From Candidatus Micrarchaeum sp. (GTDB lineage Archaea; Micrarchaeota; Micrarchaeia; Micrarchaeales; Micrarchaeaceae), in contig NZ_CP060530.1 in NCBI RefSeq assembly GCF_016806735.1, forward strand, positions 957,839 through 989,838: a stretch of DNA of 32,000 bases. The letters run 5' to 3'. Below, piece after piece: positions 1-32,000 of the stretch. How positions within the stretch are numbered: position 1 is the first letter of the stretch; each line of letters opens with the position of its first letter. Both the position numbers and the translations under genes were made by a program. Under the pieces are notes generated by a model. That model was not told where the DNA came from and did no database searches. It worked only from the letters and a program-made list of their open reading frames with translations.

Positions 1-32
1 TCCTCAGCGGGCTTGCCAGGGAGATACACGGA

Positions 33-374
33 ATGGTGAGGGATTACGATGGCGACGTGCATGCGGGAAGGATAAGGAACGTGGTTTTCTACATAGGCAA
101 GCCGCGCAGCTCGCAGCTTGCATTCATACTCTACATAGAAGCCATACTTATAAGCGTGTTCATGTTCTTCTTCAGCGTGCCTTTCAGGCTGAATCTGGCT
201 TATGCCGTGCCGATAGCAGCAGTAGACATCATGCTGGCTTACGTTGCTGTGGGGTATGTGTTGGGCAGGCATTCGGAAGGTTTCTTCAAGCTTTCCAGGA
301 ACCTCAGCCTTGGAGCAATGGCCCTGGCTATAATAGCTTACCTTATCGCAGGACTAGTCTTCTTGCCCATTTGA
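33..374 (+). CDS. hypothetical membrane protein (possibly 5'-truncated by window edge)
   Basis: 113-aa ORF with about three hydrophobic helices. The frame stays open to the window start, so the true start may lie upstream. No family recognised. Confidence 0.4.
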   Translation: MVRDYDGDVHAGRIRNVVFYIGKPRSSQLAFILYIEAILISVFMFFFSVPFRLNLAYAVPIAAVDIMLAYVAVGYVLGRHSEGFFKLSRNLSLGAMALAIIAYLIAGLVFLPI

Positions 375-431
375 AAATTGCTGCTACTAGCCATGAAAAA
401 GAAAATTAATGATAAAAAGAGAAATAGAAAA

Positions 432-1067
432 TTACTGCGAAGCGTACGACTGCGCCTTCTGCGCCTCTATCTTCGCTTCGAAGTCTTCTACTTTTAGCGT
501 GAACTCCTCGTTGGACTTTATGTCGCCCCTGTTCTTGAGCGTTTCCCTCGCAAGCAGGTAGTATATGAATGCCAGCGATTTCCTGCCCCTGTTGTTTGCA
601 GGAATTACCAGGTCTATGAATTTCATTGAATTGTCGGTATCGCTCAGGGCTATTATCGGTATGCCAATCTTGCTGGCCTCCTTTATCGCCTGCTTCTCGT
701 TCCTCGAGTCGCTTATCATTATGAGCTTTGGCTCTGTAAAGTCCTCCCTCAACGGGTTTGTGAATATGCCGGGTGTAACCCTCCCCTTTATGAACTTGGC
801 CTTTATGGTTTCTGCAAACTTTTCCGCAGCTGCAATGGCATAGACCCTCGATGCCGTTATTATCACGTCCCTCGGGTCGTATCTTGCTAGCATCTTGGCC
901 GCTATGGCTATCCTTGTGTCTATTGTCTTGAGGTCGAGCAGGTAAAGCCCGTCGTCCCTGACCTTGTATATGAAGCGCTCCATGCCAGGGCTTTTGACCT
1001 TTGTGGCTATGTGTATTCCCGCTTCAAGATAACCGTTCTGATCTACTATGAATCCTTCTTCGCTCAT
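432..1067 (-). CDS. rps2: 30S ribosomal protein S2 (uS2)
   Basis: 211 aa with the archaeal uS2/SA pattern (FIYKVRDDGLYLLDLKKT-like core, IPIIALSDTDN). Sits at the end of the conserved rpoN-S2 cluster. Confidence 0.95.
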   Translation of the reverse strand: MSEEGFIVDQNGYLEAGIHIATKVKSPGMERFIYKVRDDGLYLLDLKTIDTRIAIAAKMLARYDPRDVIITASRVYAIAAAEKFAETIKAKFIKGRVTPGIFTNPLREDFTEPKLIMISDSRNEKQAIKEASKIGIPIIALSDTDNSMKFIDLVIPANNRGRKSLAFIYYLLARETLKNRGDIKSNEEFTLKVEDFEAKIEAQKAQSYASQ

Positions 1068-1078
1068 TTTAACACCTT

Positions 1079-1187
1079 TGGGGCCGCCGAGATTTTCAGC
1101 ATTTGGAATGCTTTTGAATTCCCGTGCACAGGATCTCGGGTCGCCAGCACCCCAAGCTGGAAGCCTACCAAGCTAGCAGACGGCCCC
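1079..1187 (-). tRNA. tRNA-Pro (anticodon GGG) with about 36-nt non-canonical intron in the T-loop
   Basis: The minus strand reads GGGGCCG-TC-TGCT-AGCTTGGTA-GGCT-T-CCAGC-TTGGGGT-GCTGG-CGAC-CCGAG-[43 nt]-CTCGG-CGGCCCC-A. It has a 7-bp acceptor stem, U8, A14, G18G19, A21, U33 and G37, with anticodon GGG at 1153-1151. The T stem CCGAG/CTCGG encloses 43 nt instead of 7. Removing about 1096-1131 leaves T loop AUCAAAU. The D stem has one U-U mismatch. No CCA is encoded. Confidence 0.75.
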
Positions 1188-1230
1188 ATGCACGAATATT
1201 TTGCCGAAATACCTATAAATAACCTTGCTA

Positions 1231-1431
1231 TCACTTCCTGCCGCTCTCGACGAATTCGTCTATCAGCTCGACGTTGCTTATCATCATGCGCCTGCAGCAA
1301 TACCTTTTCAGGCCGAGGCTGTCGAGAACCTTGGCGCCGTCCTCGTGCTCCTTGTTGACGCGCCTGTCGTACTCTTCCCATTTGTCTCCTATAACAGCGC
1401 CGCATGTGAAACAGCGCACAGGTATCATCAT
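1231..1431 (-). CDS. rpoN: DNA-directed RNA polymerase subunit N (Rpo10)
   Basis: 66 aa starting [11 protein letters not shown], with the RYCCRRM zinc-binding signature. Conserved position after S9. Confidence 0.92.
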
Positions 1432-1447
1432 GTTATCATCTTAAGCA

Positions 1448-1466
1448 TAAAAACCGGCAAAAGCCG
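1448..1466 (-). terminator. hairpin plus U5 tract between S9 and rpoN (terminator/attenuator-like)
   Basis: The minus-strand RNA reads CCGGC-UUUU-GCCGG followed directly by UUUUU. It lies in the 44-nt S9-rpoN spacer. Confidence 0.3.
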
Positions 1467-1475
1467 GAAAACCGA

Positions 1476-2009
1476 TCATCTGTATGAAGTCTGGTTGCGG
1501 GCCCTTGCCTTTGGTCCGAGGAACTTCTTTGGCTCCACGCGCCTTGCGTCGTCCTTCAGCAGATGCCTGTCGTAGCGCATGTACTCCTTCCTTACCGTGT
1601 CGGAGCCTGCAAACTCGCTTATGAGCTTTGCTATGGCGCTTCCTGAAGCCTGGGCCCTTCCGCTTATGCCGCCGCCCTTGACGTTTATGCTTATGTCAAG
1701 GCCGTCAGCTATGCCCTTTGTAATCTCATTGAAGTATACAGGCCTTAGTATTTCGTGCCTTATCTCTTCTGGCTTCATCGTCATCGCGTTCATGCCGTTT
1801 ATCCTTATTATTCCGGAGCCCGGCTTTCCTACTCCTCTGGCAATGCTGCGCTTTCTCTTGCTTTTAACTGTGACAACTTTGGCAGCTTTCTTTGCCGGCC
1901 TCTTCTTGGACCTTGAAGCCTTCTTGGGCTTTTCGGATTCCTCCTTCTGCTGTTCGGCCTTCTGCTCCTGCTTTGTTTCAACTTCTGCTTCTGCCATAAA
2001 TATCATCAT
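1476..2009 (-). CDS. rps9: 30S ribosomal protein S9 (uS9) with about 45-aa E/K-rich N-terminal extension
   Basis: The C-terminal core ends in the typical ...ARARNQTSYR. The start region overlaps the L13 stop (ATGA). The real start may be the MAEAE methionine at 1997. Confidence 0.9.
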   Translation of the reverse strand: MMIFMAEAEVETKQEQKAEQQKEESEKPKKASRSKKRPAKKAAKVVTVKSKRKRSIARGVGKPGSGIIRINGMNAMTMKPEEIRHEILRPVYFNEITKGIADGLDISINVKGGGISGRAQASGSAIAKLISEFAGSDTVRKEYMRYDRHLLKDDARRVEPKKFLGPKARARNQTSYR

Positions 2010-2464
2010 TTGTCTATGTTATATCCAAGAGTGTTGGACAGGTCCTTAAGCGTTATGTAGCCTGCGTATATCTCCTTTGCGCCTTTGATCTTTGGCTTTA
2101 TGCGCTCCTTGGATTTGAGCGCTTCAGGCTCTCCCATGAAAACCCTGAGCTTCCTGAAGGCTTCTTTTCCGCGAGGCCTTCTGTACGGAAGCATTCCCCT
2201 GACTATGCGCTTGAACAGCATGTCAGGCCTCCTCGACCAGTACGGCGAGTGCTCGGGGTTTTCCTTCTCCTGAAGGTTAAGCCTTGTCCTGTACTTGGCG
2301 GCCATGGGCTTGCGCTTCCCGCTTATTATCGCCTTCTCCGCATTTACGACTGCTACGTCATTGCCCTCCAGCAGGTTCTTTGCTATCATGCTGGCTATCC
2401 TTCCCAGAACCTGCCCGTCGGCATCGTATACTAAACATTTCTCAATATCAAACCTTTCAGGCAT
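2006..2464 (-). CDS. rpl13: 50S ribosomal protein L13 (uL13)
   Basis: 152 aa with DADGQVLGRIAS...VVVNAEKAIISG and the RGMLP motif. Conserved L18e-L13-S9 order. Confidence 0.95.
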   Translation of the reverse strand: MPERFDIEKCLVYDADGQVLGRIASMIAKNLLEGNDVAVVNAEKAIISGKRKPMAAKYRTRLNLQEKENPEHSPYWSRRPDMLFKRIVRGMLPYRRPRGKEAFRKLRVFMGEPEALKSKERIKPKIKGAKEIYAGYITLKDLSNTLGYNIDK

Positions 2465-2475
2465 TTAGAGCACCA

Positions 2476-2838
2476 TCATATTATAATACGAACGTTTTTC
2501 TTGCTTACCATTTCCTTTATTGTTGAAGTGCTGCTCCCGGCTTTGCTTATCCTCTCCAGGGCGCTGCCGGAGAACTCCAGTGCTGCAATGTTCACCTTGT
2601 GGCTCAGCGAGCCTATGGAAAGGACCTTTCCCGGCACTATGACATTGTCGCCTTCCTTGGTGTACTTGTCTATCTTGTACAGGTTGACGCTGACGCGCCT
2701 CCTTTTCGGCACCGCAATGAGGCTGTAGAGCTTCTTTGCAACTGGCTTCGCATTCTCGCCCTTTGACATTTCGGAGAGCATGCTAATGGCATCGCGTATG
2801 TCCTTCCTTTCTGGAGTTATCTTCATGAATTTCACCAT
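2476..2838 (-). CDS. rpl18e: 50S ribosomal protein L18e (eL18)
   Basis: L18e-like core (RRRVSVNLYKIDKY...VPGKVLS.G.L.HKV.IAALEFS). The track ORF start at 2871 overlaps the tRNA-Leu, so the ATG at 2838 (or 2826) is preferred. Confidence 0.85.
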   Translation of the reverse strand: MVKFMKITPERKDIRDAISMLSEMSKGENAKPVAKKLYSLIAVPKRRRVSVNLYKIDKYTKEGDNVIVPGKVLSIGSLSHKVNIAALEFSGSALERISKAGSSTSTIKEMVSKKNVRIII

Positions 2839-2846
2839 GATTTTTA

Positions 2847-2954
2847 TGCGGGGGGTGAGATTTGAACTCACGCAGTCACTAAAGACACAGGAGTTCTAAG
2901 TTTTGTGCAAAACTCCTCAGTCCTGCGCATTTGGCCATGCTCTGCCACCCCCGC
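2847..2954 (-). tRNA. tRNA-Leu (anticodon GAG), class II, with 21-nt intron at the canonical 37/38 position
   Basis: The minus strand reads GCGGGGG-TG-GCA-GAGCATGGCCAAA-TGC-G-CAGGA-CTGAGG-[intron about 2894-2914]-C-TCCTG-16-nt variable arm-GTGAG-TTCAAAT-CTCAC-CCCCCGC-A. It has a perfect 7-bp acceptor stem, a canonical T arm, U33 and G37. Anticodon GAG is at 2918-2916. The mature length of 87 nt fits a long-variable-arm tRNA. Confidence 0.85.
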
Positions 2955-2959
2955 ATGGG

Positions 2960-3547
2960 TTAGAGCTTCTTAGCTACTTTAGAGACTTCCTTGATTCTTT
3001 CCTTTATTGTGTCGCAAGCCTTATTAATGATTTCTTTGGGTGGCATTTGGCCAAATGATTCAATATAAAAGTTGAACGAGTCGTCGCCAGTCGGTTCTAC
3101 GGCCACTAGCCCTGGCTGAAACTTGGCATGCTTTACTGCAGTCCCCATTCTGGCTTTGCCCTCGATCCTGATGCGCTGGCCGGTTCCGAGCTTTATTATC
3201 GGGATTCCTTCAGATGCAACTCTGACCTCTTTGTCTGTGCTCTGGAGATCCTTCGAATAAACGGTTATCGGGCCTGTTGCTTCTGCAGTAAAAAGGATCT
3301 CGTCTTCATCCTTGTATCCAGAAGAGGGAGTGATTATTGGCACCAGGCCTATCCTGTGCGCAATGTATTCATCGAACATAGGGCTTGTATTTTCGTAGAA
3401 CGTAACCGAGTCTATGGCAAAAGTCTTCACTGAGTTTATTGCGGCCCTCCTGAGCACGTTTGCATTGCTCTCCGTTATGCCGCTAATGCTGAACCTGAAA
3501 GCCTTTTCGTTGTTCTCCTGAACCTTTATATTCATATAGTCACGCAA
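2960..3547 (-). CDS. rpoD: DNA-directed RNA polymerase subunit D (Rpo3)
   Basis: 195 aa with NANVLRRAAINSV, MFDEYIAHRIGLVPI and GQRIRIEGKAR.GT..HAKF.P. The start may be the second ATG at 3535 (MNIKV). Confidence 0.9.
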   Translation of the reverse strand: MRDYMNIKVQENNEKAFRFSISGITESNANVLRRAAINSVKTFAIDSVTFYENTSPMFDEYIAHRIGLVPIITPSSGYKDEDEILFTAEATGPITVYSKDLQSTDKEVRVASEGIPIIKLGTGQRIRIEGKARMGTAVKHAKFQPGLVAVEPTGDDSFNFYIESFGQMPPKEIINKACDTIKERIKEVSKVAKKL

Positions 3548-3757
3548 TTTTTAGACAATGAGCATTAAAAATACGCATTAGCTCAAGCGCAAAGCCACAA
3601 ATGGCCTGTGAATAGTTATTACATACGAATATTTATAAATTTTCATTGGCGCACAGCAGAGCTGTTATTTGGAAACCAAGTCAAACCCGGCAGGGCAAAG
3701 GATAAAAGGGTTTGATACCGAATAGCTACAGGTTCAAATTGCAATGGCGCATGTTTT

Positions 3758-4417
3758 ATGGGAGAGGCTAGGCAGAAAGAGGCATACCGCATGACAACAG
3801 CGAACGGCACAATACCTGTGGCATTTTCGGAAATCCTTGGAAAGCTGCTCAAAGAGCAGGGCAGCAAAGCGAAGGTAGACCTTTCTTACAGGGAAAGGAG
3901 GCATATATCCAAGGTCAAGATGGACCAATACGAGGACGTAAAATATGTAAAGGTGGGCTCCAATGGAGAAACGGACTTCAAGGTGCCATTCAGCGAGAGG
4001 TACATAGCCGCTTTGGACATAACTTATTCGCTCATTGCCAGCCTTTACGACGTGAATTCTTCAAGGCTTGTCGCATTCAACGTGTTCGAGAATCCTGAAG
4101 CCTGCATAAAGGGCTTTTCTGCTTTCATCAGTAAAGCTAAAAGGGGAAACATTGAGGCCAGGCTAATAGGAATGCAGAACGGCCAGGATACCGCAATGCT
4201 GAATCAAATAGCTGATTTTATAAGCAAGCGGAGGATACCGCTGGTTGAAGCTGACCTTTTCGGGAACGAGGCTAGGCACATAGCCTTTGATTCGAAGCAG
4301 GGAATGAGCTTTACCGTGCTTGTAAACAACATAAACTACAGGCCCGGGGAGCTCGTAAGCAAGCTAACGATGGACCAGTTCAGGCGCTCACTCATAGAAG
4401 CTCCTTCTCAAAAATAG
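3758..4417 (+). CDS. CheD-like fold protein (apparently catalytically degenerate), function unknown
   Basis: From memory, residues about 60-205 resemble chemoreceptor glutamine deamidase CheD. VKVGSNGETDFKV compares with VKVGIADMKV, and RIPLVEADLFGNEARHIAFDSKQG compares with RIPIIAEDVGGHYGRTIEFDSATG. There is a 60-aa N-terminal extension. The assignment rests on pattern recall, not a search. Confidence 0.5.
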   Translation: MGEARQKEAYRMTTANGTIPVAFSEILGKLLKEQGSKAKVDLSYRERRHISKVKMDQYEDVKYVKVGSNGETDFKVPFSERYIAALDITYSLIASLYDVNSSRLVAFNVFENPEACIKGFSAFISKAKRGNIEARLIGMQNGQDTAMLNQIADFISKRRIPLVEADLFGNEARHIAFDSKQGMSFTVLVNNINYRPGELVSKLTMDQFRRSLIEAPSQK

Positions 4418-4934
4418 TCTCGTATGCGGCGCTGGATTTTCCAAGGATGCTTTTCTTGAATTCCATCCTATTTACAATGAAAAGCTCTGAGCCCTTCCAG
4501 CATTTGGATGAGAGCTCAGCCATCTTGTTAAGGCTTTTCGATTGGCCCCTAGCTATGCTGACATGAGGGACAAAAACCCTTTTGTCGATATCAAGCAATT
4601 CAGTTACATTGAGAAGCCCGGAATGCAGCCTTTCCTGTATTGATGCTGCATCCTCTGCGCCTTTTTCCAAGCCTACAAAAGCAACGCTGGACTTATTGCC
4701 GAAAGTGGATACGGGCCCGAGTTTTGCTTCAAAACTGCTTGCCTCAAAACTTTTCATTAAAGAAGAAACTGTATTGGCAGTGTCTTCACTTATATCGCCG
4801 AGAAACTCAAGCGTTATGTGCAAATTCTGCTCAGGTATCGGCTTGGCTCCGCACCTTATCGCCAAACCAGAAAGCTCAGCGTATAAAGATTTCCTTATTT
4901 GTTCTGGTATGCACAAAGCAATGAAAGCCCTCAT
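4392..4934 (-). CDS. thpR: RNA 2',3'-cyclic phosphodiesterase / 2'-5' RNA ligase family (2H phosphoesterase)
   Basis: Two H-x-T/S motifs (LHITLEFLG and PHVSIAR) at the spacing typical of LigT/ThpR. The internal ATG at 4934 (MRAFIAL) is preferred, with a TTTAAAG TATA-like box about 35 nt upstream. Confidence 0.8.
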   Translation of the reverse strand: MRAFIALCIPEQIRKSLYAELSGLAIRCGAKPIPEQNLHITLEFLGDISEDTANTVSSLMKSFEASSFEAKLGPVSTFGNKSSVAFVGLEKGAEDAASIQERLHSGLLNVTELLDIDKRVFVPHVSIARGQSKSLNKMAELSSKCWKGSELFIVNRMEFKKSILGKSSAAYETIFEKELL

Positions 4935-5159
4935 GCCAGCACCAAAGCACAATACGATAGGTATACGGAACTTTAAAGCGTTTCCGTTGGTGATAGAGAA
5001 GTATTGTTTTTCATTTAAAATATCAGAACAATTTCTCATTTTACAGTTTTATTCCCTGCATTCTGGTTGGTGTTGCAGCATTAGAAAAATCAAGATGCGA
5101 ATAGAAAACCACAAAACAAATATAAAGATATCTGTAGAAACACATATTCGTTTAGTGTA

Positions 5160-6788
5160 ATGATGAAACACAAATATATCGTTGTGACAGGTTCGTTGAT
5201 GAGCGGGCTTGGAAAAGGAATAGTCACCTCATCGATTTTGAAACTCTTGAAGCTCTACGGTGTCAAGTCTCTTCCTATAAAATTCGACGGATATTTGAAT
5301 TATGACTGCGGAACCATGAATCCCTTCAGGCACGGGGAAGTCTTTGTGCTCGATGACAAGGGAGAAGTTGACATGGATTTCGGAAATTATGAAAGATTCC
5401 TCAACGAAAGCGTCAGCTCCGAGCTGTCTATAACCGGAGGAAAACTTTTTTCCGAAGTCATAAGCAGGGAAAGAAGGGGCGAATATTTGGGCAGGGACGT
5501 CCAGATAATACCGCACATAACAGATTATTTGAAGAGCAGAATAAAGGATGTAGCAGAGCGAAAAAAGCTGGAGGTCCTTGTCATAGAGGTTGGGGGCACG
5601 GTAGGGGATATAGAAAACAGCTATTTTATAGAGGCAATGAGGCAGCTCTCATCCGAGGAGGATGTCACATTCATAAATCTAACATACGTGCCGGAGCTTG
5701 AAGGCGTAGGCGAGCAGAAAACCAAGCCGACGCAGATAGCGCTGAGGTCGCTCATGCAGATGGGCATACAGCCAAAATTCATAATATGCAGGTCGCAGAG
5801 GCCCCTGGAAGAATCCACAAGGGAGAAGATAGCCCTTTTCGCAAGCATAAAGCCGCAGAGGGTAATAGATGACAGCGAGATAAAGAATATATACGAGCTT
5901 CCTATAAAGCTCATGAGGCAGAATTTCGACAAAATGCTTCTTGAAGAGCTCGGGTTCGAAAACAGGAAGATGGACAAAAAGGGGCTGAAGTCGTGGAAGA
6001 ACTTCGTGAATTTCCTTAACGACGGAGTAAGAAATAGGGCCAGGGTTGCTGTAGTTGGAAAGTACGTTAAGCTAAGGGATTCGTATGCAAGCGTCAAGGA
6101 GGCCGTGACGCATGCTGCCTATGCCAATGACGCAAAGGTTGATTTGGACTGGATAGAATCCGAAACGCTTGAAGGCAAAAGCGGCAGCGAGATAAAGAAT
6201 ATCCTGGATTCTTACGACGGCATAATAGTACCAGGAGGCTTTGGCAAAAGAGGGATAGAAGGAATGATAAACGCCATAGAGTTTTCAAGGGAAAACGATA
6301 GGGCTTACCTTGGCTTATGCCTTGGGATGCAGCTCATGGCGATAGAATACGCACGCAACGTGTGCAAGCTTAAAAACGCAAACTCTTCGGAATTCGACCC
6401 AAAGACCAAGCATGAGATAATAGGATTGATGGAAGACCAGAAGAGCGTGAAGCTCAAAGGAGGCACGATGAGGCTGGGCGCATGGCCGGTCCAGATAAGC
6501 AAAGGAACGCTGGCTTACGATGCTTACGGGTCCCAGAAGGCAAGCGAAAGGCACAGGCACAGGTACGAATTCAACAACAAGTACAAGCAGCTTCTTTCGC
6601 GCAACGGCCTTGTCATAAGCGGAACATCGCCAGACAAGCGCATAGTTGAAATCATAGAATGGAGCTCCCGCTTGGGCATAGGAACGCAGGCTCATCCGGA
6701 GCTGAAATCGAGGCCCGAGGATCCGGCGCCACTTTTCAGGGCTTTCATGAAAGCCGCGGTAGAGCACAACAGAAAAGTTTCATCTTAG
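5160..6788 (+). CDS. pyrG: CTP synthase
   Basis: 542 aa. N-terminal synthetase domain (YIVVTGS..SGLGKG, DPYLN-like GYLNYDCGTMNP) and C-terminal GATase domain (LGLCLGMQ, HRHRYE). Confidence 0.97.
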   Translation: MMKHKYIVVTGSLMSGLGKGIVTSSILKLLKLYGVKSLPIKFDGYLNYDCGTMNPFRHGEVFVLDDKGEVDMDFGNYERFLNESVSSELSITGGKLFSEVISRERRGEYLGRDVQIIPHITDYLKSRIKDVAERKKLEVLVIEVGGTVGDIENSYFIEAMRQLSSEEDVTFINLTYVPELEGVGEQKTKPTQIALRSLMQMGIQPKFIICRSQRPLEESTREKIALFASIKPQRVIDDSEIKNIYELPIKLMRQNFDKMLLEELGFENRKMDKKGLKSWKNFVNFLNDGVRNRARVAVVGKYVKLRDSYASVKEAVTHAAYANDAKVDLDWIESETLEGKSGSEIKNILDSYDGIIVPGGFGKRGIEGMINAIEFSRENDRAYLGLCLGMQLMAIEYARNVCKLKNANSSEFDPKTKHEIIGLMEDQKSVKLKGGTMRLGAWPVQISKGTLAYDAYGSQKASERHRHRYEFNNKYKQLLSRNGLVISGTSPDKRIVEIIEWSSRLGIGTQAHPELKSRPEDPAPLFRAFMKAAVEHNRKVSS

Positions 6789-8371
6789 TTGCCGGAAAGC
6801 CTGGCGAATACCTGCACGTAATCCAATAGCTTGCTTATTATCCTTCCGATCAAGGGTATGTTCAATGATACCTTCCTTATGAGGTTTATGTCCGATGTGG
6901 TTACTCCGCCCACAATCCCAAGGAGCGGCGGATACAGCACTATGAAGCCTATCGCAGCCAGCAGGAGTATTATCGCGTACGAAACGTTTAGGAAGTAAAG
7001 CGCTCCGTAAATACAGAATCCTACGATTAGGTTTGCCACCACAACGCGAAATATCCTCTTCCAGTTTATCTTTGCCTTGAACACCTGTATTGACTTGCGT
7101 ATGAAGAGCACGTCTATTAGCAGCGGGTTTACTATGAAAAGCAGCACCACTAGGCCTATTCCCTTGAATATCGGCACCAGCAGAAGCATGAGTATGAATT
7201 CCACTATGGCTATGATGCCGTTGTAATACAGGACTTTTTTTACCTTGCCAGCGCTCACAAGAAGGGTGCTCGCGTAGCTTCCCGCTATCCCTATTAGCAG
7301 GCCTATGCTCGTAACCGATATGTAGAGAGGCGAAAGCGAATAGACAGAGCTGAATGCAGTATACGAGAACTGCTTGGCGAAGATAGCCACAAAGAATATC
7401 ATCGGGGCCACAAGCAGGAAAGCCATATACACGGAATACGAATAGAATTCACCTGTCCTGGATTTTGTCTTCTTGCTGCGCATGCTTGCCGTGAATGTCG
7501 GAAGCAACGATATGCCAATAGATCCAAGGACAATGTCGAAAAGATAGTTAGCCCTTGATGCAATGCCGAAGTTTCCAAGCACAAACGTGGTGGCAAAAAT
7601 TCCGAGAAGCAGAAGCGCAACGTTGTTGACCGCTGCCCCCAGTATGTTCGATCCTGCTATGGGCAGTGAGAACGCGAACAGCTTCTTTAACCCTGAGAGC
7701 TTCGGCACTGTGAACTTTAACCCATTCCTAAATATCAGAAATATACCGACTAGGAACCCTGCAAGGTATCCGGTTATTATCCCCATTACCGGAGCGACAG
7801 GGCCGAAACCAAGTATTGCGAGCGAGACTCCGACTACGGATTGGAGTATGGATTCCGCAGTTATGCTGGCTGCTGCATGCATGCCCTTTCCAAGGCCCAC
7901 GAGAGACGAATACGCAGCCCCGAAGAGCATGGAAAATACTATGGATATTGATATAAGCCTGAATATGTTCGTGTATGTGCTCGTGCTGCTGTTGTGATAG
8001 AAACCAGCTACTACGCCACTGAGCCCGAATGCTACGGCAGTGGTTATTATGCCGATTATGGCAATAAGCAGGAATCCCTCAGATAAGACCTTTGCCTGCT
8101 GCCTGCTGTTGCCCCTGTACTTAGCTATAAACCTGTTTAGGGCGGTTGCTACGCCGAAGTTTCCAATTGAGCTGAAGACCCCGGCCACTCCAGTAGCCAG
8201 TACATATATCCCGTAACCTGAAGGCCCGAGAATCCTTGTTATGAGTATGAAGGCTATGCCGACGAAGAGGAATGCGACTATCTTGCTTAGAAGTACGAAG
8301 CTCGTAACGTTGGCAGTCCTAATCCCCAAATCCAAAGCGCTTTCTTCATTGTCAGGCTTGCTAAGTTCCAT
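6785..8371 (-). CDS. MOP-superfamily polysaccharide/oligosaccharide flippase (Wzx-like)
   Basis: 528-aa polytopic membrane protein with about 14 hydrophobic segments, typical of archaeal polysaccharide biosynthesis proteins. Its stop overlaps the pyrG stop (TTAG). Confidence 0.75.
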   Translation of the reverse strand: MELSKPDNEESALDLGIRTANVTSFVLLSKIVAFLFVGIAFILITRILGPSGYGIYVLATGVAGVFSSIGNFGVATALNRFIAKYRGNSRQQAKVLSEGFLLIAIIGIITTAVAFGLSGVVAGFYHNSSTSTYTNIFRLISISIVFSMLFGAAYSSLVGLGKGMHAAASITAESILQSVVGVSLAILGFGPVAPVMGIITGYLAGFLVGIFLIFRNGLKFTVPKLSGLKKLFAFSLPIAGSNILGAAVNNVALLLLGIFATTFVLGNFGIASRANYLFDIVLGSIGISLLPTFTASMRSKKTKSRTGEFYSYSVYMAFLLVAPMIFFVAIFAKQFSYTAFSSVYSLSPLYISVTSIGLLIGIAGSYASTLLVSAGKVKKVLYYNGIIAIVEFILMLLLVPIFKGIGLVVLLFIVNPLLIDVLFIRKSIQVFKAKINWKRIFRVVVANLIVGFCIYGALYFLNVSYAIILLLAAIGFIVLYPPLLGIVGGVTTSDINLIRKVSLNIPLIGRIISKLLDYVQVFARLSGN

Positions 8372-8375
8372 TGAC

Positions 8376-9074
8376 TTACCTTAGGGTTGCCCTTATTATA
8401 TCCTTTAGCTGCTTGGCCCCTGCCTTGGACTTGCCGTATACCCTCTCGTGAAAGCCGGTGTATGGGACCTCGACAACCTTCTCGTTTGAGTTTATGAACT
8501 TTAGCGTTTCCAGAAGCACCTTGTAACCGGTCCCAATGTATGAATCCTTGTGCTTTGATATTATGGATTTGAAGAGGTCGCTCTTGATTGCGAAAAACCC
8601 TGACATTATGTCGCTCGAGGTTTTCTTGCCCCTTATCGCGAAAACGGTGTTGCAAAATGTGGATACCGACTTCGAGACTATTTTCCTGTATATGCCCCAG
8701 TCCTTAACCTCCTGCCTTACGCCTATGGCGAGGTTGCAGCTTTCGAGAGCTTCTGCAAGTTTTGCCACTTTTTCGGGAGGATGCTGCAAGTCGGCATCCA
8801 TTACTATTACGTCCCTGGTTTTTACCATTTCCACCGCGTCAAGCACGCTTGCGGTTAGGCCGTGCACCTTCTCCTTGGACCTATCAAGGAAGAAAACGTC
8901 ATTGGCACCTGAAAATGACAGGGCTTCGGCCTTGGTGGCATCCTTCGAGCCGTCGTCCGCCACTATTATGTGTACCCCCTTATACATTTGTAAAAGCTTC
9001 CCTATTAGTATCTTTATATTTTTAGCCTCATTAAGGGTAGGTATTATTATTGTTAGCTTGGAATAATCATACAT
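8376..9074 (-). CDS. family 2 glycosyltransferase, dolichyl-phosphate sugar synthase-like
   Basis: Contains LTIIIPTLNEAKNI, VADDGSKD and VMDADLQHPP (the DxD region of Dpm1/GtrB-type GT2). The start is set at the MYDYSK ATG (9074) rather than the track start at 9119. Confidence 0.85.
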   Translation of the reverse strand: MYDYSKLTIIIPTLNEAKNIKILIGKLLQMYKGVHIIVADDGSKDATKAEALSFSGANDVFFLDRSKEKVHGLTASVLDAVEMVKTRDVIVMDADLQHPPEKVAKLAEALESCNLAIGVRQEVKDWGIYRKIVSKSVSTFCNTVFAIRGKKTSSDIMSGFFAIKSDLFKSIISKHKDSYIGTGYKVLLETLKFINSNEKVVEVPYTGFHERVYGKSKAGAKQLKDIIRATLR

Positions 9075-9140
9075 CTTCAAAACCAATGTTCTTATCGAAA
9101 ACAAATACTGTGTAGGCAAGCTAATATTGAAGATTTAAGC

Positions 9141-9150
9141 TTTTAAAATA
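9141..9150 (+). promoter_or_regulatory. TATA-like box for the 9169 gene
   Basis: TTTTAAAATA centred about 24 nt upstream of the ATG, implying a leaderless or near-leaderless transcript. Confidence 0.4.
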
Positions 9151-9168
9151 TGCGCAAACTGTGTATCA

Positions 9169-11571
9169 ATGGCCGAAAGCACAAAGGCGGAAGAAGAAAG
9201 CACCGCCAAGCAGGAAGACCAGAAGGTTGGCAATACAGAGATAGCACATGCAGGGCATGATGCAAAGGGATATGCCAAGACCAAAGGCAACGAAATAGCC
9301 AGAAACATCGCAAAGAAGGCATTCAACAAGAAGACGCTTACTGCGTTAGTTCTTTATATTCTAATAACGCTGCTTGTTTTCAATCCCGTCTTTTCGCACA
9401 TAGGCACAGTGGTACCTGGCACAGGAGGGGATTCTTTCCTTAACGTGTGGGAGATTTGGTGGACAGGATATGCGCTCTCATCGCATGCCGGCCTTTATTA
9501 CACTTATAGCATATTCTGGCCAGTTGGTGCAAATCTGGTTTACCAGACGATAGCTCCGCTTACTGGAATAATATCCCTTCCGTTCCAGGCGTTTGGGCTT
9601 ATAATAGCCTATAACGTGACATTGCTTGTAGGCATGCTAATAAGCGCCTTCGGCATGTTCGTGCTTGCCGAGTACATAACAAAGAACGGATATGCTGCAT
9701 TCCTGGCAGGGCTTTTCTATGCATTCAGCGCGGCGCACGTTGCCCAGGCATATGGGCACATGAACTGGGTAGACATAGGCTTCATTCCCGTGCTGCTCTA
9801 TTTCCTGCTGCGCGCAATATATGGAAGCAATAGCAAGTATGGGATAGTGACAAATGCACTTGGGATCGGCGTATCTTTCGTTTTCATAACATTCCTGGGC
9901 GGCTACGAGAAAGCTATAATGTCCATTATGCTTGCAGTTTTGGTAATAGTGCTTTATCTCATATACGAGCTTTATTACAAGCAGAGCAAGAAGCTCATAT
10001 TCAGCAAGGCGCTTTGGATAACCATAATCCTTGGAGTGGTTATTGCGTTCGTGCTGGGCTCATGGGGATTCCTCCCGTTAATACATACGCTTACCCAGAA
10101 GGGAGGCATAAGCGCGGCGCAGTACCTCAACAACGTCACGGACAACGAACAGTGGAGCAACAACGTGCTCTCTTTCTTCGTCCCGAGCTATTACAACGGG
10201 GTATTCAACCCTGGCGCAAGCTCTTCGTATTTCAGTTCTACATTCGGGTATGACCCAACCGAAAGAATAGGTTATATTGGTTACATACCGTTGCTGCTTG
10301 CGCTTGCAGGGGCATATTTTGACATAAAGGCACATAGGAAGAGGTATCTGCTGTGGGCCGCAATAGCAATTTTCTTCGCGTGGCTTTCCCTGGGCCCTTA
10401 CGTCCAGATAGGCAGCAGGATAACAAGCATACCGACGATATACCTTATTTACCATGCGATACACGGATTGAACGTGATAAGAGAGCCAGGAAGGTTCTTT
10501 ATCGTAGGAACCATAGGATTGGACGTGCTTGCAGCTATAGGCTTTTCTGAAATCCTTTCGAAAGACAAGATAAAAATATTGAAAAACAAGAAGCAGAACG
10601 CATATGCATTGGTTGGCATTGCAGCAATAATTTTCATAATTGGCAGCAGCGGAATCCCGCATACGTCGGCCAGTGCATCGGTACTGTCAACACCTGTTCC
10701 GAATAGTACATTTTACAAGAGCCTTGGCAGCGTCAATTCGAGCTTCAGCGTTCTTTCGCTGCCGATATTGGAATATTCGAACACCACGCAGCCTTTGCTT
10801 GACGAGGGGCTTGCAAACTATTACGCCGCGCTGTCCAAAAAGCCATTCGTAGGCGGCTACTTCGGAAGGGAAAACGCTACGCAGTTCCTATCAGTATACA
10901 ACATACCCATAACCGTGCAGGTAGAAAACCTTCTGGATGGAAACGGTTTCAATTATACTTCTCCAGTCAATGAAAATTATACCAACGAGACATTGTATTC
11001 CATGTACAGTTACCAGATTTCTGCGGTTACTTTGGACAAGAGCGCATTCGGAGCAGGCAACCTGCTCGGCATGGAGGATTATCTCGCATCACTCTTCGGA
11101 AAACCAGTATATAATGGGAATAATACCATAGCATTTGCGACAAGGGCAACCGAGGACGCCATAGTCAACAGGAGCTACATATCCTATCCATATCTCCCAG
11201 ACTGGAGCGAATACAGGATAGCATACAACGGAAGCGATTACAACATGTTTCTGCCTACGTATCCGGGCCCGATAACGGTTTACGCCCCGATATACAACAT
11301 AACAAATTCAACCAAGCACAACAGCATAGACAACACATCGGTAAGCTTTTATGCAATAGGCGAAGTAAACGGCTCGTCTTTGAAGGTTGCAGAGGCCACA
11401 AGCACAGGATACAGGCTTGTAGCAAACTTTACGATAAACAAGAGCCTTAAGTACTACAGCTTTTACATGAACATGAGCGCAGGAAATCCCAACCCCATAT
11501 TATTCATACCGTCTGAAGCCGCAAATACGTCAACAGTTCTGGTGAGCGGAATAACATTCTCGAAAGCATGA
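9169..11571 (+). CDS. large polytopic membrane protein, putative GT-C-fold glycosyltransferase with sequon-rich extracellular C-terminal domain
   Basis: 800 aa. A charged N-terminus is followed by about 13 TM segments. Acidic residues lie in the first external loop (GTGGDSFLNVWEIWW). The C-terminal 330 aa carry about 18 N-x-S/T sequons. The fold is inferred and there is no WWDYG motif. Confidence 0.55.
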   Translation: MAESTKAEEESTAKQEDQKVGNTEIAHAGHDAKGYAKTKGNEIARNIAKKAFNKKTLTALVLYILITLLVFNPVFSHIGTVVPGTGGDSFLNVWEIWWTGYALSSHAGLYYTYSIFWPVGANLVYQTIAPLTGIISLPFQAFGLIIAYNVTLLVGMLISAFGMFVLAEYITKNGYAAFLAGLFYAFSAAHVAQAYGHMNWVDIGFIPVLLYFLLRAIYGSNSKYGIVTNALGIGVSFVFITFLGGYEKAIMSIMLAVLVIVLYLIYELYYKQSKKLIFSKALWITIILGVVIAFVLGSWGFLPLIHTLTQKGGISAAQYLNNVTDNEQWSNNVLSFFVPSYYNGVFNPGASSSYFSSTFGYDPTERIGYIGYIPLLLALAGAYFDIKAHRKRYLLWAAIAIFFAWLSLGPYVQIGSRITSIPTIYLIYHAIHGLNVIREPGRFFIVGTIGLDVLAAIGFSEILSKDKIKILKNKKQNAYALVGIAAIIFIIGSSGIPHTSASASVLSTPVPNSTFYKSLGSVNSSFSVLSLPILEYSNTTQPLLDEGLANYYAALSKKPFVGGYFGRENATQFLSVYNIPITVQVENLLDGNGFNYTSPVNENYTNETLYSMYSYQISAVTLDKSAFGAGNLLGMEDYLASLFGKPVYNGNNTIAFATRATEDAIVNRSYISYPYLPDWSEYRIAYNGSDYNMFLPTYPGPITVYAPIYNITNSTKHNSIDNTSVSFYAIGEVNGSSLKVAEATSTGYRLVANFTINKSLKYYSFYMNMSAGNPNPILFIPSEAANTSTVLVSGITFSKA

Positions 11572-11575
11572 GAGC

Positions 11576-12223
11576 ATGAATCGCGTAAGAGTTATAGTTG
11601 ACCAGCGCGAAAGAAACGTCGAGCTTCTTGATTCGCTTTGTGATTTTGGAATAGAAGCGAGCATTGATACCCTGGACATAGGGGATTATCTGATATCTGA
11701 CCGGCTTTGCATAGAACGCAAGACCGTTCCCGATTTCGAAAAGTCGATAATCGACGGCAGGCTGTTCGACCAGATAGAGAGGATGAAAAAAGCCTATGAG
11801 CTACCGATAATAGTGCTTGAGGGAGACTCGTCGGAATTCAAGCTCAAGCACAACGTGATAAACGGAGCGATAATATCTGTATACATAAGGTACGGAATAC
11901 CCGTTATAACGTCCAACAGCCCGCAGGATACCGCTTCGATAATATTGACCATGGCCAAACAGGAGCAGAACGGCCTGCGCGAGCCGACGCGGAAAAATGG
12001 CAGGAGGGCATTCTCAGATGCCGAGTATATGGAAAACGTAATTGCGAATGTTCCAGGGATAGGGCTTAAGCTCGCAAGGCTTCTGCTAAAACATTTTGGA
12101 AGCATAGAGGCGATATCCTGCGCCGATGTCAAGGAGCTAAGAAAAGTCGACAAAATAGGCGAAAAAAAGGCCGAGAGCATACTCAGGATACTCAACGGAA
12201 AATATGGGGAATCAGAGCCTTGA
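11576..12223 (+). CDS. xpf: XPF/ERCC4-family structure-specific nuclease, short form (nuclease plus HhH2, no helicase domain)
   Basis: Has the GDYLISDRLCIERKTVPDF signature (GDx(n)ERKx3D) and C-terminal tandem helix-hairpin-helix motifs (VPGIGLKLARLLL...KVDKIGEKKAESI). Confidence 0.85.
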   Translation: MNRVRVIVDQRERNVELLDSLCDFGIEASIDTLDIGDYLISDRLCIERKTVPDFEKSIIDGRLFDQIERMKKAYELPIIVLEGDSSEFKLKHNVINGAIISVYIRYGIPVITSNSPQDTASIILTMAKQEQNGLREPTRKNGRRAFSDAEYMENVIANVPGIGLKLARLLLKHFGSIEAISCADVKELRKVDKIGEKKAESILRILNGKYGESEP

Positions 12224-12637
12224 CAGTACCATCTTCTCCAATTCTTTTTCAAGCTTATGCCTGCTCATTGGCTTTGGATTGAACGTTGATGCCTTCAGCG
12301 TCGAGGATATCTTTCCATAGAGTTTTTTTGAGTTTGATATTACAAGGAAATCTTCGCCGGCTTTCGGGCTGAGCGCTTTTATCGCTGCGCCTATCTGATC
12401 GGTACCCGCAATAAACAGCAACAGTTCCACCCCGATGCTTTTCGCTATATTTCTTTTCTCCTCGAAGCAGGATGCGGCGTTCATATAGGCAGCTTTTATT
12501 ATTTCCAAGCTCGTTTTTTCGTTTATGACTGTGAATTCCACGAAGCTGTGCCCTTCGGATACCGGCTTTAGATGCGGATCGTAGGCCTTTGCCTTTTTTA
12601 TTATGAGAGAATTGCTTTCTTTTATGATTCTTTCCAT
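12212..12637 (-). CDS. cgi121: KEOPS complex subunit Cgi121
   Basis: 141 aa. IAKSIGVELLLFIAGTDQIGAAIKAL...FLVISN and the C-terminal LEKMVLSRL match the recalled archaeal Cgi121 pattern (IAKS...EILVRASGQRQIHEAIKIIG). Confidence 0.65.
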   Translation of the reverse strand: MERIIKESNSLIIKKAKAYDPHLKPVSEGHSFVEFTVINEKTSLEIIKAAYMNAASCFEEKRNIAKSIGVELLLFIAGTDQIGAAIKALSPKAGEDFLVISNSKKLYGKISSTLKASTFNPKPMSRHKLEKELEKMVLSRL

Positions 12638-12745
12638 GTGATCTATTTTCTTAATGTTGAGAAATTATTAAAGCTTGATTAAAATCATCTTGTTTGCCTT
12701 TTTATAAAAAGCATCGCAATGCTTGCACTAACCGAAAACCAAAGG

Positions 12746-12792
12746 CAAACAAAATCAGAATGTCATCGGAGAAAAGCTTGCTAAGTTGAGCT
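12746..12792. repeat. direct repeat copy A (distal duplicate of the 23S 3' terminal-helix strand plus trailer)
   Basis: 47/47 nt identical to 14295-14341 (caaacaaaatcagaatgtcatcggagaaaagcttgctaagttgagct). The next 26 nt are 14/26 identical, and the differences are mostly transitions. Confidence 0.95.
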
Positions 12793-12855
12793 CTGGCAAC
12801 AGGATAATATAAGGCAGGGAACAAAGCATGGATATGCATCCTTCGGCCTTTCGTA

Positions 12856-14115
12856 TCATTTTGATAAAATCCAATTTATAGCATTTACGAACTCCAGTTT
12901 TATTCCGCTGTTTTCTTTAATATGGGAATCCCCCATTGTTATTATTAGGGCTTTTTTTAAGCCAAGAGCTTTTGCGGCTGCGATGGATCCTGCAACTTCC
13001 CTATCCATGGTTTTGTCCTCTTTTATATAGTATGAAGCCTGAAATATCCCCTCAACGCTGTTGCCATTCCTTATTATAAAATCCGCTTCATGCCCTTCTT
13101 TGTCCTTGAAATATGATATTTCACTGCCCTGCTTCAGGCGCCTCCTTAGCTCAAGGTACACAAGCGTTTCGAACGTTATCCCCAGATCCTCCCTGCCTGT
13201 AATCCCATGGTAAAAGCCAGTGTCTCCGGCATACACCTTCCGTGGATACTGTTTTATTGCCTTTATGCTTTTAGAAAATATTTGGGAAAAGAAGAACAAG
13301 TATGCAGTCTGCGAATAACGTTCCAGCCTGAGAAATTTTTCCTTTCCAGCTTTATAACCAAGACCGCTTATGAAGTTCATGCACTTCGAAGCAGAAAAAT
13401 AACTGGATTGCAAAAGATATCTTGCAAACGTATCGACTAGGCTTATCTCCTCCGAACTGGCTTCGGCTACGTCGAGACCTACTATATCAAAGAAATACGA
13501 GCTTATAATCCTAATCTTGTCTATGCTGCCATCGACAGAAGCCACTTCAGGAAAGCCACCGTAGAGCAGGTATTCCTTGAACGCTTTCTCAAGAACCCCT
13601 TTTCCTGCAGTTGTCTTTTCAATGTGCGTTCCTCTGAAAGCGAGATATTCCTTGAAAGATAGCGGATATAATTCAAAATCAAGTATCCGGCCCCTCAAGG
13701 GCTTGTTTGGCATGGAGAAGCTCGCTATTGACGACGACACTATTAGCTTGAGCTTGCCCTTCAGCTGTTCGTGCACCCTCGAGAGCCAACCCTCCCAGCC
13801 CCTGATAGACGTTATTTCGTCGAGGAGCATGTAACCGTCTTCTCCAAACCATTTTAGCAGGGCGTCCAGAGGGTTTTCGAAGCTCTTTAGTCTGTCGTCT
13901 TCCATATTTATGTAGCATACCTTCTCGTTGCGCTTTGCAAGCTCCTGATAGAGCAGCATCATTACGCTCGATTTTCCGGAACGCCTTATGCCTGTCAGAC
14001 CGACTATTTTTATGTCTGAGTATTTTATCATTTTTCCAAAATCCATATCCCTTGGCTTTAGCCTTTTTGATTTTGAGTAGGCATTCCATTCCTCGAATAT
14101 ATCTTCAATTTCCAT
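12856..14115 (-). CDS. AAA+ ATPase, COG1373 / DUF4143 family
   Basis: 419 aa. Walker A is GIRRSGKSS and Walker B is MLLDEIT. The C-terminal EADFII...IFQASY region lies where the family's restriction-endonuclease-like domain sits. Confidence 0.85.
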   Translation of the reverse strand: MEIEDIFEEWNAYSKSKRLKPRDMDFGKMIKYSDIKIVGLTGIRRSGKSSVMMLLYQELAKRNEKVCYINMEDDRLKSFENPLDALLKWFGEDGYMLLDEITSIRGWEGWLSRVHEQLKGKLKLIVSSSIASFSMPNKPLRGRILDFELYPLSFKEYLAFRGTHIEKTTAGKGVLEKAFKEYLLYGGFPEVASVDGSIDKIRIISSYFFDIVGLDVAEASSEEISLVDTFARYLLQSSYFSASKCMNFISGLGYKAGKEKFLRLERYSQTAYLFFFSQIFSKSIKAIKQYPRKVYAGDTGFYHGITGREDLGITFETLVYLELRRRLKQGSEISYFKDKEGHEADFIIRNGNSVEGIFQASYYIKEDKTMDREVAGSIAAAKALGLKKALIITMGDSHIKENSGIKLEFVNAINWILSK

Positions 14116-14136
14116 ATATTGTTTTTTTACAGAACA

Positions 14137-14146
14137 ATATATATAA
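14137..14146 (-). promoter_or_regulatory. TATA box of the ATPase gene
   Basis: The minus strand reads AAAATTATATATATTG, centred about 27 nt upstream of the ATG at 14115. It is flanked by the ACAGAA/TTCTGT inverted repeat. Confidence 0.45.
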
Positions 14147-14294
14147 TTTTCTGTTCTACAGAAAAACGATTATGCAGCAGAGGGTTTGTGCTGAACCCGT
14201 TTCATGACACTTGGTAAACAAAGCCGGAAGGCGCAGGGGCGTTTTATGTCGAGAATCGATTTCAGGGTTTGAGCGGCACAGCTGGATTATGAGA

Positions 14295-14341
14295 CAAACA
14301 AAATCAGAATGTCATCGGAGAAAAGCTTGCTAAGTTGAGCT
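14295..14341. repeat. direct repeat copy B (authentic 23S 3' terminal-helix strand plus trailer)
   Basis: Identical to 12746-12792 and contiguous with the 23S body. Positions 14317-14333 pair with 17168-17184. Confidence 0.95.
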
Positions 14342-17184
14342 TTAGTAACGGAATGTTCACAGGTCGCAAAAGCTCCCTGCTTACGCACCCGTCCTATCAA
14401 AGTCGTCTATTGCGACCGCTCCAGTGCCTCGTTTCGGGTTTGGCTTCGTCCTTAGATGCTTTCAGGACTTATCCATTGGGCGCGTAGCTACCCGGCAATG
14501 CTTACACAACCGGTACACCAGTGGCGCCGATCCCTCGTTCCTCTCGTATTAAAGGGGTCTTATCCTCCGGCACTAACACCTCCAGTAGATACTACCGTAC
14601 TGTCTCGCGACGTACTGAACGCAGCTCATGTGAGTTTTTAATGGGCGTACAGCCCAACCCTTGGCGGCTTGTACACTGCCAGGATAACTCAAGCCCATAT
14701 CGATGTATCAATGCGCCAGGTCGATGCGGACTCTCACCGGCGACGAATCGGTTACCTCTAGAGTAACTTGTTTGACAGCTTGGAGCCCCATTAAAAGAGC
14801 TACCAACGTTCGTTAAGCCCCTGTTTCCAGTCTGCGTGTCACGCTTTTCGGCACACAGTCAGCCCTGCATTTGCCTTTATGCTTAACAGCGAGTTCCCAA
14901 CTCGCCTAAGCAGAGCATTGGTCGCTTTCGTTTCCTTATCGAAAGTAACCGTCCAGTCTAACTACCCACCTGCAGCTGTTCCCTCTCGGGTTAGCTGTAC
15001 GGCAAGCTAAGAGTGGTGTTACATTGTCGCTCCACGACCGCCGCAGCGATCGCTTCGACGCTCCCACTTACGCTATGCATAGCAAGCCGGACAACAACAA
15101 CAGGCTGTAGTCAAGCTTCATAGAGACTTCATTTCCCACTGGAGGATCGCGGCATATTCACCGCGCAGTGAGTTCACCGGATCCCAGGTTGGGACAGTGG
15201 AACAATCGTTACGCCATTCATGCAAGTCACCTATTAAGTGACGAGGTATTACGCTACCTCAAGAGAGTCAGAGTTACTCCCGCTCTTTGCCAGCGCTTAC
15301 TCCCCTTGAAAAGGGCATTCACGTACTGGCGGTGAGCAGGCGTCACCCACTGTACTAAGCCTTACGGCTTTGCGGTGAGTTGTGTTTTTGATAAACAGTC
15401 GTTGTTCCCTTGTCAGTGACATCTGCGCATACTATACGCAGACATGGTTTGTTGAAAACTTACACCACGATTTTGCCGAATTCCCTAACCTGGGTTATTC
15501 CGTCACACCTTGGCCTTTTAAGCCAGCAACACTTGTACTAGTTCTAGGTACGGACTAACGCGATCGTTGCAGATTCCCTTTTCACGGGCTCAAGAAATCA
15601 GTCCAACAGTTCATTTAGCTGCTTCTCCTCATAACGAGACTCTGCAGCCCTTTGCACTTTCTTACGGACCTATCCCCAAGCGTCAGAAATCTGCCTTGTG
15701 TTGCCACGCCTACGCGTTAGGGGCTGGAATATTAACCAGCTTCCCTTTTGAGGCAAGGTGATTGGCCTGCCTCTTAGGATCGCCTAACTCTCCGCTGACG
15801 AGCGTTGCGAAGAAAACCGTGTGCTTACGGTGTATGGGATTCTCACCCATATTTGCTGTTACTAACACCAGGATATTCTCTGCAGCATAGTCCATATGTC
15901 CTTCCGGACATACTTCGTGCCATGCCGCACGCCCCCTTACCAGTGCTTATCGCACTCTAGGGTCTCGGTACCTAATTTAGCCCCGTATATTTTCGGCAAG
16001 GTATGCCTCAACTGGTACGCTATTACGCGTTTTTTGAAGGATGGCTGCTTCTGAGCCTACCTCCCAGCTGTCTACGGCATTCCCCACCTTTAACACACTC
16101 AATTAGGATTTGGGGACCTTAACCCTAGTCACTATCTTTGTAGTCTCGCGGTGCTAGCTTACCCAACACCGCCGACTCCTGGGGTCTACACAGCGCATGC
16201 ATTCGGAGTTTGACGAGCGAGGGAGGCCTTTCGACCCCGTACCCGCTAATCGGTAGCTCTACCGCATGTGCAAGCTCGCCCAGAGCTATCCTAAAGATAC
16301 TTCAGAGGGGACCCGCTATTGCCAAGCTCGATAGGTATATCGCCGCTACCCGCGCCTCACCCAACAGGACATGCCATGACAGGTTGCGGACCTCCACCAG
16401 GCGTTAACCTAGCTTCATCCTGGGCGCGCGTAGTTCGCATTGGCTTCGGGTCGTATAAATGTGGCTCTGGCATTTTCATACCATGCGCCTCGAATCTGCG
16501 CGCTATCGCTTTCGCTTCGCCTTTCGACTCGCCACACCTATACACTCCCTGGCTCTTGCTTCAAGAAGAATGATAGGACACTGTTCGCCATTGCCTCGCT
16601 GATACCTTTCGGTACTTCGCTTCGGCATGGTACATTCCTTTCGTGCCCTACCTGCATGTAACCACCTAGTTTCAGATCTTTTCAATCCCACGCGTGTGGG
16701 TTCTTTTCAGCTTTCGCTCGCGCTACTTGTTCGCTATCGGTCTATAGCCAATATTTAGGGTTGGGGTTTAATGCCCCCGTATTCACTCCGCATACTCAAG
16801 CGGATTTACTCGTCTGCAGCAAGTCCATTGCACTACGTCTACGAGGCTGTCACTCTCTTTGGCCGCGCTTTCCAACGCGTTCGACTCATGTTCTGGATCA
16901 ACACTGCGCCACATCTCCACACCTTTTGCAAAGCGGGATTCAGCACGCCCTCTGCGGTTTTCGTTCGCATTACTTACCGCATCGCATTAAGCTTTCTTTT
17001 CCTGCGGGTACTAAGATATTTCAGTTCCCCGCGTATGCATGCCTCTCGGCACGATTCGGCAATCCCGGGTTCAAAGCCTGACTTGCGGCTACCCCGGGCT
17101 TATCGCAGCTTGCCACGGCCTTCATCGCTGCTATAGCCAAGCCATCCTCTAGGTGGCGTAAAAAATTTTAGCAAGCTCTTCTCC
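14317..17184 (-). rRNA. rrl: 23S (LSU) ribosomal RNA, divergent; ends approximate (plus or minus about 20 nt)
   Basis: The minus strand carries LSU landmarks. CAGCGAUGAAGGCCGUGGCAAGCUGCGAUA lies near the 5' end (17101-17130). The sarcin-ricin loop AAUACGAGAGGAAC is at 14537-14550. The A-loop region AAGGGUUGGGCUGUACGCCCAUUAAA is present, as are GAGACAGUACGG and the 3' region UUGAUAGGACGGGUGCGUAAGC. The ends are bracketed by a 17-bp helix, GGAGAAGAGCUUGCUAA/UUAGCAAGCUUUUCUCC. All plus-strand and minus-strand ORFs in this span are treated as spurious. Confidence 0.92.
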
Positions 17185-17338
17185 TCGTTTCAATCGTGAA
17201 AACCACGATCACATAAGTGCCAAAAGCACGGGCATAGATTATAGGTTCTAAGAAACGTATTTTCACAAAGCGGATGCTTTCAAATACAGGAGCCTACATA
17301 AGCTCATGCTAGCATAAAGGACACCGCAATTATTTTAG

Positions 17339-17355
17339 CTATAAACCTTTAAATA
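17339..17355 (-). promoter_or_regulatory. candidate 23S rRNA promoter (two TATA-like boxes)
   Basis: The minus strand reads GGTATTTAAAGGTTTATAGC, about 155-170 nt upstream of the terminal helix. The leader contains hairpins GUGC-UUUUG-GCAC and AUCGUG-GUUUU-CACGAU. Confidence 0.4.
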
Positions 17356-17360
17356 CCTTG

Positions 17361-17555
17361 CTACACGCGCGGAGAAAGCGGAAGCGCAGCCAGAGAGCAT
17401 ATGCCAGAGACATTGTCTATTTTTGCTTGGTTGAAGTACTGCAGAACTTGTGTTTTGTTTGGGTTCTGTATAAATGTGCTGCATGCGAAGAAGTAATTGA
17501 TTAAAAGAAAAATTATAAGCGTAGGAACCAGTATCAACAAAATATTCGCTTTCAT
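17361..17555 (-). CDS. small hypothetical membrane protein
   Basis: 64-aa ORF with one N-terminal TM helix. Its start lies 3 nt after the stop of the upstream gene, in a low-GC segment. Coding status is uncertain. Confidence 0.3.
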   Translation of the reverse strand: MKANILLILVPTLIIFLLINYFFACSTFIQNPNKTQVLQYFNQAKIDNVSGICSLAALPLSPRV

Positions 17556-17558
17556 AGG

Positions 17559-18104
17559 TTAACCCTTTCTTATTATTGTTATGGCGACAGCGTCCACAAC
17601 GTTACGAGTTCCGTTTTTTGTATAAAAATTTGCGAATAATGCACCTTTGAATGTAGTGTTTGGACTTAAATGAACTGGGCCAGTGCTGTTGTAGCATTGA
17701 ATATCTGATGCGCGTACAGTTACATTGTATGGCATGGTTGAGTTTGTAGTATTCAGAACACTACTGCCGAATTTGGTAAAACTGGCTATCGTGCTATTGT
17801 AACTGGTACACAGGAAACTGACGTTGTATATTTCTGGGTATGTTACCTTTTGTCTAAGGTTTAACGATATTTGCCCAGTTGGAGAATAATTTACATTTTG
17901 TGAACAGATAAACATTTGTGAGAAGCAGTGGTAGCCAGATAAAGATGTTATATGTCCACTATTGTTATTGAAACCTAAAAGTATTATAAATAAGATTAGA
18001 GAAGCCAACAAAATTGCTATTAAAGTGGATATGAGTAAGTATTTTAATATGGCAGCGTATTTGTTAGATTGCGTGGTTTCTTTTTTATCTTTGGAATTTT
18101 TCAT
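17559..18104 (-). CDS. hypothetical membrane-anchored extracellular protein, sequon-rich
   Basis: 181 aa. A basic N-terminus and one TM helix are followed by a 130-aa domain with about 10 N-x-S/T sequons and 4 Cys. The segment is AT-rich relative to its neighbours. Confidence 0.55.
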   Translation of the reverse strand: MKNSKDKKETTQSNKYAAILKYLLISTLIAILLASLILFIILLGFNNNSGHITSLSGYHCFSQMFICSQNVNYSPTGQISLNLRQKVTYPEIYNVSFLCTSYNSTIASFTKFGSSVLNTTNSTMPYNVTVRASDIQCYNSTGPVHLSPNTTFKGALFANFYTKNGTRNVVDAVAITIIRKG

Positions 18105-18172
18105 ATAATTTTCTATCCCTATCTAAATACGTTTAATGATTATTTTATTTATAATAGGATATTTAATCAATT

Positions 18173-18216
18173 TCTATCATTGCAATATAACAATACAGTA
18201 ATATTGGAATGATAGA
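18173..18216. promoter_or_regulatory. 16-bp-arm inverted repeat (one mismatch) with 12-nt spacer
   Basis: TCTATCATTGCAATAT-N12-ATATTGGAATGATAGA. It lies between the stop of the PadR-TRASH gene and the start of the 181-aa gene, so it could be an operator or a terminator hairpin. Confidence 0.5.
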
Positions 18217-18288
18217 TTGGCAAAAAAAGAGAATATGCTATATTTTGTTAGGGATATGGCAATAAGTACGGGTACGTTTTCATTATCC

Positions 18289-18726
18289 TCACACACCTTT
18301 ATAGGTATATGCATTTGCACAGCTTTTGCAACAGAACGTGAGTTTTTTGCCTTTTATCGTTCTTGTCTCACCACCCTTATATATCTCGCACCCGCAATGC
18401 GCACACGTGATTAATCGCGAGCGCATATAGACGTCTATTATTTCGCCAAACTTTGAATCTAAGCTACTTACAAAGTCCCTACCGCTCGCAGTAAGCCTGT
18501 AGTCAGTGCGTTGCCTTGTACCAGATCTGGTCTTAGAGATATAGCCTCTTGCTTCCAGTTGCCTAAGAAACGGGTATACTTGGCTGGGACTTAATTTCTT
18601 TCCAGTTCTGCTCTTCATATGCTTTATTATCTCGTATCCGTGCACCGGACCGTTCTCAAGCAGTAGCATTATCAGCAATTTTGTGATGCTCTCTATCCTT
18701 ATGTTTTTTGATTTCGTTCCGTACAC
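18289..18726 (-). CDS. PadR-family winged-helix regulator fused to a C-terminal TRASH metal-binding domain (putative copper sensor)
   Basis: The N-terminus LLIMLLLENGPVHGYEIIKHMKSRTGKKLSPSQVYPFLRQLEARGYI is PadR-like. The C-terminus CAHCGCEI-x(17)-FCCKSC fits the TRASH cysteine pattern. The gene is divergent from the cop genes. Confidence 0.8.
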   Translation of the reverse strand: MYGTKSKNIRIESITKLLIMLLLENGPVHGYEIIKHMKSRTGKKLSPSQVYPFLRQLEARGYISKTRSGTRQRTDYRLTASGRDFVSSLDSKFGEIIDVYMRSRLITCAHCGCEIYKGGETRTIKGKKLTFCCKSCANAYTYKGV

Positions 18727-18777
18727 CTTTATCTTTTAGGTATTATAATAAACATTTATAAATATATCTGTTAAAGG

Positions 18778-18799
18778 ATATATCTAAAATAAGATATAT
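18778..18799. promoter_or_regulatory. perfect palindrome ATATATCT-N6-AGATATAT, candidate operator
   Basis: Ends 9 nt upstream of the TRASH chaperone ATG, inside the divergent promoter region. A third ATATATCT copy is at 18762-18769 and a TTTATAAATA TATA box is adjacent. Confidence 0.45.
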
Positions 18800-18808
18800 G
18801 GTGTAACC

Positions 18809-18952
18809 ATGGTAAAAGATGTGGTGTGCGGAATGGGAGTCGACGAGAAGAAGGCATTGTTCGTTTCGTTCAATGGTAAGAAGTATTTCTTCTGCAGCAA
18901 GGCATGCGAGGAAAAGTTTAGTGCCAATCCTGAAAAGTATTCAGGCAATTGA
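18809..18952 (+). CDS. small TRASH/YHS-domain metal-binding protein (copper chaperone-like)
   Basis: 47 aa, below the ORF-track cut-off: MVKDVVCGMGVDEKKALFVSFNGKKYFFCSKACEEKFSANPEKYSGN. It has the C-G-M...FCS-x2-C pattern and lies upstream of copA. Confidence 0.75.
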   Translation: MVKDVVCGMGVDEKKALFVSFNGKKYFFCSKACEEKFSANPEKYSGN

Positions 18953-19007
18953 TACAAAACTTAAGGTTGTTGGTGCGTTTGCATGAAGATATTTGGTAAG
19001 CAATTAT

Positions 19008-19403
19008 ATGTACAGTGGTAGTATGGCATCGCATAGGCGTGAAAAGACTACGGAAAAGCCGACAGCCGCTTACATGCTCGTTTTCATAGGTGGAATGTTC
19101 GTGCTTGCCGGAGGGATATTGACAGCAATATTCGGGAGTTTCTGGGGCTTCATGATGTTTCGTGGCTTCTATTACGGTGCATTCTCGCTTGTTTGGATGA
19201 TAGGCATCGTTTCAGGCGCAATGATGATTGTTGCTGCTTCAAGGTTCAACGTCACGAAAAGGCACGAAATAGCAACATGGTCTGCAGTGGCCCTGATATT
19301 CACGGTGCTTAGCGTGGCTGACATGGGGGGCTTCGGCATAGGATTTATTTTAGGGCTCATAGGCAGCATATTGGGCCTTGCCTCTGGCTCCAATAGACAA
19401 TGA
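19008..19403 (+). CDS. hypothetical 4-TM membrane protein inside the cop cluster
   Basis: Hydrophobic, Gly-rich helices. The track start at 18993 is a TTG, so the first ATG at 19008 is preferred (19023 is also possible). The gene ends 18 nt before copA. Confidence 0.55.
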   Translation: MYSGSMASHRREKTTEKPTAAYMLVFIGGMFVLAGGILTAIFGSFWGFMMFRGFYYGAFSLVWMIGIVSGAMMIVAASRFNVTKRHEIATWSAVALIFTVLSVADMGGFGIGFILGLIGSILGLASGSNRQ

Positions 19404-19421
19404 AATGGTTTGTGTGTTTGA

Positions 19422-21482
19422 ATGGCTAACGATCCAATATGCGGAATGTATGTGGACGAAAGCAGCGACAGCATAACCAGCGAAAGGAACGGCCTCAAAT
19501 ACTATTTCTGCAGTGGCTCGTGCAAGTTAAAGTTCGAGAGGCCTGAGAAAGAGTTCAATGCCCTTAAAAGGTCCTTGGCTATATCGTGGCCGATATCGCT
19601 AGCCGTGCTCGCGATAACATACCTACTCCATTTTCCATACTATCTTTATGTCCTGCTCGTGCTTTCCGGCATAGTGCAGTTCTATCCCGGTCTGAAATTT
19701 TACAGAGGGTTTGTAGATGCTGTAAAAAACAGGGGCACCAACATGGACATGCTCATAGCGATAGGCACCAGCGCGGCGTGGTTGTATAGCGCTGCCGTAG
19801 TGCTGGCTCCGCACGCGAGCATGGTAAGCAACGTCTACTTCGATTCCTCCTCGCTGATAATAGCACTTATCCTTACGGGAGACTACCTGCAGCACCTTGC
19901 GGAAAAGAGCGCGACTTCAGCACTCGACAGGCTGCTCAGGCTCCAGCCCAGCGTAGTGCACAGGCTGGAGGGTGCAGGCATAAAGGATATAGATGCAAAG
20001 AGCATAAGGGTTGGGGATATGCTTTTGGTAAAGCCTGGAGAAAAAATTCCAGCAGACGGCATAGTCACAGAAGGCGCAAGTGAAGTTGACGAATCCGCAA
20101 TAAGCGGGGAGAGCATGCCTGTGCTGAAAGAGCGCGGCTCCAATCTCATAGGGGCAACGGTAAACGGCACAGGCTCCCTGACAATGCAGGTAAGGCAAGC
20201 TGGAGCAGATACGACCCTTTCAAAGATAATAGCGATAGTCGAGGCCGCCGCATCGAAAAGGGTGAGGATACAGAAGCTTGCTGACACGGTATCCTCATAT
20301 TTCGTGCCACTGGTGATAGGCATTGCAGTAGCATCAAGCCTTGGGTGGTTTCTCTTCGGGTCATCGGGCCTAAGCATCGCAGTTCTTGTTTTCGTAAGCG
20401 TTGTAATAATAGCATGCCCATGTGCTTTCGGCATAGCCACCCCTGCAGCGTTGCTTGTGGGATCGGGCAAGGCCTCGGAGAACGGGATACTGATAAAGAG
20501 CGGGGATGTGATAGAGCTCTCAAGAAAAATAAACGCCATAATACTAGACAAGACTGGGACGATAACCACAGGAAAGCTCTCGGTATCAGGCGTAGCAGTT
20601 AGGGCAAAGATTACTGAAACGGAATTGCTTTACTATGCGGCATCAGCTGAGATGAAGTCGGAACACCCGATAGCGAAAGCAATGCTAAAGCGCGCCGCGG
20701 ATTTGGGCATAAGACTTACAATGCCCGCTGATTTCTCTTATACTGCAGGCAGCGGCATATCTGCAACCATCAACGGAAAGAGGGTAAGGATAGGCAATGA
20801 GAAGATGCTGCCCAAATTCACTGGAAAAGGCGACAATATCCTTGCAGCCATGCACGAAGGAAGCACTATCGTGTCGGTGGAAATCGACGGCAATACTGCC
20901 GGATATATTGGGGTTTCAGACAGCATAAGAGAAGACGCCAAAGAGGCCATATCAAAGCTCAGGTCATTGGGCATAGAAGTATGGATGGTCACAGGGGACA
21001 ACGAGAAAGTGGCGCGGCACGTGGCATCGGAGGTTGGCATAGACAACGTCATCGCCGGCGCCTCGCCCTTGGACAAAGCCGAAGCCGTGAAGAAACTACA
21101 GGCGCGCGGTTTAAAAGTGGCAGTAGTGGGCGACGGTATAAACGATGCCCCTGCACTGTCACAAGCCGATATGGGTATAGCCATAGGCGCAGGGACGGAC
21201 ATTGCAATGGAATCTGGTCAAGTGGTGCTGATGAAGAGCAGAATAAACGACATACCGAAGCTCTTCATGCTCTCGTCAAAAATCCTTTCCAAGATAAAAC
21301 AGAACCTTGCGTGGGCATTTGGCTATAACATAGTCTTGCTGCCGATCGCGGCTGGCGTCCTTGTGCCAGCGCTAGGCTTTTCGGTATACGACTCCCTGCC
21401 GATACTGTCAGCTTTCGCAATGGCTCTTAGTTCGACAATAGTTGTAAGCAATTCGCTGCTGCTGAAAAGGGTAAGGCTATGA
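19422..21482 (+). CDS. copA: copper-translocating P1B-type ATPase with N-terminal TRASH/YHS domain
   Basis: 686 aa with CPC in a TM helix (ACPCAFGIATP), DKTGT, TGD, GDGINDAP and MVTGDN. The N-terminus ICGMYVD...YYFCSGSC replaces the usual HMA domain. Confidence 0.95.
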   Translation: MANDPICGMYVDESSDSITSERNGLKYYFCSGSCKLKFERPEKEFNALKRSLAISWPISLAVLAITYLLHFPYYLYVLLVLSGIVQFYPGLKFYRGFVDAVKNRGTNMDMLIAIGTSAAWLYSAAVVLAPHASMVSNVYFDSSSLIIALILTGDYLQHLAEKSATSALDRLLRLQPSVVHRLEGAGIKDIDAKSIRVGDMLLVKPGEKIPADGIVTEGASEVDESAISGESMPVLKERGSNLIGATVNGTGSLTMQVRQAGADTTLSKIIAIVEAAASKRVRIQKLADTVSSYFVPLVIGIAVASSLGWFLFGSSGLSIAVLVFVSVVIIACPCAFGIATPAALLVGSGKASENGILIKSGDVIELSRKINAIILDKTGTITTGKLSVSGVAVRAKITETELLYYAASAEMKSEHPIAKAMLKRAADLGIRLTMPADFSYTAGSGISATINGKRVRIGNEKMLPKFTGKGDNILAAMHEGSTIVSVEIDGNTAGYIGVSDSIREDAKEAISKLRSLGIEVWMVTGDNEKVARHVASEVGIDNVIAGASPLDKAEAVKKLQARGLKVAVVGDGINDAPALSQADMGIAIGAGTDIAMESGQVVLMKSRINDIPKLFMLSSKILSKIKQNLAWAFGYNIVLLPIAAGVLVPALGFSVYDSLPILSAFAMALSSTIVVSNSLLLKRVRL

Positions 21483-21567
21483 CGTAAACTTCGGCAATTG
21501 GAGCTGTATTCAACCAGCCTCTTTCTGTTGGGGTGTATTGTATACGTTTCAATGCAAAATCACTCTT

Positions 21568-22413
21568 TCAAATCCTGTTTATATAGCTTTTTAACTCGCT
21601 TTTCGAAAGGAATTCCCAAAAATCCTCGTTGTCTGCGACTTCTGCATACTTCGGGATTATTTCGTTTAGCCTTTTTGCCATTTCCGGGCTGCAAGCACCT
21701 TTTAGCTGGTCCATGTATGTCCCCCTTGCATTTGGCTTTTCCAAGCCGAGCCTTTTCGTGAGTAAGCCATAAGGTGCGAAATACCTCAAAACAGCTTCTT
21801 CAAATTGGCGTTTGTTTTTATCTGCAATGACGTTATATCTGGAAAACAAGCAGTGCAGCAATTCGTGCAACAATACAGAAGCGGGCTCATTCCTGTCCTT
21901 TTTCAGCGCAAGTTCCCCTATCCTGTAGCCGATTACGCTTATGTCTTTATTTGTCGCCAACTTTTGCCCGTGAGAACCTGTTTTTATGTTGTGCTTGTCA
22001 AGTATTATTACAAGCCTTTTTGGTAGATCCATTTCGAATATTTCCCAGATGCTCTTTTCTATCTCTTCCATTTTTTGTGAGAAGGAATTACTTATAGTTC
22101 CCTTTAATTCGTTGAAGAAATCGTCGTTTTCTTTTTCTAGATGCACGTCAAGATTGTCGAGCATGGAAACTATTTCTGCGTATTCGGGCTTTTCTATTTC
22201 CTTTTCCGGATTTTCATCGAAGCATACATCCCATATGGATTGCTTTTTGGGTATCGAGACTGAAGCTTCGAATATCCTGCTTGAGAGATAGACATCCTTG
22301 CCAAAGAAAGAAGGGAACTCCTTTACGGGTTCTGGAAGGCTACCCTGACCAAACATGCTGAAAATAGCATCAAGCTTCCTGAACCTGTCGTCAGTAATGA
22401 ATTTTATTTCCAA
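21568..22413 (-). CDS. hypothetical protein with HExxH zinc-metallopeptidase motif
   Basis: 281 aa. LLHELLHCLF is followed 19 residues later by QFEEAV, a gluzincin-like spacing. No family recognised. The GC content is lower than in the neighbours. Confidence 0.55.
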   Translation of the reverse strand: MEIKFITDDRFRKLDAIFSMFGQGSLPEPVKEFPSFFGKDVYLSSRIFEASVSIPKKQSIWDVCFDENPEKEIEKPEYAEIVSMLDNLDVHLEKENDDFFNELKGTISNSFSQKMEEIEKSIWEIFEMDLPKRLVIILDKHNIKTGSHGQKLATNKDISVIGYRIGELALKKDRNEPASVLLHELLHCLFSRYNVIADKNKRQFEEAVLRYFAPYGLLTKRLGLEKPNARGTYMDQLKGACSPEMAKRLNEIIPKYAEVADNEDFWEFLSKSELKSYINRI

Positions 22414-22518
22414 TTTAAAACCAGGATTTCTATACGCCCATTTACTTAGGTTTTAGATTTATTATTAATTTATATCCGTAGCGTTTGGGTTTTCACATTT
22501 TAAACAATGGGAGAAAAA

Positions 22519-22773
22519 TCAGCTGACGCCTTCCCTGTCGACGTTGCCGCATTTAATGCATGTGTACATTACCAATGGGGCTTCGTCTCCATAGACTATC
22601 CCGTGATAGTACATTATTGCCTTGTCGTAGCCGCACTTGCTGCACTCGTGCTCGGCCAAGCCAAGTATCTCGGTCTTGTAGCCGCATGCGTTGCACTGGT
22701 AGAAAGGCTTCCCGTCCTCTTCGACGAAATGCATGTTGGTGCCGCACTTGGGGCATATGTTTGAAGTAGCCAT
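22519..22773 (-). CDS. TFS / RNAP subunit M-like double zinc-ribbon protein with very short linker
   Basis: 84 aa. The N-terminal ribbon is CPKCG-x15-CNACG and the C-terminal ribbon is CSKCG-x24-CIKCG. YGDEAP sits at the position of the TFS acidic loop (SADEP). The linker is only about 8 aa. Confidence 0.6.
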   Translation of the reverse strand: MATSNICPKCGTNMHFVEEDGKPFYQCNACGYKTEILGLAEHECSKCGYDKAIMYYHGIVYGDEAPLVMYTCIKCGNVDREGVS

Positions 22774-22827
22774 GCAAATAGTATTTTTCCGCAGATATAT
22801 TTATCGATTGCTGTGGCTGAGGATATG

Positions 22828-22847
22828 AAAACAAAAAAGAATAAAAA
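22828..22847 (-). terminator. oligo-U tracts downstream of L24e
   Basis: The minus-strand RNA has U5 at 11 nt after the stop, then U6 and U4, consistent with archaeal oligo-T termination. Confidence 0.45.
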
Positions 22848-22857
22848 TGAGAATAAG

Positions 22858-23019
22858 TTATTTGTTGCTTGCGAACTCCTTCTTGCTCACGTGCCTGTGA
22901 AGTATTATGTCGTACTTGTAGCACCTTGAGCTGCAGTAATAGTTGATCTTGCCAGTCCTAAAGACATAGGCTGTTCCAGTGCCTTTGGGGATTTCCTTCG
23001 AGCAGTAAGAGCATTTCAT
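22858..23019 (-). CDS. rpl24e: 50S ribosomal protein L24e (eL24)
   Basis: 53 aa, below the track cut-off: MKCSYCSKEIPKGTGTAYVFRTGKINYYCSSRCYKYDIILHRHVSKKEFASNK. It shows the typical C-x2-C...C-x3-C L24e pattern and the conserved L7Ae-S28e-L24e order. Confidence 0.85.
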   Translation of the reverse strand: MKCSYCSKEIPKGTGTAYVFRTGKINYYCSSRCYKYDIILHRHVSKKEFASNK

Positions 23020-23023
23020 AGGA

Positions 23024-23332
23024 TCACTTTACCTTTATTTCCCTTGCTTCCCTGCTCGTGTCAGGCAGCCTTATAACGTCGCCGACCTTTATCGGGCCGA
23101 TTTCGTTCCTCCTTATTATCCTGCCCTTGTCCTTGCCCTCAAGGATCCTGCACGTGACCTGGTATACCTCTCCGTACATCCCGGTTTTTACCTTGTTGTT
23201 TATTTCTACGATTTCCGCAAGGAATCCAGAGAACTGCATTGCTGGCCTTGATGGCCCCTGGTTTGATGGGGCTGCTGGCGCCTGAGCCGGCGTGCTTGGT
23301 GCATTTGCAGGTTTTTCTTCCATTAACATCAC
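23024..23332 (-). CDS. rps28e: 30S ribosomal protein S28e (eS28), possibly with about 30-aa P/A-rich N-terminal extension
   Basis: Core sequence TGMYGEVYQVTCRILEGKDKGRIIRRNEIGPIKVGDVIRLPDTSREAREI. An alternative start is at 23239 (MQFSG). The upstream 93 nt are GC-rich and in-frame, which favours the long form. Confidence 0.85.
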   Translation of the reverse strand: MMLMEEKPANAPSTPAQAPAAPSNQGPSRPAMQFSGFLAEIVEINNKVKTGMYGEVYQVTCRILEGKDKGRIIRRNEIGPIKVGDVIRLPDTSREAREIKVK

Positions 23333-23348
23333 TTCATTGGAGCTTCAG

Positions 23349-23876
23349 TCATTCCTCTGACTTCTCCTCCTTTGGCTCTTCTTTCTTCTCTTCCTTCTTT
23401 TCCTCCTTATGCTCTGGCTTGTGCTCCTCTTTGTGCTCTGGCTTTGCTTCGGCTTTCGGCTCCTCCTTCTTCTCTGCCTTTGCCTCCTGCTTTGGCTCAG
23501 CCTTTGCCTTCTGCGAGGTTCCTGTTGTCTTGGAGATTATGTCCTTTATCGCCTGGGATGCGCTTCCCTGGGATTCTACCGCTATGGCCGCGCACTGCAC
23601 CGTGAGCCCTATGGACTTGCCAAGCTCAAGCTTGCTTGGAACGTATGAAAAAGGTATCTTCTTCTGCTCGCAGAGCTGAGGTATGTGCATCGCAATCTCT
23701 TCAGGCTCTATGTCCTCTGCAAGGACTACGAATGTTGCAGAGCCCCTTTCTACACTCTTTGTCACTTCGTTTATGCCCTTTCTGAGCTTGCCTGACTGCT
23801 TTGCCATCTGCATTGCTTCGTATGTCTTTGAAGCCACATCCTTGGATACTTCGAACTTCACGTAAGATTTTGCCAT
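23349..23876 (-). CDS. rpl7ae: 50S ribosomal protein L7Ae (eL8 family) with about 55-aa K/E-rich C-terminal tail
   Basis: The N-terminal 120 aa contain KLRKGINEVTKSVERG.ATFVVLAEDIEPEEI..HIP.LCE.K.IP...V.SK..LG. The tail is AKAEPKQEAKAEKKEEPKAEAKPEHKEEHKPEHKEEKKEEKKEEPKEEKSEE. Confidence 0.9.
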   Translation of the reverse strand: MAKSYVKFEVSKDVASKTYEAMQMAKQSGKLRKGINEVTKSVERGSATFVVLAEDIEPEEIAMHIPQLCEQKKIPFSYVPSKLELGKSIGLTVQCAAIAVESQGSASQAIKDIISKTTGTSQKAKAEPKQEAKAEKKEEPKAEAKPEHKEEHKPEHKEEKKEEKKEEPKEEKSEE

Positions 23877-23944
23877 TTAAAACACCGTCGGTTTACACTT
23901 CATCCAGTATATGAAGAGTTTGTAGTTAATATTTTGATATAATC

Positions 23945-24280
23945 TTATTTAAAGCTTTCTGAATTCTTTACCATACTTTCCTTTCTCAGCTTTGACATCA
24001 GCCTTTTGGCAGCCGGCGCATAGACAGCGTCGAAAAGCTTTGACTCGATGTAGTACACTATTGGGAGTGTGGCTATTAGTGCCGCAGTTTGAATCGCTAT
24101 ATTGGCATAGTGCAGTGTTGCCAGATTCACCTGCAGGCTCAGCGCATGACTGCTGAAATATGAATAATTTAGCCTTTCGGATATTGGCCCTGCAACCAGC
24201 TCCGCAGGGACTGCTTCTGCCAGCGTTATGTCCGCTATTATCAGGCGCTCTATGTTGCTGTGCCTTTTCGACTTCTGCAT
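23945..24280 (-). CDS. hypothetical protein
   Basis: 111-aa ORF with one hydrophobic segment. A TATA-like TTTTATATATT is centred about 26 nt upstream of the ATG (24301-24311). The overlapping frame 23949..24290 has an implausible composition. Confidence 0.4.
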   Translation of the reverse strand: MQKSKRHSNIERLIIADITLAEAVPAELVAGPISERLNYSYFSSHALSLQVNLATLHYANIAIQTAALIATLPIVYYIESKLFDAVYAPAAKRLMSKLRKESMVKNSESFK

Positions 24281-24385
24281 AAACAGCCATCGTCGGACAT
24301 AATATATAAAAGTATCAGCTTATCCACTTGGAAAGCCTTCGGCTCTTATTGTCATGCATTTATAGCCTGACGGGCCCTTCCCGCG

Positions 24386-26578
24386 TCAGGACATGAATTG
24401 GTCTGGAGTCGGCGGCTCTGGGTTCTGGCCCTTACGCTGCCTTATTTCTCTGACTACCTTGTTCTGCAGTTCTGTTGGCAGCTTTTCATAGCCTGCGAAC
24501 TCGGTGTACCATATAGCCCTTCCCTGCGTAAGACCCCTCAGATCATTGGAGAAGCCCTTGAGCGTCTCGGCTACAGGCATCTTGGCCACTATGGAAACCT
24601 GTTCGTTCTCCTGCGTAACGCTGACTACCTGTCCGCGCTTGCTCTGTACAAATGTTATTACTCCGGACATGTATTCCTGAGGTATGTTTATTGTAAAGTT
24701 CTGCTTCGGCTCGTAGAGCATTACACCGGCAGTAAGCATTCCGGCGTATACCGCGTTCCTTATCGCAGGTATTATCTGGGCAGGGCCCCTGTGCACCGGG
24801 TCTTCGTGTATGGTTGCATCGACAACGCTGACCAGCACTCCGGAACATCTCTCCCTTGCCAGCGGCCCGTCCTTTACGGCCTCCCTGAATCCGTCTATCA
24901 GAAGCTCCATCACTTCGTTCATGTATTGCACTCCGTGCGTCACGTCGGCGAGCATGCACTTGTTCGAAACGTCCTCCACGTTCTTGGCAATGAGCCTGTC
25001 AAGGCCTGCAGCAACCATGGCTTCTATCGCCGCCTGGCCCTTTGGCTTTCCTTCCCTTATGGTTCCCTCGTCGATTGCGTTCTGGACGCCTTCTGGAAGA
25101 GGCTCCACAGTAACGTAGAACTTTGAATGCTTGTTTGGCGTTTTTCCTTCTATAGGTCCGGCCTTGCTGGTTATCGTCTCCCTGTATATCACTATCGGCG
25201 GGCTCGTTATTATCGGTATCTTGAACTCGTCCCTGAGCTTTGTCTCTATTACTTCCAGGTGAAGTTCGCCCATTCCGCTGACCAGATGCTCTCCGGTCTG
25301 CTGGTTTATCTCTGTGAGTATCGTCGGATCCTGCTTTGAGAGCTCCCTGAGCGCTTCTATAAGCTTGGTAGTGTCTCTTGAATCCTCTGCCTCTACGGCT
25401 TTTGTTACAACAGGCTTTGAGTAGTGGGTTATCTGCTCGAACGGGTCTATTATTCCTGTGCTAAGCGTGTCGCCTATGCTAACGTCCTTTAGCCCTATAA
25501 GCGCGGCTATATTCCCTGCAGGTATGGCGTCTACCTGAACCCTGTCAGGGCCCATGTATATGCCCACCTGCTGTATCTTCTGGGTATTGGCTAGCCCTGA
25601 TATGTGGAGCTCTGTGCCCTTCTTTGCTACTCCTGAGAATACCCTTCCGACAGGCACTTCGCCGCTGTGCGGATCGTATACCATGTTGAATACAACTATG
25701 TTGGTGTTTGCCGATGCATCGGTGTTGAGCATGGACTTGCCATCTGGCGATTCCAGGTCTCCGTGCCATATCTGAGGTATTCTGTACCTCTGAGCTACGT
25801 GCGGGCTCGGAAGGTGCTCTATCATCATTATAAGTGTTGACTCGTCTATAGGAGCCACTTCCTGCAGCTTCTTCTCGTCCCCGGCAGCAGTAAGCGCGAA
25901 TATGTCCTTGAATGTGACCTTGTACTTGTCCATTATGGGCTTTGATATCGCCCACTTCTTTGCGGCGGATCCGAAGGCAACGCTTCCTTTTTCCACGCTG
26001 ACCTGCCATTTTTCCGCGAATTCCTCAGGGGCGAATTGCGATATGAGCTTGTTAATGTCGTTTATGAGCTTGAGCAGCCTCTCGAATGTTTGCTCCGGCG
26101 TTAGCCTGAGCTCTGTCAGAAGCCTGTCGACTTTGTTGACGAAAAGAACCGGCTTTGCCTTTTCTTTCAGCGCCTGCCTTAGCACGGTTTCTGTTTGCGG
26201 CATGACCCCTTCCACAGGATCGACCACCAGCACTACTCCGTCAACTGCGCGCATTGACCTGGTTACGTGCCCTCCGAAATCGACGTGACCCGGAGTGTCT
26301 ATCAGGTTTATTATGTAGTCCTTTTCGTTGTATACGAAGCCCAAGGATATGTTTGCCGACTTTATCGTCATCCTCCTGTCCTTTTCTATAGCTTCATAGT
26401 TGGTATATAATACGTCTCCGGCTACTGCCTTTGATATTAATCCGGCCCTCGCCAATAGCGAGTCGGTAAGCGTTGTCTTGCCATGGTGAACGTGCGCTAT
26501 TATGGCCACGTTCCTGATGTTGTCCAGGTCGCTCATTATTTTGGTTATTTCTTCCACTACGTATTCTTTCCTTACCAT
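24386..26578 (-). CDS. fusA: translation elongation factor 2 (aEF-2)
   Basis: 730 aa with AHVHHGKTTLTD, DTPGHVDF, NKVDR and the diphthamide-site region HEDPVHRGPAQ. Confidence 0.97.
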   Translation of the reverse strand: MVRKEYVVEEITKIMSDLDNIRNVAIIAHVHHGKTTLTDSLLARAGLISKAVAGDVLYTNYEAIEKDRRMTIKSANISLGFVYNEKDYIINLIDTPGHVDFGGHVTRSMRAVDGVVLVVDPVEGVMPQTETVLRQALKEKAKPVLFVNKVDRLLTELRLTPEQTFERLLKLINDINKLISQFAPEEFAEKWQVSVEKGSVAFGSAAKKWAISKPIMDKYKVTFKDIFALTAAGDEKKLQEVAPIDESTLIMMIEHLPSPHVAQRYRIPQIWHGDLESPDGKSMLNTDASANTNIVVFNMVYDPHSGEVPVGRVFSGVAKKGTELHISGLANTQKIQQVGIYMGPDRVQVDAIPAGNIAALIGLKDVSIGDTLSTGIIDPFEQITHYSKPVVTKAVEAEDSRDTTKLIEALRELSKQDPTILTEINQQTGEHLVSGMGELHLEVIETKLRDEFKIPIITSPPIVIYRETITSKAGPIEGKTPNKHSKFYVTVEPLPEGVQNAIDEGTIREGKPKGQAAIEAMVAAGLDRLIAKNVEDVSNKCMLADVTHGVQYMNEVMELLIDGFREAVKDGPLARERCSGVLVSVVDATIHEDPVHRGPAQIIPAIRNAVYAGMLTAGVMLYEPKQNFTINIPQEYMSGVITFVQSKRGQVVSVTQENEQVSIVAKMPVAETLKGFSNDLRGLTQGRAIWYTEFAGYEKLPTELQNKVVREIRQRKGQNPEPPTPDQFMS

Positions 26579-26591
26579 TGCAAAACACCGA

Positions 26592-27308
26592 TTACTTCGC
26601 GCTCCTTGCCATGCGCTCTATTTCGTTTTTCCTCTTTAGTGCGTAGCTGTTTATGTCGTTGTTCGCAGCAAGCACTATCTCGTTGGCCAGAGCTTCTGAA
26701 ATTGTTTTCTTGTTGTTGAATGCGCCTATTATCGAAGCAGTAGATATGTTCCTAAGCGCCGTATCAAGGCGCCTGCTGGCGCTTATGTCCACAGGTATGT
26801 TTGAAACCGTGCCTCCCTGCCTTATCCTTGTAGTATCTTCTATTGGCGCGCTGTTCTCAAGCGCCCTGATGAATACTTCCAAAGGATTCTGCTTGGTCTG
26901 ATCGTTGACTATATCGAAGGCGTTCTCCACTATGTGCATTACCTTTAGCTTCTTGCCCTGCAATCTTCCTTCGGTTCTTATTACGCGGCCGCCTACCTTC
27001 TTTCCGGTGCCGCCCCTCATGAGCGCGTTCTCCAGCCTTTCGACTATGTTTATGTTGGCCTTGGAAAACATCTTCTTGCTCGTGCGCCTGTATGAGCTCG
27101 GGAATTCCTCCGGGCTGAGGCTTATGTAGTTCTTAAGGCTTAGGTCCTGTATTTCGACGTTGTAGCCATACTTGTTGAAAAGCCTGTGCTCGGTGCTGGA
27201 AGAGGATGAAGCGACAGCCTTGCGCTTTGGCGCTGCCTTCTTCTTTGCAGGCTTCTTCTGCTCTTTTCTGTGCTCTTCCTTGATTTCTTCTTCTGCCATA
27301 AAAATCAT
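26592..27308 (-). CDS. rps7: 30S ribosomal protein S7 (uS7) with about 40-aa E/K-rich N-terminal extension
   Basis: The core has NALMRGG..GKK, a VENA...V-type stretch and IARELANE-like ALANEIVLAANND. The start region overlaps the S12 stop. The start may be the MAEEE ATG at 27299. Confidence 0.92.
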   Translation of the reverse strand: MIFMAEEEIKEEHRKEQKKPAKKKAAPKRKAVASSSSSTEHRLFNKYGYNVEIQDLSLKNYISLSPEEFPSSYRRTSKKMFSKANINIVERLENALMRGGTGKKVGGRVIRTEGRLQGKKLKVMHIVENAFDIVNDQTKQNPLEVFIRALENSAPIEDTTRIRQGGTVSNIPVDISASRRLDTALRNISTASIIGAFNNKKTISEALANEIVLAANNDINSYALKRKNEIERMARSAK

Positions 27309-27733
27309 CTCTTAGGCTTCTCCTTCTTGCCCTTTATAATCTGGACCATGTTGGCTCCGTTGACTTCTACCACTTTGTATTTCATGCCAGGTATGCAGCC
27401 CATCTGGCCCCTCTGCGAGCCTCCGAGCCCCTCTATTGTGACTTCGTCGTGCTCGTCTATGTAGTTTACTGCTCCGTCGCCAGGCACGAAAGCTCCGACA
27501 ACCTTGCCGTTCTTTATGAGCTGGACCCTTACGCATTTTATCTGCCCAGAGTGCGGCTGCTTCTGCTCGACTGCGAACTTCTGCAGAACCAGACCCTTGG
27601 CCCTTGGAACTGTGCCCATAGGGTCGTATTTCTGCTTAAGCTTTAGCTTCTTTCTCTTGAGCCATTTCTTCAGCAAGCGCTGATGCTTTCTCTGCTTCAC
27701 AAGTTTTCTAGCGGCAAATTCTCCATTAGGCAA
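27305..27733 (-). CDS. rps12: 30S ribosomal protein S12 (uS12)
   Basis: 142 aa with QPHSGQIKCVRVQLIKNGK...AFVPGDGA...DEHDEV.IEG.GG. Confidence 0.95.
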   Translation of the reverse strand: MPNGEFAARKLVKQRKHQRLLKKWLKRKKLKLKQKYDPMGTVPRAKGLVLQKFAVEQKQPHSGQIKCVRVQLIKNGKVVGAFVPGDGAVNYIDEHDEVTIEGLGGSQRGQMGCIPGMKYKVVEVNGANMVQIIKGKKEKPKR

Positions 27734-27747
27734 ATTATCCCCTTAGT

Positions 27748-28050
27748 TTATTTTTTATCCCTTTTAAGTATGTTTGAGTTTCCCTCTTCTATCACTGAAA
27801 CTGCTGACACCGAGAACGGCTTTCCGCACACTGCTCCTAGCTCCATAGGATTGCCCTCGAATATTTCCATGGGCACGTTGGCTACTTTGGCCATGTGCGC
27901 TATGTCCTGCATCGTGCTCTCCTTGTTTTTCGAAGCCACAACTATGAGCTTTGCCTTTGCATCCCTGAGCGATTTTATGACGCTGTTAAGACCCAGTGCC
28001 GTGACTCCGCTGTCAACTGCGAGCCTGATTTCGCTTGATAAATCTGCCAT
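27748..28050 (-). CDS. rpl30e: 50S ribosomal protein L30e (eL30)
   Basis: The 100-aa form starting MADLSSEIRLAVDSG aligns end to end with the recalled L30e pattern (AKLIVVA.N, ELG...GKP..VS..AV). The track start at 28095 adds 15 non-homologous residues. Confidence 0.85.
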   Translation of the reverse strand: MADLSSEIRLAVDSGVTALGLNSVIKSLRDAKAKLIVVASKNKESTMQDIAHMAKVANVPMEIFEGNPMELGAVCGKPFSVSAVSVIEEGNSNILKRDKK

Positions 28051-28354
28051 CGTTATCAACTTTTGTGCTGTGCATACTGCAGAATAGCACCGCAAGAAAC
28101 CCGTAGGTACTACTGCAGCCTTGGTATAGCAGTATATTTAAAATAGGAAAGATATATATAAGCTATCCCTAGCTTTTGGCACTTTGGCTATAGAGGAACT
28201 TTTTCGCTGCGATTTATGCATGGCCCGTATACAACAGGGACCGCAGTCGCACCAAACCAGTGATGCCATGCACTTCCGGAAGCACAACGGATAAGAAACT
28301 TTAAATAGATTGCAGAAACAACTAAATACGCTTAATTTTGCATATGTGTTTAGT

Positions 28355-29806
28355 ATGGAAGCCAAGGAATCCTATGACATAATAGTAGCAGGAGCAGGCA
28401 TGGCTGGAAATCTTGCTGCAGCCATTGCAGCGAAGAAAGGTCGCAGCGTATTGCTTTTGGACAGGAACGACCCTGACAATGTAGGAAGGAAGAACAACTG
28501 GGGCTGGACATGCGGCGATGCCGTAGCCGGGTCGCACCTGGACTTCATAACATCAAAGACAGGGATATCGTTCTCCAAGCCCGAGCTTGACATAAAGGTC
28601 GACGGAGTGTACGCGCTTTCGCCGGATCTGGAATCCAAATACCTTTTCGACGGCGTAGGATACGTTTTGGACAGGCCGGAATTTGAAAGGAAGCTCAGGG
28701 ACATCGCAATAAAGAACGGAGCCAACTATGTCACGCAATTTGAGGTCGAAGGGCCTGTTCTGGAAGACAACAAAGTGGCGGGAATATTCGGCAAGGACAA
28801 GGAAAAGAATCACACCATATACAAGTCAAAGATAGTGATAGACGCACTGGGAATATCCACAGTCCTGAGAAGGCGCCTTCCCGACAACAAGTTTGTGGAA
28901 AAGAACGTCGACATAGACGACATAGAGTCAACCGGAAGATACATTATAGAATTCGAGCTTGATCATGAGGACGAAAGGTACTATGATCCGAAAAATGCGC
29001 TCATACACCTGAACCAGACAATGGCACCAGGAGGATACGGATGGGTATTCCCGAAGAGCGACGGAAAGATGAACATAGGCCTGGGAGTCCAGAAGAGGAG
29101 CCTTGACATAAGGAACAAAGCATTAAACAGGAACGACACGCTGCAGAACCTTATAGACCAATATATAGCTTGGAATCCGGTCATAAAGAACAAGGAGTAC
29201 AAGCTCTTCAACAAGGACAACAACGGCAAGGGCATATGGTCCGTAGCTGTAAGGAGGCAGATGGAAAGCTTGGTATATGATGGCTACATGGGCGCCGGAG
29301 ACAGCATGGTAATGCCGAATCCGATAAGCGCAGGAGGCATAGGGCCGGCGCTTGTATCCGGAATACTTGCAGGAGAAAATGCAGCCAGGGCGATAGAAGA
29401 AAACGACACCAGCGTCAAAAGCCTGTGGCAATACAACATAGATTTCAACAAGGAATACGGATACAAGACGGCAGGATTGGAAGTTTTCAGGATTTACATG
29501 CAGTCGCTCAACAACGACGTGCTGAATTACGGGATAAAGAATTTCCTGAGCGTCAAGGAGGCCAACCAGCTGGCTTTGGGCATGATGCCAGAGCTAAGCC
29601 TTGCATCCAAGTTCTCGATAGCATTGAAGGGCGCAAAGAACATAAACGCTTTCAGGGAGCTGCTTTATGCAGTCAACAAGATGAAGGAGCTCAATGCCAT
29701 TTACATGCAATACCCGAAAAGCCCAGAGGAATTCGAGCAGTGGCGCAAGAGGGTAGATAAGAGCATGCATGAGGCCAAGGAAAGGTTCAAGCCAAACCCA
29801 ATATGA
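28355..29806 (+). CDS. FAD-dependent oxidoreductase, geranylgeranyl reductase family
   Basis: Has the YDIIVAGAGMAGN...LLLDRN dinucleotide fold, a TCGDAV motif and GD....P..AGGI. It is about 484 aa from the first ATG; the track start is a TTG. The C-terminal extension is about 80-90 aa longer than typical family members. Confidence 0.75.
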   Translation: MEAKESYDIIVAGAGMAGNLAAAIAAKKGRSVLLLDRNDPDNVGRKNNWGWTCGDAVAGSHLDFITSKTGISFSKPELDIKVDGVYALSPDLESKYLFDGVGYVLDRPEFERKLRDIAIKNGANYVTQFEVEGPVLEDNKVAGIFGKDKEKNHTIYKSKIVIDALGISTVLRRRLPDNKFVEKNVDIDDIESTGRYIIEFELDHEDERYYDPKNALIHLNQTMAPGGYGWVFPKSDGKMNIGLGVQKRSLDIRNKALNRNDTLQNLIDQYIAWNPVIKNKEYKLFNKDNNGKGIWSVAVRRQMESLVYDGYMGAGDSMVMPNPISAGGIGPALVSGILAGENAARAIEENDTSVKSLWQYNIDFNKEYGYKTAGLEVFRIYMQSLNNDVLNYGIKNFLSVKEANQLALGMMPELSLASKFSIALKGAKNINAFRELLYAVNKMKELNAIYMQYPKSPEEFEQWRKRVDKSMHEAKERFKPNPI

Positions 29807-29816
29807 TGGTGTACCA

Positions 29817-29996
29817 ATGCCAATGCAAGAATATACAAAATTTGAAAAAGCAAGAGTGGTTGGAGCAAGGGCGCTCCAGCTTGCGCACGGCGCGCCGCCT
29901 CTTATAAAGGTGCCCGAAGGCATAACCGAGCCGCTAGATCTTGCGGAGATAGAATTTGAAAAAGGAGTAATACCCATAACGATAATCAGGGACTGA
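29817..29996 (+). CDS. rpoK: DNA-directed RNA polymerase subunit K (Rpo6)
   Basis: YTKFEKARVVGARALQLAHGAPPLI...DLAEIEFEKGVIPITIIR. The start is set at the MPMQEY ATG, after the upstream gene's stop at 29806. Confidence 0.85.
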   Translation: MPMQEYTKFEKARVVGARALQLAHGAPPLIKVPEGITEPLDLAEIEFEKGVIPITIIRD

Positions 29997-30777
29997 TCTT
30001 TTTCTTCTTCCCTCTTTTTGTGTTATCGGATTCGTAGCTTGAGCTCAGAGTTTTTACTTTTCCCATGTATATCCCGTCTATAGAGTATACGTCCGCATTG
30101 GAATAGTCGAAAACTCCGTTCCTGAACAACGGGCTTATGTTGTCCTCGTCTTTCCTTTCGGCGCCAACCGCAGTGCCAAGTATTAGCGGATTGAATGCTG
30201 GCATTACTACGAGCTTTTTTGCCTTGGACGAGGCGTAGAACCTTTTTGCAGCTTTCTCGTTTATATCGGCTATAAGCCATGCTTTTTCCGAATATATGCC
30301 GCCGTTTGGGTCTATTATCCTGACCGCAACGTGGTTGTGGCCCGTAATCAGGGCTTTCTTCGACATCGCAGCTTTTGATGGCCATTTGTTGCCATGCAGC
30401 AGAGCGTAGTCGCCGAGCATCATCTCATCCACCAGTTTTATGCCCATTATCTCGTCCATGTGCGCGTCGTGGTTTCCCCTCAGCGCCACCACTTCGAGAT
30501 TTGAGAGCGATTCTGCGAAATGCTTTATATCGTTCTGCCCCCAGGATTCCGGATAAAGTATGCTGTCCTTTATGTCCCCTAGAAGCACTATGCCTTTGGC
30601 CGAAAACGTGTCTGCAAGCGACAGAAGTTTCTTTGACATCTGCTCCCATAGGTTATAGATTTTTACGCCCTTGTCAGATATCCTGCGCTCCGCGCCTATG
30701 TGTATGTCGCCGATTACCAGCCATTCGCTGCGTTTTGCGCTTATCAGCAGCGCCGGCTCCCCGTATATGAAACGCAT
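29986..30777 (-). CDS. calcineurin-like metallophosphoesterase (archaeal SbcD/Mre11-related family)
   Basis: Contains the motifs GDIHIG, LLGDIKD, RGNHD and GHNH in canonical order. It overlaps the rpoK 3' end by 11 nt in convergent orientation. Confidence 0.8.
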   Translation of the reverse strand: MRFIYGEPALLISAKRSEWLVIGDIHIGAERRISDKGVKIYNLWEQMSKKLLSLADTFSAKGIVLLGDIKDSILYPESWGQNDIKHFAESLSNLEVVALRGNHDAHMDEIMGIKLVDEMMLGDYALLHGNKWPSKAAMSKKALITGHNHVAVRIIDPNGGIYSEKAWLIADINEKAAKRFYASSKAKKLVVMPAFNPLILGTAVGAERKDEDNISPLFRNGVFDYSNADVYSIDGIYMGKVKTLSSSYESDNTKRGKKKKISP

Positions 30778-30886
30778 GCCCTTGAAGTTGAGTTTTTCCG
30801 ACGTTCGAACATCCTAGGAGCCCATGCGACTCCCGATATAGCTTAGACACAGAAATATTATTATAGATAGGAACAGAAATGAATCT

Positions 30887-31975
30887 ATGGCAGGAGCTTC
30901 GCCAAACATAGGCAGCATTTACGGGATACCGATAGAGCTGCACTGGACCTTCATATTGATGATGCTGCTAGCCTTGGCCATAAGCGTGAACCTGTTCATA
31001 ATATTCGTTTTGCTTTTCGTTTGCGTATTCCTGCACGAGCTGGCACATTCCGTTACAGCAATAAGAAACAACATAAGCGTGAAAAAGATAATATTATACC
31101 CGCTTGGAGGCGGCTCGATGATAGACATGGACGAGGTACCCCCAAGGCTTGAATTCATGATAGCCATAGCAGGCCCAGTTTCAAGCTTCCTGCTTGCGTT
31201 CATTTTCGGCATAGCAGTCATATTCATACCTGCAGGGACTATTGAGCTTTTCGTGCAGCTTCTGTTCATACTAAACCTGCTGCTGGCCGTATTCAATATA
31301 CTGCCGTGGTTCCCCCTAGATGGCGGCAGGGTGCTCAGAAGCTGGCTGGAGAAGAAGAGGGATTTCCTTTCCGCAACAAAGCTTACAGTAAACATAAGCA
31401 ATGCGATAATAGTGCTGTTTGTCATAGGGACGATAGCCTTCGTGGCCGTCGAGAACGGGTATTCGCTGCTTTACAAGGAATTCATAGTGCTGTGGGACGT
31501 CTTCATTGCGGTGTTCCTTTATGGAGGGGCCAAGGCAGAACTTCAGGGAGCATATGTGAAGGAGTACACAAGCGGCATAAAGGTCAGCGCTGCCGTCAGC
31601 AAAAACTACACAATGCTTAAAGGAAGGCCTGAGCTGTACGATATTTACAAGGCAGTTATGAAAAGCCACACCCACATAGTCCTCTTCAGGGAGAACGGAA
31701 AGATTTACATCGTGTCGCGCCTTCCCAGAAGCATGCTGACCGGAGGCTCCATAAACAATATAGACGTGGGAAAGATCAGCATGCCGCTGAGCGAATTCGA
31801 TGCGAATGCGCAGATATACAGCGCATACAGCAAGATGCAGAGCGAGGGCACGAGCATAGCAGCGGTTATGAAAAGGGGCAGATTTGCTGGCATTGTGCAG
31901 ATGCAGCACATGGAATCGGTGATTTCGCTGCACTTGGCGCACACCAGGGGAAACTCTAAAAACGTTAAAGGCTAA
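30887..31975 (+). CDS. site-2 protease family (M50) zinc metalloprotease with C-terminal CBS pair
   Basis: HELAH lies in a TM helix, the NILPWFPLDGGRV motif is present, and the C-terminal 130 aa are CBS-like. Confidence 0.85.
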   Translation: MAGASPNIGSIYGIPIELHWTFILMMLLALAISVNLFIIFVLLFVCVFLHELAHSVTAIRNNISVKKIILYPLGGGSMIDMDEVPPRLEFMIAIAGPVSSFLLAFIFGIAVIFIPAGTIELFVQLLFILNLLLAVFNILPWFPLDGGRVLRSWLEKKRDFLSATKLTVNISNAIIVLFVIGTIAFVAVENGYSLLYKEFIVLWDVFIAVFLYGGAKAELQGAYVKEYTSGIKVSAAVSKNYTMLKGRPELYDIYKAVMKSHTHIVLFRENGKIYIVSRLPRSMLTGGSINNIDVGKISMPLSEFDANAQIYSAYSKMQSEGTSIAAVMKRGRFAGIVQMQHMESVISLHLAHTRGNSKNVKG

Positions 31976-32000
31976 GAGTTATTAGGCGACGGTGCGGTCA

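Follow-up and report, generated by a model that had tools for sequence, protein, structure and literature searches.

Probable homology-driven entry of a 1.5-kb defence-candidate cassette beside the 23S rRNA gene of Candidatus Micrarchaeum

Why should the 3′ end of a 23S rRNA gene occur a second time, unchanged over 47 nt, on the far side of a neighbouring ATPase gene? The question arises in a 32,000-nt stretch of DNA from Candidatus Micrarchaeum sp., analysed here at its full length and called the window. Direct comparison bore out the repeat reported in the initial annotation: positions 12746–12792 and 14295–14341 are identical at 47/47 nt, in direct orientation, their starts 1549 nt apart. 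No longer exact repeat exists within the 32-kb window, and 20 shuffles of the sequence gave repeats of 13–19 nt. An 18-nt core searched with up to three mismatches matched only at the two copies, hereafter A and B (0.07 matches expected).

Chance similarity or an assembly artefact is a scarcely credible origin for a repeat so much longer than those among the shuffles. At least 14 independent assemblies (10 of the same species and four of a sister species) contain the two copies with this spacing, and a contig of 989,838 nt has the identical ATPase protein in its record (a protein record alone, the repeats having been read elsewhere). The Ca. M. harzensis chromosome is closed and was built from PacBio and Illumina data (PMC8975820). 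No point in support of such an origin was found. A search across genomes, as the initial annotation had advised, also ruled out a dispersed multi-copy repeat: a 25-nt segment of the 47-mer, compared with 185,579 species-representative genomes, is found on two contigs only, twice on one of them (1549 nt apart) and once on the other.

The repeat and the rRNA gene are laid out as follows:

14323..17173, minus strand: archaeal 23S rRNA gene, standing alone (positions 1–2987 of Rfam model LSU_rRNA_archaea, 2274.7 bits)
17168..17184, minus strand: 5′ strand of the terminal or processing helix, GGAGAAGAGCTTGCTAA (inverted repeats I8 and I9, pattern search, cofold)
14295..14341, minus strand: 47-mer copy B, the authentic 3′ end of 23S together with trailer (Rfam boundary, direct comparison)
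14268..14294, minus strand: trailer X, which follows copy B (local alignment to relative L011)
12793..12848, minus strand: left arm of the distal copy D′, degenerate but homologous to the final hairpin region of 23S
12746..12792, minus strand: 47-mer copy A, which forms the intact core of D′ (direct comparison; divergence switch at its 3′ edge)

No 16S, 5S or tRNA genes were found in the 32-kb window. Because the Rfam match spans 17173 to 14323, copy B consists of the last 19 nt of the 23S model and a 28-nt trailer ending in an oligo-T run; the model boundary thus agrees with the earlier view of copy B as the genuine gene end. Relatives L011, L016 and L033 have the sequence of copy B unchanged at their 23S ends. 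The helix proposed between 14317–14333 and 17168–17184 is real, its 17 positions comprising 16 complementary ones and one G–T (that is, G·U) mismatch; the 5′ strand at 17168–17184 is complementary to both copies of the 47-mer (inverted repeats I8/I9, 17 nt, 94% complementary). An orthologue of trailer X follows the single 23S end of L011, which has no ATPase gene (23/27 positions identical; local alignment score 34 versus 15.0 ± 2.4 for shuffled sequences, with 0/300 reaching 34).

Judged by alignment, the distal 47-mer is the still-identical core of a degenerate copy (D′), ∼100 nt long, of the 23S 3′ end and trailer. The 56 nt upstream of copy A show 57% identity to 23S with gaps allowed, a value reached by 2/500 shuffled controls (47.8 ± 3.3%), and an nhmmer model of the repeat matches 12848–12747 over its full length (E = 2.4e-25). 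The initial annotation had counted matches at 14 of 26 positions beyond the 47-mer, with differences that were mostly transitions. The resemblance to 23S stands, with 13/26 matches in place of 14; the differences divide into 7 transitions and 6 transversions over the 26 nt, and the first 13 nt hold 8 matches, 5 transitions and 0 transversions.

An old duplication in which only the 47-mer stayed unchanged, as had been suggested, fits a left arm at 57% identity next to a core at 47/47. If the core had decayed like the left arm, 47 matches out of 47 would have a chance of ∼3e-12. Copy A′ of relative L015 (the one copy read there) carries 2 substitutions in the 47-mer, so that maintenance of identity is not absolute. 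Strain-level SNPs are uninformative on constraint at copy A, since 10 assemblies show zero variation over the whole cassette region. The host lineages with the cassette differ by only a few percent, while the left arm is near saturation; D′ would therefore have been old already when these lineages split.

Between the two copies lie the following elements:

14116..14170, minus strand: ATPase promoter region, with a TATA-like box flanked by TTCTGT/ACAGAA palindromes (read from the sequence)
12856..14115, minus strand: gene for a 419-aa ATPase, AAA_14 + DUF4143 (PD-(D/E)XK-type) (Pfam, PADLOC)

A single ORF, running from 14115 to 12856 with AAA_14 and DUF4143 domains in Pfam, accounts for the one gene originally placed between the copies. 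The TATA box placed ∼27 nt upstream of it corresponds to an A/T-rich TATA-like box ∼23–34 nt upstream of the ATG, and the promoter motif is shared upstream of ATPases in six contigs with unrelated contexts (L025, L026, L028, L030, L038 and L040). The protein matches PADLOC model PDLC04787 (PDC-S01) at full length (E = 1.1e-68, residues 22–418) and has the AAA_14 + DUF4143 architecture; by this likeness it is a member of the candidate defence family PDC-S01. The gene is intact and, as the 47 synonymous and 18 non-synonymous codon differences from the L015 ATPase indicate, under purifying selection.

PDC-S01 is reported to be a common family, with enrichment in Archaea and a tendency to horizontal transfer (PMC12988326). 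It was nominated by ‘guilt-by-embedding’; antiviral tests cover some of the candidates so nominated and most await validation, and we found no antiviral test of PDC-S01 in that work (PMC12988326). The present locus differs from the published description of the family in its duplicated gene ends, which are not described there (PMC12988326).

The far side of the locus is bounded by a conserved host gene:

12638..12745, minus strand: spacer Y with the cgi121 promoter, lineage-specific, fast-evolving and to the right of the junction
12212..12637, minus strand: cgi121, encoding a KEOPS subunit (NCBIfam NF011465, E = 1.1e-12)

The gene cgi121 is syntenic with ERCC4 in all relatives. The ATPase gene and D′ are carried by the window species (10 assemblies), its sister species (L033–36) and L015. 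Four relatives (L011, L016, L023 and L037) lack the ATPase and have a single 23S end, the repeat HMM having detected no extra copy of it in any of the four; these are the empty sites that the initial annotation had proposed to look for. On this distribution of sequences the cassette is an insertion polymorphism. A metagenome scan with a 21-nt core added one real relative (L023, with an empty site) and one chance match. In L015, a LamG gene is driven by the same promoter as cgi121 in the window. Homologies noted by eye between Y and the L011 spacer, between Y and outgroup trailers and between X and L016 did not rise above shuffled sequences and were dropped.

Comparison of the window with L033 places a recombination breakpoint within this interval. 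On the cassette side there are 0/242 non-coding differences, with 0/94 in the two 47-mers, versus 11/108 right after copy A, seven of which fall in the first 32 nt (Fisher p ∼1e-6 for the contrast between the cassette side and the sequence beyond copy A). Divergence changes from 0 to ∼22% exactly at the 3′ edge of copy A. In the same pair of genomes identity is 98.5% in the ATPase, 100% in the trailer and promoter, and 90.6–97.3% in neighbouring core genes. The breakpoint read from this switch maps to the 3′ edge of copy A. The 47-mer there is best understood as a recombination junction, at which a defence-candidate cassette that moves horizontally probably also has its working homology anchor.

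The explanation that we favour, with moderate confidence, is that a horizontally acquired cassette of 1.5 kb sits between the 23S gene and cgi121, that D′ is its distal boundary and that its entry was driven by homology. The cassette would consist of its own promoter and one PDC-S01-type ATPase-nuclease gene, closed by D′. It would enter, or be exchanged, by recombination between its own copy of the 23S end and the resident 23S end, with a left crossover anywhere in conserved 23S; the 23S gene end would be duplicated and the rRNA left intact. The Rfam match indeed spans the full model length beside the insertion. Since both arms derive from a highly conserved gene, the cassette would carry portable homology. 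Its spread may be limited to cassettes with a core matching recipient 23S ends, or the core may be repeatedly reset by conversion; either would keep 47 nt perfect while the flanks decay.

The initial annotation had likened this architecture to the traces of site-specific integration into a stable-RNA gene; the repeat flanks, the intact 23S and the empty sites all agree with recombination at the 3′ end of such a gene. This recombination could have been site-specific: the 47-mers would then be attL and attR, left at the 23S 3′ end by an integrative element (plasmid or virus) with a tyrosine integrase that has since been lost by deletion (‘gene capture’) or is supplied in trans, the cassette being cis-mobilizable or integron-like. 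We regard this origin as doubtful, though it has much in common with known elements: a direct repeat of a stable-RNA 3′ end, a reconstituted gene end and empty sites in relatives. Tandem integration and loss of the integrase are both documented for archaeal elements (PMC8371274). On the other side, no integrase-like gene was found among the larger ORFs of the 32-kb window compared with Pfam or in the contig gene tables, in agreement with the earlier statement that none is present, and there is no IntI or Phage_integrase match near 23S. We detected no inverted repeats (seeds of at least 6 nt) in or around either copy of the 47-mer that could be binding sites around the core. The archaeal tyrosine recombinase review of 2021 is silent on rRNA genes, the word ‘rRNA’ occurring in it 0 times (PMC8371274), and a limited literature search returned no account of integration into 23S ends.

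Searches of IMG/VR gave no relevant contig for the core of the 47-mer (the one match, in a coding region, was due to chance) and nothing related to the ATPase; no donor element, excised circle or recombinase was found. The simplest form of the attL/attR origin, in which the crossover lies in the 47-mer and the empty site resembles that of L011, misfits the order of the flanks and was retained only on the assumption of an L011-like donor. In L011 the single 47-mer is followed by 27 nt that match the flank of copy B, not that of copy A; a crossover in the 47-mer therefore requires either that donor or secondary loss within L011. The divergence break at the 3′ edge of copy A, on the other hand, is as expected if a crossover in the core left the original host flank behind the distal copy.

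Homologous ATPase cassettes at other targets bear on the choice between homology and a dedicated enzyme. In L025 the cassette is bracketed by a duplicated LamG 3′ end of 157 nt (spacing 1543), and in L026 by a 73-nt 3′ fragment of tRNA-Pro. No flanking duplication was found in four of the eight contexts of ATPase homologues (L028, L030, L038 and L040). The tRNA-Pro fragment resembles a textbook tRNA att remnant, which speaks for site-specific integration; against it, the three unrelated duplicates (23S, LamG and tRNA-Pro) would need three specificities, and the duplicated blocks are long, variable (∼81–157 nt) and degenerate. Since the same ATPase family is found at unrelated duplicated ends, a homology-driven process (RadA-type and integrase-independent) is most likely rather than one sequence-specific integrase; a trans-acting site-specific recombinase is possible.

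The same cases weigh on another account, which we consider improbable: a long target-site duplication (∼100–160 nt) created in a single insertion by a transposition-like staggered cut or by template switching in replication, with copy A decaying and the 47-mer kept identical by later gene conversion from the functional copy. Compared with L011, the insert starts after trailer X, with the 23S end and X before it and the copy behind it, as a target duplication would have it; the spacings of the window (1549) and L025 (1543) are similar, and no recombinase in cis would be needed. The LamG duplicates, however, differ at 5, 7 and 24 sites by codon position (chi-square p = 1e-4), with frame and stop codon kept and 44/52 amino acids identical. 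As the differences lie mainly in third codon positions, these duplicates are functional gene ends that have diverged, rather than a target-site duplication in decay. The lengths also differ from case to case (∼81, ∼100–130 and 157 nt), the cassette has no terminal inverted repeats, and the left arm of D′, near saturation, is older than the split of the host lineages.

A further Micrarchaeota contig (L021) carries, besides the genuine 23S end, three strong copies identified by the repeat HMM:

2290–2372, 3942–4039 and 5438–5530, all co-oriented: extra copies of the 23S end (E = 1e-16 to 7e-25)

At least three cassettes are present, with a cargo of a 202-aa and a 251-aa gene of unknown function, ParE-like/PIN genes (toxin-antitoxin-like) and a DUF4143 ATPase of 28% identity. 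Between the 202-aa and 251-aa genes a degenerate remnant of the repeat was seen by eye only (∼1140–1190), and the HMM did not detect this fifth repeat. The extra copies are 72–87% identical to each other and 64–68% identical to the resident 23S; that they are nearer each other than the resident gene is a further point against target duplication. Copy c2 is a mosaic, its left arm being c3-like and its core and right arm 23S-like. The co-oriented tandem accretion in this array, and the minimal core AGCYCAACTTAGCAAGCT common to all copies, would suit site-specific integration, against which stands the lack of a recombinase or integrase fragment in the array (larger ORFs compared with Pfam, and gene tables). 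The suspicion of an ATPase C-terminal relic inside the L021 repeats gave way to a simpler account, in which the ORF runs into the left arm of the repeat.

These sequences identify the interval between 23S and cgi121 as a recurrent cassette site in related Micrarchaeota, each cassette ending in a copy of the 23S end; generality is thinly sampled, as the core is found on only two further species-representative contigs and the array comes from one low-coverage MAG contig (JAJZZO010000005.1, ∼3.9x). We tentatively raise the possibility that the Micrarchaeota 23S 3′ end is an integrase-free, integron-like anchor for defence and toxin-antitoxin cassettes that carry a mimic of the rRNA end. The ATPase-nuclease might then promote its own uptake by cutting empty sites in a homing-like manner.

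The array also bears on whether copy A is kept as an RNA element. It might be an alternative 3′ strand that pairs with the 23S 5′ leader, the resulting stem looping out 23S and the ATPase mRNA for processing or circularisation, or a terminator or 3′-end signal of the ATPase mRNA. Copy A does retain the complete 17-nt complement of the leader and the oligo-T run, and the helix-strand substitutions in L015 A′ and L021 c2 fall opposite G, exchanging G·U and G–C, so that pairing would be kept if L015 and L021 share the 5′ strand of the window; the probability that both substitutions fall in this way by chance is estimated at ∼0.3. We nevertheless hold such a role to be very improbable. Two of the three extra L021 copies (c2′ and c3) lost the outer half of the helix strand (7–9 nt), and the ATPase has a conserved promoter of its own. 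In archaeal termination an oligo-T run should limit read-through, and copy B ends in the same run. Cofolding gave a continuous 17-bp leader–trailer helix with either copy and no evident bulge-helix-bulge motif. Finally, the LamG and tRNA-Pro cases share the architecture without an rRNA leader to pair with.

Set beside known systems, the homology-driven cassette resembles archaeal elements integrated at tRNA 3′ ends in its stable-RNA 3′-end repeats, rebuilt gene end, empty sites and tandem accretion. It differs in that the target is 23S, the cargo is one 1.26-kb gene without an integrase or fragment of one, the distal copy is a long mimic, degenerate except for its perfect core of 47 nt, and the cargo family is found at unrelated targets. 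She et al. reportedly described ‘gene capture’ by integrase-less remnants of integrative elements in archaea in 2001. With integrons (attI and ORF–attC units recombined by IntI), the L021 array shares unidirectional short cassettes, each followed by a related repeat, one fixed anchor and cargo of defence or toxin-antitoxin type. Here, in contrast, there is no IntI, the repeats are copies of the 3′ end of the anchor gene and not attC-like imperfect palindromes, the ATPase cassettes have their own promoters, and the window holds a single cassette.

In Streptococcus, cis-mobilizable elements that accumulate next to ICEs by site-specific accretion are flanked by att sites, have no recombination module and occupy a conserved gene's 3′ end. 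These elements are bacterial and integrase-defined, have a short fixed att core and are mobilised only with help. The Micrarchaeum cassette likewise lacks a recombination module and lies at the 3′ end of a conserved gene, but no helper element is known for it. Campbell-type insertion-duplication offers a likeness in the homologous segment on both sides, the mosaic copies, the crossover in the best-conserved block and the absence of a dedicated recombinase; it is mainly a laboratory or transformation phenomenon, whereas in the present case it would recur in nature and give rise to arrays at a DPANN rRNA end. A transposon with target-site duplication differs in three respects, as the cassette has no terminal inverted repeats, the duplicate length varies and divergence in L025 is of the coding type.

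DPANN archaea have genomes of ∼1 Mb, a single set of rRNA genes and few recognised mobile elements; to our knowledge, CRISPR and classical mobile elements are largely absent from those with reduced genomes. Even so, compact defence candidates of a single gene, PDC-S01 for example, are enriched in the same archaea (PMC12988326). The Micrarchaeum locus suggests a concrete route by which such candidates may arrive and be exchanged, namely as small cassettes, each closed by a copy of a conserved gene 3′ end, whose insertion leaves the target gene (23S rRNA here, tRNA-Pro and LamG elsewhere) undisrupted. An rRNA gene end as a cassette hotspot is not featured in the review of archaeal integration (PMC8371274). 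The proposal is directly testable in Ca. Micrarchaeum harzensis A_DKE, which is available in co-culture with a closed genome and public RNA-seq data. If entry is integrase-independent, it would represent a simple and general mechanism of horizontal gene acquisition. If the 23S end does act as an integron-like anchor, related cells could gain cassettes by ordinary recombination and without harm to their only 23S gene, and DPANN archaea with reduced genomes would have a new route for the shuffling of defence genes.

The 47-nt perfect direct repeat claimed in the initial annotation was borne out by the sequence. Positions 12746-12792 (copy A, distal) and 14295-14341 (copy B) are identical at 47/47 nt with a spacing of 1549; this is the longest exact repeat of the window, while shuffled windows reach only 13-19 nt. 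One gene lies between the copies, as had been stated, with a TATA-like box directly 5′ of it.

17173->14323, minus strand: archaeal 23S rRNA gene (Rfam LSU_rRNA_archaea, 2274.7 bits)
14116-14170: ATPase promoter, TATA-like box flanked by TTCTGT/ACAGAA palindromes
14115->12856, minus strand: ATPase, 419 aa, AAA_14 and DUF4143 (domain match)

Rfam and tRNA searches detected no 16S, 5S or tRNA genes in the window. Copy B is indeed the 23S 3′ end plus trailer: its 19 nt inside the Rfam model are the final ones, 28 nt lie beyond, and an oligo-T run ends it. The proposed 17-bp helix with the 5′ flank (14317-14333/17168-17184) has 16 of 17 positions paired, the sole mismatch being G-T (G.U). The oligo-T tail of copy A also has a pairing partner further downstream, in a 15-nt inverted repeat with a 39-nt loop and 93% complementarity (12687-12701/12741-12755) that the related lineage L015 lacks.

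The exact ATPase protein (recorded as Micr_01035, Candidatus Micrarchaeum sp.) occurs on at least 24 contigs. Both 47-mers are present at unchanged spacing in 10/10 fetched loci (97.5-100% identical), and sister-species loci (L033-L036; core genes 91-97% identical) have the architecture of the window. For Ca. Micrarchaeum harzensis A_DKE a closed chromosome was obtained from PacBio and Illumina data (PMC8975820). In species-representative genomes a 25-nt part of the 47-mer matched only two contigs: twice, 1549 nt apart, on one, and once on another Micrarchaeota MAG. We therefore rejected both an assembly artefact, given the constant spacing in 10 loci and the sister species, and the dispersed multi-copy repeat against which a genome-wide search had been suggested. 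The repeat is real and biologically meaningful.

An old duplication in which only the 47-mer stayed identical had been proposed, and the flank of copy A agrees with it. The 56 nt upstream of copy A are 57% identical to the matching 23S region in a gapped alignment (shuffles, 47.8 +/- 3.3; reached by 2/500), and a profile from all repeat copies gave a full-length match at 12848-12747 (E = 2.4e-25). These results show copy A to be the core of a ~100-nt degenerate duplicate (D′) comprising 23S 3′-end and trailer sequence, which begins a few bases past the ATPase stop codon. If the core had decayed at the left-arm rate, the computed probability of 47/47 identity would be ~3e-12; a block of identity with such sharp limits thus calls for a specific explanation: crossing-over, gene conversion or selection.

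Homologues of cgi121 and ERCC4, which lie downstream, led to the relatives.

Gene order downstream of the 23S rRNA gene
Window, L033-L036: 23S, ATPase, D′, cgi121
L015: ATPase (94% identical in nt), D′ (47-mer with 2 substitutions), LamG, cgi121
L011-L014: 23S end, LamG, cgi121
L016-L019: 23S end, cgi121
L023, L037: 23S end, cgi121

The ATPase-less lineages (last three rows) supply the empty site that the initial annotation had suggested seeking: they carry a single 23S end, and the repeat profile found no second copy there. The nearest ATPase relatives outside the cluster are at most 62% identical, their hosts being other DPANN and acidophile archaea. The ATPase with D′ is therefore an acquired cassette. 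The LamG-domain gene, located before cgi121 in L015 (1583-2452, after D′) and L011 (1063-1983, after the 23S end), is missing in the window, where LamG promoter-like sequence (12638-12700) now precedes cgi121; this suggests a clean LamG deletion in the window lineage.

Comparison with the sister-species locus L033 located a breakpoint.

Window versus L033
Neighbouring core genes: 90.6-97.3% identical
ATPase: 98.5% identical
23S end to ATPase start, 207 nt: 100% identical
Non-coding cassette-side positions: 0/242 differences
Two 47-mers: 0/94 differences
108 nt directly after copy A: 11 differences, 7 within the first 32 nt

The contrast between 0/242 and 11/108 (Fisher p ~1e-6) places a change in ancestry or divergence exactly where copy A ends on its 3′ side, which would be expected if the 47-mer block were a recombination resolution site. 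The spacer after copy A (12638-12745) would be host sequence. The trailer after copy B (14268-14294), identical to the L011 23S trailer at 23/27 positions, may have arrived with the cassette from an L011-related donor; alternatively, L011 could have lost the cassette.

On another Micrarchaeota contig, L021 (coverage ~3.9x per its title), an array of genes in one orientation separates the 23S end from cgi121-ERCC4. The array encodes two proteins without a known family (202 aa and 251 aa), a protein resembling ParE (weak match, E = 0.004), a PIN protein and a DUF4143 ATPase distinct from that of the window (28% identity). The genes for the 251-aa protein, the PIN protein and the ATPase each have a strong 23S-end copy behind them; a further, degenerate remnant behind the 202-aa gene was noticed on visual inspection only. 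The left arms of the extra copies are 72-87% identical mutually versus 64-68% to the resident 23S gene, and copy c2 is a mosaic (left arm like copy c3, core and right arm like 23S). The extra copies are thus paralogues travelling or recombining with cassettes rather than fresh duplicates of the resident gene.

The same ATPase family was found at other targets. In L025, a Micrarchaeaceae MAG, a 62%-identical ATPase lies between a LamG 3′ end and its duplicate (157 nt, 77% identical, spacing 1543). The 36 differences are distributed 5/7/24 by codon position (p = 1e-4), frame and stop codon are retained, and the peptides are identical at 44/52 positions. Such divergence rules out a neutrally decaying target-site duplication; each copy evolved as the end of a functional gene, in separate genomes, which points to recombination with an incoming homologue. 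AbiEii and DUF2204/DUF6036 genes (2827-4936) adjoin this cassette, making the locus a small defence island next to tRNA-Glu and LamG. In L026, the DNA directly behind a 57%-identical ATPase repeats a 3′ fragment (73 nt, 94.5% identical) of the tRNA-Pro that lies upstream; an unrelated small TIR element has inserted between the tRNA gene and the ATPase. This 1.76-kb element (2131-3924) adjoins tRNA-Pro and has 31-nt terminal inverted repeats (81% complementary), a ~13-14-nt direct repeat and two small ORFs, among which neither transposase nor Cas1 was found; its target and duplication length recall casposons. Four other contexts of ATPase homologues showed no flanking duplication. That one cargo family occurs with three unrelated duplicated targets (23S, LamG, tRNA-Pro) speaks against a single integrase with fixed sequence specificity.

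The palindromic TATA promoter is common to all ATPase homologues compared (L025, 1290-1348; L026, 3945-4000; L028, L030, L038, L040) and looks like a conserved operator moving with the gene. Relative to L015 the ATPase has 47 synonymous and 18 non-synonymous codon changes, indicative of purifying selection. It matches full length the PADLOC candidate defence family PDC-S01, reported to be very common, enriched in Archaea and often transferred; single-gene defence candidates of this kind are overrepresented in DPANN archaea, and most of them, apparently including PDC-S01, lack experimental validation (PMC12988326).

The remainder of the 32-kb window is core genome (ribosomal proteins, EF-2, RNA polymerase subunit, CTP synthase, glycosyltransferases). 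On the 5′ side of 23S, synteny breaks exactly at the promoter (17366-17400, just upstream of the TATA box GTATTTAAAG), and the genes beyond are unrelated between strains (L003, L004/L005, L007, L033): restriction-modification and NB-ARC, transposases and HicA, or an 887-aa protein. The 23S gene thus borders a variable island on this side too. One strain has a Cas1 gene ~9 kb upstream of 23S (L001, 1-446), where others have ribosomal protein genes. The 5′ 2.3 kb of the L003 23S gene (window 14839-17169) differs at 224 positions (~10%), its 3′ 500 nt and everything downstream being identical to the window; either this 23S gene contains a recombination breakpoint or the metagenome contig is chimeric.

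Copy A could instead be a functional RNA element, an alternative strand pairing with the 23S leader, since either copy can form the 17-bp helix. Yet no bulge-helix-bulge motif is evident in the cofold, the outer half of the helix strand is lost in 2/3 extra L021 copies, the ATPase is provided with a separate promoter, an oligo-T run closes copy B, and the tRNA-Pro and LamG cases share the architecture with no rRNA leader to pair; these points speak, if not firmly, against an RNA role.

Of the attL/attR-like interpretation, the layout of integration into a stable-RNA 3′ end stands and the integrase does not: none was found in the 32-kb window, as the initial annotation had noted, nor were recombinase core-site inverted repeats in or near the 47-mers. 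The site thus differs from integrase-borne integrative elements and works in the manner of 'captured' or cis-mobilizable remnants that have no integrase; the L021 array shares only its layout with an integron, attC being absent. In the reading that we favour, with moderate confidence, the 47-mer is the junction of a defence-candidate cassette that moves horizontally and sits at a hotspot formed by the 23S end, and it probably serves this cassette as a working anchor of homology. A 2021 review of archaeal tyrosine recombinases never mentions rRNA targets (PMC8371274), and we found no account of integration at the 3′ end of a 23S gene in the literature searched.

Follow-up and report, generated by a model that had tools for sequence, protein, structure and literature searches.

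The peptidyl transferase centre (PTC) and the sarcin-ricin loop (SRL) are textbook invariant RNA, and natural exceptions to them separate the nucleotides that are required from those that are held by context. Among published systems the nearest parallel is the PTC of Thermoprotei and Methanomethylicia, a divergent centre described together with the ribosome of Pyrobaculum calidifontis (Nissley et al., bioRxiv 10.1101/2024.11.12.623245), in which clade-level substitutions including A2453C, U2500C and G2447A occur naturally with the catalytic nucleotides in place. The same preprint discusses a possible link to antibiotic resistance, associating A2453C, U2500C and U2504C with linezolid resistance and G2447A, A2453C and U2500C with anisomycin resistance, and it reports that A2453C alone is harmful in E. 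coli and that halophilic archaea are viable with A2453C, U2500C and G2447A. In the A loop, positions 2554/2555 are almost always UU except in Thermoproteota, where U2554C/U2555C occur naturally (Nissley et al. 2023, PMC9976906), and U2555A in E. coli increases frameshifting and readthrough, as cited in PMC9976906. The iSAT map of the E. coli ribosome scores G2057, A2058, A2062, A2448, C2496, A2497, A2503, U2504 and G2505 as mutationally flexible, and also U2554-C2556, G2253 and C2254, with A2062U and G2253A exhibiting 94% and 55% of wild-type activity, respectively (PMC7049736). In the SRL, position 2655 requires a purine, pyrimidines being lethal, and a purine is enough according to published modelling (PMC4176186); the bulged G2655 is also a recognition element for alpha-sarcin (PMC2896532). 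On the side of the factors, Asp20 of EF-G bridges through Mg2+ to the SRL phosphates and to the 2'-OH of G2655 (PMC4176186), while Asp31 and Gly69 of archaeal EF-2 represent a predicted monovalent-cation site (PMC8244253).

The 23S rRNA gene analysed here lies in a stretch of 32 kb (the window) from Candidatus Micrarchaeum, a tiny DPANN archaeon of acid mines and of the ARMAN-1/M. harzensis type; by its EF-2 and by contig labels it is assigned to Micrarchaeota/Micrarchaeaceae, outside the Thermoprotei and Methanomethylicia. It shares with the Thermoprotei case its archaeal origin and natural clade-level changes around unchanged catalytic nucleotides. Substitutions at conserved positions within 2447-2453 and 2500-2504, which mark the divergent archaeal PTC, occur here too: A2448G and A2453C are clade-wide, and U2500C, C2452U and G2447A appear in sub-lineages. 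Unlike the Thermoprotei case, it belongs to mesophilic or moderately thermophilic acidophiles of a phylum that the preprint does not name, and its set of changes is wider, including G2505A, 2507/2582, 2446/2064, A2448G and A2062U as well as a shorter P loop, A loops that vary and are shortened in some lineages, and the bulged G of the SRL, all of them known from sequence. As in Thermoproteota, A-loop positions 2554/2555 vary naturally in the Micrarchaeota clade, whereas the window carries U2554/A2555, which is limited to the Micrarchaeum-level group and has no link to hyperthermophily. Laboratory and clinical mutants share sites or bases with the window, such as A2062U, G2057U, G2253A, G2505 variants, U2555A and G2655A (PMC7049736, PMC4176186, PMC2896532, PMC9976906), and the natural changes fall mostly at sites scored as flexible in E. 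coli (PMC7049736); those mutants, however, each carry one change in a bacterial ribosome and often lose activity or fidelity, whereas in the Micrarchaeota clade about a dozen changes co-occur and are fixed, among them some that by themselves harm E. coli, such as A2453C. No earlier account of PTC or SRL divergence in Micrarchaeota or DPANN was found in the literature searched.

The 23S rRNA gene of the window and its catalytic centre

Infernal cmscan aligns the gene over its full length to the archaeal LSU model RF02540 (model positions 1-2987, score cut-off 50), and no 16S, 5S or tRNA gene linked to it was found within the window by the Infernal/tRNA search. Structural columns were taken from the cmscan alignment, in which every relevant column carries the posterior symbol '*', and the E. 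coli numbers, confirmed against MG1655 rrlH, were mapped to window coordinates, as shown in Table 1. Between model positions 2467 and 2828 the window differs at 29 of the 197 upper-case consensus positions. The archaeal consensus GGGAUAACaGag reads GAGGUAACCGAU in the window, ACcUCGAUGUCgGcUc reads ACAUCGAUAUGGGCUU, GAgCuGGGUU reads GAGCUGCGUU, GGcUGUUCgCC reads GGCUGUACGCC and UAGUACGAGAGGAAC reads UAAUACGAGAGGAAC.

Table 1. Position of the 23S rRNA gene, its divergent elements and the EF-2 gene in the window (E. coli numbering for rRNA)
Feature	Window position	Strand	Changes or basis
Complete 23S (LSU) rRNA gene, 2851 nt	14323..17173	minus	RF02540 LSU_rRNA_archaea, 2274.7 bits
PTC ring strand 2057-2064, UGAAGUCU	15124..15131	minus	A2062U, C2064U
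P loop (H80)	14950..14955	minus	GGAC (4 nt) vs GGGGC (5 nt)
PTC ring strand 2446-2457, AGGUAACCGAUU	14746..14757	minus	G2446A, A2448G, A2453C
A2453C	14750	minus	RF02540 alignment and rrlH numbering
G2455A	14748	minus	RF02540 alignment and rrlH numbering
PTC ring strand 2496-2507, UACAUCGAUAUG	14696..14707	minus	C2499A, G2505A, C2507G
C2496U	14707	minus	RF02540 alignment and rrlH numbering
C2499A	14704	minus	RF02540 alignment and rrlH numbering
G2505A	14698	minus	RF02540 alignment and rrlH numbering
C2507G	14696	minus	RF02540 alignment and rrlH numbering
A loop (H92), GGCUGUACGCC	14644..14654	minus	U2555A (14648); U2552, G2553, U2554 kept
U2555A	14648	minus	RF02540 alignment and rrlH numbering
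PTC ring strand 2576-2585, GAGCUGCGUU	14618..14627	minus	G2582C (14621) pairs with G2507
G2582C	14621	minus	RF02540 alignment and rrlH numbering
Sarcin-ricin loop, UAAUACGAGAGGAAC	14539..14553	minus	Bulged G2655 to A (14549)
G2655A	14549	minus	RF02540 alignment and rrlH numbering
EF-2, 730 aa, GTPase docking on the sarcin-ricin loop	24386..26578	minus	Pfam domains

The nucleotides that contact the substrates, A2451 (14752), U2506, U2585, A2602, G2553 and two P-loop Gs, are all present at their aligned columns. Around them, G2447, A2450 and C2452 are kept in the strand 2446-2457, where A2455 is the archaeal norm; U2500, C2501, G2502, A2503 and U2504 are kept in the strand 2496-2507; and G2583 and U2584 are kept in the strand 2576-2585. 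In the strand 2057-2064, U2057 pairs with A2611 (14593) and U2064 pairs with A2446. The P loop is one base shorter yet keeps two adjacent Gs: the consensus cuGGGGCgg reads CUG-GACGG, so that one G is deleted (an Infernal gap) and the base aligned with G2253 is A. In the SRL, A2655 replaces the bulged G, so the G2655.U2656.A2665 triple lacks its G, whereas all other bases equal the consensus, including the GAGA tetraloop (A2660, A2662), its C2658-G2663 closure and the U2656/A2665 pair.

A preliminary description of this DNA, made by eye, had called most of these bases; Infernal places them in the columns assumed there, every base call holds, and the coordinates given were correct to within a few bases. 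The retention of A2451, C2452, G2553, U2585 and A2602 is borne out by the structural alignment, as is the swap of C2507-G2582 to G-C, and the three changes described as uncompensated, G2505A, U2555A and G2655A, are each seen at their aligned columns. The proposed reversal of the A2453/C2499 wobble to C/A is correct in its bases, but these columns are lower-case, that is moderately conserved, in the archaeal consensus; likewise A2455-U2496 is present but is no deviation, being the archaeal consensus itself (lower-case a/u in Rfam). G2446A/C2064U, A2448G, A2062U, U2057/A2611 and the shorter P loop were absent from that description.

Relatives of the 23S rRNA and the state of position 2655

G2505A, C2507G, A2453C/C2499A, G2446A/C2064U, A2448G and the shorter P loop recur in about 75 related 23S sequences, whose domain V is 80-100% identical to that of the window. 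Among 59 unique related sequences, A2446, U2064 and G2448 are each found in all 59 and A2505, G2507 and C2453 in 57 each, and the 4-nt P loop is found in every clade member, while some changes mark sub-lineages, such as U2500C (13 of 59), G2447A (three loci) and C2452U (nine loci). Only at the Micrarchaeum genus level is U2555A seen; in most relatives the A loop has C2554/U2555 and in some U2554/C2555, and other lineages have AA at 2554/2555 or a loop that is one base shorter. Across 66 unique sequences, standard pairs fill 95.9% of the pair cells in the helices and compensatory double changes occur in 37 of 55 pairs. Position 2507/2582 is G-C, A-U, C-G or G.A across the clade, 2453/2499 is C.A, G.U or C.C, and 2509/2579 is G-C or U-A; since the G.A found at 2507/2582 in most relatives is nonstandard, the term compensated fails for some lineages.

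All relatives tested are full length, scoring 2236-2344 bits against RF02540. In domain V, four independent assemblies from different projects (L001, L002, L013 and L020) match the window at 99.7-100% identity, and the substitutions recur both among GTDB MAGs and among metagenome contigs (JGI/ENA) sampled at unrelated sites. On the sequences compared, the substitutions are lineage traits and not errors. Conservation of PTC sites outside the clade was taken from upper-case Rfam consensus letters and the literature; one of five metagenome contigs that are ~71% identical to the window (L072), tried as an ordinary-archaeon baseline, was rejected: 13 of the deviations of the window at conserved positions are found in it as well, and it mismatches the consensus at 20 of the 197 positions, so it is a distant relative and not an independent baseline.

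The preliminary description had expected A at the bulged-G position to be rare, and this proved so. A search of 185,579 GTDB species genomes with the pattern TAHTACGAGAGGAAC..GCC.C..GT.TA.CGG for non-G2655 in an archaeal-type loop returned only 41 contigs, with A in 40 and U in one (L032, from a contig of ~3x coverage), and all 41, with 80-100% identity to the window, belong to the same clade. Within the clade, about half of the lineages have G, and on the tree 2655 has switched between G and A three times or more, although such counts of independent changes are rough because the relatives were aligned by MAFFT and placed on a simple NJ tree. The G2655-type relatives were also considered as second copies and rejected: their identity to any A-type sequence does not exceed 91%, and they are therefore separate lineages.

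EF-2 and other translational GTPases

The EF-2 encoded in the window exhibits the five domains GTP_EFTU, D2, EFG_III, EFG_IV and EFG_C (Pfam), matches P. horikoshii aEF2 with E = 4.6e-250 and is 100% identical to the EF-2 of 'Ca. Micrarchaeum sp. ARMAN-1'. This protein, whose SRL-contacting residues had been singled out for comparison, is changed at two sites: the P loop reads AHVHHGKT, where His31 (codon 26486-26488) replaces the universal Asp, and switch I reads RRMT, where Arg69 (codon 26372-26374) replaces Gly, so that the monovalent-cation motif (the Asp of AHxDxGKT and the Gly of RGIT) is lacking. The catalytic His of switch II (DTPGHVDF) is kept and the gene lies within the canonical S12-S7-EF-2 cluster, so it looks like the housekeeping EF-2. 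In the 120 closest homologs the P-loop site is His in all but one, which has Gln, and the switch-I Gly site is Arg, Lys or Leu in almost all, whereas 110 broader cluster representatives have Asp at the P-loop site in 106 cases and His in two; one Thermoplasmata cluster also carries His. T. thermophilus EF-G-2 is likewise an EF-G/EF-2-family GTPase without the P-loop Asp and the switch-I Gly (PMC8244253), but it is a second paralog without the catalytic His that Micrarchaeum EF-2 keeps. Synteny of 23S and EF-2 is found only in near-identical genomes (L001 and L002), and where EF-2 identity is 86% or lower the 23S is not within 10 kb. The DNA of the window and the relatives, examined for aEF1A and further translational GTPases, yielded only an aIF5B-like gene in four relatives; these are G2655-type, and their aIF5B keeps GHVDHGKT and GGIT.

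Explanations of the divergence and their meaning

The window 23S is very probably a functional and probably single-copy gene of Ca. Micrarchaeum, from a clade in which a 'second shell' around an unchanged catalytic core has been remodelled. The clade shares or compensates the changes, and the gene is therefore no dead copy but encodes a ribosome core remodelled in nature; that the gene is functional and diverged, as first proposed, is further supported by the ~75 relatives, the pairing, the full length, the four assemblies and the restriction of non-G2655 to the clade among the 185,579 species genomes. The direct substrate contacts (A2451, U2506, U2585, A2602, G2553, two P-loop Gs and SRL A2660/A2662) are kept, and near-invariant neighbours have drifted (2446/2064, 2448, 2453/2499, 2505, 2507/2582, 2062, A-loop 2554-2556, P-loop length and 2655). 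The changes are of three kinds, those offset by a pairing partner, those at sites tolerant in laboratory mutagenesis and the purine-for-purine swap G2655A. The cause may be relaxed or shifted constraint in a small-genome symbiont, perhaps helped by the archaeal protein context and a changed EF-2 interface. Translation in Micrarchaeum presumably works normally, and Ca. M. harzensis has been grown in co-culture, with cells full of ribosomes in cryo-ET (PMC8975820). U2555A may carry a fidelity cost, because the same change raises frameshifting and readthrough in E. coli.

A further possibility, put forward tentatively, is that the clade translates with an alternative solution for the ribosome's two most conserved RNA sites, in which a rebuilt PTC second shell would be combined with a co-evolved GTPase-activating centre, where His31 and Arg69 of EF-2 would replace the bound monovalent cation and free the bulged G to vary. 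The rebuilt shell, as proposed, comprises the 4-base P loop, A2505, G.A or G-C at 2507/2582, the reversed 2453/2499 wobble and a freely varying A loop. Its GTPase part taken by itself, namely that His and Arg replaced a cation-mediated contact and thereby loosened the constraint on G2655, seems unlikely. The P-loop His is near-uniform in the 120 closest homologs and rare among the broader representatives, almost all of the closest homologs have Arg, Lys or Leu at the switch-I Gly site, and both changes fall at the predicted cation site, the P-loop one at the residue that in EF-G reaches G2655 and the SRL phosphates. However, the two do not correspond one to one, since the EF-2 change is clade-uniform and about half of the lineages have G at 2655; the aIF5B motifs are kept in four G2655-type relatives, and the Thermoplasmata cluster has His too.

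It is also doubtful that the changes are adaptive, making the ribosome insensitive to small molecules that target the PTC and to sarcin-type ribotoxins of fungi or bacteria in acid biofilms, a reading that is compatible with the remodelled core as its driving force. Changes known from resistance do occur in the clade (A2453C clade-wide, and U2500C, G2447A, C2452U, A2062U and G2505 variants), the base lost at 2655 is an alpha-sarcin recognition element (PMC2896532), and the enrichment from which M. harzensis came originally contained an acidophilic fungus (PMC8975820). Yet the habitat has no known inhibitor or toxin, P-loop length, 2446/2064, 2448 and 2507/2582 have no known link to resistance, and the repeated flips at 2655 look neutral and not selected.

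DPANN genomes of ~1 Mb normally carry one unlinked copy of each rRNA, and no statement on rRNA copy number was found in the Mia14 or M. harzensis papers. That the window gene is a decaying or unexpressed pseudogene whose role is filled by a canonical 23S at another place in the genome is highly improbable: the 29 mismatches and the position of the gene apart from 16S and 5S would fit such decay, but the match is full length without truncation, forty species-level genomes carry such a 23S, the G2655-type relatives are separate lineages, and the same states are fixed across ~75 sequences that otherwise diverge by up to 20% and whose helices keep 95.9% standard pairs, with compensatory changes in 37 of 55, fixed states and maintained pairing across diverged relatives being a signature of purifying selection on structure. 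The possibility that the contig is chimeric or full of errors, or reflects some other artefact of assembly, sequencing or binning, is effectively refuted for the window by the four independent assemblies from different projects with identical domain V and by the same substitutions in MAGs and contigs from unrelated sites, even though several related MAGs have low coverage, some bins are mislabelled, FK1.bin29 contains two different 23S genes and the lone U2655 comes from a ~3x contig.

With the remodelled functional gene as the preferred reading, the clade alters sites that are untouched in the published Thermoprotei case, namely 2505, 2507/2582, P-loop length and 2655. Probes based on 23S and predictions of antibiotic or ribotoxin susceptibility may fail in the Micrarchaeota clade, and ribosome engineering gains ready templates in the tolerated combinations. 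The role of monovalent cations in GTPase activation is debated, and an EF-2 that has lost the cation-binding Asp and Gly is relevant to this question. The organism, a symbiont with a reduced genome, grows in co-culture, which makes cryo-EM and biochemistry feasible. If the alternative-solution reading is true, fewer ribosomal nucleotides would be truly invariant than has been assumed, and the Ca. M. harzensis co-culture would be a natural test bed.

Divergence and integrity of the 23S rRNA gene

A complete archaeal LSU rRNA gene was the sole RNA gene detected by the Rfam scan of the window, and no 16S, 5S or tRNA gene was found anywhere in its 32 kb by that scan and a tRNA search. The positions under study belong to domain V/VI of this gene, and their bases were placed with high posterior probability by structure-aware alignments of 14300-15000 and 14990-15560, with the E. 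coli numbering verified on the annotated rrlH of MG1655 and then transferred to window coordinates. All base calls of the preliminary description were recovered in their claimed columns, and the catalytic-core bases that it had listed as retained (A2451, C2452, G2553, U2585 and A2602) are unchanged, as are U2506 and the GAGA tetraloop. A2455-U2496, which it had counted as a deviation, is the archaeal norm when the archaeal instead of the bacterial consensus is used, and the 2453/2499 change is real but affects positions that are lower-case, thus moderately conserved, in the archaeal Rfam consensus rather than near-universal. Its list was correct but incomplete, as G2446A (pairing with C2064U), A2448G and A2062U at upper-case consensus positions and a shorter P loop had been missed. 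Differences were observed at 29 of the 197 highly conserved consensus positions between model positions 2467 and 2828. The solitary 23S gene has an AAA_14/DUF4143 ATPase gene as its 3' neighbour; its counterpart in Mia14 adjoins a genomic island (PMC5498576).

Positions of altered bases (E. coli 23S numbering) and of genes in the window
Feature	Position	Strand	Basis or detail
LSU rRNA gene	14323-17173	-	RF02540, 2274.7 bits, model 1-2987
A2453C	14750	-	structural alignment
G2455A / C2496U	14748 / 14707	-	structural alignment
C2499A	14704	-	structural alignment
G2505A	14698	-	structural alignment
C2507G	14696	-	structural alignment
U2555A	14648	-	structural alignment
G2582C	14621	-	structural alignment
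G2655A	14549	-	structural alignment
P loop (H80)	14950-14955	-	GGAC, consensus GGGGC, one base shorter
AAA_14/DUF4143 ATPase gene	12856-14115	-	
EF-2 gene	24386-26578	-	
EF-2 His31 codon	26486-26488	-	
EF-2 Arg69 codon	26372-26374	-	
L7Ae-family gene	23349-23876	-	175 aa, above usual length
L7Ae-family gene	27748-28095	-	
ORF without Pfam match	9169-11571	+	800 aa
ORF without Pfam match	21568-22413	-	281 aa

Such a divergent gene might be a decaying pseudogene, a reading that is contradicted by the pairing kept in helices H88-H93, where standard pairs occupy 95.9% of the pair cells of the Rfam consensus structure among 66 unique clade sequences and compensatory double changes occur in 37 of the 55 pairs, and by the eight of eight relatives tested at full length, which match the entire model (2236-2344 bits). 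These patterns point to selection on a working rRNA, in line with the functional gene proposed in the preliminary description, and the best explanation is very probably a divergent ribosome core that is functional and specific to a lineage within Micrarchaeota. Assembly error as the source of the changes is ruled out, since four independent assemblies (L001, L002, L013 and L020) are 99.7-100% identical to it in 300 nt of domain V.

Distribution of the changes among relatives

The scan of one genome per GTDB species (185,579) for an archaeal-type sarcin-ricin loop with a non-G base at 2655 matched only 41 contigs, 40 with A and one with U, which agrees with the rarity expected in the preliminary description for an A at the bulged-G position. 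In 300 nt of domain V, each of the 41 shares 80-100% identity with the window; they hence represent a single clade, so that the labels Marsarchaeota, Methanothrix and Acidoferrum on some of the bins look like binning errors. Micrarchaeota-type 23S genes were observed on L020, L023, L012, L027 and L029, contigs whose deposited names are Methanothrix sp., Candidatus Acidoferrum sp. and Marsarchaeota; in domain V, L020 does not differ from the window. Mis-binning or mislabelling is likely, and the same foreign labels recur on EF-2 homologs. The single U2655 contig, L032 (YP3.bin43, ~3x coverage, match at 210-251 (+)), may be genuine or a low-coverage error, and its closest relatives, L010 and L041, carry A2655. 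A metagenome scan for the clade's GAGGUAAY signature with canonical G2655 gave 40 contigs, about 35 of them with the clade's peptidyl transferase centre (PTC) states and 80-87% identity to the window. On a neighbour-joining tree from which the focal sites were left out, G- and A-types intermingle and 2655 changes at least three times; no G-type exceeds 91% identity to an A-type. Position 2655 thus seems to toggle between purines, and the PTC states, shared by both types, were remodelled earlier and have remained more stable than 2655.

The majority of the PTC deviations are clade traits among the 59 unique sequences from the same loci: A2446, U2064, G2448 and a four-base P loop are invariant, A2505 and G2507 occur in 57 each, and C2453, paired with A2499, likewise in 57, with G2453.U2499 (a double change) and C.C as alternatives. 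Clade-wide (L008-L061 and relatives), the P loop reads GGAC or GGGC, not GGGGC, and the 3' strand of H80 lacks its bulged A as well. At 2507/2582, the window group has G-C and most sequences have G.A; A-U occurs in a single lineage and canonical C-G in L035. The A loop is unusually variable, with UA at 2554/2555 confined to the close group of the window, CU in most lineages and UC, UU or AA in others; it is one base shorter in two lineages, L015 and L028 (CUG-AAG). In L012 it reads GUGAAUU, and in L015, L028 and L012 U2552 and G2553 are kept while 2554-2556 are replaced. Sub-lineage states include C2452U (nine loci), G2447A (three loci), U2500C and A2503U.

L035 is intermediate: it combines A2655, C2453/A2499 and a 4-nt P loop with UU in the A loop and the canonical G2505 and C2507-G2582. 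FK1.bin29 holds both L035 and L031, two different 23S genes whose identities to the window are 87% and 95%, which indicates a mixed bin. A distant group (L062, L065, L071, L072 and L080), which has ~71% identity to the window and comes in part from hot-spring metagenomes, shares A2446/U2064, G2448 and A2499 with the clade. It has a P loop of five bases, the canonical G2505, C2507-G2582 and G2655, and C at 2503 (AUCGCUGUC), and it resembles an earlier step in the remodelling or a lineage sister to it. The 2911-bp RefSeq record NZ_AP027616.1 (L003), titled 'E. coli plasmid pLR-72_4', consists of nothing but a 23S rRNA gene. Its sequence, in which the 5' end and the PTC 19-mer of E. coli are missing, is not E. 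coli rrl and probably stems from contamination or misassembly.

Substitutions in EF-2

S12, S7 and EF-2 are also encoded in the window, and this EF-2 matches, at 100% identity, proteins that carry the name 'Candidatus Micrarchaeum sp. ARMAN-1' (NCBI lineage Archaea; Nanobdellati; Micrarchaeia; Micrarchaeales; Micrarchaeaceae). Inspection of its residues facing the sarcin-ricin loop, as proposed in the preliminary description, revealed AHVHHGKT in the P loop (His31 for Asp) and RRMT in switch I (Arg69 for Gly), where AHxDHGKT and RGIT are found in Pyrococcus aEF2 and in virtually every translational GTPase; the catalytic His is retained. Among the 120 closest homologs the His is common to all but one (Gln), and the Gly position is nearly always Arg, Lys or Leu, while the 110 representatives of distant clusters with a readable P loop have Asp in 106 and His in two, one of these two clusters being Thermoplasmata. 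The Asp and Gly form a predicted monovalent-cation site (PMC8244253), and in EF-G the same Asp bridges via Mg2+ to sarcin-ricin-loop phosphates and the G2655 2'-OH (PMC4176186). In four G2655-type relatives, both the Asp and the Gly are present in their canonical form in aIF5B-like genes. A tie between the EF-2 change and G2655A is hypothesized, at the level of the clade only, as the former is uniform in the clade and 2655 is variable. The S12-S7-EF-2 cluster lies between two L7Ae-family genes. Many of the archaeal EF-2 representatives P0123-P0136 are 900-1230 aa long, with a match that begins far inside and no readable P loop, which is consistent with inteins in or near the G1 motif.

Tolerance of the changes and known precedents

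Published mutagenesis fits the clade pattern. The E. coli in-vitro PTC map ranks G2057, A2058, A2062, A2448, C2496, A2497, A2503, U2504, G2505, U2554-C2556, G2253 and C2254 as flexible, with A2062U and G2253A retaining 94% and 55% activity (PMC7049736). G2455A by itself is poor in E. coli; in archaea A2455 pairs with U2496. A purine is needed at 2655, pyrimidines being lethal in E. coli and G2655C stopping translocation (PMC4176186; PMC2896532). In E. coli, both frameshifting and readthrough increase with U2555A or U2555G (PMC9976906), so fidelity may suffer here. A2453C, U2500C and U2504C cripple E. coli ribosomes and are viable in halophilic archaea, a tolerance partly ascribed to a shorter uL3 loop (bioRxiv 10.1101/2024.11.12.623245). 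The divergence may be driven by drift in a reduced symbiont, by resistance to ribotoxins or inhibitors of the PTC, or by joint evolution with EF-2.

The closest precedent is the highly divergent PTC (2447-2453, 2500-2504) of Thermoprotei and Methanomethylicia, with a Pyrobaculum calidifontis structure, in a preprint that makes no mention of Micrarchaeota, DPANN, G2505 or 2655 (bioRxiv 10.1101/2024.11.12.623245); the CC variation reported earlier for the A loop of Thermoproteota is related too (PMC9976906), and a literature search on Micrarchaeota or DPANN with peptidyl transferase found nothing relevant. The present case is a natural, clade-fixed remodelling around an intact catalytic core, of the same kind as the Thermoprotei PTC. 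Unlike the latter, it concerns another phylum, involves different and broader sites, and also reaches P-loop length and the sarcin-ricin loop. Ca. Micrarchaeum harzensis, a DPANN archaeon, is co-cultured with a Thermoplasmatales host, and its ribosomes are abundant in cryo-tomograms (PMC8975820). The value of the case is that the organism is cultivable and the predictions can be tested directly.
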